In this document: piece after piece, positions 1 to 43,241 of the stretch | Numbering within the stretch: position 1 is the first letter of the stretch | How the letters are laid out: each line of letters opens with the position of its first letter | IMG/VR virus record: IMGVR_UViG_2648501299_000008 | DNA from: a virus | Lineage: Duplodnaviria; Heunggongvirae; Uroviricota; Caudoviricetes | Direction: 5' to 3' (one strand) | Length of the DNA: 43,241 nt | Translations under genes and position numbers: made by a program | Notes under the pieces: generated by a model | Told to the model about the DNA's origin: nothing | Database searches by the model: none | The model's input: only the letters and a program-made list of their open reading frames with translations

Positions 1-549
1 TCAGCTAGCTGGAAACTTTTTATACAGAGTTGAGAGCCCTACTCCATACGTTTTTGATACGCTTTGTCGTGATTCACCGGTTGCCATCCGCTCCCCCATT
101 TCCCGCCATTGCTCATCCGTGAACTTAGGCCTGCGACCACCAACTCGCCCTTTTGCCCTGGCTACGGCCAGCCCTGCTAAGGTACGTTCGCTATTAAGAT
201 CAGATTCATATTGTGCTGCGGAAAGGATGTTACGAAAGTTATAGCGGCCGCTGGCTGTTTTGAGATCCACGCCATCGGTAATACTGCGGAAGTTGATACC
301 CTTTTCCTGTAACTGCTGGAACATCAACAGCGCATGCAGAACGTTGCGGCCTATCCTGTCCAGCTTCCAGACCACCAGTTCATCCCCCGGCTGCATAGTG
401 GCGATGAGCCGTTTTAGAACCGGCCAATTCGATTTCCTCCCGCTGGCATGCTCTTCAAAAATTTTCTCACAACCCGCTGACTTGAGCGCCGTTAGTTGCA
501 ATTCAGTGTCCTGGTGGTTTGTTGATACTCGGGCATAACCGTAAATCAT
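1..549 (-). CDS. DNA invertase, serine recombinase (Hin/Gin/Pin/Cin family)
   Basis: 182-aa ORF from ATG at 547-549 (MIYGYARVSTNHQ...). N-terminal resolvase-type catalytic region with Ser in YARVST, C-terminal HTH (GESRQSVSKTYGVGLSTLYKKF). The tool ORF runs to 663 but the extra N-terminus has no homology. Confidence 0.9.
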   Translation of the reverse strand: MIYGYARVSTNHQDTELQLTALKSAGCEKIFEEHASGRKSNWPVLKRLIATMQPGDELVVWKLDRIGRNVLHALLMFQQLQEKGINFRSITDGVDLKTASGRYNFRNILSAAQYESDLNSERTLAGLAVARAKGRVGGRRPKFTDEQWREMGERMATGESRQSVSKTYGVGLSTLYKKFPAS

Positions 550-620
550 GGGATTTCTCCTGTTATGAAAACAGGAGAAACGGCGAAGCATCACCAGATT
601 TTTGATGGTTATAAAAAAGG

Positions 621-848
621 TTGGTTTACGACAAACGCAATGTGGCAGGGTTGCCAGGGGCAAAGGATATCATCCTGAATGAGCTGACCAGGCGTGTACA
701 CCAAATTTACCCTGATGCAGAGGTAAGGGTTAAGCCTATGCAGGCCAACGCATTAAATAGCGACTGCACCAAAAATGAGAAAAAGCGACTGAGTCGCATG
801 CTGGAGGAGATGTTCGAAGAATCTGATTTTTGGATGGTGGCAGAATAA
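621..848 (+). CDS. DinI-like DNA-damage-inducible protein
   Basis: 75-aa ORF with TTG start (alternative GTG at 642). Pattern ...LPGAKDIILNELTRRV...EEMFEESDFWMVAE resembles the DinI family including the acidic W-containing C-terminus. Start codon uncertain. Confidence 0.55.
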   Translation: MVYDKRNVAGLPGAKDIILNELTRRVHQIYPDAEVRVKPMQANALNSDCTKNEKKRLSRMLEEMFEESDFWMVAE

Positions 849-878
849 TAAGCTTTGTTTTTACATTGCTGTTTTATA

Positions 879-904
879 GAATCCGCCGCCAGCCGGATTT
901 TTCA
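879..904 (+). terminator. possible rho-independent terminator after the DinI-like gene
   Basis: GC-rich inverted repeat ATCCG...CGGAT (881-898) followed by a T run. Confidence 0.35.
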
Positions 905-971
905 ATACTCGCACTATCGAACGATCTCCGGCTGACCGCAGCCCGCCGTATGCAGAGCGGGCTGCAGTATC

Positions 972-1112
972 TTACCGTTCTACTGCCGGAAACTTCTTAT
1001 ACAGCGTCGACACACCCACGTCATAAAGGATCGCTACCTTCTGGCGGCTCTCACCAGCAGCAATCAGTTGCCCCATATCTTCCCATTGCTCGTCCGTGAA
1101 CTTTGGCCTACG
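972..1112 (-). pseudogene. 3' fragment of a second serine invertase gene (HTH domain only)
   Basis: Minus-strand translation gives RRPKFTDEQWEDMGQLIAAGESRQKVAILYDVGVSTLYKKFPAVER*, which parallels the C-terminus of the intact invertase at 1-549. There is no start codon and no catalytic domain upstream (an in-frame stop lies just 5'). Confidence 0.55.
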
Positions 1113-1297
1113 GTCACTATCGACTTAATGTAAAATGGGGTTGTCCCGATCGCTTCTCCGAACAGCCCTCTTCATCACTGAGTGACACATCGTTGATAAT
1201 GGATTGTTAACAGTGGTTGTTATCGTCTGGTAAGCGCATACAATAAGATGATATTATAGCTAAATGTGCATTCAAAATTCAGATTTAGAGGTAAATC

Positions 1298-2284
1298 GTG
1301 GGTTATTTTAGATTTGCTTTATGTATCGCAGTTGCAGCAAACCACCTATGGTTTATTGGAGCAATAGGTAGATATGCTGTTTTTTCATTTTATATATTGA
1401 GTGGTTTTTTAATGACCACTATTATTACGGGAAAATATGGAACAAGTGCTAAAGGCATTATAAGTTACATAGCAAATAGAGTTCTCAGAATATACCCGAT
1501 GTACATCGCTGTTTTTTTATTGTATGTTTTATTAGCGCTTCTGTGGGGCAACACTCCGGCATTAGATTTTAATATCCCTGCCACACTGAAAGGCTGGGTG
1601 ATAAATGCATCGATGATTGGCATGGACTTTAACTACAAAGACAGGCTGATATCTCCGGCATGGTCTTTATACGTTGAGCTGTTTTATTATTGCTTGATCC
1701 CATTTATAATAATAATGGGAAGAAGGGCGGTGTTATTATGGCTAGTGATGTCAGCTTCCTATCATGCATACAGTGTGTATTCACTTGGTATGTATAGTAG
1801 TTGGGATGTTAGATACGGGACAATACTTGCGGGTTCCATTGGGTTTTCTATTGGTTGCGCTTTAAAGTTGTATAACTTTAAAATAATTGAAAATAAATAC
1901 ATTTTCAAATTGTCTTTTGTAACACTAACTTTGGTGTATGGTTTAACAGCAGCATCATTCCTTTCTAAAGAAAGGTTGTTTTCTTTAGATTCTATGTCAA
2001 CATATTTCTTTTATGTAAACATGCTGGCATCAGCAGTTGTTATCAAAAATATATTTAATATAAAACAAAATAATACCTGTTTACTTTTAGGTGATCTCTC
2101 ATACCCATTCTATTTAACTCATACTTTATCTGGTGTTATCCTTATGAGGATTGGAATTATAGAAACCCGGAGTATTTATCTGTTTGTTTTTGGCGTCCTG
2201 CTTACATGTGGGATATGCATGCTCCTTAGAAGGTTTGAAATTGCGATTGATTCAATAAGAGATCGAGTGCGTTCCTACGCCTAA
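1298..2284 (+). CDS. acyltransferase family 3 integral membrane protein (Oac/OafA-like O-antigen acetyltransferase)
   Basis: 328-aa polytopic membrane protein with GTG start and AGAGGT Shine-Dalgarno 6 nt upstream. Carries the FYILSGFLMT motif typical of acyltransferase_3. Region looks AT-rich by eye and is on the strand opposite the tail genes. Confidence 0.7.
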   Translation: MGYFRFALCIAVAANHLWFIGAIGRYAVFSFYILSGFLMTTIITGKYGTSAKGIISYIANRVLRIYPMYIAVFLLYVLLALLWGNTPALDFNIPATLKGWVINASMIGMDFNYKDRLISPAWSLYVELFYYCLIPFIIIMGRRAVLLWLVMSASYHAYSVYSLGMYSSWDVRYGTILAGSIGFSIGCALKLYNFKIIENKYIFKLSFVTLTLVYGLTAASFLSKERLFSLDSMSTYFFYVNMLASAVVIKNIFNIKQNNTCLLLGDLSYPFYLTHTLSGVILMRIGIIETRSIYLFVFGVLLTCGICMLLRRFEIAIDSIRDRVRSYA

Positions 2285-2291
2285 AACTATT

Positions 2292-2320
2292 GGAGGGGCA
2301 GCGCCCCTCTTTCTGTATTT
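2292..2320. terminator. bidirectional rho-independent terminator between the acyltransferase and the end of the late operon
   Basis: Perfect 7-bp GC stem GAGGGGC-agc-GCCCCTC (2293-2309) with T-rich flank on the plus strand and A/T-rich flank on the minus strand. Confidence 0.45.
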
Positions 2321-2345
2321 ATTTCATGAGATGTCAGGATTAGTG

Positions 2346-2537
2346 TTACTTAACGTTATCATCCATAGGTGTCTCTGGCGGGATAAAATCACCATTGTTA
2401 TACGCCCAGCCAATACCCGCCAAACCATTAGCTAATATAGCCACACCAGAATCAGGCTTCCAATCCGATTCACCATCCCAAATAACCATATTAATGACGA
2501 CTCCAGCATCAACGACTGCGTAAACACTACCCATCAT
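2346..2537 (-). CDS. small phage protein downstream of the tail fibre (possible tail fibre assembly/chaperone-like)
   Basis: 63-aa ORF whose start overlaps the tail fibre stop by 4 nt. The VVINMVIWDG...IGWAYNNGDF pattern is typical of small ORFs that follow tail fibre genes. Family not confirmed. Confidence 0.45.
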   Translation of the reverse strand: MMGSVYAVVDAGVVINMVIWDGESDWKPDSGVAILANGLAGIGWAYNNGDFIPPETPMDDNVK

Positions 2538-3514
2538 GCATACTCCATAATAATAATGACACCGGGCGCGCCGTTACCACCAGCTTTCCCAGCACCACTA
2601 GAGCCAGAAAACGCGCCGCTACCGCCAGACCCGTAACCTGCACCATTGTTGCCTACCACGGACAGACTCCCTCCTGAACCGACATGGTTACCGCCAGAAC
2701 CCAGAGGATTACCACCTCCTCTACCTGAAAGCCCAGTCCCGATAGCTAAACCCTGGCCGCCCGCTTCACCATCAATGGAAACTATATTTGCGCCAGTGCA
2801 CGGCGCTGTTTTTGTCTGAATTGACTGGCATACGCTTGGAACTGTAAATGAGTTAGACGCCAGACCACTGCTGCCGCCAGGGCAGGTCATTATTGTGCCA
2901 AAAATAGTGTCTCCACCTGCACCACCGATATTGGCACCAGTACTGGATGCTGAACCTGTCCCACCATTCCCACCAGCACCAATAGTTACTGATATCGGCC
3001 CTGTAATCGTGAACTTAGTCTCACCATACGATCCAGAGTTTCCACCCGCAGCTGACGACACCTGCCCAGATGGTGGTGTCGAACTCCCACCACCACCTGC
3101 ACCACCACCGACTCCACGTCCAATGCCAAATTTTGCCCCAGGTGTTGGGGTATACATTCCCGATGAGGTGATAACTTTCACGCCCACTAAACGTCCAACC
3201 GTTGACGACCCAAGCCCTCCTACTAATTGAAGGTTTGTGAGAGCCGTAGAAATCGCCGCTGCACCATCTGATTTGATATCGGCAAATGGGTTTGCACGGC
3301 TCAGTGTGAGTTTTTGAATGGCTTTTAAAACCTGAGTCATATCGTTAATGTCGAGCGCCAATCCTGCTGACTCTACGATATGCGCTAACTCTTCCTGCAT
3401 GGCATTAAACGCTGCTGCCCGCAGCCTCGTTGCGGCAATACCACCAGCAACACTTCCATCAGTATATTTGCCATCCTGCGTTGCAGTGGCTTCGACTTGC
3501 CCGATTCGGAGCAT
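2534..3514 (-). CDS. tail fibre protein, glycine-rich
   Basis: 326 aa; conserved-looking N-terminal attachment region followed by long Gly/Ser/Thr-rich repeats. GAGGA Shine-Dalgarno before the ATG at 3514. Sits distal to the baseplate genes. Confidence 0.7.
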   Translation of the reverse strand: MLRIGQVEATATQDGKYTDGSVAGGIAATRLRAAAFNAMQEELAHIVESAGLALDINDMTQVLKAIQKLTLSRANPFADIKSDGAAAISTALTNLQLVGGLGSSTVGRLVGVKVITSSGMYTPTPGAKFGIGRGVGGGAGGGGSSTPPSGQVSSAAGGNSGSYGETKFTITGPISVTIGAGGNGGTGSASSTGANIGGAGGDTIFGTIMTCPGGSSGLASNSFTVPSVCQSIQTKTAPCTGANIVSIDGEAGGQGLAIGTGLSGRGGGNPLGSGGNHVGSGGSLSVVGNNGAGYGSGGSGAFSGSSGAGKAGGNGAPGVIIIMEYA

Positions 3515-3565
3515 AGTTAATCCTCACTTAGTGTTAAGCGATAAAATCAGAGGGGGAAATATCAG

Positions 3566-4159
3566 TTATGAATAATTGAAAATGATGTTCAGATGGGATG
3601 GGGCAATTTTGTTGATTGAACACTCCAGTTGTTTATTGCCCCACGATGCGAGCGGATCTCCGCAGTAGGACGCGCCAGCAAGCGAATACTTGATCGTTGT
3701 TTGTGGCGCATTTATCCGCCAGGTAAATGGCCACTCGTCACCGTTAAGCGCATCACCGCATACTGACATGCCACTCATAGCGGGCCGGAACTGTGTGATA
3801 GTGATGGTATAACCAAGAGCTGCAGCCACCCGGATGTAATAATCGCGGTTCAGGCCGCCGGTGCTGATTAACTTTGCCACCACGGCGCGCTGGCGATCGC
3901 TGACGCCACCGGATTCACCAATCCCACAATCATCTGGTAACCCCAGAGAGCTTTCCCATTCTGACAACATTACCGTCGCTGTAGGGGGAAAAGCACCAGT
4001 AATCAGGCTTTGCGCATCGTTGTCAGAACGCTGAAACGCGCTGCCCAGTGCCCGTAATACCGCAGCCTGTACCGTTCTTTGCGACCGGGGCCACGCCCTG
4101 CCCGTCGGTAGCAGCGCACCAAGCGCACCGGCATAATCATTTTTTGAAAAGAGGCTCAT
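3566..4159 (-). CDS. tail protein, YmfQ/DUF2313-like (Mu gp48-like)
   Basis: 197 aa; gene order baseplate J -> this gene -> tail fibre, as in e14 and Mu-like tails. Start overlaps the upstream stop. Confidence 0.7.
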   Translation of the reverse strand: MSLFSKNDYAGALGALLPTGRAWPRSQRTVQAAVLRALGSAFQRSDNDAQSLITGAFPPTATVMLSEWESSLGLPDDCGIGESGGVSDRQRAVVAKLISTGGLNRDYYIRVAAALGYTITITQFRPAMSGMSVCGDALNGDEWPFTWRINAPQTTIKYSLAGASYCGDPLASWGNKQLECSINKIAPSHLNIIFNYS

Positions 4160-5298
4160 ACAAAATTCACCCCGCCAAGCACCGGAATTTCGCCAACAGC
4201 AAAGGTGATATTGGCCGTCGGAGAGTTAAGAATATAGCCCGTCGTGCCGCTAACACCGCCGATACTCCCGTTAATATCAGAGAGGTAAACTTTCCCGGAA
4301 CCATCAGGGTTAGCTTCATCAAAAAACAGCGCCGTCAGCGCGTCTTTTATCCCCTGAACTGTGGTGCTGTCGGCATTTTTGATCCCAGAGATTTCAATAT
4401 TGATGACTTTCTTGATCGGGGAACATACGAAAACAATGGCAGTGTCTGTCTGCTGCGGATAGATGTGGTCGGCGACAGCGAGCTGGTCTCCGGTGGCTTT
4501 AACAGCCCCCCAGTCCTCAAGTTGGGATATTCCGTCGGTACCGACCGGAAACCCACCATTGTCATTCCGATCACACATGATATACACGCCAACGGTCCCG
4601 GCCCCGTTCAGACGCCGCTTTACCCACGCGCGGGTGACGCCCGAAACCTCAAGCGCCCATTTTTTATAATCGGCGTCGCTTCCACCCTGAGGCGGATTCT
4701 GCCATGCCAGCAAGCCACGACTGCGAAAATCCTCTTCCGTTTCAATATCGGCTCCGCCGGTCGCAGCGGACAGTAACGTTACCTGTGGATCCACGCCAGC
4801 AATATTCGCGTCCAGGGTCATTATGGTCCCGGCATCAGCGTTACCGCGCGCGCCTCCACCCGTTACATCACTGGTAATATCCGGCAGTATGGCCGTCACC
4901 GCGACGATACCAAATCCATCTGCCTGAATTTTAAGATCTGCATCCGTCCGGTACTGGTATCCGTCCCCGCGGTTAATGATCGAGCCAACAGGGATAATAC
5001 AGTCAACACTGCCACTAGCCTGTACCGCAGGCGACTTCGCCGCTGCAGCTGGTTTTCTGAATACCTGCTTAAGGGCCATCCACCCGGCGAGATACTCATC
5101 GGTAGAGGTAAACGGGTTTGTCTGCAGGGCAATATAGTCAAGGTAGGCGTAATGCAGATGCCCCATCCCCGCATCCATGTCAGCCAGTACCTTCAGGTTC
5201 GCGAAGCGCAGGAGCGCACCAACATCCTCAAGCTCCGCCTGCATAAATTTCCGGTTTCCGTCGCGGAGTTCGCTCAGCGTCGGTCGTTTAAACGGCAT
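4156..5298 (-). CDS. baseplate J-like protein (Mu gp47-like)
   Basis: 380 aa from the internal ATG at 5296-5298 (MPFKRPTLSELR...), which abuts the upstream stop at 5300-5302. The longer tool ORF overlaps the upstream gene. Confidence 0.75.
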   Translation of the reverse strand: MPFKRPTLSELRDGNRKFMQAELEDVGALLRFANLKVLADMDAGMGHLHYAYLDYIALQTNPFTSTDEYLAGWMALKQVFRKPAAAAKSPAVQASGSVDCIIPVGSIINRGDGYQYRTDADLKIQADGFGIVAVTAILPDITSDVTGGGARGNADAGTIMTLDANIAGVDPQVTLLSAATGGADIETEEDFRSRGLLAWQNPPQGGSDADYKKWALEVSGVTRAWVKRRLNGAGTVGVYIMCDRNDNGGFPVGTDGISQLEDWGAVKATGDQLAVADHIYPQQTDTAIVFVCSPIKKVINIEISGIKNADSTTVQGIKDALTALFFDEANPDGSGKVYLSDINGSIGGVSGTTGYILNSPTANITFAVGEIPVLGGVNFV

Positions 5299-5299
5299 A

Positions 5300-5737
5300 T
5301 TAACGTTGCTCCCATATCCAGTAAAACCTGAATTCCTGCCAGTCCTTCCCCGGTGCCTGATAGCGGATAATGAGATTGAGCCGGTCAGGCAGGACGATCC
5401 TTGCAACAGGAATAACCTCGCTGACAACGCCATCAACCTTTAACCAGTTGAGCGCTTCACTCGAGTATTCCTCCGCTTTTTTTGCTACATCCGGGGTCAG
5501 TTTTTTCCGCCGTAGCAGCCACAGCCGGGATCCCAGTTGGGATTCCTCCCCGGAATCCCCCCACCAGCCGCGGCGATCGCTATCCTCATAATCATCGTCA
5601 GCGCGCGCCAGCCTGTCGGTAAACAGGCTGTCCAGTATTGCAGTCTGTAAATCGTTCCCCGTGGTGAGTTCACCCAGCCCTTTCTGCCAGTCAGCAAACA
5701 TCTCATCCACATTCCAGAATGAAGCGATGTCACTCAT
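5300..5737 (-). CDS. GP46-like baseplate protein
   Basis: 145 aa, translationally coupled between the V-like and J-like genes in Mu-type baseplate order. Confidence 0.65.
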   Translation of the reverse strand: MSDIASFWNVDEMFADWQKGLGELTTGNDLQTAILDSLFTDRLARADDDYEDSDRRGWWGDSGEESQLGSRLWLLRRKKLTPDVAKKAEEYSSEALNWLKVDGVVSEVIPVARIVLPDRLNLIIRYQAPGKDWQEFRFYWIWEQR

Positions 5738-6318
5738 GTCACCTGATCCTCTGTTTTTTGGCTGCGGATATTGTCATTGCCACTCTGGGCATTTTTAACC
5801 ACATGATCATGGTCATTATGTGCATCCCGCAGCTCTTTCAGTGTTCGGGTATTGGTTTCACAGTTATCAACAATGTCACCCGTGCACCTCAGGATCGGGG
5901 TATTTACAAGGATCCCCTGGCTGGCATTGATGGTCACGTTAGTGGCGTTATTGACCTCAACATTCTGGCCCTTTGCATCCAGGAAGATCCCCTTCTCCGT
6001 CAGGAGAATATTAAGGCCCCACTGGTTATACATGACCGTTTCGCCCGCTTTCAGGCCTGCATGACGGAACCCCTGATGGTTGGACGCAATTACCACCGCG
6101 CTGGAACGATCACCGCCAATAAAAGCCAGAACCACGTCAGTCCCTGACGGCAGGCCGGATGAAAAGCCAAATTCTGCCATCCGCGGAGCGCTGGCCACCT
6201 CCAGCGGAGTCTGGTACTGGATAGACTGCACCACCCCACCATCTTTCATAGCCGTGATCCGGCCAATCCCCAGCATGCCGGCGATCCTGGTCGCTGCATG
6301 TTTAAATAGTTGCTTCAT
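5734..6318 (-). CDS. baseplate assembly protein V-like (spike)
   Basis: 194 aa; position and size fit Mu gp45 / P2 gpV-type spike proteins. Confidence 0.65.
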   Translation of the reverse strand: MKQLFKHAATRIAGMLGIGRITAMKDGGVVQSIQYQTPLEVASAPRMAEFGFSSGLPSGTDVVLAFIGGDRSSAVVIASNHQGFRHAGLKAGETVMYNQWGLNILLTEKGIFLDAKGQNVEVNNATNVTINASQGILVNTPILRCTGDIVDNCETNTRTLKELRDAHNDHDHVVKNAQSGNDNIRSQKTEDQVT

Positions 6319-7400
6319 GTATTGAATCCCGCCAGGTTCTGGTAGAAGGCATATGGCTGAACGGAGAATGCTTCAGGCGGCATCAGCGTCATGCGTGCAT
6401 GGGTGCCGTAGTCATCGCGCATATAGGTGACTTCTGCCAGTAGCAATTCAGTCTTCGGCAACCGTAAGGTGGGAAGATCAACGGGGATCAATGTGTTTGG
6501 TTCCCACAGTTTCCCGTCTTTATCCCGCCAGGAATCGATGGTTACCGAGAGCTGTTTTGAACGTCCGTACCGCCGGTTCATTTCCCAGTCGATCGCACTT
6601 TGTGCCTGTTGAGTAGCCATCAGGGTACTTTCCACAATCGATATATGTTTTCGGTACCGCATGCGGGCGGCCTCCGGATCTCTCGCCGTTGCCAGAGTCA
6701 CAGCGTCATAGGCCGTATCAGGCGAATACCCTGCAATTGGAGAAACGCTCATTGATACACCGACATAATCTGAAAACCTGTCAGCCATCGATTTGCGGTA
6801 GTATGCCTGCTCGACATTTACCCCTTCGGCTATCCCACTTGCCGCACGACGTGTTCCCACCCGGGTCAGTAACAGGTTTCCATCGGGCTGATCGTAGTAA
6901 AGCAGAGCAGACCATCTGGCCACCCGATCGATGACTTCTTGCGGAGACTCACCCCAGTTCAGAGTGAACTGGGGTACCTTCACAAGTTCATCAACATCCG
7001 TGGTTACGGTGATGCCGTAGTAGGATGCCAGGCGAGAAGCAATTTCAAGCGCATTACTGGCATTGATGACGTTGTTAGGCCACTCGGCTGAGCAATCCAC
7101 CAGGTCCTGACATTTGCTCCTGCCCGTGGCGCGGACCTCATGGCGGGAGCGCGATAGTGCGGGTTCCCAGTCATCAACATATCCCGTCAGTGTCAGATCA
7201 TCTCCGATACGAACTTCACAAGACATTCCCTCTTCAACGAGTTGACGATCTTCGTTGCCAGGGAAGTAATCCATTAGCCCAAGATCGAAATCAGAGGGAA
7301 AACGCTCAATACCCCGCGTTACCCGGACAGAATCCCACCCCTCGATGATTTTGCCGTCGACCGTCAAAGAAACAACATCCAGATCGCTGTCTGCATTCAT
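6315..7400 (-). CDS. tail/baseplate hub protein (Mu gp44 / P2 gpD-like)
   Basis: 361 aa between the DNA-circulation-like gene and the spike gene. Assignment by synteny and size. Confidence 0.6.
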   Translation of the reverse strand: MNADSDLDVVSLTVDGKIIEGWDSVRVTRGIERFPSDFDLGLMDYFPGNEDRQLVEEGMSCEVRIGDDLTLTGYVDDWEPALSRSRHEVRATGRSKCQDLVDCSAEWPNNVINASNALEIASRLASYYGITVTTDVDELVKVPQFTLNWGESPQEVIDRVARWSALLYYDQPDGNLLLTRVGTRRAASGIAEGVNVEQAYYRKSMADRFSDYVGVSMSVSPIAGYSPDTAYDAVTLATARDPEAARMRYRKHISIVESTLMATQQAQSAIDWEMNRRYGRSKQLSVTIDSWRDKDGKLWEPNTLIPVDLPTLRLPKTELLLAEVTYMRDDYGTHARMTLMPPEAFSVQPYAFYQNLAGFNT

Positions 7401-8800
7401 TGCCTCAGTACCTTCATGGTTGTCGGCATAAACGCCGGATGCGGTACGCGCGCTTCCTGTACCAGTTCATCTGCACGGGTGGCATCCTGGTATAATCGGT
7501 TTGCCAGCGTCAGCGCCGGAAGCGGCTGAGCGGTAGTAACCTGCAGAAGCTCGCTCAGACCAGAAGCACGCTCACTCATCGTAGAAAGGAATGCCGATCT
7601 GACGGCGAGAAGCGCGTTATACATATCATCGTCTGCGCGGTCTCCAGCCAGAACCAGCGCCGTATCAAGTTGCACAGAAACTCGTTGAGTTAACTCTTCT
7701 GCCTCGTCTGTACTGGCTGGTCTGGAGTCCGCAGCGGCACTGGTCATGGCACCAGTACATAGCACAACAATCAGCGTGTTCATGGTCGCCGAAATCGCTT
7801 TGCTGCTGTCGGACTGCTGGTACTCCGTGCTGATTGAATTAGCCAGTTTTTCCAGCGCTGTGATTCGGTCATTAACGCTGCCGGCGCTGTTAAGAATTGC
7901 GTTTACCACGTCGGCGACGCCCTGGACAAACTCATCAGGTGTGTTGGAGCTGCTAAGCTGGCTCGACCTGTCGGTAACATTTTTCCGGTCCATTACCGAC
8001 TGGGCTGTTACCTTGTCAGCCAGTGCTCTCTCATCATCCACATCAGCAACTGACGATTTGCCAGCAACAGCAGAGGAACTACCGCCCACAGAGCCTTTAC
8101 TGTAACGTCCGTACCGGGTATTCCCGAACGTGGAGTTCAGGACATTGCTGAGATTCGTGACCTGACTGATGGTGCTGTCAACCATGTTAGTCCAGAACGT
8201 GACCGTGCCTCTGATGGTGTTTATAGCCTGTGTGACACCGCGGATTTCACTCTTAACTCTGGCAATCGTGCTCAGCACAGCAGTGCTGACCAGTTTCAGA
8301 TAGTTGGTTTTCACCGTGGCGCCTGCAACGGTACTGCCCGTGACAGCAAACACTTTAAGCCCTGATTCAATTGCCATCAGGGTAAATTCAAATACTCGCC
8401 CGTTCTCCATCGAACCGGAAATACGCAAACCATTCTCAGGGATGGAAACCGTTAATTCGCCCAGTGTCGGATGGACAAGCGTACCGCTACCTTTTTGTTC
8501 ACAGGCTTCAATCAGTGACTGGCGCTGCGTGATAGCATCGCCGCCGCCGTAAACCTGGCTGTTCTGGATCAAGAAACCGCGAATAACAAATCGCCGTGTT
8601 GCCCGCCCGATATCCTCTATCCAGGCTGTATCACGGTAGGGATATTCATGTACCGCCTGGCGTCGGCCGTGGCTCCCTTCCTCAGCAACAATTGCAAATG
8701 GCACACCTCTGAATGAGCTGGGCCGTAACTGCCCCTGCCAGTCATCGCTGGTATCTCCCCCCAAAAGAGAAGTTATTGCGTCCTGGATAATTGACGGCAT
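7397..8800 (-). CDS. Mu gp43-like DNA circulation protein
   Basis: About 467 aa from the ATG at 8798-8800, with GGAGG 4 nt upstream. Lies directly downstream of the tape measure region as in Mu-like tails. Confidence 0.65.
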   Translation of the reverse strand: MPSIIQDAITSLLGGDTSDDWQGQLRPSSFRGVPFAIVAEEGSHGRRQAVHEYPYRDTAWIEDIGRATRRFVIRGFLIQNSQVYGGGDAITQRQSLIEACEQKGSGTLVHPTLGELTVSIPENGLRISGSMENGRVFEFTLMAIESGLKVFAVTGSTVAGATVKTNYLKLVSTAVLSTIARVKSEIRGVTQAINTIRGTVTFWTNMVDSTISQVTNLSNVLNSTFGNTRYGRYSKGSVGGSSSAVAGKSSVADVDDERALADKVTAQSVMDRKNVTDRSSQLSSSNTPDEFVQGVADVVNAILNSAGSVNDRITALEKLANSISTEYQQSDSSKAISATMNTLIVVLCTGAMTSAAADSRPASTDEAEELTQRVSVQLDTALVLAGDRADDDMYNALLAVRSAFLSTMSERASGLSELLQVTTAQPLPALTLANRLYQDATRADELVQEARVPHPAFMPTTMKVLRQ

Positions 8801-8809
8801 CACGCCTCC

Positions 8810-8839
8810 GGAAATAAAAAAACCGCCATGTCGGCGGTT
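8810..8839 (-). terminator. rho-independent terminator inside the tail operon
   Basis: Minus-strand transcript forms AACCGCC-gacat-GGCGGTT followed by UUUUUAUUUCC. Lies directly upstream of the gp43-like start. Confidence 0.55.
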
Positions 8840-8863
8840 TACATATGCACTGAAATGACTTAT

Positions 8864-9112
8864 CTATTTATCGCTGGATCCATTACGGTCAAGAGATTCG
8901 GCGATCCTGTAAAGATGCTCAGTCGCCTTGAATGAGTTCATTAGGAACTCATAAAGCACACGTAAAAGCAATGCACTTACCACCGATATCGTAATCGCCG
9001 TGAAATTCATTGAGACAACAGAAAAAACGAGGAAAATGCCAATTACCAGGTAAACAAGCGCAAAAACCTTTGGAGTCTAAATGGCTTTTGCTCCAAAAAC
9101 TTTTTCATTCAT
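8864..9112 (-). pseudogene. small hydrophobic protein ORF interrupted by an in-frame amber codon
   Basis: AAGGAAG Shine-Dalgarno, then ATG at 9110-9112, 11 codons (MNEKVFGAKAI), TAG at 9077-9079, then 70 in-frame codons encoding two predicted transmembrane helices, stop at 8864-8866. Confidence 0.4.
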
Positions 9113-9143
9113 AACTTCTTCCTTAACGAAATGACGACAGTGA

Positions 9144-11072
9144 TCAGTAATTCATGGCCGTTGTTATTCTGCCATTATTTTCCGCATTATAGGTTTTTCG
9201 CTCACCCTTATCATTAACCATTGTGATTTCGAGCTTAAGTGGTTGTTCTGACATTGCCTCTTTAAGAGACTTAGCCAGATTGTCGCCGAGTACACTTTCA
9301 TCACTTTTCTTACCCGTATCACTCAGAATGATGGATTCCCGATTTCTGTTCTGCGAGCCTGAGAGAATATCAGTTTCATCACTCGGGTTACTAAGAGTGC
9401 TGGAGTCACGATTTCCAGTTTGCGAACCTGAGATAATGTCATACCGCTGCTGGGCCAGCACATCCGGATTTCTCTTCCCTGACCACCGATCATCAGTAAT
9501 GGCGGTCTGGATGGCGTTTAGCAGTTGTTCCTCAGTATAAGGTTGTGCGCCATTCTCATGTTTAATCATGGCTGCCATTATCGTTTTTAATGTTTCCGGA
9601 TCGTGCAGATTTACTTGCTCTTTGGCTCCATATCCAGTGGCTTTTGAGACGGAGTCAATATATGCACGAGTATTATTCTCTGATTGCGGAGCATAGGTAT
9701 GAATAATCCCATCCAGAGTATTATTCCCCCTGTCACCATACAACATCAGCTGTCTCGCCATTGCAGTTCTTCCGTCGGCATCATTCGCAAAGGTAGAAAA
9801 TCCGCCATTTTTACCCGTTGCGTTTGCTGCAACTCTCAAATTACCGGGATTATTATTTCTGAAGCCAATTGCGTTATTCCTTGTTTCCCCGTAAGGAACA
9901 TTGCCGCGTGCAACGTTGGATTGTGGCTGGCTGATAGCGGATAAGTCATTCTGCAATTGAATCGCAGAATCGGTCGCGCGGTAATTCGCATCGTACCGCT
10001 TTCTTACAGCATCAGTCATGAAACCCGCGTCAACCTGCCCACGTTCACTGCGGGGTAAGCTGTTATAAAGTTCCTTATCGTTCTGAATGCGCCGTAGTTT
10101 CTCAGCATCATTGCTGTTGATAAAACCGAGAGCATGAGACAGCCCAGTAAAATCACCATTAGTGAACAGATCGGTAACACCTTCAAGGCCGTCTTTGACT
10201 GAACCATCCGAAAGAATGGTCTTAAGTGCCTTGTTTTTTGAACGTTGCCACAGACCATCCCAGGATGCGCTGAGCTCATTCATAGTGCCGTTCACTTCAC
10301 TCAATTGCTGATTTAGTGCCGGATCCACAGTCAGACCAAATTCATCCGATTTCGCCAGCAGCTTTTTCATGCGCTCACCGTCACGCATTAGCGCCAGCAA
10401 TTCGGGCGTCAGCCCAAGTGCATCAGCGGCGGACTTCTGCTGTTCAGGTCGCAAGGTTGGAAAAATTTTTGCGATAGACTCCAGTGTTTTAAGGGTATTT
10501 ACTGAACCATCGCTGTTTTTTTGGATTTGAGCACCAATTTGCGCCATCGCTGCCATAACCCCCTCGTTTTTACCACTGGCAGCCTCATTGAATGCTTTGA
10601 AAATACCTTCTATTGATGCATTAGCGCTCTCGCTGTCTGCCCCAAGAATACGCATTGCCCCGGAAAGTCGGGTAAAATCGTCAACGCGCATTCCCGCATT
10701 TTTTGCCGAGACATCAAGATTATAGGCCTGACGGGATGCCTCCCGAAATCCATAAGCGACCTGTTTCAGTCCGTAGCCGGCAGCACCGGCTAACCCCAGC
10801 GCCCCCATCTTCCCCGTGAGCTCCCCCACCATTTTCAGAGGGGGAACCATGTCGCCAATAAACTGCACGTTATCCCGCGCGCTCTTCGACATATTCTCGA
10901 GGCGAGAAATAAAACCGCTCAGTCCGTCGGCTGTTTCCTGACCGCCTAACTTGAGCCCTTCTTTAGTTTTATCTAGCTTCGGCTCCAGGTCACGGACAGC
11001 CTCATTAATGCGGTCTATAGCCTCGCTAACCTGGTCGCTGGCCACCAGCTCAAAATCAAAAGAATTACTCAT
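9144..11072 (-). CDS. tail tape measure protein
   Basis: 642 aa, Ala/Gly/Leu-rich helical N-terminal half. Sits downstream of the frameshifted chaperone and upstream of the baseplate genes. Confidence 0.8.
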   Translation of the reverse strand: MSNSFDFELVASDQVSEAIDRINEAVRDLEPKLDKTKEGLKLGGQETADGLSGFISRLENMSKSARDNVQFIGDMVPPLKMVGELTGKMGALGLAGAAGYGLKQVAYGFREASRQAYNLDVSAKNAGMRVDDFTRLSGAMRILGADSESANASIEGIFKAFNEAASGKNEGVMAAMAQIGAQIQKNSDGSVNTLKTLESIAKIFPTLRPEQQKSAADALGLTPELLALMRDGERMKKLLAKSDEFGLTVDPALNQQLSEVNGTMNELSASWDGLWQRSKNKALKTILSDGSVKDGLEGVTDLFTNGDFTGLSHALGFINSNDAEKLRRIQNDKELYNSLPRSERGQVDAGFMTDAVRKRYDANYRATDSAIQLQNDLSAISQPQSNVARGNVPYGETRNNAIGFRNNNPGNLRVAANATGKNGGFSTFANDADGRTAMARQLMLYGDRGNNTLDGIIHTYAPQSENNTRAYIDSVSKATGYGAKEQVNLHDPETLKTIMAAMIKHENGAQPYTEEQLLNAIQTAITDDRWSGKRNPDVLAQQRYDIISGSQTGNRDSSTLSNPSDETDILSGSQNRNRESIILSDTGKKSDESVLGDNLAKSLKEAMSEQPLKLEITMVNDKGERKTYNAENNGRITTAMNY

Positions 11073-11235
11073 CGTCTTCAGGTTTCCTAAGCTTGTTTAT
11101 CCGGGATGCCTGCGCCACCCACCATTTCAGCCGGGCGCGGGTCATTCCCCACGCCCTGTCCTCAGACCAGCGGAAATAGAAGGTGACGTCAGCGGCCATT
11201 TCCTGCCAGGTTGTCAGGGCTTCCAGGTCAAAAAA
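11065..11235 (-). other. -1 programmed frameshift extension of the tail assembly chaperone (slippery heptamer at 11229-11235)
   Basis: Minus-strand T-TTT-TTG in X-XXY-YYZ register. The -1 frame then stays open for 55 codons and stops at TAA (11065-11067) overlapping the tape measure ATG. Predicted fusion product about 142 aa. Confidence 0.55.
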
Positions 11236-11492
11236 CTGAGCAGATACTCCTCACACTTACGGAAGTCGAGAAAATCCATCGGCTGCAGTACGCTTTCACG
11301 CGTACCGGAAACCAGCGCAATAAGCAGGCGCATCGCCGCGAGCGACGTTGACGCAGCCTGTTTCTCGTAAAACTGCTCAGCCTGGCTTAGCGTGGGTGCT
11401 TTCAGCTCCAGCTGCGTATAAGTGGTCTTCTCCGCAGCATCATCCAGCGCTACGGTTAATGGAATGGTTTTAACGCGTTCAATCTCAGCCAT
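11214..11492 (-). CDS. tail assembly chaperone (short, in-frame product)
   Basis: 92 aa between the tube gene and the tape measure gene. Ends ...LSFLTWKP with a slippery TTTTTTG 18 nt before the stop. Confidence 0.7.
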   Translation of the reverse strand: MAEIERVKTIPLTVALDDAAEKTTYTQLELKAPTLSQAEQFYEKQAASTSLAAMRLLIALVSGTRESVLQPMDFLDFRKCEEYLLSFLTWKP

Positions 11493-11493
11493 C

Positions 11494-11865
11494 TTAGTTC
11501 TCCGTTACGTCGCGGCCTTCCCAGCGAACATCAAATACTGCATCTTCGCTTTCCACTTCCTGGACGTTGACCGTCCAGAGTGAACGGCCAATGATAGTTT
11601 TCCCGTTAGCCAGCTCGGCGATCACGTTGACGTTCGTCTGCTGGTTAAAGCCCTGCACATTCGTTCCGCCACTGTCACGCAGTCGGGCAGAAATGTATGG
11701 CGCCACAGGTTTTTCCTTATATCCGTGCACACCATCCATCCCTGTCAGGGTGGTACGGTTTACGGTGGCAGCCTGGTATTTAAACGAGCCCTCCACCATT
11801 ACCGTCACACCGTTAACAGTGACATAGGCGGTTCCCGCCAGGCGGTTAGTAGTATCACCTGCCAT
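11494..11865 (-). CDS. tail tube protein
   Basis: 123 aa directly downstream of the sheath gene; contractile-tail tube position. Confidence 0.75.
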   Translation of the reverse strand: MAGDTTNRLAGTAYVTVNGVTVMVEGSFKYQAATVNRTTLTGMDGVHGYKEKPVAPYISARLRDSGGTNVQGFNQQTNVNVIAELANGKTIIGRSLWTVNVQEVESEDAVFDVRWEGRDVTEN

Positions 11866-11868
11866 CGT

Positions 11869-13371
11869 TTAAGCTCCTGTTGATTCAGCCCGAGTGCGGA
11901 ACTGATTGAGCAGCGCGAAAATGCGCAACTGGTTCATGAGGGTTCCCGGCCACAGCACATCGACGCGGTTCGGATTTTTGGCGTTCTGCTCGACGATGAT
12001 ATTTTTTGCGAATGCCTCCGCATCCTGCGCATAACCGTTCCATACCAGAGTCTGGTACTCGGCAATCTGATCGGCCTTGATAATGTTTGGCGTGACGATC
12101 GCCGCGCCAGGTGCAAATCGGGTTCCATCCGCAGCAAGCTTCATACGGCCAAACTTGCTGGTCACCGCTGTGCGCAGGTAGCGGGTCACAAACATCAGGC
12201 TGAACAGCGTCTCCACTTCCAGATAACTGTCATCTGCATCGCCATAGCTGTTTTTCTGGTAGGTGGTGATCAGGTTTTCAATGCGCACCGTGCCATCGTC
12301 ATCGACCGTAAATGTCGAAATGCCGCTGTACAGCAGATTGTTACGCTCGGTCAGCTCAAAGCGATCCTGCAGTTCTGGCGCAAGCACCCCCTGAACAGCG
12401 AGCGACTGTAGCGGGCGGCCGGGGTCATTACGCAGACTCACCGCAGCTGCGCCGGTGTAAGCTGCAGACCATGCCCAGGAAGGGGACGGCGATTTATTTA
12501 CGCCCAGCAGGGTCTCATGCTGGTTATTGCGCAGCTCACCTTTGGTACCGAGCTGGGCGTAAGTCCCGGTGGTGGTACCAAAGGAATGGCCATAAAGCTG
12601 CTTGTCCCATGCCCAGCGACCGCCAGTGTCTGACAGGAACTCCTTCATCACATTCAACGAGGTTGTATCGTCGTAAGGGTTGATGATGAAATCGAATGTC
12701 CGATCCTGCAGGTTTGCCAGCTCGCCGGTAATATCCGGAGCCCCGACTCCGTTAGACATAGCAGTAATCGTCAGTTCCAGGCCTGCAGGTGTGGACTCGC
12801 CTCCAGGTAAGCCGAGGAAGTTCAGGCGAATGTCGATCCCATTACCCGTAGCACCAAGATTCTTCGCGGTCAGGGTTACGGTATCCGTAGTCGCACTTGC
12901 GGTTACAGGTAGCGTGGTTTTTGCGTTAATCGCCGCGGCCAGAGAGGTGGCGATCGCTGCCACCGTATCTGTTGCTACAACGGTCAACTGAATGCGCTCA
13001 CCAGCAATATAAAGGGAGATCACTCCGGTTGCCGTCGGTGCGCTGCTCACTTTAATGGTGCCGGTTGCAGCCACCATGGAATCGGAGTCTTCCTCCAGCG
13101 GCAGGATCCAGACTTCGGCTGCGGTATCATTTTTCTGATACGCCGCCATCATGGCCTGCAGAATTCCCCCTTTTCCTGTCAGCTCACCGACGGTATCCGA
13201 AGAGGAAACTCGCTGCGGAATACCAGGGGGGGTTGAGCCGGTACTGAGCATCCCACCGATAAGCAGGGTGCGCTGCGTGGCAGTGGCGTTATTCGCCATT
13301 GAGTTATCAAACTCAACGAAGAAAAGCCCTACCCGCAGGTTATCGGGAACACGAGCGAAAGGTACGGTCAT
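11869..13371 (-). CDS. tail sheath protein
   Basis: 500 aa; size and position typical of a myovirus sheath protein. Confidence 0.8.
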   Translation of the reverse strand: MTVPFARVPDNLRVGLFFVEFDNSMANNATATQRTLLIGGMLSTGSTPPGIPQRVSSSDTVGELTGKGGILQAMMAAYQKNDTAAEVWILPLEEDSDSMVAATGTIKVSSAPTATGVISLYIAGERIQLTVVATDTVAAIATSLAAAINAKTTLPVTASATTDTVTLTAKNLGATGNGIDIRLNFLGLPGGESTPAGLELTITAMSNGVGAPDITGELANLQDRTFDFIINPYDDTTSLNVMKEFLSDTGGRWAWDKQLYGHSFGTTTGTYAQLGTKGELRNNQHETLLGVNKSPSPSWAWSAAYTGAAAVSLRNDPGRPLQSLAVQGVLAPELQDRFELTERNNLLYSGISTFTVDDDGTVRIENLITTYQKNSYGDADDSYLEVETLFSLMFVTRYLRTAVTSKFGRMKLAADGTRFAPGAAIVTPNIIKADQIAEYQTLVWNGYAQDAEAFAKNIIVEQNAKNPNRVDVLWPGTLMNQLRIFALLNQFRTRAESTGA

Positions 13372-13565
13372 TCATTTTCTCCCGCTTTTTTAGGTAATGA
13401 TTGTTTCTCTGGCGCGCCCTCATCCTTTTTAGAGAGGATCACGTCCCCATCGCTCAGACGGCGACGCCAGAAAATATTGTCAGGTACTTCAGCACCCTCT
13501 TTAGGCAATGGGATGCCCTTGACGGGGCAGCGAACGCTGAGCCCGTTGTTCGGCTTAACAAACAT
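13368..13565 (-). CDS. small phage protein (DUF2635-like) preceding the sheath gene
   Basis: 65 aa, start/stop coupled to the sheath gene. Family named from memory. Confidence 0.45.
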   Translation of the reverse strand: MFVKPNNGLSVRCPVKGIPLPKEGAEVPDNIFWRRRLSDGDVILSKKDEGAPEKQSLPKKAGENE

Positions 13566-13568
13566 GGA

Positions 13569-14114
13569 TTACTCCTGAAGATTGAGGCTGATACCCGGTT
13601 TAACTGTGCCGTCTGGCATATCGACCGCAATATCCATGCCCTCAAGGGGAACCGACTGGACAGGATAAAAATCTTCCGGCCCCTGGTAATGCTCTATGTC
13701 GATCTCGAAAAGAAGCTGCCCCATATGGGCCTCTCCTTCTGAATCAACATTGATGGTTGAACGAACTTCCGCGTATTTCTGAATATTCCGCGTCAGTTCG
13801 TAGCTGTTGATCACCGCGCGCTCCACCTGCTCGCGAAGGCTTTCAAGCGCCAGCTCTGCCCGCATGGCTCCATCATCCACTGTATCGCCGTCATACTCCT
13901 GAACGCGCCCAGTGATCCTGACAGTGGTGAGGGTGGTAAAAGCAGGGGTATTACGCCCCTGTGATTTTTTCTGTTCAAAAGGCGTCTGAACCAACAACAC
14001 AGGATACATATCTGGTGAAGTTGACCAGTCGCGTGGAGAGAATACGCGGTCGCCCGCGCTGGTTGTCCCGGTTAGTGCAGTGACAACCATTTGCCGTATC
14101 GCTTCTGAATTCAT
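13569..14114 (-). CDS. neck/tail completion protein (putative)
   Basis: 181 aa between head and tail modules; assignment by synteny only. Confidence 0.45.
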   Translation of the reverse strand: MNSEAIRQMVVTALTGTTSAGDRVFSPRDWSTSPDMYPVLLVQTPFEQKKSQGRNTPAFTTLTTVRITGRVQEYDGDTVDDGAMRAELALESLREQVERAVINSYELTRNIQKYAEVRSTINVDSEGEAHMGQLLFEIDIEHYQGPEDFYPVQSVPLEGMDIAVDMPDGTVKPGISLNLQE

Positions 14115-14470
14115 CGCGGTTTTACCACATTGAGGACAAGACGAGATCCGCCATGACTGTCGGGTTCGACGTTTGACACAACAAATAACTGATTGATGAT
14201 GTGACCACCGACCGTCTTTATAAATACCCGGTCAGATACAGCAGGTTGCGATTTACCCAGCTTGCGAAATTCAGCATCGCGCACACCCAACATCGGGCTG
14301 GAGGTGTTAATTTCTGAATCGCCATCAAGGTTTTCAGCAACCTGCGCATAACCACGGTCAAAAATCCCGTTAATTGTAAAAGGAGTACCGTTACGTGGAC
14401 GGTACTCGTGCTCATCGCCAAAGACATCATGCAGCGGACTCAGAAGATGAGAATCCCAGTCCACGCCCAT
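14111..14470 (-). CDS. head-tail adaptor / head completion protein (putative)
   Basis: 119 aa from the ATG at 14468-14470; the longer tool ORF overlaps the upstream gene. Confidence 0.4.
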   Translation of the reverse strand: MGVDWDSHLLSPLHDVFGDEHEYRPRNGTPFTINGIFDRGYAQVAENLDGDSEINTSSPMLGVRDAEFRKLGKSQPAVSDRVFIKTVGGHIINQLFVVSNVEPDSHGGSRLVLNVVKPR

Positions 14471-14474
14471 GTCA

Positions 14475-14855
14475 TTACCCTGTCGTAACTGAAACTGATG
14501 GCTGAGAAGCAAGAACTCGCTTACGAAGCACATCAACATCAGCAATAACGCCGGACTGCAGAAGACGCTCAGCATCTTTGCCGGTTACAGGGATGTGCAT
14601 ATTTTCGCGGTACATCTCCCCGTCATGACGAATGCAATTCCCTTTCAACACCACATACTCCTGCGATTCAGTGTCTCCGGATTTTTCGTCACCACCATCG
14701 TCATCAACAGACAATTCGGCATCATCTGTTTTGCTCAAAGGCTGTTTTTCCTGGGTGTTATCGCCAGCATTCAGGTTGTCAACGCTCAGGCCGTCTTTGG
14801 CAGATCCTTCTGCATTCAGATCATCAGCCAGCCCGGTATTAGGTTGTTTTGCCAT
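14475..14855 (-). CDS. acidic head-associated protein (possibly FI-like packaging factor)
   Basis: 126 aa from the ATG at 14853-14855, which abuts the capsid gene stop. Strongly acidic. Confidence 0.4.
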   Translation of the reverse strand: MAKQPNTGLADDLNAEGSAKDGLSVDNLNAGDNTQEKQPLSKTDDAELSVDDDGGDEKSGDTESQEYVVLKGNCIRHDGEMYRENMHIPVTGKDAERLLQSGVIADVDVLRKRVLASQPSVSVTTG

Positions 14856-14856
14856 A

Positions 14857-15906
14857 TCAGACCACCGTTGCGCAGAGGGATGCATTTACCCGGCTCGGAA
14901 TAACCAGCGGGGAGGATTGCATCAGGATAAGACGCTGGGCTGGATCTTCTTTCACCCAGGATTTTGGCGCATAAGCCAGCGGACCGTAGTTGAAAGCCGG
15001 GTCCAGGATAACGCCAAAGGCGCGGGTACCCATCAGATCGGCACCACTCATAATGACAGCGCCATCGGGGATCATAGGCTTCTCGACGTTGTCCAGCGGG
15101 TCAATAAACCAGTCGTTATATAACCAGAGGTCAAAGTTACCCCAGCGCCCTTTATAAATTGCGCCCTTCATTACCTGTGGGCCGGCGTTAATCTGGTTAC
15201 CAAACGGGCTCAGCGCCGGGAATGTAATGGCGTTATCCTTGATGGTGGTATCCAGTCGGAATGCACGCCATGACTTATTCGTAAAGACCAGATCCGTGGC
15301 GACAGAGCCGGACTCTTTCAGGAAAGTAGTCTGCCAGATTTCAATGTCATCTGATGGCTGGGTATTGGTAGCGCCAGCTGCAACGGTCAGTGGCCATTTA
15401 TCCGAGCCGCTAAGAGTGATGGTCAGATCCGAAGCACGCCCGAAATCCACTACCTTAGTTTCATAGCCCTCCCCGGCGACGGTTACGGTCCCAGACACCA
15501 GCGCACTCGCCGCCATCCATTCCAGACGACGGTTGATCATGTCAATCTGGTCAGTCATTTCAAACTGAAGGTTCAGCATTTCGCGCTCGGCAGCGGTATA
15601 TTCCCCGCCAATACGCTCACCAATCTGGCGGCGGATAGGTTTGCGCAGGTCCGGAGCGCGCTTATCTTTGATGTATGCCGGTTTGAAGGTATTGGTCTGG
15701 TATTTACGGGATTCGACCAGCTTACCTTCCACCAGCGGGGAGACGAACGGCGCCATACGACGCAGGCCGACATCAACATCAATCGCCACTTCTTCAGTCT
15801 CGTAAGTCACGACATTCGGGAAGAAGCGATCGAGCAGCCAGTTCTGACTGGTTTTCAGGTTAGGAACAACCTGCACCAGCACGCTGGTATCAAAAATATT
15901 TTCCAT
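14857..15906 (-). CDS. major capsid protein, lambda gpE-like
   Basis: 349 aa from the ATG at 15904-15906 (MENIFDTSVLVQ...). Follows the decoration gene as in the lambda head cluster. Confidence 0.85.
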   Translation of the reverse strand: MENIFDTSVLVQVVPNLKTSQNWLLDRFFPNVVTYETEEVAIDVDVGLRRMAPFVSPLVEGKLVESRKYQTNTFKPAYIKDKRAPDLRKPIRRQIGERIGGEYTAAEREMLNLQFEMTDQIDMINRRLEWMAASALVSGTVTVAGEGYETKVVDFGRASDLTITLSGSDKWPLTVAAGATNTQPSDDIEIWQTTFLKESGSVATDLVFTNKSWRAFRLDTTIKDNAITFPALSPFGNQINAGPQVMKGAIYKGRWGNFDLWLYNDWFIDPLDNVEKPMIPDGAVIMSGADLMGTRAFGVILDPAFNYGPLAYAPKSWVKEDPAQRLILMQSSPLVIPSRVNASLCATVV

Positions 15907-16003
15907 ATTCAGTCTCTTGATAGTGCCAGCCGCAGCTGGCAAAAAATTTAAACGAGCCAGCCCCTGCCGGTTAAAGCATTCGTCAGGAGAGCCGTGGGGG
16001 AAA

Positions 16004-16408
16004 TCAGGAGGTGGTTACAGGTGCCTGGTCACTGTCTTTCAGGAAGATAGCCAGCGGTCGGAGCGCTTTTTTCAGGTCAGCGGTCGTCCAGGAGTTATCA
16101 AAAATAATTCGGTGCTGGTTGAATTCCCCCATCAGATACAGGCCGCCGTTCTGATCGGAAGACGATGCATCAACATCATCAACCAGAATAGCAACGGGTA
16201 ACTGACTGCCATCTTCAGCCGTTTTCACACATTGCGTGTATTTCCCGCTGGCAGCCACCAGGCCCAGGACAGTACCACGCTTAAAGGCACCGCCCGTAAT
16301 GATCCCGGTGTCAGTCACCAGCTGGAGCGTGCCAGCGACAAGCTGATCCGGAACAAACAGCGCGCTCTTCATGCCAGGCGCAAACGCATTCTGACCAAAC
16401 TGATCCAT
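16004..16408 (-). CDS. head decoration protein, lambda gpD-like
   Basis: 134 aa; size and position between scaffold and major capsid genes. Confidence 0.75.
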   Translation of the reverse strand: MDQFGQNAFAPGMKSALFVPDQLVAGTLQLVTDTGIITGGAFKRGTVLGLVAASGKYTQCVKTAEDGSQLPVAILVDDVDASSSDQNGGLYLMGEFNQHRIIFDNSWTTADLKKALRPLAIFLKDSDQAPVTTS

Positions 16409-16998
16409 TATTTCTCTCCTCTTGTGGAGTTGTAGAGGCCGGTCATTTTACTTACCAGCGCAGACTTTCCGGTCTCTTTCTGTCCGCTATCCGGATTAAG
16501 CCGGACCTGGTGGCTTTCCTGCATACGCTGATCGAGAGAGCGTTTACGGGATGGCTGAGATGCGGCTGCGGCCGGAGCCGAAGAGGCTAGGACATTAATT
16601 GCTGCCGCAGAACTCATCCCGGTATTGAAAGCCAGTGACGCGGCCAGTGAAGGATTCGCAGCTGCATGCTTACTGCCGAAAATACGGGCGCAGCGTTTAC
16701 GCTCAGCAGCGCGTGCATTTTTTACCGCCTTACTCTCTTTGCGATCGTCGTCGCCGTCGTCTTCAGAATCATCATCTTCTGACGCATCCGGATCATCGCC
16801 GTCATCTTCAGCATCATCGTCGCGTTCGTCTTCTTCCGCGTCGTCGTCGCGCTCATCATCATCGGCATCATCTTCGCGCTCGTCCTCTTCCGCGCGACGG
16901 GCTTTCGCTTTTTTGGCTTTTTTATCCTCTTCTTCCTCAGAAGCGGAAGGGCCAAGACCAATGAGGTGAGCAAAACTAAACGTCTTTTTCTTTGCCAT
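16408..16998 (-). CDS. scaffold-like protein with acidic repeat tract
   Basis: 196 aa from the ATG at 16996-16998. Contains reiterated EDERDDDA/EEDERDDD units encoded by tandem DNA repeats around 16740-16900. Sits between protease and decoration genes. Confidence 0.5.
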   Translation of the reverse strand: MAKKKTFSFAHLIGLGPSASEEEEDKKAKKAKARRAEEDEREDDADDDERDDDAEEDERDDDAEDDGDDPDASEDDDSEDDGDDDRKESKAVKNARAAERKRCARIFGSKHAAANPSLAASLAFNTGMSSAAAINVLASSAPAAAASQPSRKRSLDQRMQESHQVRLNPDSGQKETGKSALVSKMTGLYNSTRGEK

Positions 16999-16999
16999 T

Positions 17000-17866
17000 T
17001 CAGGCTCCTGTTTTTTCAAGTAAGTTTTTGAACGCAGCGTCAGGAGGACACACCTCATCAGCCAGTCCAATTTCAACGCCATCAGCAGCCATAAAACAGG
17101 CGGCCTGGGTACTTTTTATAACCTTTGCGCTAATCCCCCGGTTTCTGGCAACAGTGTTCACAAACAATTCGCCCATGGTGTTAATGTCCTGCTGGATGGC
17201 GGCCAGAGCTTCATCTGACAACTCTCTCAGCGGCGAACCTTCAGCCTTGCGGGATCCATAGGTGATGATCGTAACTTTAAGACCGTCATCTTTAATCCGC
17301 TGCGTCCAGTCAAGGTGCATGGTGATCACACCCACAGAACCCACTCCGCCGGTGCGCGGAACAGAAATCCGGTCCGCTGCACTGGCAATGGCATACGCAG
17401 CGGAATAAGCGCTTTCCGTCAGAATGGCATGGATAGGCTTTTTCCCCCGGGAGCCGTAAATGACATCAACCAGATCGAAGCATCCAGCGACCTCGCCGCC
17501 GGGTGAGTCGATATCCAGGCAAATGCCCGAAATGTCGGGATCTTCCATCGCAGTAAGAAACGCCTGACGAATGCCGTCATACCCTGTCATTCCACTGTAC
17601 GGACGCAGACTGCCCAGTTTTTGCACCAGCGTTCCGCATATCGGGATGACGGCGACACCCAGCACATTGTCATAACCCGGATCACTACGGGATTCACGTC
17701 CCCGGTTATCGTCATATCCGTACCAGTCATCCTCCATGGCAAGAGAAGATTCGATTTTACTGATACCAAATCGGTCCATTACGGATGCCATGATGACTTC
17801 GGCTTTACTCGGGTGCAGCGCCAGCGGGGTGTTAAATAATCGCTGGGCCAGATGGGGTAGATTCAC
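17000..17866 (-). CDS. head maturation protease, S49/ClpP-fold (lambda gpC-like)
   Basis: 288 aa, GTG start at 17864-17866 with GGAGG upstream, overlapping the portal stop. Position after the portal gene. Confidence 0.75.
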   Translation of the reverse strand: MNLPHLAQRLFNTPLALHPSKAEVIMASVMDRFGISKIESSLAMEDDWYGYDDNRGRESRSDPGYDNVLGVAVIPICGTLVQKLGSLRPYSGMTGYDGIRQAFLTAMEDPDISGICLDIDSPGGEVAGCFDLVDVIYGSRGKKPIHAILTESAYSAAYAIASAADRISVPRTGGVGSVGVITMHLDWTQRIKDDGLKVTIITYGSRKAEGSPLRELSDEALAAIQQDINTMGELFVNTVARNRGISAKVIKSTQAACFMAADGVEIGLADEVCPPDAAFKNLLEKTGA

Positions 17867-19500
17867 TTTTCCTCCGGATCGGTAATGGTCTGGCTCGCAA
17901 ACTGGTCAACCTGTGCCCAGCTCGGAAGCGGTAATCCGCGTTTAAGACATGACTCAATTTCTCTCTGGCGCTGATCAAGCACTTCTTCCCAGTCTTCACC
18001 GACGTTTTCACCCACCTCAATCTCGAGGGTGGAAAGTCCGGCATCCAGACCAAGAATGGCGCCTTTTTTCTCTGCAACCGGATCCACCCAGCCGCGCCCT
18101 GGCCCCATCCAGCGCGCGCGAGAATACGCGGCTCTGGCGTCAACAAAATCAGGTGCGCCTGCGGGCAGGGGTAAATCCTCATTGTCGTGAACTTCTTCAA
18201 CAAAGGCGGTGAGAATGGGCTGAGCGAAGCCGGTAGAAAAATCGTCCCGGCGGCGAGTCAGTGTTTTCCATGCCTCCAGCAACGAGGAGCGTGCAGAACT
18301 GTAGTTAACGTCAGACCAGTCCTGGGTGACCTGCTGTGGGGACAACCCTGTTCCTGAAGAAAAATTACGGAGAACAGCAGATTCGAAGACTTCAAAATTG
18401 CTGTAGGGCCGCGCCGCGTTAACCGTCGTGATTTTCTCACCAGGATAAAGAATGGGCATTCGGGCACCATTCTGAAGTGTCAGACGCCGATCGTTATGGA
18501 ACTCAACACGCCCGTCCTGATAAGTGCCTAACTCCGACTCGTCATAGGTCTCGCCCAGGGCAGACTGAACCATCGCAGGGTCATAGGGTGACTCAATGTA
18601 AGCGGCAAATATGGCATTAAGAATTGCTGCCTCAAGCTCACTCTGGTCATACTTCACCAGCATTTTCAGACGCTGAATAACCGGAGTCAGGATGCCGTTA
18701 CCACGGTGCTGCGCGCCACGCTCATGATCAAAATCGTGAACCACATGCGGGCGGCCCCAGTCAGTTTCACGCGGGATACGCTGCCACGTCATGGTTTTAG
18801 CCCCGCTCCACCAGTCACCGATATGGGCCTCCCTGATGTGGTAAGCAACCGGCGCACCGTCCGCATCAATTTCAACGCCACCACGGACATTTGGCATATC
18901 GAAATTCTGCTGAGGATTACTGAGGCGGTCAGGATCGACAATCTGTACCGTGGTGGCGTAACGCCCTCTTCCGGGACCAAGCCTGTCAGTTCTGTACTGG
19001 AGAATGGCCAGAGCATCCCCGTCAATAAGCTTGTGACGAAATCCCAGGCGTAACATCTGCGACACGGTGAGTTTTCGTTCAACATCACAATACCGGCCAG
19101 GATCGTTACTCCAGGTCCGCCAGTTCCCGTCCAGTGCTTTTCCGTACTCTTCCGCCCAGGACGCATCAAACGCCTTGTTTCCGGTGATCATTCTGAGAAC
19201 ACGGTAATCGGGTTTCATGATGGGGCGGAAGTTGGCACCAACCGCATTATCCAGCAGACGTGTGACCGCACCGTTTGCCCAGCCGTCATTACGGACCAGA
19301 TCGCGTGCGCGGGACACGATGCGATCCCGGTAAATGTTAATTTCATTGTCCGGGGACCACAGCGCGGGTTGCCAGTTCGCCAGTTGATCGCTGAAAGAGT
19401 CAGCTGCGTCATAAGGTACGCGGCTCCCCCCCACCAGCATAGAGGGACGCTGCTGTCGCAACGGCTGCCCATCAGAGCCCAGTATCTGTACTTTATTCAT
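17863..19500 (-). CDS. portal protein, lambda gpB-like
   Basis: 545 aa; start overlaps the gpW stop (TGATG); position after terminase and W. Confidence 0.85.
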   Translation of the reverse strand: MNKVQILGSDGQPLRQQRPSMLVGGSRVPYDAADSFSDQLANWQPALWSPDNEINIYRDRIVSRARDLVRNDGWANGAVTRLLDNAVGANFRPIMKPDYRVLRMITGNKAFDASWAEEYGKALDGNWRTWSNDPGRYCDVERKLTVSQMLRLGFRHKLIDGDALAILQYRTDRLGPGRGRYATTVQIVDPDRLSNPQQNFDMPNVRGGVEIDADGAPVAYHIREAHIGDWWSGAKTMTWQRIPRETDWGRPHVVHDFDHERGAQHRGNGILTPVIQRLKMLVKYDQSELEAAILNAIFAAYIESPYDPAMVQSALGETYDESELGTYQDGRVEFHNDRRLTLQNGARMPILYPGEKITTVNAARPYSNFEVFESAVLRNFSSGTGLSPQQVTQDWSDVNYSSARSSLLEAWKTLTRRRDDFSTGFAQPILTAFVEEVHDNEDLPLPAGAPDFVDARAAYSRARWMGPGRGWVDPVAEKKGAILGLDAGLSTLEIEVGENVGEDWEEVLDQRQREIESCLKRGLPLPSWAQVDQFASQTITDPEEK

Positions 19501-19763
19501 CAGAATCTAAACCTCGCTGGTTTCCGGGGACGAGAGATAATCCCCAGTTGCGCCTGCAGAAGTTGAATCAGGGCCAGCAGATCAGCCAGGGTGCTTTGCT
19601 GATAGGACACTGATCGCGTCCCGTCTCCCTGCGTATAGGAAAACGAAACACCGTGGCTCCCGGTTGCTAAATCAATGTACGCCTGCTGAGCTTTCGCAAG
19701 CGCATCCCTGAGCTGATCGTCAGTCATTGCGCCGGCAAGCAGGCTGGTGTTCCGGTTGAACAT
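19500..19763 (-). CDS. head-tail joining protein, gpW-like
   Basis: 87 aa between terminase large subunit and portal. Confidence 0.65.
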   Translation of the reverse strand: MFNRNTSLLAGAMTDDQLRDALAKAQQAYIDLATGSHGVSFSYTQGDGTRSVSYQQSTLADLLALIQLLQAQLGIISRPRKPARFRF

Positions 19764-19771
19764 GATTTTCC

Positions 19772-21895
19772 TTATTTCGGCAGGAGTTGCGATATTCGCT
19801 TACGTTTGACCGGCGCTGGTTCTTCAATAACCGCACCCGGCAGCTCGTAATTGATTTTTTCTTCCTGTCCAACTGGCGCTGGCAGGAACTTATCCGGATC
19901 GGCTTCGAGGTTGGCGGCCCGGACGTTGAGTTTTAACCCCATATGTTTGAGACCGCACAGCGCGGCATAGCTGTAAACGAGGCAGTCAAGCGCTTCGTTA
20001 GCTCGTCCTGGTATTGCTTCCCAGATACTGTACCGCTGCCCGGAAATGACTTTGTAAACCAGTCGCTCCGCCAGCAGCTGATTGAAGTACCCGAGATCGC
20101 GATCGTCAGGAAAATGCATATAACCCGCAGCGGCGGCGCCAGGTTTGGGTGGCTCAAGATGCAGGCGACCGCGTATCACGTCTTTCGCTGAGTTAACCCC
20201 CAGAATGACAGGGCGGAAACTGGCTTTGCTTTTCGATGATGGTCGTTTGGTCGGCCAGACAGGATTGCGTTTACCTCCCTGTGCAGACTCCCCCTTAATT
20301 GCCCAGACACGACGGCCAAGACGCTCTTTGGCGAATTCGTATACCTTCTGCGTATGGTGGCCACCGGAGTCCATGCACGTTGCCATGATATTCAGGCCGC
20401 GCCCGTCACCACGTCGCCAGATCTGTTTCAGGTATGCATCCAGTCGCTTCCAGGGTTCTTCCGTCTCAAGGTCACCATAAATAACGTCATGCGCGACAGA
20501 CCACGATTCTTCATCTCTCCCCCAGCCGGTGATCGTAATTTCGAAGCGATCGTCCTGGGTATCAACTCCAGCTGTTAACAATGCCACCCCGTCCGGAACG
20601 ACGGCCGGAAATATTTCCCGGCGCGCCAGCAGAACATCAACAGGGAGCTGTTTCCCATGATTAGGTCGGTGCGGAAGCCCCATCTGGGTATTCCACCACG
20701 CCTGTTCCTTATCCGGATCGCCCTTCGCATCGATATATTTTTTCGCAATATCCGACGGCTTATCTTTTTGCCAGGGGCTGAAAAGCTTGGATGCCTGGTA
20801 CCCCGCGTGGTGGTTATCGACTGCCTCCTTTCCACAGGAGGGGCAGATTGCGCGATAGACCGCATGCCGTTCCGACTCTGACCATTGCCAGACCTTTTCA
20901 ACGCTGCCCTCGTCTGCCGCCCGCCAGGCAAGGTCATAATCCATCAGCGGTGAGTGCCGCTCCCCGCAGCACTCAAATGGGCGCGTCTGATGCCATCGAA
21001 TAGTTTGCAGAGCTCTGAGGCGCTGTCCTTCGGACCAGCCACTACCACAGCATTCGCAATAGAGCATCGCCGATTTAGTCAGGTGTTTATCTCCCTCTTT
21101 CGGCCACTGAACGTGTTTGAAAAAGTCGGGGAACTGGCGGTGGCCACAGTGCGGGCAAACCACAGATGCCCGGCGCTGATCGGAGTCGGCGTAGCTGTCA
21201 GCAATGCGGCTCTCATCCTCCACCGTCGGCGAACAGGCGCGTACAGACAGCCAGGTCAGGCCAAATGTCGCTGTACGCTCTTCGGCCAGCGCAATTGGAT
21301 CGCCTTCGCGGGTTATCGGGTACTTGTCCACTTCATCCGCCAGCAGGACACGAATCGGACGACGCGCAAGGTTATCAGGGCTACCAGCACCCGCCAGCGC
21401 CAGAAATCCGCCAGTGAACGCCTTGTAAAGAATGGTTTCTTTCGAGCTTTTCTGTTTCGAATCACCGATGATTTTACGCAGTACCGGCGTCACCCTTACC
21501 AGCGGGCTAATACGCTCTTTCGAAAACTGTTCAGCGGCTTCTTCTTTCGGCTGCAGCAGCAGTATCGGACAAGGATCGAGGTGGGCAAAATAGCCAAAAA
21601 GGTTTTCCAGCAGTGCTGTCTTCATCAACTGGGTACAGCACATTACAGTGATGATATGAACCCCGGACTCCGTCGCGGCAAGCATCGGTCCGCGGGCAAT
21701 TTCTACCGTCGATGTTTCCCAGTTTCCCGAAGTGCTCCCAGCCTCTTTTGCCAGCTTACGATAGTCATCTGCCCACTGCGGCACACTGATACGCGGCGGG
21801 GGTGTCCAGCCTTTGCGGACGCTTAATTCAAGACGCTCAATCTTCTGCCGGGTTAAACTCTGGCTCTCCGAGGACTGAGATGTGTTTGTGGACAT
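19772..21895 (-). CDS. terminase large subunit, lambda gpA-like
   Basis: About 707 aa from the ATG at 21893-21895 (tool ORF starts at TTG 21901). Overlaps the 3' end of the small-subunit gene. Confidence 0.9.
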   Translation of the reverse strand: MSTNTSQSSESQSLTRQKIERLELSVRKGWTPPPRISVPQWADDYRKLAKEAGSTSGNWETSTVEIARGPMLAATESGVHIITVMCCTQLMKTALLENLFGYFAHLDPCPILLLQPKEEAAEQFSKERISPLVRVTPVLRKIIGDSKQKSSKETILYKAFTGGFLALAGAGSPDNLARRPIRVLLADEVDKYPITREGDPIALAEERTATFGLTWLSVRACSPTVEDESRIADSYADSDQRRASVVCPHCGHRQFPDFFKHVQWPKEGDKHLTKSAMLYCECCGSGWSEGQRLRALQTIRWHQTRPFECCGERHSPLMDYDLAWRAADEGSVEKVWQWSESERHAVYRAICPSCGKEAVDNHHAGYQASKLFSPWQKDKPSDIAKKYIDAKGDPDKEQAWWNTQMGLPHRPNHGKQLPVDVLLARREIFPAVVPDGVALLTAGVDTQDDRFEITITGWGRDEESWSVAHDVIYGDLETEEPWKRLDAYLKQIWRRGDGRGLNIMATCMDSGGHHTQKVYEFAKERLGRRVWAIKGESAQGGKRNPVWPTKRPSSKSKASFRPVILGVNSAKDVIRGRLHLEPPKPGAAAAGYMHFPDDRDLGYFNQLLAERLVYKVISGQRYSIWEAIPGRANEALDCLVYSYAALCGLKHMGLKLNVRAANLEADPDKFLPAPVGQEEKINYELPGAVIEEPAPVKRKRISQLLPK

Positions 21896-22406
21896 GTTCA
21901 ATCAGCACCTCTGTCATCCTGTCCGCCGGTACATCCAGATCAGCAGCCATTAGCGGCGCCACCCTGGACGGCCAGTTAAGCCAGGCATCACGCTGTTGGC
22001 GAAAGGCGTTGAATAAAACCTCCTCGGCTGCTGTCAGCTCAATAAGCTGGCCGCTGTCTTTTTCATACTGCAGCTTTGCCTGCAGGGCCATGTAATTCTC
22101 GCGGATACGTCCCGCTTCCTCTCTCGAAAGATCTGCCCCTTCAGTGAGCATTATCTGGCGGACAGTTTTATTGATTTCATCACCGTCATCATCGTTATCG
22201 CTAACGACGGGAGTTTTCTTTTTCTTCGCGTTCGAGGCGCGCGGGTCTTTGCCATCGCGGTTTTTCTTCAATGCCGCATCGCTGGCCTCTACGTCAATCA
22301 GGTCTCCGTCCATCACAATGAAGCGCCCGGCTTTAATCCACCGACCAATTGTTTTGCGATCCACACCTGAATGTTGTGCGTACTGACTCTGGTTCATCGT
22401 GGTCAT
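21837..22406 (-). CDS. terminase small subunit, Nu1-like
   Basis: 189 aa with an N-terminal HTH-like segment (DRKTIGRWIKAGRF). Lies immediately downstream of the GGGACAT repeat array. Confidence 0.7.
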   Translation of the reverse strand: MTTMNQSQYAQHSGVDRKTIGRWIKAGRFIVMDGDLIDVEASDAALKKNRDGKDPRASNAKKKKTPVVSDNDDDGDEINKTVRQIMLTEGADLSREEAGRIRENYMALQAKLQYEKDSGQLIELTAAEEVLFNAFRQQRDAWLNWPSRVAPLMAADLDVPADRMTEVLIEHVHKHISVLGEPEFNPAED

Positions 22407-22554
22407 GGGACATCACCTGGGACATTTTCTGGGGTGGGACATTCGCCTGGGACATTTTTGCCATGTCCCACCAGAATGTCCCACTGGAATAAACTGGAAT
22501 AGCCAGAGCTGGCGAGGTGTCCGTAATGATCGCCAGAGGTGGGACATGGGACAC
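22407..22554. repeat. direct/inverted GGGACAT repeat array upstream of the small terminase gene (candidate cosB or pac-like terminase binding sites)
   Basis: GGGACAT at 22407, 22419, 22436, 22449 and 22541; inverted ATGTCCC at 22463 and 22476; variant GGGACAC at 22548; CTGGAAT twice at 22484-22500. Confidence 0.5.
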
Positions 22555-22696
22555 AAATCTGAAAGTTGTAGCTAGGAAAACACCGCGGCGCGCAATGCCC
22601 GTACCTTACAAAAGTCTCAGGAAGGACCCATTTTTTTATTGGCTTCGACCATTCGCTCCGACTATGATTATTCCTATTCAATACAAGGAGAATGTA

Positions 22697-23200
22697 ATGG
22701 GTAACAATATAATCAAAATAACTTTCGTAGCCGCAGTGCTGGCATCACCAATTGCTCATGCCCAGTGGGTAACTAATACTGAAGATGACCTTTTCTCTGG
22801 TGGTAAGAAAGCAATGATGCTTGGCGAGGTTTCATCCGACAATGGCGCCATTGTGTTTGACTGCACTAAAGAAAAGCTATCGGCGGCATACGTTGAAATG
22901 GATAAAAGCACCGAATCACTATCAGAGGTACCAATGGACCTGATAATGAAGGTCGACGGGAATACCGCAGTGAAGCTCGATGCTACCCTTTCAAGACGTA
23001 ATGTTCAGAGCCTCCAGATTCAATCGGATGACGCGGACCAACTAAAAACAGTGCTTAAGCAGCTTCAGGGGGCGAAATCCAAAGTGTTAGTTGGTGTGCA
23101 AACAAAGGATGGCGGAAACCAGCATTCCATGTCAGCCAATGTTTCTGGATCGACAACTGCAGTAAACAGCTTCATAAAAGCTTGCGAAATTAACTTATAA
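22697..23200 (+). CDS. secreted/periplasmic protein of unknown function (moron)
   Basis: 167 aa from the ATG at 22697 with AAGGAG 7 nt upstream. Predicted signal peptide MGNNIIKITFVAAVLASPIAHA|QW. Opposite strand to the late operon. Confidence 0.55.
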   Translation: MGNNIIKITFVAAVLASPIAHAQWVTNTEDDLFSGGKKAMMLGEVSSDNGAIVFDCTKEKLSAAYVEMDKSTESLSEVPMDLIMKVDGNTAVKLDATLSRRNVQSLQIQSDDADQLKTVLKQLQGAKSKVLVGVQTKDGGNQHSMSANVSGSTTAVNSFIKACEINL

Positions 23201-23210
23201 GTTACTGCTT

Positions 23211-23849
23211 TTATTTTGCCGTCCTGATGGCTTCTGCTATCGCCTGATTTAAAGCAGACGGTAGCAGTGCGTTCGCCATGGTACGGGCCCTATCCATATA
23301 CCCCAGCACTGGAGTCACAGGTAGCGCATCACCAAACCGGATCAAAAGCTTTGGAGAACGCTGTTTGCGTTTCGGTCTTCGCGTCCCGTTAGCGGAACGT
23401 TTGGCCCGTCGCTTCTTAGCTTTCATCGGCTTCTTACGCTGCCAGACAGCGTTAACGCCATCAACCTCACCTACGAATACATTTTCCTTTGCTTTAAGCT
23501 GTGAGAGCTTATTACGCGGCATGTTGCCGTATTTGTTTAGCTTGACGTTCTTGGGGTTCAATAGCGCTTGGCTATTGAGCTTATGCTCTCCACCTAACTC
23601 GAATGGTTCCAGATAACCAGCCGCGGTATCGCGGACAAAAACCTTTGCAGTCAGGTTGTTCTTCCTTGCCGCCACCGAACCAACTGATTTAACGGTAAAC
23701 GGTGTCGGGCTCTCCAGATGTCGTTCGAACGCTGTTTTCTGTGCCGTTTCTATTTGACGAACAACTTTTGTCATAGCTAGTGCTGTAGCATATGGCACCT
23801 GCTTTTGTACCTTCTTTAATTGCTGAGAAAGGTCTTTGAGTGTTGCCAT
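23211..23849 (-). CDS. hypothetical protein with lysine/arginine-rich segment
   Basis: 212 aa from the ATG at 23847-23849; basic tract KKPMKAKKRRAKRSANGTRRPKRKQR; no family recognised. Confidence 0.45.
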   Translation of the reverse strand: MATLKDLSQQLKKVQKQVPYATALAMTKVVRQIETAQKTAFERHLESPTPFTVKSVGSVAARKNNLTAKVFVRDTAAGYLEPFELGGEHKLNSQALLNPKNVKLNKYGNMPRNKLSQLKAKENVFVGEVDGVNAVWQRKKPMKAKKRRAKRSANGTRRPKRKQRSPKLLIRFGDALPVTPVLGYMDRARTMANALLPSALNQAIAEAIRTAK

Positions 23850-23910
23850 AAACGCTCCAGTGTACTGACATAAAAAAACCGCCCGGAGGCGGTGCATTAT
23901 GCTTATCGTT

Positions 23911-24153
23911 CTATTCTTGCTCCGAATCCGGGTCATCAAAAACATTAATAGATAAGTAAACACACTCACCTATTTCCCATCCTTTCTTGCTAAGAATATC
24001 TTCAGGGGTAGTATCGGGAACATAGAAATAGTACTCATATACCATATCGCCTGAATGCCCTGTATTCTCCTCAAGGTCTTCAGGTGATAGAGGTATGGAA
24101 TCCAACTCATCGTCAGTGAGTTCTAATTCAGTAGCAAGCGCTGATTGTGACAT
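23911..24153 (-). CDS. small strongly acidic protein of unknown function
   Basis: About 80 aa from the ATG at 24151-24153; very high Asp/Glu content. Confidence 0.4.
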   Translation of the reverse strand: MSQSALATELELTDDELDSIPLSPEDLEENTGHSGDMVYEYYFYVPDTTPEDILSKKGWEIGECVYLSINVFDDPDSEQE

Positions 24154-24361
24154 ATGACCTCCTGTGTGAACTAACCTCAAGCTAACCCACGCAACAATTT
24201 AATTCAACATCATGTTTTGTAAAGGATTTCTGACGAGTCCGTCAATTTGCATTATCGCAGGCACTCAGTGAATGCTTTCTGTAATGCAGTTAGTCGAGTA
24301 GCAATACAGCATGCCTCTCAACCACGGGATTGGATATAACCCAGTGAATGTATTATCGATG

Positions 24362-24391
24362 AAAAAAGGCCGCCTAAGCGACCTTTTGCTT
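24362..24391 (-). terminator. rho-independent terminator
   Basis: Minus-strand hairpin AAGGTCGC-ttag-GCGGCCTT followed by UUUUUUC, directly after the stop of the 24392-24643 ORF. Confidence 0.45.
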
Positions 24392-24643
24392 TTATCTTGA
24401 CCTGATGATTTTATCTATAGCTAAATGGACACGTTGATAATCATCAGTCCCAACGGGATATGAAGGGCTTCTTCTTCCGGCCACTTCGCCGTTGTAAACC
24501 ATCTGAACTTTGATTACCTCAACATTTTCACCATCCCAGATTTCAGTTCCACGAGAAACTTTGTAATGCGTGTTACTTGGGTGTGGTTTAGATGCTGTCA
24601 CTAACTCTACAGAGTCTTCGATGGGGAAATATGTTTTTGCCAT
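24392..24643 (-). CDS. hypothetical protein
   Basis: 83-aa ORF downstream of the spanin genes; no family recognised. Confidence 0.4.
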   Translation of the reverse strand: MAKTYFPIEDSVELVTASKPHPSNTHYKVSRGTEIWDGENVEVIKVQMVYNGEVAGRRSPSYPVGTDDYQRVHLAIDKIIRSR

Positions 24644-24705
24644 AATGTTACCTTTGGTTTCCTATGGTATTCCTTTGGAATCCTATAGAAAGGATAACGG
24701 GTACT

Positions 24706-24957
24706 TCATGGCTTGTCCACAAATTTTAGAGTGCTCGTCTTTACCTTTTTGGGATTACAGTTCACCTTCCATGCTTTGTTATGCACTAGGATGTCGCGCT
24801 TCGTCTGCTTATCCATAACGGCAATATCGTGGTCAGTAAGATAGATGGGCTTTACCCAATCACAGGCGGTATCAACGACTACCGGGGCGGGTCCAGTTGT
24901 TGCGCAGCTCACGATCAACATCGTCGCCAAGCATATGGTTAACACTCTGCTGTACAT
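24706..24957 (-). CDS. lipoprotein, candidate o-spanin (Rz1-like)
   Basis: 83 aa with a lipobox-like LIVSC after a hydrophobic leader. The gene overlaps the 3' end of the candidate i-spanin in another frame. Confidence 0.45.
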   Translation of the reverse strand: MYSRVLTICLATMLIVSCATTGPAPVVVDTACDWVKPIYLTDHDIAVMDKQTKRDILVHNKAWKVNCNPKKVKTSTLKFVDKP

Positions 24958-25147
24958 TGCTGGCCTCTTTCGTTGTTTCTACCCGGCGTTCAGCAACAGC
25001 TTCAGTAGCTGTTGCACGTTCTTCAGTGCGTTGCTGGTCCGCTTTTGTCTCAGCGATATTAGTACCGCGCGATTTACCCAGACCAAAAGCACCTGCAATT
25101 GCAGCCAGCACAGCAACAGCCAGGCCGATAATCATTTCAAGTCCCAT
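24872..25147 (-). CDS. candidate i-spanin (Rz-like)
   Basis: 91 aa from the ATG at 25145-25147: N-terminal transmembrane helix then charged helical periplasmic region. Lies directly after the endolysin gene. Short for an Rz protein. Confidence 0.4.
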   Translation of the reverse strand: MGLEMIIGLAVAVLAAIAGAFGLGKSRGTNIAETKADQQRTEERATATEAVAERRVETTKEASNVQQSVNHMLGDDVDRELRNNWTRPGSR

Positions 25148-25154
25148 AGCGACC

Positions 25155-25772
25155 TCATACCAGTGCGGCTTTTGCTTTGGCGTAGCGTGCACGACGGTCG
25201 TTAATGCCGTTCTGTCCACCATTGATGATCTGGGTGATGCGAACCAGATCGCCGGAATAGCTCAGGCATCCGCTGGTGGCGTAGAACCATGCAGCTGAAC
25301 GTGCCGCGTTGATATCCTTTTCCAGCAACTCAGGATTACTGACTAAATCCAGTTTTAATCCCGTTCCGCAGCGGCGGTAATTATCAAGACCGGTAATCTG
25401 AATCAGCCCACGGCCACGATATTTCCACCCATCGCCTGATGCTTTGTTACCGAGGCGATTGCTGTACACCAGATTTGCAATGGCTGGCTGATTGGCTACG
25501 TGCCCTTTTTCTTTGTCACGCCCAAGCATATATGCCTGATAGTTCGTAATGCGGCGTCCAAATGTGGTCAGCAGAGCGGCTGGGGTGTAGTTGAAGCTCT
25601 CCACCAGCGCAGAGAATCCCGCTGATTCATGTCCTGACTGAGCAATAAACATTGCCTGGTCTTCAGGCTTAACAATGCCGAACTCTTTCATTGCCGCGTC
25701 AATGTGCGGAAACCAGCGCGTAGCTAACCCGGCGCTTACACCAGCCGCCTGTTGAAATTGTGATTGGTTCAT
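25155..25772 (-). CDS. endolysin, glycoside hydrolase family 19 (chitinase-like lysozyme)
   Basis: 205 aa; lysozyme/chitinase-like sequence in the lysis cassette position. Start overlaps the preceding membrane protein stop (TAATG). Confidence 0.8.
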   Translation of the reverse strand: MNQSQFQQAAGVSAGLATRWFPHIDAAMKEFGIVKPEDQAMFIAQSGHESAGFSALVESFNYTPAALLTTFGRRITNYQAYMLGRDKEKGHVANQPAIANLVYSNRLGNKASGDGWKYRGRGLIQITGLDNYRRCGTGLKLDLVSNPELLEKDINAARSAAWFYATSGCLSYSGDLVRITQIINGGQNGINDRRARYAKAKAALV

Positions 25773-26053
25773 TAATGCCTCAGCGTATCAACGAGACGCG
25801 CCACATTCCCACGAGCCCATAACACGGCAGCGCAAATAAGAAGGTTTACGATGACCACCATCCAGTGTGACTCCTGGTAGAGGCCGAACAGATATCGGAA
25901 TGGAACGCTGGCATAAACCAGCACAACGAAGTACGCCAGCAATGATATAGCGGGGCGATGTCTTGCCCCTTCACGCTGGTAGAACATCAGGACAAGGACG
26001 ATGACCGCACAAATACCTGCATTCACCATCGCTGACGGATCACTTGTTACCAT
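25772..26053 (-). CDS. holin-like small membrane protein
   Basis: 93 aa from the ATG at 26051-26053 with GGAGGAGGGG just upstream; two or three predicted transmembrane segments. Confidence 0.5.
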   Translation of the reverse strand: MVTSDPSAMVNAGICAVIVLVLMFYQREGARHRPAISLLAYFVVLVYASVPFRYLFGLYQESHWMVVIVNLLICAAVLWARGNVARLVDTLRH

Positions 26054-26435
26054 TGCTGGCCCCTCCTCCACGGAATCGCGAAAGAATACTGAACAGGCTT
26101 CCCAAATCCTGACTGTTGAAAAATGTGAGCACTTTGATTGTCATCGCCGCCACTACAACAGCACCAAGTGCGTCTAATGGTCTGTCACTATACCCGGTAG
26201 CCTGTGACAGCTTTGAACCCACCAGTCCAGCGGCAAGAACGCCAACAATGAATGACGTCATGAAGTAAGCAATCAATCGTACTCGTGTGATATTTGCCGC
26301 TGTCGCTACATAAAATACTGCACCAGCGAATGCGCCAAATACCACGCCATAATCAATACCGGTTGCAAGACCAAATACGCTGGCTCCCATCAGGCCACCA
26401 GCCGCGACCGTAGTGCCAGAAACAGGATCGGACAT
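26040..26435 (-). CDS. holin-like membrane protein
   Basis: 131 aa with several Gly/Ala-rich hydrophobic segments; first gene of the lysis cassette. Confidence 0.5.
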   Translation of the reverse strand: MSDPVSGTTVAAGGLMGASVFGLATGIDYGVVFGAFAGAVFYVATAANITRVRLIAYFMTSFIVGVLAAGLVGSKLSQATGYSDRPLDALGAVVVAAMTIKVLTFFNSQDLGSLFSILSRFRGGGASNGNK

Positions 26436-26529
26436 TAAGCCCCCTCTTATTGCTGTGAGTCCTCTCAGGAATGAGGGGAATAAAAAAGGCCACCCGAAGG
26501 TGGCCTTATGTGATTCGAGGATATATCGT

Positions 26530-27429
26530 TTAGCGAATATTCCACATCATCGTGCTGCCATTATGATTTTCAATAATTTTCGCAGCAGGACTCGTACCAA
26601 ATGAATGCATGTAGCAATGATGTATAGTCAGCACAAGATCCTGCAGAGTTTGGTCGCTCTCCAGCTCCATAATGTTCAAACCAATGCTTTGCGCTTTATC
26701 CAGATGAATATGTCTAGCATGCGCATAGGTTGTATGATGATTGTTTAGCTCATCACAAATTCGCTTAGCCTTATCTTGAGCGTTAGCATGACCTGCAAAC
26801 ATACCAGTACACAGCCATTTTTGTACTATTTCATTAGCCCAAACAATAGCCTTTTCACATTCACCAATGAGAGTCGGGTTTAGCTTTTGAAGAGTAAATT
26901 GCCACCATTGGATCGCTGCAGCATTTTCAGAAATCTCTTTCTTAGCTCGCTCATACTCTTCTATGATCGCATGAGATGATAAACCACCAAGCTGCGGATC
27001 AATTGGCCCCAAATTTGACTGTTTGCCCAATACAATCTGTTCGGCACAGCAAGCCAACATGGTCCCACAACTCATTGAGATCATAGGAACAATTGCCCGG
27101 ATATTGGTCCCAAATTTTGAACGAAGATAATGACCAATAGATTCCAATGCTGCAATATCTCCCCCTGGGGTATGAAGCAAGATATCCAGCCCTAATGACG
27201 TGTCTAAGCCGTTAATGGCTGACATAAGACCATTTTTATCGTCATCTGACATTTGTATTAAATGCTGCAACCCAGGCCCCCCCTTCTGGAGGAAGCCTGA
27301 GTAATATGAAATTACGTTTCGGCCTGTATGCTTCGACAACTCTCGTAAGTACTTGTGGCGAACCTCATCCGCTGGTGTACGTTGAGCAATAGTACCCATC
27401 TCGCCCAACACGTCTATCCAATTTGGCAT
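26530..27429 (-). CDS. ClpP-fold serine protease (SDH/S49-like family), accessory gene
   Basis: 299 aa with LLHTPGGDIAALE and MISMSCGTMLACCAEQ segments resembling the ClpP/S49 fold. Region looks AT-rich by eye. Lies between the Q region and the holin. Confidence 0.55.
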   Translation of the reverse strand: MPNWIDVLGEMGTIAQRTPADEVRHKYLRELSKHTGRNVISYYSGFLQKGGPGLQHLIQMSDDDKNGLMSAINGLDTSLGLDILLHTPGGDIAALESIGHYLRSKFGTNIRAIVPMISMSCGTMLACCAEQIVLGKQSNLGPIDPQLGGLSSHAIIEEYERAKKEISENAAAIQWWQFTLQKLNPTLIGECEKAIVWANEIVQKWLCTGMFAGHANAQDKAKRICDELNNHHTTYAHARHIHLDKAQSIGLNIMELESDQTLQDLVLTIHHCYMHSFGTSPAAKIIENHNGSTMMWNIR

Positions 27430-27441
27430 GTTCTTCTTTTA

Positions 27442-27642
27442 TCAATATGAGTACAGTTGATGAGATTGTTGCTCTACAGCTTCAACTGAACTTACAGTGC
27501 TGTAGGAGTATAGAACACCACTACGTATAGCCTGGTCGTCTTGCTGAGCAAGAACGCGCATAGCATAGTGTTGTACAGATTCACCTTTATGGAGTTCCTC
27601 TGATTTAATACCTACTTTTTCGTAAAATTCTGCAGCGCCCAT
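27442..27642 (-). CDS. small protein of unknown function, upstream partner of the protease
   Basis: 66 aa with GAGGG Shine-Dalgarno; stop lies 12 nt before the protease start. Confidence 0.45.
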   Translation of the reverse strand: MGAAEFYEKVGIKSEELHKGESVQHYAMRVLAQQDDQAIRSGVLYSYSTVSSVEAVEQQSHQLYSY

Positions 27643-27726
27643 GATTTTGTCCCTCGTTATAGCTACATCTAGCTCAAAAACAAAACAACAAACACAAGAT
27701 GTAGTGATTTACGGTCTTTAAATACA

Positions 27727-27752
27727 CGAAAAGCCTCAAAACGAGGCTTTAA
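27727..27752 (-). terminator. short leader hairpin/terminator downstream of the candidate late promoter (tR'-like)
   Basis: AAGCCTC-N5-GAGGCTT stem at 27731-27749, followed on the minus-strand transcript by UUUCGUGUAUU; about 45 nt downstream of the predicted start. Confidence 0.4.
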
Positions 27753-27781
27753 AAGAGTCTTTTTGATAAAGAACTAAACAG

Positions 27782-27811
27782 ACTATAGCGAGTCAATTAC
27801 AGATTTGACAA
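27782..27811 (-). promoter_or_regulatory. sigma70-like promoter on the minus strand (candidate Q-dependent late promoter PR')
   Basis: Minus-strand TTGTCA (27806-27811), 18-nt spacer, TATAGT (27782-27787). Confidence 0.35.
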
Positions 27812-27909
27812 GTAAAAAAGGGATTAAAAGCTCATAAAAACGGCTTTTTTGGATTATTCATCATCTTTTTTGATGCACGTAACAATCCAAATATAAAAAC
27901 AAAGTTTCG

Positions 27910-27936
27910 ACAAAAAACCCGCTCGATGGCGGGTTC
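27910..27936 (-). terminator. strong rho-independent terminator just downstream of the Q-like gene
   Basis: Minus-strand AACCCGC-catcga-GCGGGTT followed by UUUUUUG. Confidence 0.6.
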
Positions 27937-28000
27937 TTAATTCTTTGTCGACCTACGAAGCTATGGCGACGATATCAGATTTACATGAAATATATGCGTT

Positions 28001-28690
28001 TCAATCCAGTTTTGCAAGACTTGAGTCTAAATTTGTCGCCTTTTGTTGTGAACGTGATCGCGTAACCTGCAATAAAGCCCCGCTATCCAGTCGCAGGAAG
28101 ATGCTGCGCATCTCAACCCAGCGGTCAGTAAAGGTCTCTGACCAGTTTTTTGGCGTTACGCCAACCAGCGACGCCAGCGCCTGATATTCGTACATCTCAC
28201 GCCCTGCCAGCTCTGCTTTCACGTCCTGAGCCGCGAGCCAGACAAGCTTCTTCAGGCGCTCCATCGTTTTGCCGGCCACCTTCTTCGCGCCGAGCTGCTC
28301 CCGGAACTCTGCCCACGCCCATTGAGTGATTTCCACCTGATAGCACCAGCGCACGTTCTCGCTATAGTTCCATAGCAGCCACGCTTTCTGGTGTTCTTCG
28401 AGTGACATCAGTGCGCGGCGCCACGATGCGCTGGAGTATTCAACCGGCTGCACCAGGGGAATATGCGAACCCTTGGCATGCGACTGCTTGCCCGGTATTG
28501 GCGGGTTATCCAGCGTAATCATTTCCCCGGTCACTTCATCCAGCACTCGAGGCTTTTTACGTTTAAACGTTCCCGTATCGAACTGCGCGTTTTCAAGCCA
28601 CGCCATCAACTGCCCTTTCGTCGCACCACTTAAATCGGCGGTGGCCACCATCAACTGCTGGCGCACGTATTCGAGAAATTGAGTATTCAT
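28001..28690 (-). CDS. late-gene antiterminator Q-like protein
   Basis: 229 aa immediately downstream of ylcG and rusA and upstream of the terminators, promoter and lysis genes. Assignment by synteny and size more than sequence. Confidence 0.5.
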   Translation of the reverse strand: MNTQFLEYVRQQLMVATADLSGATKGQLMAWLENAQFDTGTFKRKKPRVLDEVTGEMITLDNPPIPGKQSHAKGSHIPLVQPVEYSSASWRRALMSLEEHQKAWLLWNYSENVRWCYQVEITQWAWAEFREQLGAKKVAGKTMERLKKLVWLAAQDVKAELAGREMYEYQALASLVGVTPKNWSETFTDRWVEMRSIFLRLDSGALLQVTRSRSQQKATNLDSSLAKLD

Positions 28691-28824
28691 ACTGCACCGC
28701 CTATGGTTTTGATGTAGTTCTTCAGTATCCGGTAGTCCGTTAGCACAGAGCCGGGAAAGTGGTATAAGCGAAGCCGCTGCCAGCGAACGCGGAGGTGATC
28801 GGAAAAACAGGATTCAAATGTCAT
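28687..28824 (-). CDS. ylcG: YlcG-like small protein
   Basis: 45-aa [48 protein letters not shown]; ATGA overlaps with both the rusA stop and the Q start. Matches my recollection of E. coli DLP12 YlcG. Confidence 0.55.
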
Positions 28825-29183
28825 ACGGCCTCCAGCCCGGTGATTGTCAGTTCCAGCTTTCCACCTTTGGTAACGGGCATCTTCACAACGCGATAATCAA
28901 CGACCTGAGCATCGTCCAGCCAGAAACCTGCTTTGGTGAGTGCGTCAAAAGCGGCCTTTTGCAGATTATCCAGGTCACGGCGACGGCGATCCGGCATGTG
29001 GCACTCAATGCGGATTTTCACAGGCATAGCCAGACCGATATCCAGCATTGCGTTTTTAATGATTCGGGCGACGTTATCGCGGTATGCCTGCCCTTCTGCG
29101 CTGATGTGCGTGCGCCCGCGATTATGGCGGTAGTAGCGGTTATTGCTCGGCGGCCAGGGCAATGTGATGTTGTAAGTATTCAC
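28821..29183 (-). CDS. rusA: Holliday junction resolvase RusA
   Basis: 120 aa from GTG at 29181-29183 with GAGGGGG Shine-Dalgarno. Sequence [26 protein letters not shown]...[43 protein letters not shown] is near-identical to E. coli RusA as I recall it. Confidence 0.9.
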
Positions 29184-29470
29184 GCCTTGATTACCCCCTC
29201 TTTCAGCCAGATAACCTGCGTTCTCGCCATACCTTCCAGCGCGCATTCTTTAGCATACTCAGCATCGACAAAATGTGTACGGCGGTCGATCTCGTCGTGA
29301 CAGGCAGAGCATGCAATGGTGGCAATCAGATCAGGCGGTTTGATTCCGGTGCCACATAACCCGGCCAGGCGAATGTGCGCCAGTACAGACGTTTCCGGGT
29401 TACCGTTGCAGACGCCGGGAATTCGAACCTGACAATCACGACCACGAGCCTCTTTGCGTAAATTTGCCAT
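29180..29470 (-). CDS. YbcO-like nin-region protein (DUF1364-like, Cys-rich)
   Basis: 96 aa from the ATG at 29468-29470, with several Cys pairs; position immediately upstream of rusA. Confidence 0.5.
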
Positions 29471-29472
29471 GC

Positions 29473-29679
29473 TCACCCCCACGCCTTGCTTTGCCATACC
29501 CGGCTCGGGCGAGGCGCGTTATCGCCTTCCGGCAATTGCGCGCTGACGGTCCAGGTGATGTTGTCGCGATTCAGGCTGCGCTCTGTCTTTACACCGCGCG
29601 CCCGGTATTTCTCCACCAGCTCGTCGGCCTGATCGGTTGTGCATTCGTGATGGTGGAACCAGGAATATTTCATCGCCAT
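29473..29679 (-). CDS. small nin-region protein of unknown function
   Basis: 68 aa from the ATG at 29677-29679 (MAMKYSWFHHHECT...), translationally coupled to the upstream gene. Confidence 0.4.
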   Translation of the reverse strand: MAMKYSWFHHHECTTDQADELVEKYRARGVKTERSLNRDNITWTVSAQLPEGDNAPRPSRVWQSKAWG

Positions 29680-30281
29680 CACCCCGCAAAGCTCATGAGC
29701 TGCGATGCGGCGTTTTCCGCTTCTCGCTGAGTCTTGAATGCCCGGGACAATACCCAGCGCCACAGAACATCGAGCGCGGCTTTGTACAGTTGCTGGAACT
29801 CGGTTTCGTCCATGTTAGCGAAGGCAATACTGCGGGGATGTTTGCGAAGTGTTCCGTCAGGAAGCTGAATAGCGTCATAGTGACCAGACTCGACAATTAC
29901 CCAGGCACGGTACGCGTCAAAGGATTTACACAGGCTGATCCCATTGGTAATTCGGCGACTGGCTACCTGCTCCAGATACCGCTCGGCAGCATCCAGAAGT
30001 GCACCTTCGTTTCCACCAAATGCCGCGAGGAATTTAGCGTACCCGGTCACCAATTTTCGTTCGTTGGAAGAGATCGCCCCTCCAGTGGGTTCCCAATATT
30101 CAAACCCGAGATTCAGGAGCGCAAAGAAACGGCGATGGAATGCGGGATTCCTCACCTGCCGGAACTCGGCCACCAGCACGGCGCCGAGTTTGATTTTTGA
30201 TTGCAGAATATCGCTGGTCTCCGGCGTCGCGGGGATCAGGATTCCTGAGGACTGCTTGATGAGTTGTAGTTCGTGCGCCAT
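29679..30281 (-). CDS. nin-region protein of unknown function
   Basis: 200 aa from the ATG at 30279-30281 with GGGGGAA Shine-Dalgarno; no family confirmed. Confidence 0.45.
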   Translation of the reverse strand: MAHELQLIKQSSGILIPATPETSDILQSKIKLGAVLVAEFRQVRNPAFHRRFFALLNLGFEYWEPTGGAISSNERKLVTGYAKFLAAFGGNEGALLDAAERYLEQVASRRITNGISLCKSFDAYRAWVIVESGHYDAIQLPDGTLRKHPRSIAFANMDETEFQQLYKAALDVLWRWVLSRAFKTQREAENAASQLMSFAG

Positions 30282-30381
30282 GGTTCCCCCGTGGCGCATC
30301 AAGTTGTCAGTTGTTCAGGCTGACACTGACATTATGTACAGCTGATAATGGAAAATCAAATGTTGCTTTTAGCTGAACTGA

Positions 30382-30633
30382 TTAATATTTGTAGCGGTTT
30401 TCAGGAAGAAATGCGTATTCGTAAGTGAAGTTGAACGCCTCACTTTCAGTGTTAAATCGGCGCTCGGTGATATCACTCCAGTGTCCCCTGAAATACTTCT
30501 GAGCCCCCCACTTTCCCTCGAATGGGAATACAGCATACGCACCGACATACCGGTTATCAGCATGCGGATCTGGATATGACTCGCGTTCTGCCAGAACGTA
30601 AAACTTGATGCCGCTTACAATGAGGCAGCCCAT
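30382..30633 (-). CDS. hypothetical small protein (third gene of a coupled three-gene operon)
   Basis: 83 aa; ATGA overlap with the upstream ORF stop. Confidence 0.4.
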   Translation of the reverse strand: MGCLIVSGIKFYVLAERESYPDPHADNRYVGAYAVFPFEGKWGAQKYFRGHWSDITERRFNTESEAFNFTYEYAFLPENRYKY

Positions 30634-30890
30634 CACTTCTTCTCGTTCTGCGCGGCCATATCCAGGTATCGCGGGTCGGATGATTTCGGTAGAGTCAGGC
30701 TTTGCTCTCGGTAGTAACGAACTCGCTCCATGAAGTATTCACGCAGATGATCTGGCTGCTCACGAGCTACCTGCTCAGCGATAACCGGCATGTTCAGGCG
30801 CTCTTTGTACGCTACGCCACTGGCAGCCAGGTCCACGTTAGCCTTGTCCTGCTCTTCTTTCGATTTTTCTGCGATATTAAAATGTGACAT
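30633..30890 (-). CDS. hypothetical small protein (second gene of the operon)
   Basis: 85 aa; TAATG overlap with the upstream ORF. Confidence 0.4.
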
Positions 30891-31072
30891 TAATCTGCTG
30901 TTCTCCCTCTTTTTTTCCTCGTTTCGTAAGGAGACCTGTAACCATCTACAGGGGCCACATCATCAGCCTCAAAGCGCTTAGCGTTTGCTATATCGGATTG
31001 AAGCCAGTGTTTTTTATATCGCTTCCTCGCCGCTTTGTATTTTTCGGCAGGTGTCATTTCTTCGTTTGACAT
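30890..31072 (-). CDS. hypothetical small basic protein (first gene of the operon)
   Basis: 60 aa from the ATG at 31070-31072 with AAGGGGA Shine-Dalgarno; preceded by a TATAAT element at 31100-31105. Confidence 0.4.
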
Positions 31073-31086
31073 AAAAAATCCCCTTG

Positions 31087-31106
31087 AGTTATGGAGGGGA
31101 TTATAG
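31087..31106 (-). promoter_or_regulatory. candidate -10 element and leader (TATAATCCCCTCC) for the small-gene operon
   Basis: Minus-strand TATAAT followed by CCCCTCC...AAGGGGA leader. A near-identical promoter-leader precedes the secreted-protein gene at 31569. Confidence 0.35.
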
Positions 31107-31227
31107 GTCAGGCCGCGATTTGTTTCGACTGGCATAGTTCCGGCAGGTTAGCCCTCACCAGTGCTACAGCGAACGGGGGCACAGCCAAAAATAAAAACCG
31201 CCTAACCTGGTTGAAATTCGTTCTATT

Positions 31228-31569
31228 TTATTTGCAGGTAAATTGCACTACATCACCCTGAGACATTTGAAAGAATCGGTAATCACCATCTCCACGTCTT
31301 TGTATAATATTGCCCTCTTTAGTCGCACCAGATGGGTATGTCTTTCCTTCCGGTTTTTCTGGCCTAATCTTGCTTGTGGTGTAAGAAATGGTCCCAAAGT
31401 TAACTGTTATTGAATTTCCGATGTCAGTTATATTTGCCTTTACTTCGCCGGATTTTACTTCATTTGAGGTCATACTCCTTGCTATTCCAGAGCATACATA
31501 TTCCTTTGCTTCAACGGCATGGGGCATAAGAAAGCCAATTCCTAACAACGTGATCGCCAAATATTTCAC
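31228..31569 (-). CDS. secreted small protein, MliC/PliC-like lysozyme-inhibitor candidate
   Basis: 113 aa from GTG at 31567-31569 with AAGGAG Shine-Dalgarno. Predicted signal peptide MKYLAITLLGIGFLMPHAVEA|KEYVC. Mature protein has EY.C near the N-terminus, a central YPSGATKEG segment and a C-terminal Cys, reminiscent of the MliC/PliC family (from memory). Confidence 0.45.
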   Translation of the reverse strand: MKYLAITLLGIGFLMPHAVEAKEYVCSGIARSMTSNEVKSGEVKANITDIGNSITVNFGTISYTTSKIRPEKPEGKTYPSGATKEGNIIQRRGDGDYRFFQMSQGDVVQFTCK

Positions 31570-31597
31570 TTTATCTTCTCCTTGATGAGTCCCCCTC

Positions 31598-31620
31598 GAT
31601 ACTTTGGGAGGGATTATACA
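31598..31620 (-). promoter_or_regulatory. candidate promoter (TGTATAAT) and leader for the secreted-protein gene
   Basis: Minus-strand TGTATAAT (31613-31620) followed by CCCTCCC...GAGGGGGA, in which the C-rich stretch can pair with the Shine-Dalgarno region. Confidence 0.35.
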
Positions 31621-31731
31621 AAAGAAAAGTGTGGTCATGGCTATTTTTGGTAATGTTATTCGATGATAATTCACTTTATTTTTTAAATCATAATGCTATA
31701 TTTCTTTCACCCCTTGCTTGCAAGGTACAAC

Positions 31732-31823
31732 GGAGGGTTGGCCGAGTGGTTGATGGCACCTCACTGATAATGAGGCGTACGGGCTATAAACCCGTACCGC
31801 GGGTTCGAACCCCGCACCCTATT
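31732..31823 (+). tRNA. tRNA-like element, class-II (long variable arm) architecture, anticodon GAU; probably degenerate
   Basis: Hand fold: acceptor GGAGGGT/ACCCTAT (5 Watson-Crick pairs, one G-U, one G-A mismatch); 3-bp D stem GCC/GGC with GAGTGGTTGAT loop; anticodon stem CCTCA/TGAGG with loop CTGATAA; 23-nt variable arm with 7-bp stem; T arm GCGGG-TTCGAAC-CCCGC; no encoded CCA. Confidence 0.45.
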
Positions 31824-31824
31824 T

Positions 31825-31860
31825 AAGGGGTCGACAAATGTCGGCCCCTTCTTCGTTTTA
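31825..31860 (+). terminator. hairpin/terminator immediately 3' of the tRNA-like element
   Basis: 10-bp stem AAGGGGTCGA...TCGGCCCCTT followed by CTTCGTTTTA. Confidence 0.4.
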
Positions 31861-31911
31861 TACATCAAATTTGGCTCTACCCGCACCGCATTCCTACCTG
31901 CTAAAACTTCA

Positions 31912-32043
31912 TCAATCACCTGCCATTGCGTAGCCGAGATTACCGCCGTCGCTTTGTGCTGCTGCTTTTATGAGTATTTCCTGTATCTCGTGCAGACGAT
32001 CGAGTGATACAGGACCGTTCACCGGGTGGTTGTTAATTGTCAT
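31912..32043 (-). CDS. small hypothetical protein downstream of the methylase-like gene
   Basis: 43-aa ORF whose ATG overlaps the stop of the restored methylase frame (TAACCATG). Confidence 0.3.
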   Translation of the reverse strand: MTINNHPVNGPVSLDRLHEIQEILIKAAAQSDGGNLGYAMAGD

Positions 32044-32045
32044 GG

Positions 32046-32523
32046 TTAGTCCTTCACAAAGATAATCCAATGGGTTTTGTCGTTCTTCCCAGTACGCTGA
32101 CCAATTGCAGGTTTCACGTCAGTAAGAGCTAAAATCTGGCTAACCGGGATCTGCGTTTCGTTCCATTTGAAAATAAGCACGCCGCGCGGCCACAGCACCC
32201 GAAACGCTTCTTTGAAACCGGCGCGTAAGTCAGAGCGCCACGTTTTTTTTGTTCAGTCGCCCGTATTTTTTACCCATCCAGGCAGACTGGCCCACGCGCT
32301 CGAGGTGCGGCGGGTCAAACACCACAACCGGAAAAGAAGAATCAGCGAACGGCAGTGAACGAAAGTCTGAAATCAGGTCTGGACTGATAACCAGGCGGCG
32401 ACCGTCGCACAGTTCGTGCTCTTCGGCGCGAATATCAGTGAACACGGCGCGGGTGTCCTGCTTGTTGAACCAGAACATGCGGGAGCCGCAGCACATATCA
32501 AGAATCGTCGTGTTGTCGGTCAT
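32046..32523 (-). pseudogene. DNA adenine-methyltransferase-like gene interrupted by a frameshift in an A8 homopolymer
   Basis: N-terminal frame (ATG 32521-32523) encodes ILDMCCGS and VVVFDPPH motifs, then stops at 32230 just after the A8 run (T8 on plus strand, 32243-32250). The adjacent frame continues ...TWRSDLRAGFKEAFRVLWPRGVLIFKWNE... to a stop at 32046. Removing one A gives a continuous ORF of about 159 aa. Confidence 0.55.
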
Positions 32524-32831
32524 ACTGATGCTCTCCCGTAAAACGCCAGTACACGCTGCATAGCCGGACTTGTGCGGCATACGGATGTGACCATGTTTTT
32601 TCTCACTTTCGATTTGAGTTGCTTGATATTCTGCTCGCCACCGGGCTGAAGCGAATAGACCGGGCGATGCGGCTCGCCAGTGCGGATTACTACCGTTTTG
32701 CGTACTAGGTGAAGCAGCAGGTTGTGTGCCTTCTTGCAGTCGCATCCCAGCAGGCTCTGAACCTGACGAGGGGTTATGGTCTGGTTAACCCGAAGGAAAT
32801 CGACGATTGCCCACAGTGATTTGCTTGCCAT
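32520..32831 (-). CDS. hypothetical protein (possible winged-helix DNA-binding protein) downstream of the DnaC-like gene
   Basis: 103 aa with GAGGG Shine-Dalgarno; coupled to the flanking genes. Confidence 0.4.
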   Translation of the reverse strand: MASKSLWAIVDFLRVNQTITPRQVQSLLGCDCKKAHNLLLHLVRKTVVIRTGEPHRPVYSLQPGGEQNIKQLKSKVRKNMVTSVCRTSPAMQRVLAFYGRASV

Positions 32832-32849
32832 AGTGATTTGCCCTCGAAG

Positions 32850-33599
32850 TTATTTAACGATCCGGAGATGGCTAACGTTCTTGCGATAGCTGCCCCAGTC
32901 AAAGTTCACCCACATTCCGCCATCCATCTGGAGACGGTCGATAACCCGCGCACCCAACGCCACGAGAAGCTCGTCGTGGTTCAGGTTTGTCAGGATCCCC
33001 ACCGGACGCATCGACGACAGGCGACGGTCGATAACCTGATTCAGAATGACTTTCTCGCCGTTACTTCCACGCTGAATACCGACTTCATCCAGCACCAGCA
33101 GATCGACTTTGCAGAGGTCATCCAGCAATGCGGCCTCTGACTGACCACCGTCGTAGCACTCGCGAACGCGTAGCATCAGGTCAGGGATAGTGACGACCAG
33201 CACGCTATGCCCGCCAGAAAGCAAATGATTTCCGATTGCTGCAGCGAGATGGTTTTTCCCGGTACCAGGGCCACCGCTAAACACGAAGCTCGCGAACCCA
33301 GCACCGAAATTCTGTGCGTAGCTCTTTGCCATCGTGAAGGCTTTGCGCTGCCCTTCCCCGGATACATGGTAATTCTCGAAAGTGCAGCTGCGGTGCAGGC
33401 TTTGAATTCCTGAGCGACCGAAAATTTTCTCTGTCCGGGCTTTCTGATTCAGCCTGTCCAGTTCTTCACACCGCTTCAGGCCTTCTTCCCTCTGCCATGC
33501 CAGCAGCTCTTCCGCGCTGGTGAACTTCGGCTGAACTCCTGGCGGAATGAGTTTCTTCAGGCGCTCAAGAGCGCTGCCAGAATTAACAATGTTTTTCAC
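32850..33599 (-). CDS. DnaC-like replicative helicase loader (IstB-like AAA+ ATPase)
   Basis: 249 aa closely paralleling E. coli DnaC over its length as I recall it (MKN...EELLAWQ...SGIQSLHRSCTFENY...FSGGPGTGKNHLAAAI...DLLVLDEVG...). Walker A GPGTGKNH. Confidence 0.85.
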   Translation of the reverse strand: MKNIVNSGSALERLKKLIPPGVQPKFTSAEELLAWQREEGLKRCEELDRLNQKARTEKIFGRSGIQSLHRSCTFENYHVSGEGQRKAFTMAKSYAQNFGAGFASFVFSGGPGTGKNHLAAAIGNHLLSGGHSVLVVTIPDLMLRVRECYDGGQSEAALLDDLCKVDLLVLDEVGIQRGSNGEKVILNQVIDRRLSSMRPVGILTNLNHDELLVALGARVIDRLQMDGGMWVNFDWGSYRKNVSHLRIVK

Positions 33600-33601
33600 C
33601 G

Positions 33602-34549
33602 TTACCCCCTGAACCCGGTCGGGATGGTTTTATCTGGCTCAGAAATTCGGTTGGGATCTCGCTGTCCAACATGGACGGTCCTTTGGCCGTGACCACGCGA
33701 TTGCAACAGACTGTTGGCAAAGGTCTGCTCCCAAGCCAACTGGTGTTTAACCTTGCCGTCAGGTATCCAGTAATCACGGAATTGCTGGAGCTCTTCAGCG
33801 GTGTAACCTGGCTCAGTGCCGACGTTCTTACCCCAGAGCGCAGCCTGACGCACGAAGTCTGGAGACGGGGTCCATGAGTCAGTGATCGGAAATTTACCCA
33901 ATGGGCCAAAATCCAGACCGGGCCCAAAATCCTCGTTCTGAGGTTTGGGAGGGATAGCTGGCAGAGGTGGGTGATTTCCAGAAATATCATCCCCAGAATG
34001 ACTTCCGCCCGCGCGTTCTCTCTCTGGGTTTAGATCTTCTCTTCTCTTCTCTTCTCTGTGGTTACGCGTTACGTTATTAGTAACGTTACTCGTTACGTTA
34101 CTTTCCTGGAGTTTTTTCCGTTCACGAAACTCCTTCTGGCGCTGCGCATTTGTCTTGGCCGTAGCTGAGCGCATATCACCTGACGTATTGTATTCATTGA
34201 AGTTTGGAAGAATGACGCAGTTATTCTCCGCATCATAAATGGCCCAGCCTACGGTTGATAATGCAGCCCCAAAACCGGGTACTCCGACAATATCATCGAT
34301 ATCAGACAGGTCTGCATTTTCAAATACACCGTTACGCGAGTGTTCATTTGCCGCAGACCAAAACGTTACTAGTAACGACACCGTAACGTTACGGGTTACG
34401 TTACGCGTTACAACGTCTGATAACGTGGTGTTATGCGAAAGTGTGAACATTTTTCCCACCTCCGGTGAACGCTCCAGTATTCGCGCAATTCCGTTCACCT
34501 TCGGGCTGGTGACCAGTGATGTACGCATCTTTATCCAGTCTCCGGCCAT
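33602..34549 (-). CDS. replication initiator (O-like N-terminal domain with DnaT-like C-terminal domain)
   Basis: 315 aa from the ATG at 34547-34549 with AGGAGG Shine-Dalgarno. Internal iteron clusters encode NVT-repeat peptides. Position between the cro/YdaT-like genes and the DnaC-like gene. Confidence 0.65.
   Translation of the reverse strand: MAGDWIKMRTSLVTSPKVNGIARILERSPEVGKMFTLSHNTTLSDVVTRNVTRNVTVSLLVTFWSAANEHSRNGVFENADLSDIDDIVGVPGFGAALSTVGWAIYDAENNCVILPNFNEYNTSGDMRSATAKTNAQRQKEFRERKKLQESNVTSNVTNNVTRNHREEKRREDLNPERERAGGSHSGDDISGNHPPLPAIPPKPQNEDFGPGLDFGPLGKFPITDSWTPSPDFVRQAALWGKNVGTEPGYTAEELQQFRDYWIPDGKVKHQLAWEQTFANSLLQSRGHGQRTVHVGQRDPNRISEPDKTIPTGFRG
34030..34415. repeat. iteron clusters (GTTACG/CGTAAC-based) and (TCTTC)n tract inside the initiator gene; candidate origin of replication
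   Basis: (TCTTC)x4-5 at 34035-34057; GTTACGCGTTACGTTATTAGTAACGTTACTCGTTACGTTAC at 34060-34101; second cluster at 34361-34412. Confidence 0.5.
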
Positions 34550-34716
34550 TAAGTCCTCCTGAAGAATAATTAAGGGAAGATTTATCCAGTCGCGGTCCGA
34601 CACGCTGGCAAAACAATTTGTTGTTAGGCATACTTACCCCGCAATGATTTCGCAATGAATTGCACCAGAAAGCCGTTGGTGTTCGCGCACCGCGGCTTTC
34701 GCCATTTTTGAACCGG

Positions 34717-35256
34717 TCATATAGCCCCCAGCATCATCTGCACCATCTCCATCAGCGGCCCGGTTAAGCCAGGGTCAACGCGGTACATCTCCACGATCCC
34801 CTCGCTCAACTCTTTCAGCTTCTGATGACGTGGAGCATCCATCGCGACGGCTATCTTCGCTTCGCTGGTTTCTTTCTCCATACGCGCCAGACGAGCCATA
34901 ACGTTGTCTTCTGGTAGCAGACGGTTGCGGTACTTGAGCGGCAGAACAGCAAGAATTGCCGGAGTCAGCTGGCGGACGTTCTCGCGGTATCTTTCACTGT
35001 TGAAATGGTTGTCCAGGAAGCGGAAAAGCTTCTGACGCTGTCGGCTGAGGTCATCAGGGAAAGTGATCTCGTCTCCCCCTTGCGCCTGGTACTCTTCGAT
35101 GATCAGAGCAGAAACGACATCCTGACCATCTACACCCGCCCATGAGCGAACGGCATCACGAATATCTTCATGGCTAGGTCCCTTGCACGCTTGAGCACGA
35201 TTTATCACCGCCTGCTGCGGCGATCCTGTATCCTGGTAAAACGTAAGTGATTGCAT
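34717..35256 (-). CDS. YdaT-like protein (CII-position regulatory protein)
   Basis: 179 aa; segments IIEEYQAQGGDEITFP and TPAILAVLPLKYRNRL resemble E. coli Rac YdaT as I recall it. Lies immediately downstream of the cro-like gene. Confidence 0.55.
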   Translation of the reverse strand: MQSLTFYQDTGSPQQAVINRAQACKGPSHEDIRDAVRSWAGVDGQDVVSALIIEEYQAQGGDEITFPDDLSRQRQKLFRFLDNHFNSERYRENVRQLTPAILAVLPLKYRNRLLPEDNVMARLARMEKETSEAKIAVAMDAPRHQKLKELSEGIVEMYRVDPGLTGPLMEMVQMMLGAI

Positions 35257-35287
35257 AGTGCAGTCCCTTGATGGTTAGCGCCGCCGG

Positions 35288-35518
35288 TCAGGCGGCTGAA
35301 TGTGGATGCGGAAACAATTCAGGAAGGTCGGGACGGAATTCATGAGCTTGAATCTGTCCTTCGCTTGCCTTTACCAAAACAGGAACATGGATCGGGGAGA
35401 TTTGTTTTTTCCCATTTAACCAGTCACAGACCGTGGATTGGGCCTTACCACATCGCTTCGCTAGCTCTTTCTGACTACCGGCGATTGCAATCGCTTTTTC
35501 TACAGCAGGGTTTTTCAT
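35288..35518 (-). CDS. Cro/YdaS-like HTH regulator
   Basis: 76 aa from the ATG at 35516-35518; HTH segment GSQKELAKRCGKAQSTVCDWLNG. Divergent from the cI-type repressor. Confidence 0.6.
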   Translation of the reverse strand: MKNPAVEKAIAIAGSQKELAKRCGKAQSTVCDWLNGKKQISPIHVPVLVKASEGQIQAHEFRPDLPELFPHPHSAA

Positions 35519-35554
35519 AATCGCTCCTTCTATCAATTTAGGTTGATTATGTTT

Positions 35555-35614
35555 ATCGCTTTAACGAATGTCAATCGCCTATGCGATTTTTTGCTTATTA
35601 ATCGCTGTGGCGAT
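35555..35614. promoter_or_regulatory. OR-type operator cluster between cro and cI (ATCGC-N4-GCGAT sites)
   Basis: Perfect palindromes ATCGCCTATGCGAT (35574-35587) and ATCGCTGTGGCGAT (35601-35614), plus a degenerate site ATCGCTTTAACGAA (35555-35568). Confidence 0.5.
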
Positions 35615-35647
35615 AATATTTATGAAGGTTATTAGGGGGTATCTTTA

Positions 35648-36331
35648 ATGAGTTTTTCTGAGCGATTAGATCGCGCAATGAATGAGGCGGGTTATACACA
35701 GGGCAAGCTAGCTAAGGCAGTTGGCATGGCACAGTCAAGTGTTAACAAGCTGCTAAATGGTGCATCAAGCTCAAGAAAAACGGTCGAGATAGCTTCTGTT
35801 CTCAATGTTCGCCCTGAATGGCTTTCCACGGGATCCGGACCGATGCGTAACGATGGCCAGCTACCGCCTCCCATTACCGCGACAAAAAAAGACTCAAACA
35901 TATTCAGAGTTGACGTACTTGACCTGACATTTAGCGCGGGGCCAGGTTCTTTCATGATTTCTGAGTTTGTTGAGGTTCTACACGCCATTGAGTTCACAAC
36001 CGAACACGCTCGTTCACTCTTCGGAAATCGTTCTCAGGAAGACGTAAAAGTAATGACGGTCGATGGCGACAGCATGTGTCCAACTATACAGTCTGGTGAC
36101 AGATTGTTTTTCGATATTTCTGTAAGAAACTTCAAGGTCGACGGTGTTTATGCGTTCGTTTTCGGACAACATTTCCATGTGAAGCGCTTGCAGATGCAGG
36201 GCGATAGGTTGGCAGTTTTGTCTGATAACTCAGCTTATGAGAAGTGGTACATTAACGAAGGTAATCAGGATCAACTCTACGTAATGGGTAAGGCATTGAT
36301 TCATGAATCAATAAAGTATAACCGATTGTAA
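35648..36331 (+). CDS. cI-type repressor (HTH plus LexA-like S24 autopeptidase domain)
   Basis: 227 aa; N-terminal HTH (GYTQGKLAKAVGMAQSSVNKLLNG) and C-terminal S24 domain with the GDSM serine motif and VKRL lysine. GGGGG Shine-Dalgarno. Confidence 0.85.
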   Translation: MSFSERLDRAMNEAGYTQGKLAKAVGMAQSSVNKLLNGASSSRKTVEIASVLNVRPEWLSTGSGPMRNDGQLPPPITATKKDSNIFRVDVLDLTFSAGPGSFMISEFVEVLHAIEFTTEHARSLFGNRSQEDVKVMTVDGDSMCPTIQSGDRLFFDISVRNFKVDGVYAFVFGQHFHVKRLQMQGDRLAVLSDNSAYEKWYINEGNQDQLYVMGKALIHESIKYNRL

Positions 36332-36375
36332 AACTGTACTTTTTATCTACTTTGGCCCAGAAAAGGATCATAATT

Positions 36376-36738
36376 ATGAAATCGGAATTATTTCATAGTG
36401 AAGCAAACTCCGAGATTATCACAGCGGATGAGTTCATTGATTTCATAAATTCATTCAAAAAACCAATAACTTGCCAAATCTGCGGGAACCAGTCATGGTC
36501 TGTAGTTGGTGCCTTTGATCTTGATGTAGAAGAAAATCAGCCAAAACATCATGTGATCGAAACACTTAGTTATGCACAATACAAACCTGATACTGATAGT
36601 GCTGTGACATATCCTGGCGGTATGCCACTATTTCGAATCACGTGTGATCACTGCGCACATGTACTGCTTTTTTCTTATAAAAAAGCCAGGACACTGATTA
36701 ATAAAAGAAAAGAAGATCAAGGAGAGGATGGGAAGTGA
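36376..36738 (+). CDS. zinc-ribbon-like protein of unknown function, co-oriented with cI
   Basis: 120 aa from the ATG at 36376 with AAAAGGA Shine-Dalgarno. Two Cys pairs CQIC...CDHC. Lies 45 nt downstream of the cI stop. Confidence 0.5.
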   Translation: MKSELFHSEANSEIITADEFIDFINSFKKPITCQICGNQSWSVVGAFDLDVEENQPKHHVIETLSYAQYKPDTDSAVTYPGGMPLFRITCDHCAHVLLFSYKKARTLINKRKEDQGEDGK

Positions 36739-37367
36739 TGGGCCCATCTCTCAAAGCTGTCCCAGACTGCGGTTCTGGCATTGATAAAGATGACCTGTAC
36801 CCCAATGTTCAAAACAGACTACGCGTCGATAAAGAAGAAATGTATACTAACTTTATCAAATCAACAGATGAAGCTAATGAAACTGATGGGGGAAATGAAA
36901 TGTCATCAGTTAGCCGTGAAGAAATGCAAGCACTTCTAGCTGCCAATAAGGCGGAGATGGAGTCCATTGCATCTTCGATTAGAGCTGAAATGGCTTTGTC
37001 ACGCGAGAATATGAACGTTCAGCTGGCATCGCTCAATTCATCTATTAGCTCTATTTCTTCTAAAATTGAAGGGAAAATGGATAGCGTTGATGGGGATGTA
37101 AAAGCCATCAATGGCAAATTCGAAGGTATACAAGGGCAAATTACAGGAATAAACACTGCGATTGGCGGTATTCAATCAGGTATTTCCACTAGGCTTGCTA
37201 TTTTTGGCGTTATCATTGCGGTTGTCGTTGCATTACCTAGTCTTGTTTCTGCCTTGAAGAGTGATCCGCCCGTAGTTCAACCAGTAGCGCAGCAACCTGT
37301 TATCATCCAATTACCTCAAGAACCAACTACTCCACGAGTACTTCACCAACAGGAAAAATCAAAGTAA
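36738..37367 (+). CDS. coiled-coil protein with C-terminal transmembrane anchor, unknown function
   Basis: About 209 aa (ATG 36738, or GTG 36735) overlapping the previous stop. Long heptad-like helical region, then hydrophobic LAIFGVIIAVVVALPSLVSAL and a Pro/Gln-rich tail. Confidence 0.5.
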   Translation: MGPSLKAVPDCGSGIDKDDLYPNVQNRLRVDKEEMYTNFIKSTDEANETDGGNEMSSVSREEMQALLAANKAEMESIASSIRAEMALSRENMNVQLASLNSSISSISSKIEGKMDSVDGDVKAINGKFEGIQGQITGINTAIGGIQSGISTRLAIFGVIIAVVVALPSLVSALKSDPPVVQPVAQQPVIIQLPQEPTTPRVLHQQEKSK

Positions 37368-37392
37368 ACCGGCATTATGCCGGTTTTCATAT
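37367..37392 (+). terminator. rho-independent terminator closing the cI-side operon
   Basis: ACCGGCA-tta-TGCCGGT stem at 37368-37384 followed by TTTCATATT; starts at the stop codon of the membrane protein gene. Confidence 0.6.
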
Positions 37393-37711
37393 TCCTTTTC
37401 TCACCATAGCAGTGACATCCCACAACACTCCTTTGTGAATCACATTTCCAACCGCGCGACGCTTAGTCTCCAAGCTATCTACTATCGCATCTCGACTTAT
37501 CACCACACCGTTGATTATCTACTCGACAACTGCACCGCCAATCTCGCCAGCCATGAAAGCAGCGCGATCTTCCAGCAGCTCATCACGTGACATATCCATT
37601 CCTAAACCCATATCAATATCCCCGCCTGGTGTTTTTTTGAGCATATCACGCATCTCATACAAAAATAAATCACTTTATAAATCAAATAAAAATCGGCAAA
37701 ATCACAATATT

Positions 37712-37753
37712 ATCGTTTAAGCGATTGATAAAATAAATCGCCTTAGCTATCAT
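37712..37753 (+). promoter_or_regulatory. candidate PL-type promoter with overlapping operator-like site
   Basis: ATCGTTTAAGCGAT (37712-37725) resembles the OR sites. TTGATA (37725-37730), 17-nt spacer, TATCAT (37748-37753) reads rightward toward the recE-side genes. Confidence 0.35.
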
Positions 37754-37927
37754 CACCCCATCGAGAAACACTAAGCGCATCAAGTTCAAACGTTCCGCTG
37801 GCCTGGCGACAAGGGCAAAGCACAGAGTGAGCTTCGCGGTGGTGAACTGCAGAGTTAAAACGCTCAACTGTGAAGATCAGCACCACGGCGCCACCAGCGA
37901 AGTTCACTCAGAAAACTGGAGAACATC

Positions 37928-38134
37928 ATGGTTCATCAGCACTACGGTACACAGACGGTAAACCGCGGCGCAGTTCAGCCGGGGATGCTCGTCAAACACA
38001 AAGACTCAACCTGGACGGCATCAGCTAACGCTCGCGGACGTTTGTATCTGCATCGCGGCGTAGAAATGACTTACACCAAGGATTTGCTGGTTGAAGTTTA
38101 TCTGAACGGTCTGGGGCATGGACTCAGCCACTAG
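37928..38134 (+). CDS. hypothetical small protein, first gene of the rightward early operon
   Basis: 68-aa ORF with GGAG Shine-Dalgarno 7 nt upstream. Confidence 0.4.
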   Translation: MVHQHYGTQTVNRGAVQPGMLVKHKDSTWTASANARGRLYLHRGVEMTYTKDLLVEVYLNGLGHGLSH

Positions 38135-38145
38135 CGGAGGATGTC

Positions 38146-38307
38146 ATGTTAGACAAGAAATGCGGATATTGCGGCAAGCCGGTTAAAACGGAGGAAGTAA
38201 TCAAGAGCACCCTTCTCTATCGCAACGGCTCACAGCTGGCGCGCAAAGAAAAAGAGTATTGCTCCAAACGTTGCGCTTCGCACGACCAGATGGCTCACGA
38301 AGGCTAA
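38146..38307 (+). CDS. small zinc-ribbon-like protein
   Basis: 53-aa ORF (MLDKKCGYCGKPV...YCSKRCASHDQMAHEG) with GGAGG Shine-Dalgarno. Confidence 0.4.
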   Translation: MLDKKCGYCGKPVKTEEVIKSTLLYRNGSQLARKEKEYCSKRCASHDQMAHEG

Positions 38308-38446
38308 CGTAAAACCCGCGCAAGGCGGGATCTACGTCCGGTGGTACCGACCAAAGTTACACCGGAAACAACATTAAAACCAAAGTTAACCCAATGGGCG
38401 CTATCAATGGTCCGGGGATTCTAACACCCAAAAATGAGGATCTCAC

Positions 38447-41400
38447 ATGGAATTCTTTAATGTGGTTAAAGCCACTCAGAAATCCGGAAAGCAAGATGCA
38501 GTGGTCTGGTTCACTGCTAAAACCGAGGCTCGCGCCAATCTGATGCTGGATGTTGCGCTGGAAGATGCAGGTATCGAAACAGGTCGGGGTAAGGACTACG
38601 CCAAACCGATTCGCACTGATTTCCCAGTTGTCGACGGCCTGCCGAAAGAAGGTGAAGTTGATTTTACCTGGTGTGATCGCTACGAGCTTCAGGACGATGG
38701 GCGCACCTGGCTGCCAAAAGCCGCTGGTGTGTCTACTGGTTCCGTTTACGCCCCCTCCACACCTACTCCGACCGTAATCGTTGAAGATGCGACTGCGTCC
38801 GAAATTGTCCCGGTTGAAAACCGTACTCCAGCGGTCCGCTTTGCCGTCCATCTGATGAACGATAAATACCAAACCCACGTCACTAAAGAGCAGCAGTTGG
38901 CTGCCAGCGAAATGTCACTGGATGAAGGCAATACATATCTCCATAGCCTGCTTGTGGCAAGGAACGATGTGCCCGCGACCGCCAAACTCAGCCTGAATGC
39001 TGAGTGGAAAATGATTCGGGCGGTTAAGGACATTTTCACACCAGACGAAGAGCACGAACCAAGATTGATCGCTGCATTCATGTCTGACTGGGTGAACACC
39101 GATGCCGGTGACCGCAATCAACTGGTAGAAGACTGGCGCAGTGGTAAGTTGCAGTTGCTCAAAACTGAAACCAGCAACGCTGCTGACGTTACAACGGGTC
39201 AAGATCTCACTGTTGAGGACGGTATCCAGACCGACGAGAACGGCCGGGCAGAAGGTGGCGTCGTTGATGGTGAAGTCGATACCGAAGAGCAATCCCAGCA
39301 GACACAGCAACCGAACCTGATCGTTGTTGCCACCCTGCCATTCCGCCAGCGCGTACTGGCTCAGTTCATCGGTGATGGTGAATATCTCTATCACATCGAC
39401 GCAGGGCAGAAAAATGAGATTGTCCGCCTTGAGATGGACACCGATGACGCGTACGTCCAGAACCTGCTGCTGGCAGCTGAGAATGTGGAAGCATTCAAAA
39501 AAGCCATTGAGCACGATATTCATAAAGTCGTGAATGCCGTTAAGAAAGTCTTCCCTGTCGATGGAAAAATCCCTGAACTCGCAACCTTAATCCAGTTTTT
39601 GAAATTGTGGTTCGCTACAGATCACATCGACCGCGGTATCCTCGTTCGCGAATGGGCCGCCGGTAATCGCATCAGTAGTGTGCAGCGTACTGATTCCGGC
39701 ACTAATGCCGACGGCGGTTACGTCACTGACCGTGGACCTGACGCACACCACACACTGGACACTCTCGATTTAGAGATTGCGTGTGCCCTTCTGCCTATGG
39801 ACTTCAACCACTTCGAGATCCCGGGCAGCATTCTTCGTCGCGCTAAAGAAATCGTGACCAAAAAAGAAGAACCATGGAAATCATGGAGCAACATCCTGCG
39901 CAATCAGCCAGGCGTTCTGGGTGTTAACCGCACGGCTATTTTTAACCTGGTACGTATCGCACCGGAAAATATTCATTTAACTCCTGTCGCTCACCTGGAA
40001 TTTGTTAACCAGACCATGACAGCCGCGTTCAATTCCGCGGTCGAGTTATTGCCGTTGCATGAGGCTGAACCCGCAGCACAGGAAATTCCCCAACCTGAAG
40101 GTAAGGAGTCTCCGCGCAAATCCTTCTGCACTCACGAAGAGAACCTGCAACGCGTGCGTGAAGAAGGAGCACGCCGCCGCGCAGAGGAAGCGGCAGCACA
40201 ACCGCAGAAAGTCGAACAAGAACTGGTTAAAAATGTCGGCAACGGAATATTCGACGTTACGGCTTTGCTGCAGAACTCAGCAACTCATGGCACGAAAAAG
40301 GCTACGGAGACCACCAGCAATGTGCAGGTTCAAGAAACTGTCAGTGATGAAAAACAAGCTGGTGATGAAGTACAGCCAGGCGAAAGCAGTCTGGAGTCTG
40401 GTGAAGAGTCAGATACCAGCCAGAAGGACGATGTAAACCAGAATACGGATTCTGTCGCCAAAAATAGCGATTCTGTAAGCCAAACCGAACCAGTTGCAGC
40501 ACAAACCGAGCCAGAAGCGCAATCTGACGAACCAGCTGTTGTTTATCCCGCTTATTTCGAGCCAGGCCGCTATGAAGGGCTGCCAAACGAGGTTTACCAC
40601 GCCGCCAACGGCATCAGCTCAACCCAGGTGAAAGATGCGCGCGTTTCGCTGATGTACTTCAATGCGCGCCACGTAGAGAAAACCATCGTCAAAGAGCGCT
40701 CAGCGGTGCTGGACATGGGCTACTTGGTGCATGCGCTGGCGTTGCAGCCTGAACTACTGGACGCAGAATTCAGCGTTGAACCGGTGATCCCTGAAGGCGC
40801 ATTCACAACGGCCGCGACCCTGCGCGCCTTTATCGATGAGCACAATGCCAGCCTGCCGGCGCTGCTGTCTGCCGACGACATCAAGGTGTTACTGGAAGAG
40901 TACAACGCCACCCTGCCGCCGCAGGTTCCGCTTGGCGCTAACCTGGAAGAAACGGCACAGAACTATATGGCGCTGCCAGCTGACTTCCAGCGTATTGATG
41001 GTGACCAGAAGCAGACGGCGACGGCAATGAAGGCATGCATTAAAGAGTACAACGCCACCCTGCCGCCGCCGGTTAAAACCAGCGGCAGCCGTGACGCGCT
41101 GCTGGAGCAGTTGGCAATCATCAACCCTGACCTTGTGGCTCAGGAAGCACAGAAACCGGCACCACTGAAAGTGTCCGGTACCAAAGCAGACATGATCCAG
41201 GCCGTGAAGGCAGTCAAACCAGATGCCGTATTTGCCGACGAACTGCTGGATGCCTGGCGCGATAACCCGGAAGGAAAAGTGCTGGTCACCCGCCAGCAGC
41301 TGAGCACCGCGCTGAATATTCAAAAAGCGCTTCTGGCACACCCGACCGCCGGCATGCTGCTGACCCACCCTAGCCGAGCCGTTGAGGTGAGCTACTTTGG

Positions 41401-41836
41401 TTTTGACGAGGAGACGGGCTTGGAAGTTCGTGTGCGCCCTGACCTTGAGATCGACCTGGATGGCGTGCGTATAGGTGCAGACCTGAAAACCATCAGCATG
41501 TGGAATGTTAAGCAGGAAAGCCTGCGCGCCAGGCTACACCGGGAAATTATTGAACGTGATTATCACCTGAGCGCGGCTATGTACTGCGAAACCGCAGCGC
41601 TGGATCAGTTCTTCTGGATTTTCGTCAACAAAGACGAGAACTACCACTGGATCGCCATCATCGAGGCATCCGCTGAACTACTGGAGCTGGGTATGCTCGA
41701 GTACCGCAAAGCGATGCGCAATATCGCAACCGGATTCGACACAGGTGAATGGCCAGCGCCAATCACTGCTGACTACACCGACGAACTGAACGACTTCGAC
41801 CTGCGCCGCCTTGAAGCGCTGCGTACTCAGGCATAA
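38447..41836 (+). CDS. recE: RecE-like exonuclease with long N-terminal extension
   Basis: 1129 aa. The C-terminal roughly 300 aa looks like a PD-(D/E)xK / YqaJ-type exonuclease domain by eye. The N-terminal roughly 800 aa is acidic and low-complexity in parts. Followed directly by recT. Confidence 0.7.
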   Translation: MEFFNVVKATQKSGKQDAVVWFTAKTEARANLMLDVALEDAGIETGRGKDYAKPIRTDFPVVDGLPKEGEVDFTWCDRYELQDDGRTWLPKAAGVSTGSVYAPSTPTPTVIVEDATASEIVPVENRTPAVRFAVHLMNDKYQTHVTKEQQLAASEMSLDEGNTYLHSLLVARNDVPATAKLSLNAEWKMIRAVKDIFTPDEEHEPRLIAAFMSDWVNTDAGDRNQLVEDWRSGKLQLLKTETSNAADVTTGQDLTVEDGIQTDENGRAEGGVVDGEVDTEEQSQQTQQPNLIVVATLPFRQRVLAQFIGDGEYLYHIDAGQKNEIVRLEMDTDDAYVQNLLLAAENVEAFKKAIEHDIHKVVNAVKKVFPVDGKIPELATLIQFLKLWFATDHIDRGILVREWAAGNRISSVQRTDSGTNADGGYVTDRGPDAHHTLDTLDLEIACALLPMDFNHFEIPGSILRRAKEIVTKKEEPWKSWSNILRNQPGVLGVNRTAIFNLVRIAPENIHLTPVAHLEFVNQTMTAAFNSAVELLPLHEAEPAAQEIPQPEGKESPRKSFCTHEENLQRVREEGARRRAEEAAAQPQKVEQELVKNVGNGIFDVTALLQNSATHGTKKATETTSNVQVQETVSDEKQAGDEVQPGESSLESGEESDTSQKDDVNQNTDSVAKNSDSVSQTEPVAAQTEPEAQSDEPAVVYPAYFEPGRYEGLPNEVYHAANGISSTQVKDARVSLMYFNARHVEKTIVKERSAVLDMGYLVHALALQPELLDAEFSVEPVIPEGAFTTAATLRAFIDEHNASLPALLSADDIKVLLEEYNATLPPQVPLGANLEETAQNYMALPADFQRIDGDQKQTATAMKACIKEYNATLPPPVKTSGSRDALLEQLAIINPDLVAQEAQKPAPLKVSGTKADMIQAVKAVKPDAVFADELLDAWRDNPEGKVLVTRQQLSTALNIQKALLAHPTAGMLLTHPSRAVEVSYFGFDEETGLEVRVRPDLEIDLDGVRIGADLKTISMWNVKQESLRARLHREIIERDYHLSAAMYCETAALDQFFWIFVNKDENYHWIAIIEASAELLELGMLEYRKAMRNIATGFDTGEWPAPITADYTDELNDFDLRRLEALRTQA

Positions 41837-41841
41837 GGGGA

Positions 41842-42960
41842 ATGATGATGGAAAACACGAATATCGTAACCGCTGAACAGCAGACTCCAAACACGATCTC
41901 AGCCAGCAATGCCATTTTCAACGTGCAGGCTTTAACCCAGCTTCAGTCTGTCGCCGGGTTGATGGCACAGGCAGCCGTAACGGTGCCTGAGCACCTCCGC
42001 GGCAATCCGGCAGACTGCATGGCCATCATCATGCAGGCGATGCAGTGGGGTATGAACCCTTACGCCGTGGCGCAAAAGACGCACCTGGTTAACGGTGTCC
42101 TGGGATACGAAGCGCAACTGGTTAATGCGGTGATCTCCAGCTCAAACGCCATCGTTGGCCGCTTTCACTATGAGTACGAGGGCGACTGGTCGAAATGTGC
42201 CAGCAGCCGCGAGATAACCGTTAAAAAGCCTGCGAAAGGTGGCGGGACGTACGACAAGAAAGAAATGGTACGCGGTTGGGAAAGTGCTGATGAACAAGGA
42301 CTGTCGGTACGGGTAGGTGCCGTTATTCGCGGTGAAAGTGATATCACCTGGGGAGAGCCTGTTTTCCTCTCCAGCGTAATCACACGTAATTCTCCACTTT
42401 GGGTATCAAACCCGAAACAGCAGATCGCTTATCTGGCACTCAAATACTGGGCGCGCCTATATTGCCCTGCAGTTGTTCTTGGTGTGTACACCCCTGATGA
42501 GATTGAACAGCGCACAGAAAAAGAGATCAACCCAACGCCGCAACGCGTTAGCCTGGCTGATATCTCAGGTGACACCGTCACAACCACGCAAAGCGCACAG
42601 GAATCGTCGGTAAATGTCGACTCTCTTGCCGATGATTTCCGCGAACGCATCGAATCTGCTCAGGACGTGGATAGCGCCAAATCGCTGCGTGCCGACATTG
42701 AAACGGCGAAAGCTACGCTGGGATCCGCACTATTCACCGAGCTGAAAAACAAAGCCGTAAAGCGTTATTACCTAGTGGATGCACGCAACAAGGTTGAGGA
42801 GGCTATTAAATCCCTGCCCCAGCCCGACGAGCCGCATGCAGCCGAACGGTTCGCTGAAGCCGAGCGCATGCTTGCATCTTCAAAGCGTCACTTAGGCGAT
42901 GAACTGCACGATCAATTCAGCATCACCCTGGCGGATATGAAACCGGAATACGTGGCCTGA
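41842..42960 (+). CDS. recT: RecT-family single-strand annealing protein
   Basis: 372 aa; N-terminal two-thirds resemble RecT, with a roughly 100-aa C-terminal extension. Start 6 nt after the recE stop. Confidence 0.75.
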   Translation: MMMENTNIVTAEQQTPNTISASNAIFNVQALTQLQSVAGLMAQAAVTVPEHLRGNPADCMAIIMQAMQWGMNPYAVAQKTHLVNGVLGYEAQLVNAVISSSNAIVGRFHYEYEGDWSKCASSREITVKKPAKGGGTYDKKEMVRGWESADEQGLSVRVGAVIRGESDITWGEPVFLSSVITRNSPLWVSNPKQQIAYLALKYWARLYCPAVVLGVYTPDEIEQRTEKEINPTPQRVSLADISGDTVTTTQSAQESSVNVDSLADDFRERIESAQDVDSAKSLRADIETAKATLGSALFTELKNKAVKRYYLVDARNKVEEAIKSLPQPDEPHAAERFAEAERMLASSKRHLGDELHDQFSITLADMKPEYVA

Positions 42961-42998
42961 CGAGACCGGGAGGGGTAACCCTCCCTCAAGGAGATTAT

Positions 42999-43241
42999 AT
43001 GCGACTGATCAATCGAGGAAGTAAGCAATCACCTTTAGCTCGCCAAGCATGCGACATCGCGCTGGCAGCTCACTTGCAAACATATGGCGACTATGGGCGA
43101 AGCAAGATGAAAGAGACTTATACGGTGAAGGTTGAAGGCGTGAAAGTCTGGGTGGAGGTGGTGAACCGAAAGGCGAGCTACGTGGCCACAGCGATGACCG
43201 GCATGCGCCGTCTCCGCTCCCTGCCCGGGCAGGTTGGTTGA
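42999..43241 (+). CDS. hypothetical protein
   Basis: 80-aa ORF ending with TGA at the last bases of the window; start uncertain; no family recognised. Confidence 0.3.
   Translation: MRLINRGSKQSPLARQACDIALAAHLQTYGDYGRSKMKETYTVKVEGVKVWVEVVNRKASYVATAMTGMRRLRSLPGQVG

Follow-up and report, generated by a model that had tools for sequence, protein, structure and literature searches.

The source prophage and the interval behind the tape-measure gene

The stretch of DNA analysed here (hereafter the window; 43,241 nt, IMG/VR record IMGVR_UViG_2648501299_000008) is 100% identical to positions 2607262-2650502 of E. coli 2018-10-1CC (NZ_AP021894.1). It carries a prophage that combines a lambdoid early region, encoding RecET, CI/Cro-like regulators and a Q antiterminator, with lambda-like head genes and a Mu-like contractile tail. 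Its lysis cassette at 25155-26435 comprises, as annotated by PGAP, two holin-family genes and a GH19 endolysin gene. The sole tRNA gene of the window is an unusual tRNA-Ile(GAT) of 92 nt. A second small ORF of the same prophage (37387-37593) likewise contains an in-frame TAG, which all five genomes that have this allele share as a fixed feature, and a different TAG pseudogene is found in the relative ECONIH4.

Between the genes for the tape-measure protein (TMP) and the DNA-circularization protein, 343 bp (8801-9143) were left blank by PGAP. The following features of this interval and its surroundings are relevant:

9144-11072, minus strand: TMP gene, 642 aa, with an embedded transglycosylase-like domain (phrog_2276, E 1e-155; phrog_873; phrog_7182)
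9118-9124, minus strand: Shine-Dalgarno sequence AAGGAAG, 5 nt 5' of the ATG at 9112 and 9 nt 5' of an overlapping +1-frame ATG
8864-9112, minus strand: probable pseudogene of a small ORF, 82 codons (11 codons, TAG, 70 codons), DUF4282-like/phrog_12129 (translation and homologues)
9110-9112, minus strand: start ATG of the small ORF (sequence)
9077-9079, minus strand: in-frame amber at codon 12, W12* (alignment, haplotypes and allele counts)
8864-9010, minus strand: residual 48-codon ORF from Met35 that lacks a Shine-Dalgarno sequence and covers only the second helix and the C-terminal helix (translation; P0011)
8811-8840, minus strand: intrinsic terminator with a 9-bp stem, AAACCGCCG/TGGCGGTTT, and a T-run (hairpin scan; conserved in the Citrobacter locus L009)
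7397-8800, minus strand: DNA-circularization (Mu gp43-like) gene, immediately 3' of the small ORF (PF07157, E 2.8e-30; PGAP)
28001-28690, minus strand: Q antiterminator gene (PGAP)

The small ORF begins 31 nt past the TMP stop codon behind a strong Shine-Dalgarno sequence. Translation gives the peptide MNEKVFGAKAI from 11 sense codons, followed by the amber codon and by 70 further in-frame codons, TPKVFALVYLVIGIFLVFSVVSMNFTAITISVVSALLLRVLYEFLMNSFKATEHLYRIAESLDRNGSSDK, that close at a TAG at 8866-8864. Two hydrophobic stretches span approximately residues 16-34 and 37-58 on the Kyte-Doolittle scale. Hence, the anatomy described in the original prediction was recovered in full on the minus strand, i.e. 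ribosome-binding site, ATG, 11 codons, TAG, 70 codons, two hydrophobic helices and terminator, as was the placement between the tape-measure gene (9144-11072) and the gp43-like gene (7397-8800). The residual 48-codon ORF is sometimes picked up by gene callers (P0011).

As set out below, the small ORF is best regarded as an ordinary nonsense pseudogene of a moron-type cassette with a DUF4282-like membrane protein, to which we assign a probability of about 0.7; this figure covers the identity and the pseudogene-moron part alone and does not extend to an exclusion function.

The intact gene and its family

A search with the restored protein retrieved 16 clusters of 56-96% identity from Enterobacter, E. 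coli and Citrobacter. The intact homologues are membrane hairpins of 79-83 aa, and in every locus examined (Enterobacter, Citrobacter and E. coli prophages) the gene occupies the slot between the TMP and DNA-circularization genes, which answers the earlier suggestion to look for an intact version in related prophages. Codon 12 encodes Trp (AKAIWTPK) in nearly all homologues and Leu (CTA) in Citrobacter. Compared with the Citrobacter copy, pN amounts to 0.26 against a saturated pS of 0.80, and the protein sequence of the C-terminal segment LRVLYEFLMSSFK(A/S)TEHLYRIAE stays invariant although its DNA has many synonymous changes. The family is, judging by this substitution pattern, under purifying selection. 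Since homologues hold the same slot and pN is smaller than pS, the small ORF is more than a chance reading frame; together with the C-terminal invariance, the low pN/pS indicates that the intact gene is real and constrained. The best-conserved part of the protein is the soluble C-terminal helix and not the transmembrane (TM) segments.

Regarding family membership, the restored window protein matches phrog_12129 over the full length (E 4.6e-11; its residues 6-77 align with positions 2-77 of the 79-position profile), and other members do so with E values of 1e-11 to 1e-13. Against Pfam DUF4282 (PF14110) the restored protein scores 23.8 bits, which is under the gathering threshold of 27. Such weak matches are found in all members (19-27 bits), with 19-24 bits for close relatives and 27.1 bits for P0012. 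An IMG/VR scan furthermore revealed a second group with 31-38% identity, whose sequences start with MFGFDKLITPKI and contain NNEYLRRIAE(A/S)LE. These cousins count as true DUF4282 proteins, those with 33-38% identity scoring 32-42 bits over the full length, and are named 'DUF4282 domain-containing protein' by PGAP in 191 complete E. coli genomes. Window type and cousins have several motifs in common, namely (F/I)TPK(I/V)..Y at the N-terminus, LRVLxE...FK..E.L.RIAE at the C-terminus and RIAE(S/A)L. Through these intermediates and shared motifs, the window ORF can probably be assigned on sequence grounds to a divergent branch of DUF4282. The branch is small, with 24 clusters at 50% identity among 1.8 billion representatives.

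An AlphaFold2 model of an intact homologue features a helical hairpin with helices at residues 3-34 and 37-76 (pLDDT 81). The intact protein is thus probably an 82-aa inner-membrane helical hairpin with both termini inside the cell (N-in/C-in). By the predicted topology, TM1 would cover approximately residues 16-34 and TM2 residues 37-58, with TM2 running on into the conserved, presumably cytoplasmic helix LRVLYEFLMsSFKaTEHLYRIAE. Foldseek searches of the model against BFVD and the PDB returned nothing beyond generic helical hairpins, and no match reached E<=0.001. Likewise, sequence searches of PADLOC, NCBIfam and the PDB gave no significant match; a PADLOC hit to Csx18 (E 0.0029) obtained with P0009 alone was treated as chance. 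When the locus was compared by blastn with 50,697 phage records, no match emerged, and tblastn against phage records found only Edwardsiella phage GF-2 (33% identity). A literature search on DUF4282 yielded no paper mentioning this domain.

Empty sites, mosaicism and other genomic slots

This gp43-like allele is found in 32 complete E. coli genomes, of which 22 possess the ORF, while the remaining 10 match from the hairpin onward only. The three of these ten that were inspected (AW1.7, ECCWS199 and OW1E2) have a TMP-gp43 spacer of 68 nt without the ORF. The empty site consists of TGATCATTTTCAACTGTCATT joined directly to GTATATACGGTAACCGCC, and filled and empty sites differ by a clean 276-bp indel that is flanked by a direct repeat:

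9128-9135, minus strand: left copy of the 8-bp direct repeat GTCATTTC (empty-site comparison)
8852-8859, minus strand: right copy of the 8-bp direct repeat GTCATTTC (empty-site comparison)

By our own estimate, roughly one repeated 8-mer is expected by chance within about 350 nt, so that only the position of the repeat at both indel junctions is meaningful.

The GC content falls to 0.36-0.44 over 8800-9300, compared with 0.52-0.57 in the gp43-like gene, and this dip reaches into the 3' end of the TMP gene. Over 5 kb, AW1.7 and ECONIH4 differ essentially by no more than two blocks in the TMP gene, the second of which starts about 500 nt before the TMP stop codon, extends across the ORF and ends exactly at the hairpin. 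The C-terminal ~170 codons of the TMP gene and the small ORF form a single mosaic block and vary together.

Members of the family at large occupy several further slots: they are found after TMPs of three families, inside the baseplate cluster between hub and spike, and next to terminase. The preceding TMPs belong to phrog_2276 (window), phrog_2013 (GF-2) and phrog_1538 (locus L088). In GF-2, the ORF starts 1 nt past the stop codon of a TMP-like 'lytic tail protein', and in L088 it lies right after an unrelated 865-aa TMP. With empty sites in sister prophages, low GC content and several phage slots, the proposed moron nature of the ORF is supported. As the null allele predominates (see below) and empty sites exist, the gene is evidently dispensable in many hosts.

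Terminator and promoter candidates

The terminator comprises a GC-rich hairpin (8840-8820) followed by T7, lies 23 nt past the stop codon of the ORF and is situated directly 5' of the Shine-Dalgarno sequence GGAGG and the ATG (8800) of the gp43-like gene. In Citrobacter, the hairpin differs by compensatory changes, and an identical hairpin is also present in the insert-less relatives. A strong hairpin with a T6-7 run is located 1-100 nt past the stop codon in all ten family representatives scanned, which cover at least five genomic contexts (the window type, Citrobacter L009 and L047, GF-2, the baseplate-cluster type L052, the pre-terminase types L050 and L086, as well as L075, L084 and L088). 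The same lenient scan detected such a site after 9 of the 49 minus-strand genes in the window. Given this difference and the unrelated slots, gene and terminator appear to travel as a unit, so the 'own terminator' that had been predicted for the ORF extends to every family member scanned, with the caveat that the hairpin persists in insert-less relatives. The empty sites are most simply explained if the ORF was lost secondarily by deletion between the 8-bp repeats and the terminator stayed in place. The opposite order, in which the ORF was inserted 5' of a pre-existing terminator, could also account for the hairpin in these relatives.

Promoters were sought in several contexts. In the window, one candidate was noted:

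9186-9214, minus strand: promoter-like site ATGATA-17-TATAAT (10/12) inside the TMP 3' end, ~75 nt 5' of the ATG (candidate)

This sigma-70-like candidate does not exceed shuffle expectation and lies outside the 276-bp indel; it is retained where the TMP allele is accompanied by the ORF, has weakened in Citrobacter and is missing from AW1.7. Clearer promoter-like elements are present in cousins: the pre-terminase cassettes share a conserved TTGAA(A/G)-17-TA(A/G)GAT element as well as their 5' UTR, and the L052 type has a promoter-like TTGTTG-16-TATAAT element. In GF-2 and L088, in which the gene abuts the TMP stop codon, the promoter scan detected none. This layout fits a late-expressed accessory function as well as a lysogenic one.

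The amber codon and its allele series

In the DNA alignment, relatives read TGG where the window reads TAG. The amber is therefore a plain G>A transition, W12* (TGG>TAG). Nonsense codons arise most often through such G:C>A:T transitions at TGG and CAG, and the further TAGs at 37387-37593 and in ECONIH4 are accordingly treated as coincidence. Allele counts at codon 12 were taken among ORF-bearing loci, with an IMG/VR search pattern that was independent of codon 12:

TAG: 21/22 complete E. coli genomes; 25/31 close IMG/VR loci
TAT: 1/22 genomes (NCTC9040, annotated as intact, WP_023157309.1); 3/31 loci
TGG: 0/22 genomes; 2/31 loci
TAG plus an extra T: 0/22 genomes; 1/31 loci

A sequencing error can be dismissed because the same base recurs in 21 genomes and 25 viral contigs. 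TAG is the central haplotype and is old enough to occur on two different TMP 3' backgrounds. In consequence, the earlier notion of a recently inactivated small membrane protein holds with respect to inactivation, given the TGG of the relatives, while 'recently' is doubtful for an allele this widespread and present on two backgrounds.

Several changes derive from the TAG haplotype, namely F27Y and F27C (both at nucleotide 9033), T64S and the stop-loss 8866 T>C in L035 and L049. The change TAG>TAT (9077G>T, W12Y) occurs on both TMP backgrounds, which means either recurrence or recombination; each TAT haplotype has a TAG counterpart that differs at 9077 alone (L002/L017 and L018). A haplotype with 9078A>G was also noted. 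In a further allele, TAG is kept and bypassed by means of two sequence elements:

9106-9108, minus strand: second ATG in the +1 frame, ATGAATGAAA (P0006 sequence, loci L012-L015 and frame translation)
9062-9066, minus strand: T5 run, site of the T5->T6 insertion in L012-L015 and L046 (alignment and haplotypes)

In this allele, the run at 9066-9062 is extended to T6. Reading from the overlapping ATG (9108-9106), which is served by the same Shine-Dalgarno sequence, gives MKKFLEQKPFRLQRF and then returns to the main frame, so that TAG is bypassed in an 81-aa product with both helices (P0006). The contigs with this allele number 19, their sources being E. cloacae and metagenomes; L046 has it as well.

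Of all random substitutions in the ORF, only about 1% would abolish the stop codon. One or two stop removals and a bypass among roughly six mutations hence hint at selection to regain the protein, a signal from allele sequences that comes from a small sample, in which the direction TAT>TAG is possible and the stop-loss alleles point to neutral decay. In the TAG lineage, all four changes are non-synonymous or stop-loss, as are the two differences between intact alleles (both non-synonymous); relaxed selection in the TAG lineage was therefore rejected as a conclusion, this comparison being without power. It is conceivable, albeit rather improbable, that the locus is a toggling contingency gene, i.e. 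that a costly but protective DUF4282 protein, which might for instance block DNA entry in a TMP-specific manner, is repeatedly lost and regained. Losses would then comprise W12* and deletion of the ORF between the 8-bp repeats, and gains the TAG>TAT change and the 1-nt insertion used with the out-of-frame ATG.

State of the window copy and possible function of the intact protein

The window copy is most likely dead, giving rise only to the 11-residue peptide or, at best, to a poorly initiated 48-aa fragment, with the terminator intact. From lambdoid biology, late transcription modified by the Q antiterminator may be expected to read through the untranslated stretch and the terminator. As a Q-antiterminated polymerase would be insensitive to the polarity of a premature stop codon, the lesion should have no polar cost for the baseplate genes. 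In the lysogen, the terminator may conversely insulate the baseplate genes from transcription of the moron.

As for the intact protein, the leading, though tentative, proposal by analogy, which is possible but has the odds against it, is that of a superinfection-exclusion-type factor. From its place in the inner membrane, such a factor would obstruct TMP-mediated DNA entry of related phages. The recurrence of the gene after three TMP families fits such a link to exclusion, and equally fits a late role as a TMP accessory. An essential structural role is disfavoured by the members located far from any TMP and by the frequent null and empty alleles.

The main rival of the exclusion reading is a late-expressed tail or ejection accessory that is co-translated with the TMP in lytic growth and acts with its C-terminus or its transglycosylase domain, for example shielding the producing cell against its own tails or those of progeny, or aiding TMP handling at the membrane. 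Such a coupling would suit the position of the window ORF only 31 nt past the TMP stop with a strong Shine-Dalgarno sequence, the even tighter spacing in GF-2 (1 nt past the TMP-like stop), the L088 ORF right behind its unrelated TMP, the co-variation with the C-terminal mosaic block of the TMP, and the lack of a convincing promoter of its own in the window, GF-2 and L088 contexts. However, the family also occurs away from any TMP, both between early genes and terminase, with a promoter-like element of its own, and between the baseplate hub and spike genes, and it is always insulated by a terminator. Moreover, the gene is dispensable, as the TAG null allele and empty sites are found in near-identical, apparently intact tail modules. 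A late accessory role is hence considered unlikely.

Highly doubtful is a holin-like or toxin-like effector of lysis or abortive infection that was inactivated because it is toxic. Size and two-TM hairpin do resemble class II holins, and frequent null alleles are compatible with an expression cost. Yet, searches of Pfam, PHROGs and PADLOC gave no hit to any family of holins, toxins or defence proteins. A full set of lysis genes is already present in the prophage at 25155-26435, and the gene was never found in that cassette. The concentration of conservation in the soluble C-terminal helix instead of the TM segments also speaks against this role.

Finally, the amber codon itself could be functional, either as a regulated or leaky stop that permits low read-through of a dose-sensitive membrane protein or through dependence on a host suppressor. 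This would be in line with TAG being by far the commonest E. coli allele (21/22 genomes and 25/31 viral contigs) on two TMP backgrounds, and with the in-frame TAG in the second small ORF of the prophage (37387-37593). The amber-regulated gene put forward as an option in the original prediction nevertheless turns out to be most improbable: TAG is not conserved, as the homologues encode Trp here in the usual way, and Leu in the case of Citrobacter; the window encodes no suppressor tRNA, only tRNA-Ile(GAT); copies of the TAG lineage also carry stop-loss and other coding changes; and restored alleles replace or bypass TAG instead of conserving it. A -1 frameshift on the T-run is not favoured, as the heptamer is not canonical.

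Implications

In terms of annotation, the 343 bp left blank by PGAP can now be labelled as a probable DUF4282-like moron pseudogene with its terminator. DUF4282 and phrog_12129 are already catalogued; what is new is a defective, divergent member at this site. A modest wider lead is that a small DUF4282 gene with its own terminator recurs after three TMP families and in other moron hot spots. Of 5,426 complete E. coli genomes, about 200 carry such a gene, the cousin being found in 191 and the window type in 22. The main value lies in the natural allele series and in the TMP-linked, terminator-bearing cassette layout of prophage DUF4282 genes. Natural null and re-opened alleles provide a cheap and well-controlled entry to DUF4282 function. 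Should exclusion at DNA entry prove true, the family would represent a common prophage defence that has gone unrecognised. In the rather improbable event that the locus toggles, it would represent a widespread new class of TMP-linked exclusion factors under fluctuating selection.

Comparison with known systems

The closest relatives of the window ORF are the catalogued DUF4282/phrog_12129 proteins, which are alike in length (about 77-83 aa), two-TM hairpin and motifs. The DUF4282 cousins also reside in prophage cassettes with their own terminator. The window copy and its close relatives differ in that they score at or below the gathering threshold (19-27 bits), and the window copy is in addition a nonsense pseudogene.

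T4 Imm is a small two-TM inner-membrane protein that blocks DNA injection. Its size and two-helix membrane topology are similar to those predicted for the window family, which is meant as an analogy only; no hit to Imm was obtained in Pfam (E<=1), PHROGs or PADLOC. Unlike the window ORF, imm belongs to a virulent phage and is not a tail-operon moron.

Nearer in genomic setting is gp15 of the temperate E. coli phage HK97, a YebO-related superinfection-exclusion protein of the inner membrane. It is small, is encoded by a moron next to the TMP gene in the tail operon, and has an exclusion specificity that depends on the tail region of the incoming phage (PMC3594210). The window ORF agrees with gp15 as a moron for a small, predicted inner-membrane protein that adjoins the TMP gene in a tail operon; it differs in that gp15 lies upstream of the TMP gene and the window ORF downstream, and in that the window copy is inactive. 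The likeness is only one of position and proposed function by analogy, as neither YebO nor a related family was among the Pfam hits at E<=1 that would indicate gp15/YebO homology.

The broadest parallel is with the classical lambdoid morons such as lambda bor and lom and those of HK97 and HK022. Whereas the window copy has no established promoter and its left mosaic boundary reaches the TMP C-terminus, it shares with these morons a position as added DNA between genes that adjoin each other in relatives, a lower GC content, a terminator directly 3' and a location inside a Q-antiterminated late operon.

Codon Variation and Other Interrupted Small ORFs

In the small DUF4282-like ORF, codon 27 (window 9033, minus strand) displays three alleles at one nucleotide among close relatives, namely TTC (Phe), TAC (Tyr) and TGC (Cys). 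TAC is present together with TGG at codon 12 (relative L044, homologue P0005) and also on TAG backgrounds, which is a result of recurrent mutation or recombination.

Another small ORF of the window is likewise broken by an in-frame TAG:
37387-37593, minus strand, small ORF, labelled by PGAP as 'hypothetical protein, internal stop'
37521-37519, minus strand, TAG at codon 25 of this ORF (context GAG TAG ATA)

This TAG is the same in all complete E. coli genomes with this allele (5/5). A further small ORF interrupted by TAG is found in the ECONIH4 relative (L089, 44874-45113).

Prophage End and RNA Features

The following features lie at the prophage end, within window 1-2205:
1-483, truncated integrase fragment
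within 1-2205, DinI-like gene
790-861, capsid-gene fragment of 72 nt
1036-2205, plus strand, acyltransferase-family gene

Together, they are marks of earlier rearrangement. The acyltransferase-family gene adjoins the tail-fibre genes and is likely an O-antigen-modifying moron.

Two RNA features were also observed. A tRNA-Ile(GAT) of unusual length (92 nt; 31732-31823, plus strand), called in common by ARAGORN, Rfam and PGAP, is encoded on the other strand from the early prophage genes around it. The Hfq-binding sRNA isrJ is matched at full length in Rfam at 27913-27985 (minus strand) with 58.7 bits (gathering threshold 37). The Q antiterminator gene lies directly upstream of this match, and the region of the late promoter and terminator would fall here.

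Tail Genes Around the Small ORF

In the relative L047, an extra ORF of 194 aa (L047 3344-3928), which is without match in Pfam or PHROG, lies between the genes for the tape-measure protein (TMP) and the DUF4282-like protein, the latter being 62% identical; this slot therefore holds a two-gene insert. On the other side of the TMP gene, the 141-nt gap to the tail assembly chaperone gene is occupied by a 44-codon ORF:
11065-11199, minus strand, 44-codon ORF
11214-11492, minus strand, tail assembly chaperone gene

This ORF is probably a programmed-frameshift extension of the chaperone, and its counterpart is called as a gene of its own by some gene callers in the relatives L005, L006 and L013.

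The TMP gene itself (9144-11072, minus strand) is mosaic compared with that of the sister prophage L004, the two prophages being ~100% identical elsewhere. Two blocks are swapped, one covering residues ~85-290 and the other the C-terminal ~170 residues, and share 41-85% nucleotide identity between the sister prophages. A third variant of EM18 type differs at 26 sites in 9198-9296. Residues ~393-525 (window ~9498-9896, minus strand) form an embedded endolysin/transglycosylase-like domain that matches phrog_873 and phrog_7182 and contains the motif FRNNNPGNLR; the TMP counterpart in Edwardsiella phage GF-2 is annotated as 'lytic tail protein'.

Follow-up and report, generated by a model that had tools for sequence, protein, structure and literature searches.

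The cos site of phage lambda carries three subsites in the order cosQ - cosN - cosB, followed by the genes for the small and large terminase subunits, terS and terL. Within lambda cosB, R3 occupies bp 50-65 (PMC9026076), and R2 is oriented opposite to R3 and R1 (PMC4669245, PMC9026076). The lambda small terminase has its recognition helix at residues 17-24 and its wing at residues 31-39, and in lambda and phage 21 the N-terminus of TerS determines cosB specificity and the C-terminus binds TerL (PMC9026076). Phage 21 and lambda, like N15 and Monarch, have identical cosQ and cosN but differing cosB, each with a matching TerS recognition domain (PMC4669245, PMC9026076). In the chimeric TerS proteins of the Feiss laboratory systems, the N-terminal part likewise set cosB specificity and the C-terminal part TerL binding. 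For the locus described here, the closest isolated phage with mapped ends is Serratia phage vB_SspM_BZS1 (BZS1), whose cohesive end was derived with PhageTerm and confirmed by comparing virion DNA end sequences with the junction of the integrated prophage (PMC7556043). That study located the ends and gives no description of cosB repeats, and a literature search found no description of a TGGGACA motif or of cosB for the group of BZS1 and Citrobacter phage phiNP.

The stretch of DNA analyzed in this study (the window, 43,241 bp) comes from an E. coli prophage. Its 951-bp cos-terS segment (21800-22750) was 100% identical to copies in many sequenced strains; a near-identity search against isolated phages gave no match, and relatives were found at protein level only. 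The morphogenetic and lysis genes of the window are on the minus strand. Read from right to left, the RefSeq copy contains lysis genes, several small genes including a homologue of phiBZS1_p72, and then an intergenic region. To the left of this region are a 189-aa "hypothetical protein", a gpA-type large terminase, gpW, portal, S49 protease, decoration protein, major capsid and a contractile tail. The repeat array is located in the intergenic region, immediately 5' of the 189-aa gene. Mechanically called ORFs over the array (e.g. 22403-22681, minus strand, 92 aa) were rejected, being absent from the RefSeq annotation and disrupted by module boundaries. The Rfam search assigned no family to the region and returned one chance miRNA-like match far below threshold.

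The original prediction had described five direct and two inverted copies of GGGACAT near terS, and all seven were recovered. Exact GGGACAT occurs 7 times in the window on both strands together, and every copy lies inside 22407-22547, with the plus-strand copies at 22407, 22419, 22436, 22449 and 22541 and the inverted copies at 22463-22469 and 22476-22482. An eighth copy, GGGACAC, is present at 22548-22554. The unit is better given as TGGGACA(T), which reads TGTCCCA on the terS strand and has 8 copies in the array. Eight of the 11 TGGGACA copies of the window fall within the 148 bp of 22406-22553, and this is the densest 7-mer cluster of the window. The number expected by composition is 0.019 copies per 150 bp, and when 100 first-order Markov versions of the window were simulated, the largest cluster of any 7-mer reached 3-5 copies per 150 bp. 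The spacings were 12, 17 and 13 bp between the four proximal direct copies, 13 bp in the inverted pair and 7 bp, head to tail, in the distal pair. The spacing of 12-17 bp given earlier therefore holds for the proximal direct and the inverted copies and leaves out the distal doublet.

The array can be divided into four parts, numbered here from the cohesive end. The distal doublet TGTCCCA-TGTCCCA (TGTCCCATGTCCCA; 22540-22554, minus strand) covers bp 46-59 and is the equivalent of R3. It is followed by a spacer of 56 bp (22484-22539) at the position of lambda I1, which holds two copies of ACTGGAATA, a CGCCAG and a GATC (22528-22531). The ACTGGAATA copies stand in tandem at 22483-22491 and 22493-22501 and contain the CTGGAAT pair that had been pointed out previously; the tandem, the CGCCAG and the GATC are all kept by close relatives. 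The two inverted copies (ATGTCCCA on the plus strand, 22463-22470 and 22476-22483; together 22463-22483, bp 116-136) are the R2-equivalent and run against the direction of the remaining six. Combined with the two direct copies next to them, they make up an inverted repeat of 22 nt with 86% complementarity. A hairpin function, as RNA or as DNA, was considered from single-strand folding (z = -3.8) and set aside, since the inverted copies account for the z value. The four proximal direct copies, TGGGACAT (plus-strand positions 22406, 22418, 22435 and 22448; 22406-22455, minus strand), cover bp 144-193 and are the R1-equivalent. The terS Shine-Dalgarno sequence, AGGTGA, lies between the last two of them, and the final copy is directly adjacent to the ATG. 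The array thus lies directly upstream of the Nu1-like gene, as had been proposed, and reaches its start codon at 22406 (gene 21837-22406, minus strand).

The candidate cut site is located 33 bp beyond the array. The GenBank record of BZS1 opens with an annotated 12-nt left cohesive end (cosL), GCATTGCGCGCC, and the identical 12-mer occurs in the window at 22587-22598 on the minus strand, flanked by ACGG (22599-22602) and GCGG (22583-22586). The flanks of the 12-mer are closely similar in the window and BZS1 on both sides. We infer that this cosN core is the 12-nt 5' cohesive end of the prophage, with nick positions uncertain by about 1 nt. A GC-rich dyad at about 22580-22595 had been suspected as the nicking site, and this was essentially right: a GC-rich stretch, CCGCGGCGCGC (22583-22593), lies at the proposed place and overlaps the cohesive-end 12-mer. 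The 12-mer was invariant in 7/7 close relatives and exact in most of about 170 loci. Nearly all of a set of 49 related genome loci also carried it, either exactly or with 1-2 mismatches; these loci came from Escherichia, Kluyvera, Citrobacter, Salmonella, Raoultella, Edwardsiella, Providencia, Morganella, Xenorhabdus, Photorhabdus, Serratia, Yersinia, Erwinia and Paraburkholderia. Contigs ending at cos (L062 and L077) were tried as a proxy for virion ends and discarded, as these ends were storage-chunk boundaries inside longer contigs. True metagenome contig ends near the 12-mer numbered two (L133 at bp 11 and L211 at bp 14), which is anecdotal and too few to count.

On the other side of the 12-mer, a cosQ-like heptamer, GGGTCCT, was found at 22623-22629 (minus strand), within GGGTCCTTCC (22620-22629). 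Counted to the first base of the cohesive end, its start lies 31 bp upstream. GGGTCCT is conserved in essentially all related loci, including one in an alphaproteobacterial (Hyphomicrobiales) MAG, and belongs to the most conserved positions of the family. By analogy with lambda (PMC4669245), it probably acts as cosQ in the termination of packaging. Between cosN and the first repeats lies a further conserved segment, GCGGTGTTTTCCTAGCTACAACTTTCAGATTTG on the terS strand (22555-22586, minus strand), with the consensus GCG.t.Ttt..cTAgcTat.aa.TTttgaaaTttg across loci. This segment is in register with lambda bp 13-45 and may be a contact for TerL or a host factor. The order on the minus strand is accordingly cosQ (22629-22623), cosN (22598-22587), cosB (22554-22406), terS and terL, the same order as in lambda.

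The likeness to lambda extends to the sequence around the cut, where the flanks of cosN and the cosQ element are recognizably homologous in the two. The cosQ heptamer GGGTCCT is the same in both and starts at -30 in lambda and -31 in the window. The lambda right end reads GGGTCCTTTCC-N19 and, across the cut, GGGCGGCGACCT; the window reads GGGTCCTTCC-N21 and, across the cut, GCATTGCGCGCC. From cosQ to +35, the ungapped identity to lambda was 36/78, a value reached by 0/10,000 shuffles, and the conserved flanks ACGG...GCGG.GTTTTC.CTA align exactly between the two. The overhang length of 12 nt would also be shared, judging from BZS1. In contrast, the cohesive ends themselves differ: a published definition refers to a 12-base cohesive end closely similar to GGGCGGCGACCT (PMC4669245), and GCATTGCGCGCC is identical to it at 5/12 positions. 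With the conserved flanks as reference, the nick mapped in BZS1 also falls 1 nt to the right of the lambda nick.

Within cosB, the lambda R core CGTTTCC occurs as a direct copy in R3 (bp 53) and R1 (bp 155) and as an inverted copy in R2 (bp 114), with the Nu1 start at 191. The window has direct TGTCCCA units at bp 46 and 53, inverted ones at bp 116 and 129 and further direct ones at bp 145, 158, 175 and 187, and its ATG is at 193. The cosB span is therefore nearly equal, the rule that R2 stands opposite is obeyed, and the placement of the array at the position of lambda cosB, which had been suggested before, agrees with lambda in both site order and orientation. The two differ in the units themselves, lambda having three 16-bp R sites and the window 8 units of 7-8 bp arranged as 2 + 2 + 4. 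They also differ at the I1 position, where the spacer of the window has no IHF consensus. When the consensus WATCAANNNNTTR was searched with at most one mismatch, no match was found in 22400-22700, which includes the array and spacer, and a lambda-style IHF hairpin is thus unsupported in this prophage. Since that consensus is itself weak, the DNA could nevertheless be bent by IHF or by the sequence itself.

Conservation of the array was evaluated from column counts in seven Enterobacteriaceae class A loci (the repeat classes are defined below). Variable columns made up 2/63 in the repeats, 14/30 in the proximal linkers, 23/56 in the spacer and 0/12 in the cos 12-mer (Fisher p = 8e-7). The repeat positions were far better conserved than the linkers, a pattern that points to purifying selection on them. 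The proximal and inverted copies were conserved as strongly as the doublet. Relatives in Morganella and Xenorhabdus, with TerS about 44% identical, keep the motif, the position of the doublet and the orientation pattern, and their spacer is unalignable. The spacer is AT-rich in the Xenorhabdus, Providencia and Morganella relatives.

The gene next to the array encodes a small terminase of 189 aa (21837-22406, minus strand). PHROG 57 ("terminase small subunit") matched this TerS over its full length with E = 4.6e-36, and the same PHROG also holds lambda Nu1 (1.3e-76) and BZS1 TerS (1.2e-27). TerS is accordingly a probable distant homologue of Nu1, in line with the earlier description of the gene as Nu1-like. 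No Pfam match was found for TerS at E <= 0.01, the Nu1 model included, which is a difference from lambda; NCBIfam gave no useful match, and hhalign of the window TerS against Nu1 was weak (probability 8%). In this prophage group the small terminase is annotated as "hypothetical protein". The large terminase gene, terL (19772-21901, minus strand), encodes a protein of the gpA type, as in lambda, with Pfam matches to PF05876 (GpA_ATPase, 2.2e-64) and PF20454 (GpA_nuclease, 2.1e-78), and TerL would be the nuclease that nicks cosN. The BZS1 proteins were 48% (TerL) and 31% (TerS) identical to those of the window.

An AlphaFold2 model of TerS had a mean pLDDT of 69, and of about 75 in the N-terminal 50 residues. 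It predicts an N-terminal winged helix-turn-helix (helices at residues 6-13 and 17-26, wing at 31-38) followed by long helices. Sequence-profile searches of the PDB with TerS gave weak N-terminal HTH matches only (RppC, E = 0.14; a TerS fragment, E = 1.5). With Foldseek, the best matches of the model were a TerS DNA-binding domain (7lw0), BldC, Xis and RppC, none of them significant (E >= 0.6), and these were used only as a hint to the fold class. A comparable logic, in which an oligomer contacts many short repeats through several small HTH domains, is known from multi-site TerS recognition in the pac phages SPP1 and SF6, and from MerR-like monomers such as BldC that bind to direct repeats. 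SPP1 and SF6 differ in packaging by the headful mechanism without cohesive ends, and the likeness concerns fold class and logic rather than membership.

Across the relatives, the repeat motif and the N-terminus of TerS change together, and the cosQ and cosN sequences do not change with them. The repeat/TerS classes found on this one cosQ/cosN core number at least four. Class A, to which the window belongs, has TGTCCCA repeats on the terS strand and a TerS N-terminus of the form ...YA.H.GV[DN]RKT[IV].RW[IVM]..., and class B, which contains BZS1, phiNP and many others, has GGTAACA repeats on the terS strand and ...FA.LH.VSRKT[VI]T.WK.RG.... Class C (locus L191; TTCACAC on the terS strand) and class D (locus L231; TTGACAC on the terS strand) each have their own TerS N-terminus, MLMSVSRYAEHAGMSRRAFYNWESKTG... 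and MSLMSVSQYAKHAGMSRQALYTWEAKQG..., respectively, and their two motifs are one base apart. The TerS positions at which class A and class B part are residues 12-13, 16 and 24-26. In the other specificity classes the doublet position is taken by GGTAACAGGTAACA or by TTCACAC-type or TTGACAC-type repeats, and the first doublet lies at a constant distance from the cos 12-mer in all classes.

A set of 46 genome loci contained 11 that combined TGTCCC repeats with a class A TerS matching YA.H.GV[DN]RKTI and 34 that combined GGTAAC repeats with a class B TerS matching FA.LH.VSRKTV; none was mixed, and one locus in a Hyphomicrobiales MAG (L020) had neither repeat type. From IMG/VR, 129 loci were retrieved with a pattern spanning the cosQ-cosN core alone. 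Among these, 90 were A/A, 35 were B/B and 0 were discordant, and the class C and D loci both belong to this set. A scan for the class A doublet gave 113 loci with 78 distinct cosB sequences, all with a class A TerS and with 4-8 direct and 1-3 inverted copies. As the motif covaries with the TerS N-terminal domain over about 170 loci, it marks a distinct packaging specificity; the original prediction that a motif unlike the lambda R sites (TGTCCCA against CGTTTCC) implies such a specificity is thereby supported.

The classes also differ in length. Class B occurs in a long form of 190-216 bp, with 7-8 copies in the same direct/inverted/direct layout as the window, and in a short form of about 73 bp with the doublet and one further copy. 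Class A was found in the long (complex) form only. The occurrence of a long and a short class B within one specificity has its parallel in Monarch and N15, with their "complex" and "simple" cosB (PMC4669245). BZS1 and phiNP share with the window the 12-mer, the cosQ-like element, the cosN-proximal flank, terS directly downstream and a phiBZS1_p72 homologue upstream of cos. They differ in having three GGTAACA repeats, a cos-to-ATG distance of 74 bp and a TerS of class B that is 28-31% identical overall, and also in TerL, with 48% identity. Prophages of class A and class B occur together in Salmonella strain s1 and in Xenorhabdus japonica.

One E. coli prophage (L004) is a natural chimera between the two classes. 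Compared with the window, only the region corresponding to about 22040-22565 is exchanged, which comprises the array and about the first 120 residues of TerS, both of class B. The last ~75 TerS residues are identical to those of the window. DNA identity is about 80% in TerL and 95% in the cosN block (22566-22605), and the flanks are mostly 75-97% identical. The C-terminal 75 residues of TerS therefore go with the TerL type in this chimera. Judged by its sequence, L004 appears to reproduce in nature the logic described for lambda and 21. Compared with the Feiss laboratory systems, in which the hybrids were made in the laboratory, the family of the window has natural chimeras and at least four motif classes on one cos core.

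On this evidence, the array is very probably the cosB subsite of a lambda-type cos to which TerS is predicted to bind, and the covariation and conservation point to the TGGGACA units as the bound sites. In the proposed mechanism, the winged helix-turn-helix at the N-terminus of TerS would read the 7-8 bp unit TGTCCCA(T). Several TerS DNA-binding domains would fill the doublet, the inverted pair and the four proximal copies, and the spacer would probably be bent. Bound TerS would then anchor the gpA-type TerL, leading to staggered nicks about 12 bp apart at GCATTGCGCGCC. The terminase would remain on the cosB-bearing end and would package toward decreasing coordinates, that is, through terS, terL and the head and tail genes. 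At the next cos, the terminating cut would be directed by cosQ and cosN. The repeat sequence and the TerS N-terminal domain would together form one of at least four exchangeable packaging specificities on a single cosQ/cosN core. The binding geometry is less easily derived, as the 12-17 bp spacings and the 7-bp head-to-tail doublet suggest no obvious arrangement. Two domains cannot read a 7-bp doublet on one helix face, and the stoichiometry and geometry of binding are therefore not obvious.

Arrays of short direct and inverted repeats are also typical of operators, and we considered whether the array could serve a transcription factor other than TerS, acting on the head-gene operon or on the divergent moron (22697-23200), with its proximity to cos being incidental. 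A sigma-70-like promoter is present nearby on the plus strand (22639-22668), and the proximal copies overlap the ribosome-binding region of terS. However, the promoter and terminator scan found no promoter-like site on the terS (minus) strand within the array, and the moron is missing from relatives that retain the array. The fixed distance between the first doublet and the cos 12-mer in all classes also disagrees with an operator, as does the strict covariation of the motif with the adjacent TerS N-terminal domain, which holds even in the chimera, where nothing else is exchanged. We regard such an operator as very unlikely. An equally slight chance is given to the site being a relic, in which a defective prophage carries an array that is non-functional or used only with the terminase of a related helper phage. 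Prophages often decay, and in at least one E. coli genome (L005) a class A cosB occurs with cosQ and a variant of cosN but lacks an adjacent terminase gene. For the prophage in the window, in contrast, terS, terL and the genes for head, tail, lysis and regulation are without exception annotated as intact in the identical RefSeq copies, and many strains carry the array with 100% identity. The array also appears to be under purifying selection across genera.

A mainly autoregulatory array is improbable as well, but somewhat less so. TerS bound to the four proximal copies would in this case limit terS and terL expression, and the doublet alone would act in packaging as a "simple" cosB. Short-type relatives such as BZS1, phiNP and many others manage with the doublet and one copy, so that the extra copies appear dispensable for the basic reaction, and lambda R1 is likewise accessory (PMC4669245). 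Given the position of the proximal copies, the last two of which lie on either side of the Shine-Dalgarno sequence and reach the ATG, an added autoregulatory role of these copies is possible. Against regulation as the main function, the proximal and inverted copies are no less conserved than the doublet, TerS would bind DNA rather than mRNA, and the promoter scan revealed none for it to occlude. Autoregulation would in any case add to a function of the array as cosB rather than exclude it.

The proposed cosB of the window has a repeat sequence that is not described in the literature searched and belongs to a well-known kind of element; the kind is not new. More tentatively, and with the odds rather against it, the cosB array and the TerS DNA-binding domain may be a mobile cassette for specificity, of which four or more alleles exist (TGTCCCA, GGTAACA, TTCACAC and TTGACAC) and which recombines as a unit into phages with a common cosQ/cosN/TerL core. 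Its many short and closely set units, among them the 7-bp doublet and the four-site palindrome, would nucleate a TerS assembly that wraps or bends the DNA without IHF. If such a cassette exists, the recognition geometry would be unlike the dimer across an IHF hairpin of lambda, and co-resident prophages could keep their packaging separate.

The array as cosB provides a testable map of cosQ, cosN and cosB for a widespread group of uncultured Enterobacterales prophages with lambda-like heads and contractile tails. Of the by-products, the natural specificity classes on one common cut site are the most useful. With these natural swaps of specificity around a constant cut site, the family is well suited to work on the reading of DNA by small terminases, to predicting cross-packaging among prophages and satellites and to better annotation of cos sites and terS.

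The small terminase gene of the window's prophage group (21837-22406) was identified by PHROG 57. No Pfam or NCBIfam model matched its product, and RefSeq copies (e.g. WP_000210383.1) are labelled 'hypothetical protein'.

When the end mapped with PhageTerm in the Serratia phage BZS1 was compared with that of lambda by aligning the conserved flanks ACGG ... GCGG.GTTTTC (window 22583-22602, lambda bp -4 to +16), the nick of BZS1 was displaced 1 nt rightward relative to the lambda nick. The distance to cosQ, -31 in the window and -30 in lambda, differs by the same 1 nt. The offset reflects either a true difference in register or a mapping uncertainty of 1 nt. Between cosN and the first repeat doublet of BZS1, a conserved segment (bp 20-45 of its locus) contains a near-consensus IHF site, TATCAACTTTTGA, with one mismatch as judged by eye, and this segment may be equivalent to the cosN-proximal host-factor site of lambda. 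Its counterpart in the window, 22555-22575 (CTACAACTTTCAG), is a poor match to the IHF consensus.

Within cosB of the window, which carries the class A repeats (TGTCCCA), the spacer at 22483-22539 is otherwise variable, yet each of the seven close relatives in class A retains three features: a GATC Dam site (22528-22531), the motif CGCCAG and a tandem pair of ACTGGAATA adjoining the inverted repeat copies. These conserved elements could be sites for host factors or accessory sites.

Directly beyond the cosQ-like element, in the region 22631-23210, lies a 167-aa gene (22697-23200, plus strand) on the strand opposite to terS. It belongs to PHROG 19473, a family of unknown function, has its own sigma-70-like promoter (22639-22668) and encodes a hydrophobic N-terminus resembling a signal peptide. 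Two related loci lack the gene: in both L004 (an E. coli chimera with a class B array) and L006, similarity to the window stops at 22630. The gene appears to be a moron that entered the virion chromosome at its far right end. The homologue of phiBZS1_p72 (23211-23849, minus strand; PHROG 1924, 'minor tail protein') is located a short way upstream of cos, apart from the tail genes; its conserved placement upstream of terS was remarked on by the authors of the BZS1 study (PMC7556043).

Class A repeats were also found in an orphan cos next to thiM in E. coli 2015C-4136CT1 (L005, 3340-3600), with about nine units containing GGGAC, a variant cosN (GCATTGCGCGAG...) and cosQ. Neither adjoining terS/terL nor a TerS-like ORF nearby was detected. 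This locus represents either the remains of a prophage or a cos-only element, which a class A helper phage would be able to package.

Two prophages of the cos family, one of class A and one of class B (GGTAACA), occur together in Salmonella enterica s1 (CP191473.1; L014 and L031) and in Xenorhabdus japonica DSM 16522 (L023 and L025), which is consistent with divergence of specificity between co-resident phages. Furthermore, the first 300 bp past the cos 12-mer revealed two more cosB classes on the same cosQ/cosN core, in the virus contigs L191 (IMG/VR 2882471735_000005; TTCACAC/GTGTGAA, TerS MLMSVSRYAEHAGMSRRAFYNWESKTG) and L231 (TTGACAC/GTGTCAA, TerS MSLMSVSQYAKHAGMSRQALYTWEAKQG). Their repeat motifs are one base apart, and the two loci form a natural pair suited to mapping recognition contacts.

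Follow-up and report, generated by a model that had tools for sequence, protein, structure and literature searches.

A mobile two-gene cassette coupling an SDH-family, ClpP-fold serine protease to a small partner protein in an Escherichia coli prophage

Among described proteins, those closest to the phage protease considered here are the SDH family Clp fold serine proteinases (PF01972/NF047768, formerly DUF114), which have in common with it the ClpP fold, a conserved Ser and Asp, and several conserved His residues. The phage protein differs from them as a member of a divergent subfamily, in which the N-terminus carries a conserved MPNW and the C-terminal domain is helical and rich in His. Compared with ClpP (MEROPS S14), the phage protein is extended by a further domain of about 150 aa, and no ATPase partner of it is known. 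NfeD/1510-N with stomatin, SppA and the lambda gpC protein (S49) are further points of comparison, but the phage protease is without membrane segments. The NfeD protease cuts its operon partner, stomatin; the partner encoded next to the phage protease, on the other hand, is soluble, unrelated and about 60 aa long. No description of the protease–partner pair, or of a function for the PF01972/SDH family, was found in the literature.

As a genetic arrangement, the locus resembles type II toxin–antitoxin (TA) and abortive-infection (Abi) modules, such as HicAB and Lit of prophage e14: a larger, conserved enzyme is encoded in one operon with a small upstream gene that evolves fast, the two genes often overlapping, and the pairs are scattered on mobile elements, beside other TA and restriction genes. 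Unlike in type II TA modules, the small partner has no recognizable DNA-binding domain. Lit is the precedent for a prophage protease that serves as an abortive-infection effector. The locus is also like the morons inserted between pR'-tR' and the holin in lambdoid phages, such as stx in the Stx phages, where stx is carried in a slot downstream of the late leader. The likeness extends to the slot after Q and the late leader RNA, to a predicted promoter and terminator of its own, to deviant GC content and to absence from relatives, but the genes are unrelated to any characterized conversion gene. Finally, lambda CIII, a small phage protein, is both an inhibitor and a competing substrate of the FtsH protease. 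The role proposed below for the partner is alike in concept (inhibition of a protease by a competing substrate), but CIII has no sequence relationship to the partner, and its target is a host protease rather than a co-encoded one.

The cassette as prophage cargo

The window, that is, the whole 43,241-nt stretch of DNA that was analyzed, is an E. coli prophage that is identical in seven complete genomes, with both ORFs of the pair intact in them. The ORFs on which the original prediction was built, one of 66 aa with its own Shine-Dalgarno sequence and one of 299 aa, are both present (Table 1), and the pair lies where it was said to lie, between the Q antiterminator gene (PF06323) on one side and two holins and a GH19 endolysin on the other. 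The Shine-Dalgarno sequence of the partner ORF is GAGGGA, 8 nt upstream of the start. The partner ORF lies 12 nt upstream of the protease ORF and shares its frame, the intervening sequence being TGA TAA AAG AAG AAC; with the two ORFs in one frame and only a few codons apart, translational coupling is plausible. The AT-rich character that had been ascribed to the island was borne out as well, with a GC content of 0.35–0.45 over positions 26400-28000, compared to 0.52–0.57 on the Q side and about 0.50–0.52 on the holin side. The protease is also, as had been proposed, a second and accessory one, since a separate Peptidase_S49 head protease, adjoining a lambda-type portal, is encoded at 17000-17866; a sequence comparison of this head protease with the 299-aa protease gave no significant similarity.

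Table 1. Positions of the cassette, its elements and the flanking phage features in the window
Feature	Coordinates	Strand	Basis and remarks
Q antiterminator (context)	28001-28690	minus	PF06323, E 1e-101
isrJ-like RNA, late (pR'-type) leader	27913-27985	minus	Rfam RF01393, 58.7 bits vs gathering 37
Insert, by comparison with phages that share Q or the holins	~26508-27911		Homology boundaries
Cassette, promoter to terminator	26466-27856	minus	Extent of 80% nucleotide identity with an E. coli Nissle 1917 prophage
Cassette's own sigma-70-like promoter, TTGTCA-18-TATAGT	27782-27811	minus	Consensus scan 10/12; predicted
Leader hairpin with U-run, terminator-like	27730-27750	minus	GC hairpin; ~25 nt downstream of predicted transcription start
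Conserved leader RNA hairpin	27658-27708	minus	12-bp stem, 27704-27693 with 27674-27663; 18-nt variable loop
Small partner ORF	27442-27642	minus	66 aa, ATG start; limits include stop codon
SDH-family ClpP-fold serine protease ORF	26530-27429	minus	299 aa
Strong intrinsic terminator, after protease and before holin	26486-26507	minus	9-bp stem, 6 GC pairs, then TTTTTATT; predicted
Lysis cassette (context)	25155-26435	minus	Holin 26040-26435, holin 25772-26071, GH19 endolysin 25155-25772; Pfam and RefSeq annotation

Related E. coli prophages delimit the insert on both sides. In one that has a 99.1%-identical Q, homology ends at 27912 and a holin directly follows Q, the cassette being absent. In another, which has the same holins, homology extends up to 26507 and a different gene lies ahead of the holins. 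The strong terminator that follows the protease marks this left boundary, with breakpoints at 26480-26507 in other E. coli prophages. E. coli Nissle 1917 has the cassette in another prophage, with Q to one side and further cargo to the other, and so provides an example of the recurrence of the pair at the same position, for which a check had been suggested. The cassette is thus absent from close relatives, deviates in composition and has its own predicted promoter and terminator; it lies downstream of the phage late leader (the isrJ-like RNA) and upstream of the holin. Very probably, then, it is accessory mobile cargo (a "moron") carrying an active-looking protease. The pair is not a conserved core component of this phage family, as would have spoken against the original prediction: the cassette is missing next to a nearly identical Q and present in unrelated phages.

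The protease, its partner and their distribution

The Pfam profile search that had been recommended places the 299-aa protease above the gathering score of PF01972 SDH_protease (76.6 vs 31.3 bits, residues 22-253). Against the NCBIfam equivalog NF047768 (Clp_like_SDH), it scores 91.3 bits, below the cut-off of 250, which identifies it as a divergent branch of the SDH family. The Pfam scan gave no match to PF01343 (S49) and none to PF00574 CLP_protease at E ≤ 0.1. The protein also matches phrog_11747, a phrog without known function. Of the "ClpP/S49-like" description first given to it, the HTPGG and SMSCG segments and the ClpP fold therefore stand, but the family is a divergent PF01972 SDH and not S49 or ClpP proper.

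Both segments (LLHTPGGDIAA, residues 84-94, and ISMSCGTML, residues 117-125) occupy columns that are invariant in the family alignment. Across 26 homologues of 47–100% identity, the invariant residues include His86, Ser120, Lys136, Asp144, His237, His240, His270, His271 and His275. An AlphaFold2 model made from these homologues (pLDDT 89.6, pTM 0.86) has the ClpP fold and is a structural match to NfeD/1510-N; a PDB sequence search with the single protease query found no close solved structure. In profile alignments, where the ClpP and NfeD matches are weak, the catalytic Ser of ClpP and that of NfeD 1510-N fall in the column of Ser120, which in the S97A mutant chain of 1510-N is Ala. The Pfam description of PF01972 gives a Ser-Asp-His catalytic triad, and candidate members of such a triad are present in the sequence as the invariant Ser120, Asp144 and five His residues. 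Asp144, in the segment GPIDPQ, was judged by eye to occupy the position of the catalytic His of ClpP (MIHQP); this stays a by-eye observation, because hhalign against an approximate E. coli ClpP sequence aligned only the TPGG loop region. Since none of the candidate catalytic residues varies over the range of 47–100% identity, the enzyme looks active, and the active site appears intact in this sense. Judged from its sequence, then, the protein looks like an active SDH-family serine protease of ClpP fold, with Ser120 as the putative nucleophile.

The partner, which belongs to phrog_25714, has no Pfam or NCBIfam match, and its database homologues are all "hypothetical" proteins without a Pfam domain. 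It consists of a predicted helical N-terminal part, the motif GVLYSYST, which contains Tyr45, and a polar tail that ends in LYSY. A jackhmmer search ties 51 distinct partners to the 66-aa protein of the window; by this search and by profile searches, the small proteins of enterics, Pseudomonas, Nitrospinae, Planctomycetes, Verrucomicrobia, Bdellovibrio, Deinococcales and a methanogen fall into one family. The family consensus is I..xF..L.I....P.Y.NP..FA..FKKCS[IV]L....[IV].Y[SA].[ST][ST], with Tyr45 invariant across the 53 sequences of the alignment and the N-terminal part only loosely conserved. In most phyla, only 3–10 variable residues follow the motif; enteric partners have an extra, variable polar linker and then an invariant C-terminal [LM]Y[ST]Y. 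When modeled alone with AlphaFold2, the partner reaches a pLDDT of 60.6, too poor for a fold search. It is probably disordered when alone, and the low-confidence model would fit a protein that folds on binding its target. The Gordonia phage BeeGee has an unannotated partner, ending in VRYSTSATR, that overlaps the protease start. Two database proteins, P0229 and P0202, read as partner–protease fusions, which may be a gene-calling artefact.

How strict is the pairing? A same-strand upstream ORF, defined as one of at least 40 aa that ends between -30 and +80 nt from the protease start, was found in 103 of 117 distinct protease loci (88%), and in many of them it overlaps the protease start. When the anchor was shifted by 1 kb as a control, such an ORF was present at only 24 of the 117. 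The loci span enterics, Planctomycetes, an actinophage and a methanogen. The protease family itself comprises 3,335 clusters at 50% identity with E ≤ 1e-3, 326 of them with E ≤ 1e-30, and relatives of about 50% identity occur in Nitrospinae, Planctomycetes, Verrucomicrobia, Firmicutes, Actinobacteria, Bacteroidales, Saccharibacteria and a methanogen. The protease is thus about 50% identical over nearly all bacterial phyla, whereas the partner evolves fast. The partner is a dedicated, co-evolving companion of the protease.

The pair sits on mobile elements over nearly all bacterial phyla. Within E. coli, most of the cassette is present in 28 of 5,426 genomes, many of which are Nissle derivatives, and a relative of the protease is encoded in 7 of 50,697 phage records. 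At 58 distinct viral loci, the commonest genes within two positions downstream of the protease are integrases (12) and holins or lysins (about 16–20), with DNA methylases at 5; the integrase-side and holin-side locations indicate that the cassette occupies two classical moron sites. In Mu-like phages of Aeromonas and Shewanella, Mor or C flanks it on one side and the lysis genes on the other; in Porphyromonas phages, it comes right after HicAB; and in Pseudomonas, it is found between the tRNA attachment site and the integrase. At some prophage ends, the pair lies beside the integrase and is transcribed away from the phage, and it is also found in an actinophage and in chromosomal islands without phage genes nearby. 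The original prediction had placed it in a cargo hotspot of lambdoid phages; the cargo slot is real, but the integrase sites, Mu-like phages, actinophage and chromosomal islands show that the association is not specific to lambdoid phages.

The neighbors are highly varied. In 78 loci from many phyla, 136 immediate neighbors match 140 different Pfam families, and no recurrent third gene was found among them. Varied neighbors without a third gene are the distribution expected of a self-sufficient, horizontally moving module. An association of the cassette with defense genes or islands is at most suggested, by individual examples: a YafQ-like toxin next to Fic proteins, GmrSD together with a methylase and an integrase, and a TIR gene. 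Type I restriction-modification subunits account for only 4 of the 136 immediate neighbors.

Regulatory elements of the cassette

The promoter and leader hairpin that had been noticed upstream of the pair are both present, as the predicted sigma-70-like promoter and the terminator-like hairpin that follows it (Table 1). They are not, however, the phage's own late pair, which is different and lies more upstream, at 28017-27913. There, a promoter-like site (TTGCAA-17-TATATT, 28017-27989) is accompanied by the isrJ-like RNA, which ends at a terminator hairpin (27935-27916) just after Q; this RNA, together with the promoter-like site, makes up the late leader transcript and terminator of the phage. 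Assignment of the elements at 27811-27730 to the phage pR'/tR' was considered and rejected, because the isrJ-like RNA fills that role and because the elements accompany the cassette in a Mu-like phage as well.

Four elements that move together with the genes were recognized by aligning 24 distinct cassettes: the promoter, the terminator-like hairpin, a 12-bp hairpin and the strong terminator that follows the protease. The -10 sequence of the predicted promoter, gcTATAGT, is kept in many cassettes, and the element lies inside the segment shared with Nissle. In the terminator-like hairpin, the pairing is kept in other cassettes and the stem sequences differ (AAGCCUC/GAGGCUU, GACCUCC/GGAGGUU and AACCCCGC/GCGGGGUU); the hairpin is present in the minimum-free-energy fold of the window leader.

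Between this hairpin and the partner gene lies the 12-bp hairpin, which ends 8 nt before the partner Shine-Dalgarno sequence. In the alignment, 85% of its cells are paired, and one pair is seen as AU, GC, CG, GU and UG. There are 17 double-change cells, compared to 8.9 ± 2.6 in shuffled alignments, none of 500 shuffles reaching the observed value, and controls slid along the alignment pair at only 14–54%. A covariance model gives exactly one match in each γ-proteobacterial cassette, those of the Mu-like phages of Aeromonas and Shewanella included, and the match always lies right before the partner gene; over 2.1 Mb, it gave no match outside γ-proteobacterial cassettes. With this model, the coding strand outscores the reverse strand by 15–25 bits. 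That the inverted repeat might be a DNA operator or promoter was considered and rejected because of the covariation of the pairs, the frequent G·U pairs and this strand bias. In an Rfam scan of the hairpin, no family scored above threshold (mir-1954 was matched at 27658-27708 with 27 vs 99 bits). RNAalifold on the long leader alignment recovers only 8 of the 12 stem pairs, and the window leader adopts an alternative pairing in its minimum-free-energy fold. The hairpin is a candidate new cis-regulatory RNA of the γ-proteobacterial cassettes, and a processing site, an mRNA stabilizer and a translational operator are candidate roles for it.

Possible functions of the pair

What might such a pair do? 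It has the layout typical of TA and Abi systems, that is, a two-gene operon with a small upstream partner and a mobile, patchy distribution, and its context favors a self-contained defense or TA-like module over an anti-defense one. The PADLOC-DB 2.0 models gave no match at E ≤ 1 for either protein. A physical engagement of the protease by the partner seems reasonably likely. That the pair serves in defense, or in a TA-like or abortive-infection role, is a more tentative suggestion, at somewhat less than even odds, but it is the reading we favor most. We infer that the partner would be an active-site pseudo-substrate or a trans pro-peptide of the protease.

In such a defense or TA-like module, the cassette would act as an autonomous two-gene moron in the lambdoid slot between the late promoter and the holin. 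In the lysogen, transcription from the predicted cassette promoter would be low, attenuated by the leader terminator and modulated by the leader hairpin, while strong read-through from the Q-modified late promoter is predicted after induction. The protease would be cytoplasmic, with its cognate 66-aa partner translated just upstream. The partner would bind it through the conserved [hydrophobic]-x-Tyr-Ser-x-[Ser/Gly]-[Ser/Thr] segment and, as a pseudo-substrate or trans pro-peptide, would keep it occupied or inhibited. Should the supply or integrity of the partner fail, for example through a shut-off of host synthesis by an infecting phage, the protease would be set free and could degrade essential host or phage proteins. 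The pair would then work as a TA-like, abortive-infection or exclusion module to the benefit of the lysogen. The proposal in its most general form is a protease-based TA/Abi family that is pan-bacterial and occasionally archaeal, in which the partner is a self-consumed pseudo-substrate inhibitor and, in the γ-proteobacteria, a dedicated leader RNA not described before (a terminator plus the sequence-specific 12-bp hairpin) would exert control; this must be regarded as doubtful.

In lambdoid as well as Mu-like phages, the cassette is placed upstream of the lysis genes and directly in the path of late transcription, a position that would suit a function in lytic growth equally well, and the leader terminator suggests that there is little cassette expression in the lysogen. 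The protease might thus be mass-produced by Q-dependent read-through just before lysis and serve the phage by degrading host proteins (defense proteins, stress proteases, or envelope or lysis regulators), with the partner as an adaptor, activator or timer. Consistent with this, the direct flanks of the cassette are the late promoter/terminator and the holin both here and in Nissle, and in the Mu-like phages its flanks are Mor or C and the lysis genes; holins or lysins are close downstream in the share of viral loci given above; and the leader terminator would limit expression unless it is antiterminated. However, the pair also occurs at prophage ends, where it adjoins an integrase and is transcribed outward, and in chromosomal islands without nearby phage genes, the cassette has its own predicted promoter and terminator, and it is very rare among sequenced phages. 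We consider such a late function unlikely, but its chance is not negligible. Less probable again is that the partner is a precursor, cut by the protease at the Tyr-Ser segment to yield a bioactive peptide (a signal, toxin or regulator). The strict pairing, the location of the motif near the partner C-terminus and the enteric arrangement of a variable polar linker followed by an invariant [LM]Y[ST]Y would all agree with processing, and NfeD/1510-N, a structural match to the protease, offers a precedent for a ClpP-fold protease encoded with its specific substrate. On the other hand, the partner has no signal peptide, no export gene or modification enzyme is found nearby, the few variable residues past the motif in most phyla leave little room for a conserved product, and the N-terminal part is loosely conserved.

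ClpP-fold proteases are commonly head-maturation enzymes, and the protein has a weak match to the head maturation protease phrog_53 (E 0.008), so that it might be a second head-maturation or scaffold-processing protease of this phage type. But the S49 head protease is already present beside the portal, the cassette lies outside the structural genes, a prophage with a 99%-identical Q does without it, and it is found in unrelated phage types and non-phage loci; because of this distribution, a core or morphogenetic role is excluded, to the point where we give it practically no weight. The chance that the ORFs are an inert remnant, decaying cargo without current function, is scarcely better. The rarity of the cassette in E. 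coli and the lack of a known function would be in keeping with decay, but both ORFs are intact and identical in the seven complete genomes, all invariant family residues are retained, and the partner motif and the regulatory elements are kept across deep divergence.

Whatever its function, the partner represents a small-protein family that is currently without annotation and is sometimes missed by gene calling. The cassette, only 1.4 kb in its entirety, is carried by the probiotic E. coli Nissle 1917, which gives it medical relevance. If the pair does prove to be a defense or TA-like module, it would add a self-compartmentalized serine protease to the repertoire of effectors used by such systems, and it would provide the first functional handle on PF01972, a family without a close solved structure or a described role.

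Variable cargo between antiterminator and holin

The slot between antiterminator and holin, where the cassette of partner and protease genes resides, differs in content between E. coli prophages. In one, the same holins are preceded by an unrelated 198-aa hypothetical gene and a DUF1133 protein, while another has a 99%-identical Q and no gene at all between Q and holin. The breakpoints of homology fall at terminator hairpins (window 26486-26507 and 27916-27935). The cassette copy in an Aeromonas Mu-like prophage has a TIR_2-domain gene two genes upstream, possibly a defence gene.

Features of the window and of comparison loci (L-numbers, own coordinates)
Feature	Location	Strand	Details
Conserved 12-bp leader RNA hairpin	window 27658-27708	-	covarying pairs, invariant A/U positions
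isrJ-like RNA	window 27913-27985	-	Rfam RF01393, 58.7 bits vs gathering score 37
Promoter-like site upstream of isrJ-like RNA	window 28017-27989	-	
TIR_2-domain gene	L007 3784-4578	-	Aeromonas Mu-like prophage
Unannotated 58-aa partner ORF	L189 3325-3501	+	Gordonia phage BeeGee, MW601219
90-aa CDS p14 upstream of protease	L188 3152-3424	+	Shewanella phage MuM16-1
Nissle protease WP_223938292.1	L002 6064-6933	-	E. coli Nissle 1917, RefSeq 289 aa
Antiterminator-holin slot	L192 4226-5507	-	E. coli prophage
Antiterminator-holin slot	L191 3006-4282	-	E. coli prophage

Gene starts, missed genes and odd database proteins

The unannotated BeeGee ORF, which overlaps the start of gp31 (an SDH protease homologue) and ends in ...VRYSTSATR, is a partner gene overlooked in the deposited annotation. 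In MuM16-1, the annotated start of p14 falls within the conserved leader hairpin (L188 3161-3211), and the true start probably lies downstream. The RefSeq start of the Nissle protease is probably 10 codons too late, since it omits the near-invariant N-terminal MPNW... segment, which tblastn aligns from residue 1.

Among the database proteins, a partner homologue with 73% identity to the E. coli protein (P0273) is deposited under Bacillus amyloliquefaciens, a label that probably reflects assembly contamination or mislabelling. In two others, P0229 and P0202, a partner-like N-terminus (…MFEEMGLG…PTLSNHT… and …MFKEIDIQ…FSGSSSN…, respectively) appears to be joined in frame to the protease, either by natural fusion or because the gene caller ran through from one ORF into the next.

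Leader hairpin and isrJ-like RNA

The leader hairpin is present as a single copy per locus (L007, L013-L017, L026-L072 and L188) and is restricted to sites upstream of the cassette's partner gene, in γ-proteobacteria. It matches no Rfam family, and is a candidate for a new cis-regulatory RNA motif.

The isrJ-like RNA of the window directly follows the Q stop codon, ends at a terminator hairpin, and appears to be the short transcript (pR'/6S-type) made from the late promoter of this phage. On that reading, the Salmonella "sRNA" family IsrJ may consist of late leader RNAs that lambdoid prophages make in a Q-dependent manner.

Follow-up and report, generated by a model that had tools for sequence, protein, structure and literature searches.

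The window, by which we mean the whole stretch of 43,241 nt that was analysed, is a lambda-like Escherichia coli prophage. In the nin region of its early-right operon, between the replication genes and Q, it carries a cassette of three small coupled genes, the middle one of which is homologous to the theta subunit of DNA polymerase III and to Hot of phage P1. The cassette is headed by a short leader that compactly fuses a terminator-like hairpin with a -10 box and a ribosome-binding site. This fusion recurs before different genes of enterobacterial prophages, and a second copy lies upstream of a secreted-protein gene in the same window. The leader is real and recurrent, and is apparently an undescribed variant of a promoter/stem-loop cassette. 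Our best explanation of the region, to which we give about an even chance, is that of an accessory theta module of the nin region headed by a portable promoter and stem-loop cassette, through which the module would be expressed on its own account and insulated from its surroundings.

The theta gene and its two partners

All three genes lie on the minus strand. The first, orf1 (30890..31072), encodes a basic protein of 60 aa and starts with an ATG behind a ribosome-binding site; orf2 (30633..30890) encodes 85 aa, and orf3 (30382..30633) encodes 83 aa when read from its ATG. Each gene overlaps the next by one base. The preliminary description had the genes linked by ATGA and TAATG overlaps. The coupling and the TAATG at the orf1/orf2 junction hold, but ATGA is absent and the orf2/orf3 junction reads TGATG. 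A GTG one codon before the ATG of orf3 is not conserved, strain H6 having GTAATG at this point. A longer reading of orf1, of 81 aa from 31135, crosses the leader. All three genes are under purifying selection, with dN/dS values of 0.16 for orf1, 0.09 for orf2 and 0.07 for orf3, the last from a single pair.

The identity of orf2 was clear from profile and structure databases alike. It matched Pfam PF06440 (1.4e-34, 118.1 bits against a cut-off of 34.6), NCBIfam PRK10969 (104.5 bits, cut-off 97) and phrog_1105 (9.9e-39). The alignment with P1 Hot (PDB 1SE7/2IDO, E 2.8e-33) pairs residues 3-76 with residues 3-76 and covers the whole folded core, and a weaker match to E. coli theta (E 3.5e-19) covers residues 5-69. 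The RefSeq product name is likewise 'DNA polymerase III subunit theta'. These sequence matches place orf2 among the homologues of P1 Hot and of DNA polymerase III theta (HolE), so that the three products can no longer be grouped together as unknown small proteins. Theta belongs to the Pol III core as its small subunit. It is described in PMC2528190 as binding and stabilising the proofreading subunit epsilon, and the same paper cites Chikova and Schaaper (2005) for the ability of Hot to substitute for theta in this stabilisation. Work on phage homologues of theta goes back to P1 Hot, and their annotation is routine; the gene content of the cassette is therefore known and comes as no surprise.

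Conservation of the trio was examined in 80 loci of IMG/VR, each with a gene for a close homologue of theta. Of these loci, 13 have a member of the orf1 family upstream of theta, and 29 have orf3 downstream, with the one-base overlap. Both partners flank theta in seven, all of which carry a 108-aa form of orf1. The exact arrangement of the window, with a 60-aa orf1 followed by theta and orf3, was found only in four near-identical E. coli genomes. As theta stands without one or both partners in most of the 80 loci, the idea of the trio as a conserved unit of related phages did not survive. Judged by gene order, theta is the anchor gene and orf1 and orf3 are dispensable; they are optional partners of theta, translated by coupling to it.

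Neither partner belongs to a family of assigned function. The orf1 product matches phrog_16632 (3e-34) and orf3 also falls into a PHROG family, both with function not assigned. The orf1 family is one of prophages and includes forms of 60, 95 and 108 aa, which have in common a C-terminus (ANAxRF...KRGRTAD) and always a TAATG overlap with theta. Its homologues fell into 21 clusters, from Klebsiella, Citrobacter, Kluyvera, Enterobacter, Raoultella and E. coli; taken together, the small homologue sets of orf1 and orf3 cover these taxa and Salmonella. No function for either protein emerged from sequence searches of Pfam, NCBIfam, PHROGs, PADLOC or the PDB, and structure searches returned only weak, mutually inconsistent matches. 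The AlphaFold model of orf1 (pLDDT 66) consists of one long helix (8-35) and a poorly ordered basic tail. The gene that follows theta in phage HK639 (HK639_61) was considered as an orf3 homologue and rejected, as the two are not homologous. Since orf1 and orf3 are conserved, coupled and found essentially only beside theta, they make cheap candidate partners of the Pol III proofreading sub-complex.

The leader, its family and its two copies in the window

A 1.4-kb segment was found at 100% identity in three complete E. coli genomes and at 99.9% in a fourth, out of 5,426 genomes searched. RefSeq gives the gene order in one of the matching genomes as a LexA-family repressor, replication genes, a frameshifted methyltransferase, a tRNA (on the opposite strand), the secreted protein, orf1, 'DNA polymerase III subunit theta', DUF1367, DUF1364, RusA, YlcG and antiterminator Q. 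The secreted-protein gene (31228..31569, minus strand; 113 aa, with a signal peptide and a GTG start) is a cassette inserted between the two copies of the leader, which we call A (upstream of it) and B (upstream of orf1). Between this gene and copy B are the last 25 or so codons of a DNA cytosine methyltransferase gene (31108..31185, minus strand; AVPPFAVALVRANLPELCQSKQIAA, then the stop), recognised by comparing their translation with the C-terminus of the intact 662-aa product in E. coli H6. The stop codon of the remnant (TGA, 31110-31108) falls within copy B. Comparison with the intact gene indicates that the remnant marks the site at which the secreted-protein cassette replaced the remainder of the methyltransferase gene.

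The junction formed by the methyltransferase stop, TGACC and TATAAT recurs in four loci (L010, L012, L016 and L041). E. coli ECCWS199 carries the same secreted-protein cassette and the same remnant, but then DinI, and its homology to the window stops near 31112, at the edge of copy B. In locus L071 a 71% homologue of the secreted-protein gene lies directly upstream of theta, and breakpoints of homology between E. coli relatives fall even inside theta. By these comparisons the secreted-protein gene, together with its own leader copy, is an insertion upstream of a pre-existing leader-orf1-theta module, which is why the leader is present twice, as direct repeats around the insert.

Copy B (31070..31111, minus strand) has its TATAAT at 31105-31100 and a stem formed by 31102-31095 and 31084-31077 around a 10-nt loop, followed by a T-rich spacer and the orf1 ATG at 31072. 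In copy A (31583..31624, minus strand) TATAAT lies at 31618-31613, the hairpin (within 31613-31590) is weaker, and a T-rich tail is missing; this copy closely resembles the leader directly before theta in E. coli H6. In both copies a C-rich run comes after TATAAT, and a G-rich run 8-10 nt after that. The 12-mer that the copies share was not significant by itself in the window (motif chance test). Evidence of their relationship came from a covariance model, R1, built from 34 leaders of other phages with both window copies left out. When the whole 43-kb window was scanned with filters off, R1 found exactly two sites, copy B with an E of 3.7e-8 (41.1 bits) and copy A with an E of 1.3e-5 (31.6 bits); on the same strand the match that came after them had an E of 3.2. 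Recovery of both copies by a model trained without the window bears out the earlier claim that the leader upstream of the trio is duplicated before the secreted-protein gene. The duplicates are homologous and regulatory in kind, and the tight coupling of the three genes was also rightly described.

The two copies differ in how the hairpin relates to the start of the gene. Copy B folds at -12.5 kcal/mol (z -1.9; -9.6 for the stem alone), and the ribosome-binding site, 7 nt before the ATG, is formed by its G-rich arm. Copy A folds at -10.4 kcal/mol (-8.1 for the stem alone), which is no better than shuffles, and its gene has an AAGGAG ribosome-binding site of its own near the GTG (31569), downstream of and outside the hairpin. 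The pairing of the C-rich stretch with the Shine-Dalgarno region, which had been suggested for both leaders, therefore stands for copy B and falls for copy A. The copy B stem contains only four G-C pairs and drew no flag from the terminator scan. Copy B also holds a promoter-like match, TCGAAA-17-TATAAT (10/12), the only such site seen when both copies were scanned. The scan gave no clear terminator-like site after the secreted-protein gene or after orf3.

The family as a whole comprises more than 100 distinct variants and is laid out as TATAAT, a C-rich arm, a loop of 6-10 nt, GAGGGG(G)ATT, usually a T-rich spacer, and ATG. In about 38 of the 80 theta loci it lies directly upstream of theta, in the form TATAAT-CC(C/T)(C/T)TC…loop…GAGGGG(G)ATT…ATG. 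It also heads orf1 and theta, an 82-aa gene and theta, a DUF1643 gene and theta, and the secreted-protein gene; in phage HK639 it heads orf1 and theta, orf1 not being annotated there. An unbiased pattern scan of IMG/VR gave 106 distinct leaders among the matches listed. Sixty-four of these head a theta module, with theta as the first gene in 37 and as the second in 27, theta is absent within 1.5 kb in 36, and six have too little downstream sequence. The other first genes found behind the leader encode a lipoprotein, a 125-aa secreted protein and membrane proteins of 166-169 aa. A scan of one genome per species gave about 14 enterobacterial matches, and the clear matches came from Enterobacteriaceae; the remaining matches, scattered over unrelated phyla, were treated as chance hairpins. 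A literature search did not find the motif in a relevant context.

In typical variants the stem (AAUCCCCUC/GAGGGGAUU) has 9-10 bp and a free energy of -13 to -15 kcal/mol. It starts at the AAT of TATAAT, and its 3′ arm is the ribosome-binding site, the ATG following 4-8 nt after the G-run. MAFFT alignment mis-registers the class with 10-bp stems, and stems were therefore checked sequence by sequence with ViennaRNA. No covariation was found (92% of cells pair, with zero two-sided changes, and shuffles do equally well), so that the evidence for the hairpin consists of its conservation. Two further features were set aside: a leader peptide (ATG directly before TATAAT, MYNP…), which occurs only in variants of the GTGATG context and is not conserved, and an extended outer helix (TGATG/CATCA), which is limited to one variant class.

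Possible roles of the leader

Promoter activity, termination and masking are activities that we infer for the leader from its sequence. Transcription from a sigma-70 promoter is expected to start 5-9 nt downstream of the -10 hexamer. The C-rich arm occupies positions 1-7 after TATAAT, and a start 7-8 nt downstream falls on the first bases of the loop; a transcript from this TATAAT would therefore be made without the C-rich arm. It follows that the hairpin could act only on RNA arriving from upstream. A promoter at this place and the pairing of the C-rich stretch with the ribosome-binding site would then exclude each other for the same RNA. The shared post-transcriptional control that had been proposed for the promoter's own transcript is unsupported on this ground, the C-rich arm being omitted from that RNA, and on the further ground that the ribosome-binding site of copy A lies outside the hairpin.

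In the mechanism that we favour, RNA from upstream would carry both arms, the hairpin would form, and weak intrinsic termination or a buried ribosome-binding site would result. RNA from the embedded TATAAT would have its first base in the loop, at an A 7-8 nt downstream (about 31092 in copy B and about 31605 in copy A). Having no 5′ arm, it would not terminate itself and its ribosome-binding site would be unmasked. The module would in this way be expressed from its own weak promoter and be insulated from its neighbours. The short conserved leader may double as a recombination joint, at which different first genes are swapped in.

An alternative that we regard as unlikely is that the leader is only an intrinsic terminator of the nin region. 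It would play the role of lambda tR2-tR4 and delay downstream expression until antitermination; TATAAT would be no promoter, and the G-rich arm would double as a ribosome-binding site by chance. That termination is part of what the leader does is suggested by several features. At least five T were found in the 8 nt after the G-run in 55% of the 109 distinct leaders listed, against 3% of 844 controls, which were ordinary spacers between ribosome-binding site and start codon from the same loci. The HK639 copy carries the GenBank annotation 'terminator' and was flagged as terminator-like by our scan. Leaders whose gene has a separate ribosome-binding site keep the hairpin, in some cases (L124) with a T-run after it. 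A role in termination alone would also suit the position between the replication genes and a ninB-like gene, and the fully palindromic versions that occur at convergent gene junctions. Moreover, no -35 box was apparent: across 58 contexts the best TTGACA match at 16-18 nt averaged 2.67, compared with 2.59-2.64 at control offsets. There was likewise no enrichment of an extended -10 across the 58 upstream contexts listed, and the scan detected no promoter in the HK639 copy. Given the lack of -35 enrichment and of a promoter flag in HK639, any promoter in the leader would be weak or activator-dependent.

However, a terminator has no need of the hexamer. TATAAT is present in all but a few (TACAAT) of more than 100 distinct instances, although only its AAT pairs in the stem, and in L071 it has been kept although the 3′ arm is lost; this near-invariance supports a promoter. 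So does the purine at the expected start, found at the 7th or 8th base after TATAAT in 98 of the 106 leaders among the matches listed. The T-tract is poor in the commonest variant (…GAGGGGGATTCATCATG) and missing from copy A of the window, neither of which fits a terminator, and the sequence is unrelated to that of lambda tR2. Some leaders sit immediately behind a strong canonical terminator, where a second one would be redundant; because of that terminator, these copies would need a promoter of their own. Finally, were there no promoter here, a hairpin of this strength (-13 to -15 kcal/mol) would, by covering the ribosome-binding site, shut off genes on which purifying selection acts, which again supports a promoter. 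Our best explanation, the portable promoter and stem-loop cassette, has points against it in the window itself, namely the 10-nt loop and four G-C pairs of copy B, and in copy A the missing T-tract and a fold no better than that of shuffles.

It is improbable that mRNA made from TATAAT folds so that its C-rich stretch masks the ribosome-binding site, the leader then being a shared switch (for example a thermosensor, or a leader under the control of a protein or an sRNA). The hairpin does cover the ribosome-binding site in copy B and in most members of the family, and imperfect stems mostly retain G·U pairs on the sense strand. Nevertheless, a sigma-70 start 5-9 nt downstream leaves the C-rich arm out of that mRNA, and the stem even includes the AAT of the hexamer. 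Copy A has its working ribosome-binding site outside the hairpin, the lack of covariation noted above also counts against a structured switch, and Rfam holds no family for the leader, either at the gathering threshold or at E≤10.

Slightly more doubtful still is a role of the inverted repeat (AATCCCCTC…GAGGGGATT) as a DNA site for a dimeric protein, either a repressor acting over the -10 or a recombination protein that moves the cassettes. The repeat is nearly a perfect palindrome, which in some loci extends to TATAATCCCCTC/GAGGGGATTATA, and it coincides with mosaic junctions; the idea of such a site was raised by the authors of PMC2839356 for GGGG…CCCC stems in T4-type phages. Yet the loop may be as short as 4 or as long as 10 nt, a spread that no rigid dimer site would allow, the asymmetries are nearly all T opposite G, so that RNA pairing is kept while DNA symmetry is broken, and no candidate protein travels with the leader. 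As for the genes, the earlier suggestion of anti-defence or toxin-antitoxin-like cargo is very improbable, since the gene conserved at the core encodes a homologue of theta and Hot, PADLOC gave no match for any of the three proteins, theta is the sole Pfam family found with no toxin or antitoxin domain, and orf1 and orf3 are dispensable partners.

The portable cassette that we favour also accounts for the mosaic pattern. The same leader variant was found before different first genes, and the leaders listed fall into 58 unrelated upstream contexts. These observations, with the break of homology at copy B and the methyltransferase remnant, support shuffling at the leader. If the leader serves as a recombination joint, this would explain why two copies surround the inserted secreted-protein gene. 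Should the explanation be true, the element would show how an accessory gene can be insulated from the phage operon around it. A stronger version can be offered only tentatively, and we doubt that it will hold in full: the leader would be a self-insulating counterpart, of about 40 nt, of the promoter-early stem-loop (PeSL) of T4-type phages and a patch of homology that moves cassettes. Its hairpin would terminate, or silence at translation, all RNA that comes in from upstream, while RNA begun in the loop would escape both; the theta module, and any gene swapped in, would in this way gain expression in the prophage state that is independent of the lytic cascade. In this version orf1 and orf3, which travel with theta, would be new partners of epsilon-theta.

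Relation to known systems

The theta gene of the window differs from P1 Hot and from HolE in its site in the nin region of a lambda-like prophage, in its two coupled small genes and in the leader in front. The P1 hot gene is preceded by an annotated late promoter, LPhot, whereas the theta module of the window is headed by the leader instead; the leader was absent from the upstream regions of P1 hot and of the K-12 chromosomal holE that were inspected. A likeness to lambda tR2 lies in the site in the early-right operon and in a hairpin which, with its T-rich tail, immediately precedes the ribosome-binding site of the following gene (in lambda, ninB). However, there is no sequence similarity, the tR2 hairpin stands apart from the ribosome-binding site and has no -10 hexamer, and the leader was absent from the region upstream of ninB that contains tR2.

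The cassettes also resemble the morons of lambdoid phages, a moron being a gene that brings a promoter and a terminator of its own (Juhala et al. 2000; reviewed in PMC3594210). They are non-essential cargo, present or absent among relatives and likely to be expressed by the prophage on their own, and insertion of the secreted-protein cassette took place in a methyltransferase gene. Morons are not believed to be dependent on flanking sequences that are conserved (discussion in PMC2839356). In contrast, one conserved cassette, the leader, recurs here, and the scan gave neither unit of the window a clear downstream terminator.

The closest described analogue of the leader is the PeSL cassette of T4-type phages, for which promoter and terminator activity were demonstrated by experiment (Arbiol et al. 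2010, PMC2839356). The PeSL stem may overlap or follow the -10, and PeSLs terminate upstream transcription and mediate shuffling of the small genes that they flank (PMC2839356). Like a PeSL, the leader is a cassette that is short, conserved and intergenic and that carries a sigma-70 -10 box, a stem-loop of G and C runs with G-T pairs, and a ribosome-binding site and ATG at its 3′ end. Both are associated with variable small genes, with direct repeats around inserts and with a recombination joint. The leader differs from PeSLs in belonging to temperate lambda-like prophages of Enterobacteriaceae, where it is tied mainly to the theta module, in having no -35 box or selected upstream region, and in that its 3′ arm is itself the ribosome-binding site. 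If the element works as we propose, the PeSL idea would extend from lytic T4-type phages to temperate lambda-like phages.

Unusual forms and settings of the leader

The leader (a TATAAT box followed by a hairpin of C-rich and G-rich arms and an ATG) is also found in altered settings in related loci. At positions 7356-7560 of locus L099, the gene for theta, the homologue of DNA polymerase III theta and P1 Hot, is cut to its first ~37 codons and fused in frame to the C-terminal remnant of a methyltransferase, and the same fusion is seen in L120 and L163. In all three loci the next feature after the fusion is a leader that is a complete palindrome, TATAATCCCCTC-N4-GAGGGGATTATA, situated at the boundary with a convergent gene. 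This type of junction looks like two modules of opposite orientation that have been joined inside the hairpin. In the contig encoding P0001, a homologue of orf3, the leader directly precedes orf3 with no theta gene in between, and the gene call for P0001 has extra residues at its N-terminus, MYNPSQSIEGDSS, which are an in-frame reading of the leader.

Sequences upstream of the leader and of orf1-family genes

A tiny conserved reading frame, encoding MAKSAAERKSA or MPKSAAERKAAQLTR and then a stop, lies 10-45 nt upstream of many leaders (L011, L013, L022-L024, L054 and others). It shows a loose similarity to the orf1 N-terminus and may be the leftover of a truncated orf1-like gene. The 108-aa and 95-aa orf1-family genes (L025, L038, L045, L050, L053, L082, L083, L070, L072) have no leader in front of them. 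About 30-60 nt upstream of these long forms, the same loci carry a canonical GC-stem/T-tract terminator and then a -10-like TATGAT; here the parts of the leader, terminator and -10, stand in conventional order.

Decayed and unannotated genes

The prophage has two decayed methyltransferase genes. One, upstream of the tRNA (32230-32745, minus strand), encodes a class I SAM-dependent enzyme and is recorded by RefSeq as frameshifted; the other is the cytosine methyltransferase remnant (31108-31185, minus strand). Annotation of the region is uneven: orf3 (30382-30633, minus strand) is missing from RefSeq NZ_AP021894 and annotated in another, identical genome. In phage HK639 the 60-aa orf1 homologue is unannotated (NC_016158, about 41586-41768, equivalent to L085 1320-1502), and the leader hairpin is labelled 'terminator'.

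RNA features of the prophage

A 92-nt tRNA, called as tRNA-Ile (anticodon GAU) and with a variable arm of unusual length for its class, lies on the plus strand (31732-31823), antisense to the early operon and directly upstream of leader copy A, which precedes the secreted-protein gene. The same tRNA is kept in E. coli ECCWS199. A terminator-like hairpin follows it (31825-31850, plus strand), and Rfam scored this hairpin together with the 3′ half of the tRNA as isrK-like at 17 bits, a weak match that falls short of the threshold.

Rfam also returned isrJ at 27913-27985 (minus strand, 58.7 bits). The match lies downstream of the gene for antiterminator Q (about 28690-28001), at a distance of ~16 nt. 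IsrJ is an Hfq-binding sRNA encoded by a Salmonella island. The spot downstream of Q is the site of the short pR′-tR′ leader RNA in lambda-like phages, and because the match occupies this position, the 'isrJ' of the window may be the pR′-tR′ leader transcript.

Follow-up and report, generated by a model that had tools for sequence, protein, structure and literature searches.

The coding sequence at 31228..31569 of the window (the whole 43,241-nucleotide stretch of viral DNA that was analysed, IMG/VR record IMGVR_UViG_2648501299_000008) is best explained as an accessory ('moron') gene that a Rac/lambda-like prophage carries as an autonomous unit, and its product is best read as the founder of a small orphan family that lies outside MliC/PliC. 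Two explanations of the protein rank first with equal probability, about 0.35 each; one is that it is a periplasmic barrel of this new family with a binding or inhibitor role, likeliest against a peptidoglycan hydrolase. An earlier note on this DNA had proposed a secreted MliC/PliC-like lysozyme inhibitor with its own promoter. Membership of MliC/PliC (PF09864) was not borne out, as the Pfam, profile-profile and motif tests all failed.

31228..31569, minus strand: coding sequence of 113 amino acids plus stop, with a GTG start, coinciding with a RefSeq CDS.

The RefSeq CDS and the starts of the homologues agree on the 113-residue protein that the earlier note described. RefSeq entry WP_039022277.1 is exactly the 31228..31569 CDS, named 'hypothetical protein'; the mechanical open reading frame spans 31228..31674 (148 amino acids), and homologue alignments begin only at the GTG at 31569. 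Pairwise comparison of the window gene and four homologues gave dN/dS values of 0.09-0.20 in ten cases out of ten, and this is therefore a real protein-coding gene under purifying selection. Every copy found was intact, and 23 residues are invariant among family members that share 45-78% identity. The protein is basic (pI 9.0) and hydrophilic (GRAVY -0.66). The gene has the same orientation as the early-right genes (replication, nin and Q), which bears out its placement in the prophage early region.

The family amounts to 11 clusters among 5.8 billion proteins, and an exhaustive profile search yielded three additional true relatives. Of 5426 E. coli genomes, 11 carry an identical 393 bp, on at least two prophage backbones; tblastn found no homologue in 50,697 GenBank phage records or in the PLSDB plasmids. 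The gene occupies the nin region of a Rac/lambda-like prophage, the homologues in Klebsiella prophages occupy the same nin slot, ahead of the DNA_pol3_theta and NinB genes, and further homologues adjoin integrases; all informative contexts are temperate phage or integrase-adjacent. There is a trough in GC content at the gene, 36-41% against 53-55% in the flanks. That the gene is foreign in base composition and moves among temperate-phage backbones together with TGTATAAT and GGAG-GTG is strongly supported. Its occurrence does not follow endolysin type: the endolysin of the window prophage (25155..25772, minus strand) is GH19, that of the Klebsiella prophages GH24. No profile in the Pfam, NCBIfam, PHROGs or PADLOC scans matched the window protein, and literature on accession WP_039022277.1 and on prophage lysozyme inhibitors held no description of the family. 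A weak, partial Butyrivibrio match, the sole result of a scan of genome contigs (36% identity over 39 residues), was treated as spurious. P0010 to P0013, the other hits of the exhaustive profile search and long proteins that matched in many separate stretches, were also rejected; P0010 and P0013 were repetitive on reading.

31613..31620, minus strand: extended -10 promoter-like element TGTATAAT, with no recognisable -35, conserved in five loci.
31578..31581, minus strand: Shine-Dalgarno sequence GGAG, 8 nt before the GTG, invariant in five loci.
31593..31612, minus strand: inverted repeat CCCTC-N10-GAGGG, located downstream of the -10 element and ahead of the Shine-Dalgarno sequence, from sequence alignment.

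The claim that the gene has its own promoter held in part: the extended -10 element TGTATAAT is conserved in all five loci, at a fixed distance of 43 nt ahead of the start codon, but no -35 was recognisable, and the promoter is best described as putative. A two-hexamer promoter scan gave no score to TGTATAAT; such a simple scan missed the element because it has no usable -35. The segment TGTATAATCC does not vary among the window and four IMG/VR loci, between which coding dS is about 0.8-1.6. Similarity between the five loci collapses just upstream of TGTATAATCC, and both TGTATAATCC and GGAG are unchanged in surroundings of divergent non-coding sequence. At the position of the inverted repeat one locus (L006) carries CCAGT...ACTGG, a compensatory change; the folding energy of the repeat in the window is no better than that of shuffled sequence, and its significance is therefore uncertain.

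31507..31569, minus strand: signal peptide, residues 1-21, MKYLAITLLGIGFLMPHAVEA, with predicted cleavage before K22 (rule-based reading).
31231..31506, minus strand: mature domain of 92 amino acids, predicted eight-stranded antiparallel beta-barrel (AlphaFold models).
31300..31347, minus strand: residues 75-90, G-K-x-[YF]-P-[SA]-G-x-T-[KS]-E-G-N-I-I-Q, the most conserved segment of the family in an 11-member alignment.

A Sec-type signal peptide is strongly supported as the export signal. The sequence MKYLAITLLGIGFLMPHAVEA, followed by KEY at the predicted cleavage site, combines an n-region lysine and a hydrophobic core of 13 residues with Val at -3 and Ala at -1; this n/h/c layout is common to all 11 family members, with the Ala at -1 invariant, and the signal-peptide residues have pLDDT values below 55 in both AlphaFold models. 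By the same rule-based reading it is PliC-like (of signal peptidase I type) and lacks a lipobox. The cleavable signal peptide claimed in the earlier note thus stands on its layout and conserved alanine, with cleavage itself predicted. The note was also correct on the two cysteines at opposite ends, which lie near the two termini of the mature chain: C26 (31492..31494) and C112 (31234..31236) are invariant in the 11-member alignment, and are located on predicted strands 1 and 8, respectively.

AlphaFold gave the same barrel, with a pLDDT of 84, in two independent models, one for the window protein and the other for a member that shares 46% identity with it; the prediction is confident although the alignment was very shallow. 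Four of the predicted strands span only 4-6 residues. Residues 75-90, the candidate binding surface, take in the last part of the long loop joining strands 4 and 5, then strand 5, the turn between strands 5 and 6, and strand 6. The structural comparison proposed for the MliC/PliC assignment was answered in part: the model is an eight-stranded antiparallel barrel of about 90 residues, but a Foldseek search of the PDB returned nothing significant and was uninformative, and the fold similarity is one that unrelated barrels show too. The closest matches in a BFVD fold search were only uncharacterised phage proteins and jumbo-phage lipoproteins.

In the canonical MliC/PliC key-lock, contacts are made to the catalytic Glu/Asp of lysozyme, as in PDB 3F6Z or 4ML7. 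Membership of this family was examined by profile and by motif. Neither the window protein nor any of nine family members matched PF09864 at E<=10, and the family profile matched no chain among the PDB sequences at the same threshold. Comparison by hhalign with MliC/PliC alignments, to which Pa-MliC, Ba-PliC and St-PliC had been added, gave probabilities of 0.1-2%, and the sole aligned stretch was offset by one hairpin. As controls, a narrow MliC profile recovered Pa-MliC at 4e-11 and Ba-PliC at 1e-7, and real MliCs do carry PF09864; genuine MliC/PliC members, from E. coli to Brucella, readily detect one another. The EY.C and SGA segments to which the earlier note drew attention are present (E23-Y24-V25-C26 and S80-G81-A82), but they are not the constrained residues of the family: among relatives Y24 is replaced by K or H, S80 by A, A82 by V, S or I, and K84 by S, and QGD becomes FRE, LKN or MRD. 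Loop 4 of MliC/PliC proteins bears an SxSGAxY (SGxxY) motif that touches the catalytic Glu of lysozyme (PMC5507604, PMC8334348), and a YxxxTKG motif lies at the end of strand 6 (PMC5507604). The SGA of the window protein has a topologically equivalent placement at the end of loop 4; the SGxxY position reads SGATK (Y78-P-S80-G-A-T-K84), lacking both a Ser at -2 and a Tyr at +4, and only G81 and T83 of this segment are invariant among relatives. YxxxTKG is absent, predicted strand 6 being I-I-Q-R-R-G preceded by N87, and the T83-K84-E-G86 ('TKEG') sequence belongs to the turn between strands 5 and 6, one hairpin before the YxxxTKG site. As the membership tests failed, lysozyme inhibition by the window protein would be a reasonable hypothesis by analogy, rather than a family-based assignment.

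The analogy is with the eight-stranded barrels of MliC/PliC, ACP and PhiA, which carry a disulfide between strands 1 and 8 and of which loop 4 fills the lysozyme active site (PMC5507604, PMC8334348); ACP inhibits lysozyme without the MliC motifs and with a longer loop 4 (PMC5507604). T4 Spackle provides an example of a phage-encoded periplasmic inhibitor of a phage lysozyme (PMC7677548). In this reading, C26 and C112 would be joined in the periplasm by a DsbA-made disulfide that staples the barrel, and the exported product would be a soluble protein that binds or inhibits. The segment G75-K-x-Y/F-P-S-G-x-T-K-E-G-N-I-I-Q90, found where the long, proline-rich loop between strands 4 and 5 ends and in the next hairpin, would serve as its working surface; this loop is topologically the one that MliC/PliC proteins insert into the lysozyme cleft. 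The likeliest target is, tentatively, a peptidoglycan hydrolase, whether an animal lysozyme that gets into the periplasm or a superinfecting phage's muramidase or endolysin. Functionally, the protein would then be an analogue of MliC/PliC/ACP, and in its logic of Spackle, rather than a MliC/PliC member.

Against inhibition of a hydrolase, Pfam, the PDB profile search and hhalign gave no sequence tie to any lysozyme inhibitor, and a basic pI of 9.0 does not favour binding to the very basic c-type lysozymes. PhiA has the same fold and disulfide and no motif, and in vitro it neither bound nor inhibited SagA or hen lysozyme (PMC8334348); the fold alone is therefore no predictor of activity, and a barrel without the motif can fail to inhibit lysozyme. 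A bolder form of the proposal is less probable: a new phage-borne family of periplasmic peptidoglycan-hydrolase inhibitors might have reached the MliC/PliC/ACP architecture by convergence or extreme divergence, with the GKxYPSGxTKEGNIIQ loop blocking either host lysozyme (lysogenic conversion) or the wall-piercing enzymes and endolysins of rival phages (superinfection exclusion or protection from lysis from without).

Sharing first place with the hydrolase-directed barrel is the possibility that the same gene and fold serve a different periplasmic job, such as superinfection exclusion through an envelope component or an incoming phage protein, protease inhibition through the Pro/Lys-rich loop P70-E-K-P-E-G-K76, or binding of a small ligand. 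Prophage cargo genes with their own promoters are frequently exclusion or fitness factors, which counts for this alternative, as do the uncharacterised phage proteins and jumbo-phage lipoproteins that are nearest in BFVD and an invariant loop unlike the SGxxY motif. PhiA also illustrates that a protein of this fold need not inhibit lysozyme (PMC8334348). Several points count against it: there was no profile match to known exclusion or defence proteins; the lipobox or membrane anchor that most receptor-blocking exclusion proteins (such as Llp or Cor) possess is missing; a filled barrel of 92 amino acids would leave little space for a ligand cavity; and no evidence points to one specific alternative target.

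The remaining readings are far less probable. That the protein is a divergent true member of PF09864, using the canonical key-lock on c-type lysozyme through S80-G81-A82 and T83-K84-x-G86, as first proposed, is improbable: its EYxC close to the N-terminus, its SGA where loop 4 ends and its C-terminal Cys do resemble E. coli MliC (LEYQC...SASGARY...NNC), but neither Pfam at E<=10 nor hhalign (about 2%, with the aligned stretch one hairpin off) detected a kinship that genuine members reveal with ease. The SGxxY tyrosine is missing, 'TKEG' is on the wrong hairpin (PMC5507604), and Y24, S80, A82 and K84 vary while other family residues are invariant. Still less credible is an eight-stranded outer-membrane barrel of the Lom/Ail/OmpX or OmpW kind, as found in other lambdoid morons, given a mature chain of just 92 amino acids with four strands of 4-6 residues, its hydrophilic character, a C-terminus (...FTCK) with no terminal aromatic beta-signal, paired cysteines on the closing strands and no Pfam match to an outer-membrane protein. 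A similarly slight chance attaches to a decaying or non-functional reading frame in which the conserved TGTATAAT is merely the scar of a recombination junction. The sequence TATAATCCC(C)TCC is present twice, once at each end of a 515-bp unit, the unit is flanked by remnants of another gene's 3' end in an order that varies by locus, and the family is very rare, all of which would suit a scar; strong purifying selection at saturated synonymous divergence, the 23 invariant residues, the confident fold and the uniformly intact copies do not.

Set beside known systems, the orphan barrel resembles the MliC/PliC proteins (PF09864, COG3895; for example E. coli MliC/YdhA 2F09, P. aeruginosa MliC 3F6Z, Salmonella PliC 3OE3 and Brucella PliC 4MIR) in its predicted periplasmic export, a mature size of about 90 amino acids, eight predicted antiparallel strands of which the first and last bear the cysteines, and a conserved segment centred on loop 4 and the next hairpin. 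It differs in having a loop 4 that is about 8 residues longer and proline-rich, an invariant motif of its own (GKx[YF]P[SA]GxT[KS]EGNIIQ), and a rare, phage-borne gene in place of a chromosomal, housekeeping-type one; the export signal has a lipobox in MliC and a signal peptidase I site in PliC, which the window protein follows. ACP (6GQ4; PMC5507604), an adhesin complex protein from Neisseria, has no detectable sequence similarity to the window family (family profile against the PDB, E<=10) and is a chromosomal, surface-exposed adhesin, and Brucella PhiA (7DPY; PMC8334348), also with no detectable sequence homology, is tetrameric and genetically linked to the T4SS autolysin SagA. Like ACP and PhiA a structural neighbour, the CBASS effector Cap15 (beta-barrel domain 7N34) acts in the cytoplasm as a receptor for nucleotides, carries fused N-terminal transmembrane helices and is encoded in a CD-NTase operon, whereas the window protein has a predicted cleavable signal peptide and paired cysteines, and its gene has nin-region and no CBASS neighbours; there was no PADLOC match and no detectable sequence homology to Cap15. 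The fold of T4 Spackle is helical and unrelated to the window barrel. Spackle is alike in the logic proposed here for one branch of the hypothesis, as a phage periplasmic inhibitor of the T4 gp5 tail lysozyme that excludes superinfecting phage (PMC7677548), and differs in being an early gene of a lytic phage; no sequence similarity to it was found. As a genetic element, the gene resembles the lambdoid morons bor and lom: an extra gene between conserved phage genes, with deviating GC content, a promoter-like element, an envelope-targeted product and a presence that varies among related phages. Unlike them, it lies in a nin or integrase-adjacent slot, encodes a predicted soluble periplasmic barrel instead of a lipoprotein or outer-membrane protein, and has no clear terminator immediately downstream.

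If the protein does inhibit a muramidase, it would be a phage-mobilised addition to the few proteinaceous lysozyme inhibitors (Ivy, MliC/PliC, PliG, PliI and ACP) and, after ACP, the second case of a barrel that inhibits without the canonical motif, helping to define the contribution of the fold. Temperate phages would then spread lysozyme tolerance, or wall protection against phages, among Enterobacteriaceae as a unit of about 0.4 kb with its own promoter. If it does not, it would be one among many small secreted prophage cargo proteins. Because the gene is rare, at 0.2% of complete E. coli genomes, either outcome would have limited practical impact.

31112..32056, no strand assigned: 945-bp cassette made up of the gene, an odd tRNA that diverges from it and remnants at the flanks, from sequence comparison.
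31732..31823, plus strand: class II tRNA-like gene, anticodon GAU, with a long variable arm, diverging from the protein gene.
31070..31105, minus strand: hairpin AAUCCCCU-N10-AGGGGAUU followed by U6, with a fold z-score of -2.7.

The cassette at 31112..32056 has 97% identity to an E. coli prophage in which its neighbours are different (lambda O/P-type replication and DinI). The tRNA-like gene within it accompanies the protein gene in all 11 E. coli genomes and is absent next to homologues elsewhere; as no tRNA lies beside any homologue outside E. coli, a link between the two as a property of the family was rejected, and the tRNA-like gene is probably outside the protein's function. A short upstream open reading frame runs from inside TG-TATAAT (with ATG in four loci and TTG in the window) to TAA-A-GTG. 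The window, L004 and L005 encode similar peptides there, L006 and L007 peptides of another length and sequence, and a role as a leader peptide is only putative. A terminator immediately 3' of the gene was considered and rejected, since folding there (z +1.3) was no better than in shuffled sequence. The hairpin at 31070..31105 is the sole terminator-like structure downstream of the gene, about 125 nt past the stop codon and just ahead of the ATG of the next gene; in another locus (L002), a clean terminator follows the shared segment.

The minus-strand gene at 31228..31569 is AT-rich cargo of a prophage; it is mobile and under selection and carries a conserved extended -10 element. Its product combines a signal peptide with a confidently predicted eight-stranded barrel whose cysteines sit on the closing strands. 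It lies within a mechanical ORF (31228..31674, minus strand) and encodes 113 aa plus a stop from a GTG at 31569; this start was adopted because every homologue starts at the corresponding codon. A Shine-Dalgarno sequence (GGAG) lies 8 nt upstream of the GTG. Exactly this CDS is annotated in RefSeq as a 'hypothetical protein' (WP_039022277.1) in E. coli 2018-10-1CC, the chromosome of which is 100% identical to the window across 30900..32300 (1401 bases searched). Comparison with four IMG/VR homologues (71-75% amino-acid identity) gave dN/dS of 0.09-0.20 at dS ~0.8-1.6, a sign that the protein is strongly constrained by purifying selection.

The window represents a Rac/lambda-like prophage; its features, read along the minus strand in descending order of coordinates, are these.

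38447..42960, plus strand: RecE/RecT
35648..36331, plus strand: LexA-family repressor
after the repressor, towards lower coordinates: Cro-like regulator, YdaT, DnaT-like protein, DnaC-like ATPase
after the DnaC-like ATPase: frameshifted methyltransferase, then a truncated ORF
31732..31823, plus strand: diverging tRNA
31620..31613, minus strand: extended -10-type element TGTATAAT
31228..31569, minus strand: gene under study
after this gene: 60-aa ORF, then a DNA-pol-III-theta homologue
after the theta homologue: DUF1367, YbcO, RusA, YlcG, Q
26530..27429, minus strand: SDH-type protease
after the protease: holins, GH19 endolysin

This layout places the gene in the nin region, co-oriented with the early-right operon (the earlier note had put it in the early region), and the GC content falls to 36-41% at the gene vs 53-55% in the flanks.

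In the non-coding leader, TGTATAATCC and the GGAG are unchanged in all five loci compared (the window and four IMG/VR loci), and similarity collapses directly upstream of the TG of the -10 element. No -35 hexamer was found for this element, which is why a two-hexamer promoter scan gave no call. Its sequence fits the extended -10 class, and it is a putative promoter. The stop codon is not followed by an intrinsic terminator (z +1.3), a good hairpin with a U-run first appearing at 31105..31070 (z -2.7). A short upstream ORF (31570..31619, minus strand) begins inside TGTATAAT, with a TTG start in the window and ATG in the homologue-bearing loci L004 to L007. It encodes MYNPSQSIEGDSSRRR and ends in a TAA one base ahead of the GTG; the peptide is alike in the window, L004 and L005, whereas the L006 and L007 versions have another length and sequence. 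The ORF may be coincidental or may act as a leader for translational coupling.

The predicted product begins with MKYLAITLLGIGFLMPHAVEA, followed by a predicted cleavage site and KEY, and reads as a textbook signal peptidase I signal, the layout of which, with Ala at -1, is kept in every family member. The only cysteines, C26 and C112, are invariant in the family. An AlphaFold2 model built on a 7-sequence alignment (pLDDT 84 overall, >90 across the mature domain) contains eight predicted strands (22-32, 38-49, 54-57, 62-65, 80-83, 88-93, 96-101 and 106-112), with a proline-rich loop of 14 residues between strands 4 and 5 (loop 4; S66-KIRPEKPEGKTY-P79). A member at 46% identity was modelled with the same topology (pLDDT 84), its strand 4 to strand 6 region being largely irregular. 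With no more than 4-6 residues in four of its strands, the barrel is predicted to be soluble rather than an outer-membrane barrel; GRAVY (-0.66) and pI (9.0) mark the mature protein as hydrophilic and basic. The 23 invariant residues of the family alignment cluster in G75-K-x-[YF]-P-[SA]-G-x-T-[KS]-E-G-N-I-I-Q90, which runs from the end of loop 4 through strand 5 and the 5/6 turn and takes in strand 6.

The earlier note had proposed a secreted MliC/PliC-like lysozyme inhibitor, and the features it described (a 113-aa protein with a signal peptide, two cysteines, and EY.C and SGA segments) are all present, as E23-Y-V-C26 and S80-G-A82. At the sequence level the proposed relationship fails. PF09864, the MliC/PliC family, matched no family member at E<=10, and a profile of the family found no lysozyme inhibitor among all PDB sequences. 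Comparison by hhalign with an enterobacterial MliC alignment gave 2% probability, and again 2% once the alignment was widened with Pa-MliC, Ba-PliC and St-PliC; the sole locally aligned stretch was out of register with the strand order. As positive controls, genuine MliCs carried PF09864, and a narrow MliC profile gave 4e-11 for P. aeruginosa MliC, 1e-7 for Brucella PliC and 0.39 for Salmonella PliC. MliC/PliC proteins have two functional motifs, SxSGAxY (SGxxY) on loop 4 and, on strand 6, YxxxTKG (PMC5507604, PMC8334348). The 'SGA' likewise lies where loop 4 ends, and this coincidence of position is real; the protein, however, reads YPSGATK there, without the Tyr, and its 'TKEG' falls one hairpin too early. 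S80, A82, K84, Y24 and Q104-G-D106 all vary among the relatives; the residues first noticed are not those kept by selection. True membership of the MliC/PliC family is very improbable.

Structural comparison covered the following barrels, among others.

Scores in the structure-comparison list
Cap15 barrel: 8.1
Brucella PliC: 7.6
PhiA: 6.9
Salmonella PliC: 6.6
Neisseria ACP: 6.6
E. coli MliC (YdhA): 5.5

In this list the lysozyme-inhibitor group dominates the top among natural, soluble barrels comparable in size; its members carry a cysteine pair on strands 1 and 8, as here (PMC5507604, PMC8334348). However, several barrels designed de novo, as well as NspA, OmpW, PagL and NHBA, scored 6.3-7.1 in the same list, and Foldseek against the PDB gave no match below E 0.02, nor any MliC/PliC among its top 50. 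Sequence identities in the list were 4-9%; the modelled match is one of fold class, not family. Two such barrels bear on function. ACP, which inhibits lysozyme, has the same fold and disulfide but neither motif, and its loop 4 is longer (PMC5507604), so a motif-less analogue is possible. PhiA has the same fold and disulfide, lacks SGxxY, and did not bind hen lysozyme in vitro, nor SagA, its proposed target (PMC8334348), so the fold has no predictive value.

In a lysogen, the gene would be transcribed from its own putative promoter and by read-through of the early operon. The product would be exported by Sec and cleaved after Ala21, DsbA would form the C26-C112 disulfide, and the protein would act as a soluble periplasmic binder, its invariant loop-4/hairpin surface blocking a partner protein. 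As T4 Spackle shows, phages exclude superinfecting phages with periplasmic proteins that inhibit phage lysozymes (PMC7677548). Because of this precedent, the architecture and the conserved surface at the inhibitors' loop, a peptidoglycan hydrolase is probably the single likeliest class of target (probability about 0.3); another periplasmic role, as an exclusion factor, protease inhibitor or other binder, is about equally likely in aggregate. Inhibition of a muramidase is rather unlikely, and c-type lysozyme specifically is disfavoured by the basic pI and by the missing Tyr and Ser contacts. The type of resident endolysin showed no link with the gene (GH19 in the window, GH24 in Klebsiella prophages).

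The family is very small. A first search yielded six clusters, an exhaustive profile search of 1.84 billion representatives three further members, and a profile search of 5.8 billion sequences 11 clusters in total (Escherichia, Klebsiella, Citrobacter and metagenomes). GenBank phages contained no member, one-genome-per-species contigs gave a spurious match only, and no family in Pfam, NCBIfam, PHROG or PADLOC matched any member. A literature search returned no mention of the protein, and among the papers listed on prophage lysozyme inhibitors not one described a prophage MliC-like inhibitor. The family is an unannotated orphan of known fold class and familiar genetic role; a small secreted prophage cargo protein will not surprise specialists.

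In its distribution and neighbours the gene behaves as a mobile accessory ('moron') gene. A 945-bp cassette (31112..32056) is 97% identical in an E. coli prophage, where DinI and replication genes of lambda O/P type are its neighbours. Of 5426 complete E. coli genomes, 11 carry the gene at 100% identity, and it was never found on plasmids. Klebsiella prophages carry a homologue in the same slot, directly ahead of theta-subunit and NinB genes, and in loci of more distant members it adjoins an AlpA-like gene and an integrase (L008/L009) or lies 1.3 kb from an integrase (L016).

Several marks of rearrangement surround the gene. Two minus-strand copies of TATAATCCC(C)TCC (31097..31105 and 31610..31618; 0.28 expected by chance) flank a unit of 515 bp. 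The interval from the gene's stop codon to the second copy contains, at 31112..31190, the 3'-end remnant of another gene (...PPFAVALVRANLPELCQ...), which lies upstream of the homologue in L004 and is present in two copies in L005. Repeat and remnant resemble a scar that nin-region mosaicism would leave at a module junction or through recombination. A 52-aa ORF (31912..32070, minus strand) is the N-terminal stump of a 186-aa protein intact in L005 (1744..2304), the 3' part of whose gene appears to have been replaced in the window by the tRNA segment; the class I SAM methyltransferase beside it (32230..32745, minus strand) is frameshifted in the window and intact (166 aa) in L005. The nin slot seems to collect envelope-targeted cargo, as related prophages encode other small exported proteins in the same neighbourhood: L006 a protein of 125 aa that has two cysteines and a signal peptide (7814..8191, minus strand), and L005 a 98-aa protein directly ahead of NinB (4575..4871, plus strand), the N-terminus of which (MKIITLFMIFFLTSC...) resembles a lipoprotein signal.

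Elsewhere in the window, the SDH-type ClpP-like serine protease (PF01972) lies between the Q antiterminator and holin genes, in the late-operon leader that is the toxin-gene site in Stx phages, and is an unusual occupant. Two ORFs of 128 and 210 aa (36352..37367, plus strand) lie directly 3' of the LexA-family repressor in the same orientation, the position of rexAB in lambda; neither Pfam nor PADLOC gave a significant match for them, and they are candidates for lysogen-expressed functions. RecE (38447..41836, plus strand) is very long (1129 aa), with ~850 residues without a Pfam match between its Exonuc_VIII N-terminal region and its PDDEXK (DUF3799) C-terminal domain, and is followed by RecT.

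The diverging tRNA, annotated as tRNA-Ile(GAU), has a class II body of 92 nt and a variable arm of 21 nt; its acceptor stem contains G2-A71 and G1-U72, and its discriminator is U. It has its own terminator (31825..31850) and a -10-like element, TGCTATATT. It is confined to the 11 E. coli genomes carrying the gene and is absent beside homologues elsewhere. Its closest matches in phage records are annotated as tRNA-Ser; it may be decayed, or a Ser-type tRNA reading Ile codons that could mis-assign Ser and Ile.

Follow-up and report, generated by a model that had tools for sequence, protein, structure and literature searches.

A prophage-encoded serine-type tRNA look-alike with an isoleucine anticodon is probably a selected tRNA mimic

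A 92-nt serine-type tRNA look-alike with an Ile anticodon was located in an E. coli-type prophage, a virus of the Caudoviricetes (IMG/VR record IMGVR_UViG_2648501299_000008; the whole 43,241-nt stretch analysed is called the window here). It is probably a selected tRNA mimic, and neither a decayed tRNA nor a normal decoder, because the Ile anticodon is combined with a conserved, broken acceptor end in a self-contained gene. The element reads as an autonomous cassette of ~160 nt, made up of an extended -10 promoter, a leader hairpin, the tRNA-like RNA and a terminator, with the following parts.

31694..31702, + strand: putative extended -10 element TGcTATATT (TG at 31694-5, hexamer at 31697-31702)
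31709..31731, + strand: 5' leader, with the hairpin CCUUG-CUUG-CAAGG at 31712..31725, then UACAAC
31732..31823, + strand: class-II (serine-type) tRNA-shaped RNA, 92 nt (ARAGORN, Rfam, cloverleaf MFE, covariation)
31732-31738, + strand: acceptor 5' strand
31741-31757, + strand: D arm
31759-31775, + strand: anticodon arm, with the anticodon GAU at 31766-31768
31777-31797, + strand: variable arm
31799-31815, + strand: T arm
31816-31822, + strand: acceptor 3' strand (A71 = 31821, U72 = 31822)
31823, + strand: discriminator U73, without CCA
31825..31859, + strand: intrinsic terminator, an 11-bp hairpin (loop AAAT) with the U-rich tail CUUCGUUUU (terminator scan)

ARAGORN accepted the fold and called a single tRNA in the whole window, at 31732..31823 (+), as tRNA-Ile with the anticodon gat, and RF00005 of Rfam matched the same coordinates (46.4 bits, gathering score 29, E 6.8e-07). 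The element thus combines a cloverleaf (D, anticodon and T arms), the conserved tertiary nucleotides and a score above the RF00005 threshold, the features that define a tRNA in the generic sense, and the original prediction of a class-II tRNA-like element with the anticodon GAU and no CCA was borne out. At permissive thresholds, no RNA family other than tRNA was found. In the Rfam match, the uppermost acceptor-stem pairs were flagged as non-standard, and direct reading of the strands (5' GGAGGGT, 3' ACCCTAT) gave a G1:U72 wobble, a G2.A71 mismatch and five Watson-Crick pairs; the G-A mismatch predicted originally therefore stood, while the wobble next to it had been overlooked. Folded alone, the RNA was predicted to form a cloverleaf whose acceptor helix has 5 bp (-35.4 kcal/mol, z -1.8), and it presents the anticodon loop CTGATAA (31764..31770) and a variable arm with a 7-bp stem and a 7-nt loop. 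It lacks the seven acceptor pairs and the 3' CCA of an E. coli elongator tRNA, CCA being genome-encoded in E. coli tRNA genes. Post-transcriptional addition of CCA to the element RNA is conceivable.

Transcription was predicted to start near A31709, with a weak -35. The extended -10 element, whose promoter activity is a prediction, is the first conserved position of a block common to three otherwise unalignable contexts; TGnTA(T/G)ATT was found in 5/7 family variants, and L004 has a TTGATT -35 in place of this pattern. A consensus promoter scan, which demands 4/6 in the -35, missed it. The leader is 23 nt long, and its hairpin was predicted both by RNAalifold and by single-sequence folding. 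In alignment columns 19-41 the leaders of L012, L159 and L160 are identical to that of the window, and those of L004 and L148 show 1-2 differences, all 3' of the hairpin; this conservation extends to variants whose tRNA body matches at only 69/92-94 positions. An 18-nt leader query also matched two unrelated coding families, which was judged to be chance. The hairpin that had been noticed 3' of the element on the plus strand (31825..31850, 11 bp), followed by CTTCGTTTT, scored as an intrinsic terminator on that strand and forms the 3' boundary of the conserved block. It is preserved via compensatory changes in L159 and L160, and the terminator changes in L004, L012 and L148 are confined to the loop. 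The full-transcript MFE structure also paired leader with trailer (AACGGAG/CUUCGUU), and this pairing was treated as a folding artefact because, by eye, it is not kept in L148, L159 and L160. The upstream promoter, the leader, the conserved family and the UAG and GAA anticodons of the relatives had all escaped the original prediction.

Using leader and 3'-end anchors, seven sequence variants were recovered, making up a small and rare family. The acceptor end GGAGGGT...ACCCTATT is identical in all seven diverged variants, so that pair 1:72 is G:U, pair 2:71 is non-standard and A71, U72 and U73 are present in 7/7 members. Compensatory changes were seen across these variants in the variable arm, the T stem and the terminator. 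In a covariation test 90.6% of cells were paired, against 37-51% when partners were slid, and nine doubly changed pairs were counted against 2-3 in the slid controls, a value that 0/500 shuffles reached; RNAalifold retained just 5 acceptor pairs for the family. Among close variants every substitution falls in an unpaired position, and the promoter, leader, terminator and exact 3' end are retained at 25% body divergence. The relatives display GAU, UAG and GAA anticodons (Ile, Leu and Phe) on the same acceptor. Between L012 and L148 the five differing positions are 34, 36, 37 and one compensatory variable-stem pair (clustering, P = 7.7e-4), position 37 tracking the anticodon as in real tRNAs. 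L147 carries signs of decay, namely C37, a T-stem A.G mismatch and a leader that differs from that of the other variants. As judged from substitution patterns, the L-shape elements, all stems and the canonical anticodon loop (Y32, U33, purine 37) are shown to be under selection.

The cassette was found in at least three unrelated flanking contexts, in which the flanks are unalignable and the block runs from promoter to terminator. A sensitive BLAST search of 5426 complete E. coli genomes with a 171-nt query recovered an identical copy, beside a different replication module, in 11 of them, each labelled tRNA-Ile by PGAP/RefSeq. Beyond these genomes, the family occurs in 6 viral contigs and 4 metagenome contigs; most related phages are without the cassette, and a search of plasmids gave no match. 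In the window the element lies mid-prophage, between replication and nin genes and antisense to the early genes. It is convergent with early genes in the window, L149, L012 and L004 and lies on the strand opposite to neighbouring phage genes in 4/5 contexts; in L159 its orientation relative to the neighbours differs. Its own terminator and predicted promoter, its presence/absence polymorphism and its unrelated flanks are those of a phage moron. No neighbour gene was common to the family members at the loci compared. A small ORF at 31228..31569 (-), considered as a candidate for a partner protein, is not conserved with the cassette and had no match in PHROG, Pfam or PADLOC.

Direct alignment against the K-12 genes serV, serT, serW, serU, ileV, leuW and tyrV gave 55-72% identity overall and 66-72% to the Ser genes (serV 72%, serW 70%, serT 69%; ileV and tyrV 65%; leuW 55%). 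The serine-type resemblance seen originally was thus upheld, serV being the best match and the D-arm motif agreeing with the K-12 Ser genes. The element is not an ordinary 5' fragment of a host tRNA: no host tRNA was among the BLAST matches in the 5426 E. coli genomes, identity to the K-12 genes is at most 72% and the differences are spread over every stem. No sibling with a normal 3' end was found closer than 67/92 identical, and phage tRNA-Ser genes with a perfect GGAGGGT/ACCCTCC acceptor are common.

The bacterial Ser identity set comprises G73, C72, G2-C71, R4-Y69, C11-G24 and a large variable region (PMC9976931). The element has the body features of tRNA-Ser (7-bp variable stem, C11-G24 and G4-C69), with A71, U72 and U73 where G2-C71, C72 and G73 are called for, and neither its GAU nor the UAG and GAA of its relatives is a serine anticodon (NGA or GCU). 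Its loop CUGAUAA is the same as that of K-12 ileV and contains the tRNA-Ile(GAU) anticodon-loop determinants G34, A35, U36, A37 and A38. The remaining tRNA-Ile determinants (A73, C4-G69, U12-A23, C29-G41 and a short class-I variable loop) are replaced by U73, G4-C69, C12-G23, U29-A41 and a 21-nt variable arm, and U73 also departs from the discriminator A73 of tRNA-Leu and tRNA-Tyr, Tyr identity calling for G34 and U35 as well. The acceptor end hence agrees with none of the E. coli identity sets that were compared. For E. coli SerRS, tertiary shape is the main recognition feature and the anticodon is not read; G73 has a role in vivo that is not seen with unmodified transcripts in vitro (PMC9976931), and residual serylation is therefore possible. 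Efficient Ser-for-Ile decoding is unlikely, given an invariant end without G2-C71, C72 and G73.

The same pair was affected in other class-II GAU lineages: 2:71 was lost or weakened in 6/10 class-II GAU lineages versus 1/113 control class-II-type tRNAs (Fisher p = 3e-7), the controls being drawn only from viral contigs and both sets having a pattern-defined D arm. All four lineages with an intact 2:71 have a co-varying antisense partner and the defective lineages never do. In Planctomycetota the intact class-II GAU tRNA has its co-varying antisense RNA beside it, a tRNA plus antisense-RNA module that is apparently undescribed; no antisense partner of this type was found in the window or beside any acceptor-defective lineage. 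In several other lineages the mismatch begins exactly at positions 1-2 or 71-72.

The reading that we prefer, with a probability of roughly 0.45, is that the element may be a tRNA mimic that can be charged poorly or not at all, acts via its anticodon loop and is carried in an autonomous prophage moron. The cassette would be a ~160-nt moron of the nin/early region with an extended -10 sigma-70 promoter, and its 92-nt RNA would derive from a serine-type class-II tRNA. This RNA is probably made in the lysogen, because it is transcribed against the phage early operon, and its leader would be removed by RNase P. It would be left uncharged or only poorly charged, since positions 71, 72 and 73 are acceptor determinants required by bacterial SerRS and since the body is without the determinants that IleRS, LeuRS and TyrRS use outside the anticodon. 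In this way the acceptor lesion would prevent the Ile-to-Ser mistranslation expected of a serine-type body with a hydrophobic-codon anticodon. The RNA could be envisaged as a decoy or competitor for an anticodon reader, such as an anticodon nuclease or a modification enzyme, or as a cognate tRNA that enters the ribosomal A site uncharged. Mere non-chargeability, however, would let positions 71-73 drift, yet they are invariant, which hints at specific recognition; the conservation of the leader is likewise stronger than the mimic model accounts for. Tentatively, and with more doubt than we attach to the mimic itself, such non-acylatable, anticodon-programmable RNAs may represent a new class of prophage effector RNA acting on anticodon readers.

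Tagging with CCACCA was reported by Wilusz (2011) to require G1G2. CCA-adding enzymes put CCACCA on RNAs with an unstable acceptor, for decay by RNase R (PMC5824355), and pyrimidine discriminators are poor for CCA addition by the human enzyme (PMC4477674). With G1G2, an unstable acceptor top of the kind found in CCACCA-type substrates and U73, the element RNA may therefore be unstable. A link to the P2-OLD tRNase was rejected, as the anticodon stem is CUC/GAG and not the paired CNG motif favoured by OLD, and so was one to bacterial Schlafen proteins, the RorSlfn5 targets named in the available part of the source (Lys, Met and phage Ala) not being class-II.

Other explanations are less well suited to these data. 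It is rather unlikely that the element is an attenuated mistranslator, matured by RNase P, 3' trimming and host-added CCA and serylated at low efficiency, with a low, tolerated insertion of Ser at AUY (CUR/UUY in relatives) and a lesion that tunes the dose. Residual serylation would be expected, the long variable arm being the chief feature on which SerRS depends: the enzyme reads mainly this arm and tertiary shape and ignores the anticodon (PMC9976931). Natural and engineered Ser-type missense suppressors are also known (PMC5389517, PMC6125640 and PMC6827378). The canonical anticodon loop, in which position 37 co-varies with the anticodon as in a decoder, would also suit this role, as would the intact-acceptor Planctomycetota relatives, which persist alongside an antisense partner, as though it were the charged RNA that is active and hazardous. 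Against this, all three 3'-strand acceptor determinants and the CCA are absent, U73 is a poor discriminator for CCA addition, neither phage nor lysogen gains an evident benefit, and the codons read by all three anticodons are hydrophobic ones, at which inserting Ser does the most harm. It seems more improbable that the RNA is an antisense or transcription-interference element directed at the early rightward operon, or that it acts in trans as an antisense RNA built on a tRNA-like scaffold, its shape serving processing and stability only, as in the RNase P-matured P4 CI RNA and P1/P7 C4 RNA. The convergence with early genes, the promoter and terminator, the strongly conserved leader and the YUNR U-turn of the anticodon loops, typical of antisense recognition loops, would accord with such an RNA. 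The conserved block nevertheless overlaps no conserved gene and its flanks differ by context, L159 breaks the pattern of orientation and no antisense copy is present in the window; sites that could pair with the anticodon loop are about as frequent in the phage sequences searched as expected by chance, and the GAU and UAG phages have none that co-varies.

Decay of a tRNA, or of an integration target whose 3' end was replaced, had been one branch of the original prediction, and it fared poorly. A non-functional relic, a phage tRNA-Ser with an anticodon mutation and inactivating 3' changes that hitch-hikes in the mosaic nin region, appears marginally less probable even than the antisense RNA. 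CUGAUAA is one change from the CUGCUAA of serV-type tRNA-Ser(GCU), tRNA-Ser genes with a perfect acceptor are common in phages, the family is rare and L147 looks decayed; but every stem is maintained by compensatory changes, substitutions in close variants are limited to unpaired positions, the ACCCTATT end is invariant while other stems change, conserved signals and the exact 3' end survive the divergence of the body, the loop rules stay intact through anticodon switching and random decay would not strike 2:71 in six independent lineages. Least credible of all is an attachment-site remnant, an attB, attP or att-junction copy left by a tRNA-targeting integrase. The 3' ends of tRNAs are classic integration targets and the mismatch starting at 1-2 or 71-72 in other lineages resembles a truncated copy, yet the position between replication and nin genes, the conserved promoter and terminator and the varying anticodon argue otherwise, and neither an integrase nor a boundary nor a direct partial repeat was seen in the vicinity of the elements of the window, L003, L008, L009, L010, L017, L004, L012, L147, L149 or L159. 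The other branch, an expressed phage tRNA, was favoured in so far as sequence evidence (conserved promoter, terminator and 3' end) points to expression. A genuine tRNA-Ile, charged by IleRS via the anticodon loop and supplementing decoding or replacing a cleaved host tRNA, is nonetheless very improbable. The ileV-like loop with the IleRS determinants A37 and A38, the PGAP label in 11 genomes and the known ability of phage tRNAs to make up for host tRNAs cleaved in defence (PMC11464382 and PMC12445682) would favour it. But A73, C4-G69, U12-A23 and C29-G41 are all missing, a class-II body is foreign to IleRS, E. coli has plenty of AUY codons and of tRNA-Ile(GAU), and close relatives combine the same acceptor with Leu and Phe anticodons.

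As SerRS ignores the anticodon, placing an Ile, Leu or Phe anticodon on a serine-type tRNA could lead to mistranslation across the proteome. The element offers a natural case, tractable in E. coli, of a conserved serine-type RNA with an invariant lesion at the SerRS acceptor determinants and with anticodon swapping under apparent selection, and the tRNA-Ile label in the 11 RefSeq E. coli genomes is likely to be a functional mis-annotation. It raises the questions of whether uncharged tRNA mimics are active, which reader of the anticodon is involved and whether 2:71 disruption is a general "safety catch". Should the mimic reading be true, then together with the Planctomycetota pairs it would make serine-type tRNAs with hydrophobic-codon anticodons a recurrent biological tool, the intact forms being hazardous mistranslators restrained by antisense RNA or by a built-in 2:71 lesion.

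Compared with known systems, the element shares with bacterial tRNA-Ser (e.g. serV, GCU) the long variable arm, the 3-bp D stem with C11-G24, R4-Y69, the D-arm motif GGCCGAGnGGnTGAnGGC and a canonical T loop, and it has the acceptor 5' strand GGAGGGT that is common in phage tRNA-Ser. In contrast, however, positions 71-73 are C, C and G in bacterial and phage tRNA-Ser and A, U and U in the element family, which differs further in its GAU anticodon (UAG and GAA in relatives), the lack of an encoded CCA, the conserved leader and a terminator abutting the 3' end. Allo-tRNAs, found mainly in Acidobacteria and other soil bacteria, have an 8/4 or 9/3 acceptor/T architecture; their commonest group has the Ile anticodon UAU with stem-destabilising changes, was inactive in translation and occurs near mobile or toxin-antitoxin loci (Mukai et al. 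2017, PMC5389517). The element has their combination of a serine-type long variable arm and a non-serine anticodon, but it is a 7/5 cloverleaf, and its family, unlike allo-tRNAs, belongs to lambdoid prophages of enterobacteria, carries a single invariant acceptor lesion and is equipped with a promoter and a terminator of its own.

The tRNA genes of lambdoid prophages are likewise small accessory-cargo RNA genes annotated as tRNA, examples being ileZ-argN-argO of Stx phages and a tRNA-Thr downstream of Q in E. coli relatives (L001 1759..1833). These are class I and co-oriented with the late operon downstream of Q, whereas the element is class II, antisense to the early operon and without CCA. 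The P4 CI and P1/P7 C4 RNAs are tRNA-like phage regulators, and the MHV68 vtRNAs are viral and non-acylated. Loop-complementary, co-varying phage targets of the CI/C4 kind were not seen for the element, which, unlike CI and C4 RNAs, forms the whole cloverleaf and has a canonical anticodon loop. Like the element, CI/C4 RNAs and vtRNAs are virus-encoded and tRNA-shaped, and apparently are not carriers of amino acids and work by way of their loops or as modules for processing.

ARAGORN made a single tRNA call in the 43-kb window, and the Rfam tRNA model matched the same span with 46.4 bits against a gathering score of 29, bearing out the original prediction of a class-II tRNA-like fold with anticodon GAU. 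The hairpin seen to follow it on the plus strand was scored as an intrinsic terminator in a terminator scan.

31732..31823 (+), tRNA-like gene, called tRNA-Ile, anticodon gat (ARAGORN)
31825..31850 (+), intrinsic terminator hairpin, then CUUCGUUUU, directly after the tRNA-like RNA

Direct reading of the sequence gave acceptor strands GGAGGGT and ACCCTAT, with a G1:U72 wobble, a G2.A71 mismatch and five Watson-Crick pairs, followed by U73 as discriminator and no encoded CCA, so that the imperfect stem with its G-A mismatch was also confirmed. The Rfam alignment likewise flagged the upper end of the acceptor stem for non-standard pairing. The anticodon loop was CUGAUAA, the variable arm had a 7-bp stem, and the RNA folded alone into a cloverleaf whose acceptor helix has 5 bp.

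The window is an E. coli-type lambdoid prophage. PHROG matches identified a replication initiator, a DnaC-like loader and a Ren-like protein on one flank of the element, and a HolE-like protein, NinB, an HNH/DUF1364 protein, RusA and Q on the other, all on the minus strand; the plus-strand tRNA-like gene would thus be transcribed against the early operon. The limits of the cassette were set by aligning the window with viral contig L004 and metagenome contig L012. The shared block began exactly at the -10 hexamer TATATT (31697..31702), which follows a TG, and ended at the terminator T-run (~31857), while the flanks outside it were unalignable. This defined a unit of promoter, 23-nt leader, tRNA-like RNA and terminator, a layout which, judged from the alignment, is that of a phage moron. 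In four of the five contexts examined, the cassette and the phage genes around it were on opposite strands, and comparison of the neighbours of family members found no common protein partner. A small ORF divergent from the cassette (31228..31569 (-), 113 aa, starting MKYLAITLL..., with a signal-peptide-like N-terminus) had no match in PHROG, Pfam or PADLOC; it is kept with the cassette in E. coli prophages (WP_039022277.1), is absent beside other family members, and was ruled out as part of the unit as it lies outside the block shared with L004 and L012. In addition, a full-length Rfam isrJ match with a terminator hairpin at its end (27913..27985 (-), 58.7 bits) was located directly downstream of the Q antiterminator gene (28001..28690 (-)), and from this position may be the phage's short late-promoter leader transcript rather than a free-standing sRNA.

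Diverged members of the family were recovered by using the leader and the unusual 3' end as anchors for scans, giving seven variants. ARAGORN called a tRNA in every one, with differing anticodons.

GAU: window, L004, L012, L160, L147
UAG: L148/L149
GAA: L159

A model comprising the cloverleaf, the leader hairpin and the terminator was well supported. It paired 90.6% of cells across the seven variants, as compared with 37-51% with slid partners, and nine pairs had changed on both sides as compared with two or three in controls; none of 500 shuffles reached the observed values, and RNAalifold agreed, keeping five acceptor pairs. Pair 1:72 was G:U and pair 2:71 non-standard in all seven. Every member ended in ACCCTATT, including L159 and L160, despite tRNA bodies with only 69 of 92-94 positions identical to the window, and the leader hairpin was unchanged in six of the seven. 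L012 and L148 differed at only five positions, which were 34, 36 and 37 plus a single compensatory pair of the variable stem (P = 7.7e-4 for the clustering). U33 and pyrimidine 32 were retained while the anticodon varied, and position 37 tracked it, being G37 with UAG and A37 with GAU and GAA; an anticodon-dependent position 37 is the behaviour of real tRNAs. The most decayed-looking member was L147, with C37, an A.G mismatch in the T stem and a different leader; it adjoins a PD-Lambda-5 defence system (L147 2368..5051 (-)) consisting of a methyltransferase matching PD-Lambda-5_B (7e-124) and an AAA_15 ATPase.

Such variation marks an RNA selected for its shape and its anticodon loop, not a decaying pseudogene. 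That the element is a relic is accordingly improbable, given the compensatory pairing, the invariant 3' end and the rules followed by the anticodon loop. Comparative analysis thus showed a tRNA-shaped gene that is autonomous and under structural constraint, has promoter and terminator signals that are conserved, keeps its acceptor lesion invariant and exchanges its canonical anticodon between members.

The bacterial serine identity set comprises G73, C72, G2-C71, R4-Y69, C11-G24 and a large variable region, and most bacterial tRNA-Ser keep G1-C72 and G2-C71 (PMC9976931). The window RNA retained R4-Y69, C11-G24 and the variable arm, and with A71, U72 and U73 lacked exactly the three 3'-strand serine determinants. 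Outside the anticodon loop it also lacked the IleRS elements A73, C4-G69, U12-A23 and C29-G41, as well as the A73 that LeuRS and TyrRS require. By these identity rules it would be a poor substrate or non-substrate for every E. coli synthetase considered. The same missing IleRS elements make a true tRNA-Ile very unlikely, although PGAP annotates the gene as such in the 11 of 5426 complete E. coli genomes carrying an identical 171-nt stretch. The replication module of those prophages differs from that of the window, and two of the prophage loci with the identical cassette carry an annotated tRNA-Thr downstream of a Q-like antiterminator (L001 and L002, each 1759..1833 (-)); unlike these, the window has no second tRNA by ARAGORN. 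According to a recent report, phage tRNA-Thr genes counter P2-OLD tRNA cleavage.

The window RNA may be exposed to tRNA quality control. CCACCA tagging reportedly requires G1G2 (Wilusz 2011). CCA-adding enzymes place this tag on tRNAs with unstable acceptor stems, leading to RNase R decay, and the pathway operates in E. coli (PMC5824355); pyrimidine discriminators are poor for CCA addition, at least with the human enzyme (PMC4477674).

We envisage that the cassette would be transcribed in the lysogen from its extended -10 promoter, that RNase P would remove the leader and that the 3' end would be made at or near the terminator. The RNA would receive little or no amino acid and would act via its anticodon loop; it could compete for an enzyme that reads anticodons or act as its decoy, or could stand at the ribosome as an uncharged cognate tRNA. 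An attenuated Ser-inserting mistranslator is a less probable, though not negligible, alternative: since E. coli SerRS depends largely on tertiary shape (PMC9976931), residual serylation is possible. The earlier suggestion of an expressed phage tRNA with unusual decoding stands only in part, the conserved acceptor lesion arguing against efficient decoding. An antisense or interference element is also doubtful. The cassette would be transcribed against the early operon, and two 9-nt CATTATCAG sites on the phage sense strand (window 30342 (-) and 22940 (-)) have complementarity to the anticodon loop together with two stem bases, one site lying ~40 nt upstream of the ninB start. About 0.3 sites are expected by chance; UAG-carrying L149 has no co-varying counterpart, and the sites were therefore treated as chance.

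The original prediction had also offered a decayed tRNA or former integration target with a replaced 3' end. The best K-12 identities were to serine genes, in agreement with the serine-type body that had been proposed, and the D arm was almost identical to those of serV and serT.

Identity of K-12 tRNA genes to the window RNA
serV, 72%
serW, 70%
serT, 69%
serU, 66%
ileV, 65%, over 51% of the query
tyrV, 65%
leuW, 55%

By this comparison the body is serine-type, yet neither a copy nor a fragment of any host gene, and with identity of at most 72% a decayed host tRNA was rejected. No integrase, element boundary or partial repeat was found with the gene in the window and related loci, so that a former integration target was likewise rejected and an att remnant is scarcely credible. 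Phage tRNA-Ser with a perfect GGAGGGT/ACCCTCC acceptor were common (66 distinct sequences, many having U73 with CCA), and none was nearer than 67/92. Some of these (L239, L199/L202/L211/L216) have the anticodon loops CCAGAAA or CCAGATA, in which C33 replaces the universal U.

A degenerate pattern fixing only the class-II D arm and the CUGAUAA loop matched two viral contigs, three of 185,579 species genomes and 15 metagenome contigs, which collapsed to about ten lineages. Six had defects only at the top of the acceptor stem, with pair 2:71 lost or weakened in each.

Acceptor-defective class-II tRNA(GAU) lineages
Window family, pair 2:71 broken
L003/L011, 1814..1903, A1.C72 and C2.C71
L008 (also L009, L016, L021), L008 3163..3250, C1.C72 and C2.C71
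L017, 4854..4943, C2.C71
L010, 2430..2518, G2:U71 and C3.C70
L018, 961..1045, pair 2:71 lost or weakened

The five beyond the window family are independent genes from a GC-rich phage contig and soil/peat metagenomes. Most end in GCCA, their structural defects are confined to pairs 1:72, 2:71 and 3:70, mostly on the 5' side, and no integrase was found near them; L017 comes after chromosomal yebC, and L008 and L009 adjoin a ThiF/E1-like gene. Of 113 control tRNAs, drawn from viral contigs and sharing the D arm but with the anticodon left free, one had a 2:71-type mismatch (Fisher p = 3e-7, or 5e-5 with controls conservatively collapsed), a comparison of few lineages with controls from one collection, both sets being defined by our own pattern. 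A further metagenome contig, L013 (~232..262 (-)), carries a class-II tRNA(GAU) 5' half through the anticodon stem and then unrelated sequence; ARAGORN found no tRNA there, and this may be a genuine truncation or a junction.

The four intact lineages were Planctomycetota-type, with perfect stems and G73.

L005, 3372..3462 (-), Planctomycetota MAG
L006 (= L020), 2697..2789 (-), Planctomycetota MAG
L007, 3589..3683 (+), Planctomycetota MAG
L022, 4275..4367 (+), unassigned metagenome contig

Within ~200 nt 3' of each tRNA lay a promoter-like site, TTGAC..17..CGATAAT, and then a terminated RNA of ~70-90 nt with no Rfam family, whose 5' end was perfectly antisense to the anticodon-stem and variable-arm sequence of its own locus (20, 20, 13 and 18 nt) and co-varied with the tRNA between the four loci. 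Random 600-nt pieces had longest matches of 3.7 nt on average, with one piece at 12 nt, and at the acceptor-defective lineages no antisense partner was found, matches being at most 9 nt. This looks like a module of tRNA and cognate antisense RNA, possibly a toxin-antitoxin-like control of a mistranslating tRNA. As the lineages were either 2:71-defective or antisense-partnered, nature seems to tolerate a serine-type tRNA with this Ile anticodon only when an antisense RNA holds it in check or pair 2:71 is disabled. An int-alpA RNA motif ~1.5 kb upstream of the L006 module (4268..4336 (-), 57.2 bits) hints that the latter lies in or beside a mobile element.

The cassette offers a conserved natural case, tractable in E. 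coli, of a 'dangerous' kind of tRNA that carries its own safety catch, and work on it also exposed the related, apparently undescribed antisense module. No description of the tRNA-like sequence was found in the literature searched. It is unlike P4 CI or P1 C4 RNA, a target search having found none, and differs from a standard lambdoid-phage tRNA in being class II, antisense to phage genes and without CCA. The closest described concept is that of the allo-tRNAs, serine-type tRNAs with non-serine anticodons, whose Ile-anticodon (UAU) group is abundant, stem-destabilised, translation-inactive and near mobile or toxin-antitoxin loci (PMC5389517). Allo-tRNAs are, however, defined by 8/4 or 9/3 architectures (PMC5389517), which the window RNA lacks. 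We file it outside tRNA-Ser, tRNA-Ile and allo-tRNAs, with the tRNA-like RNAs encoded by phages or the natural Ser-type tRNAs whose anticodon has been reassigned.
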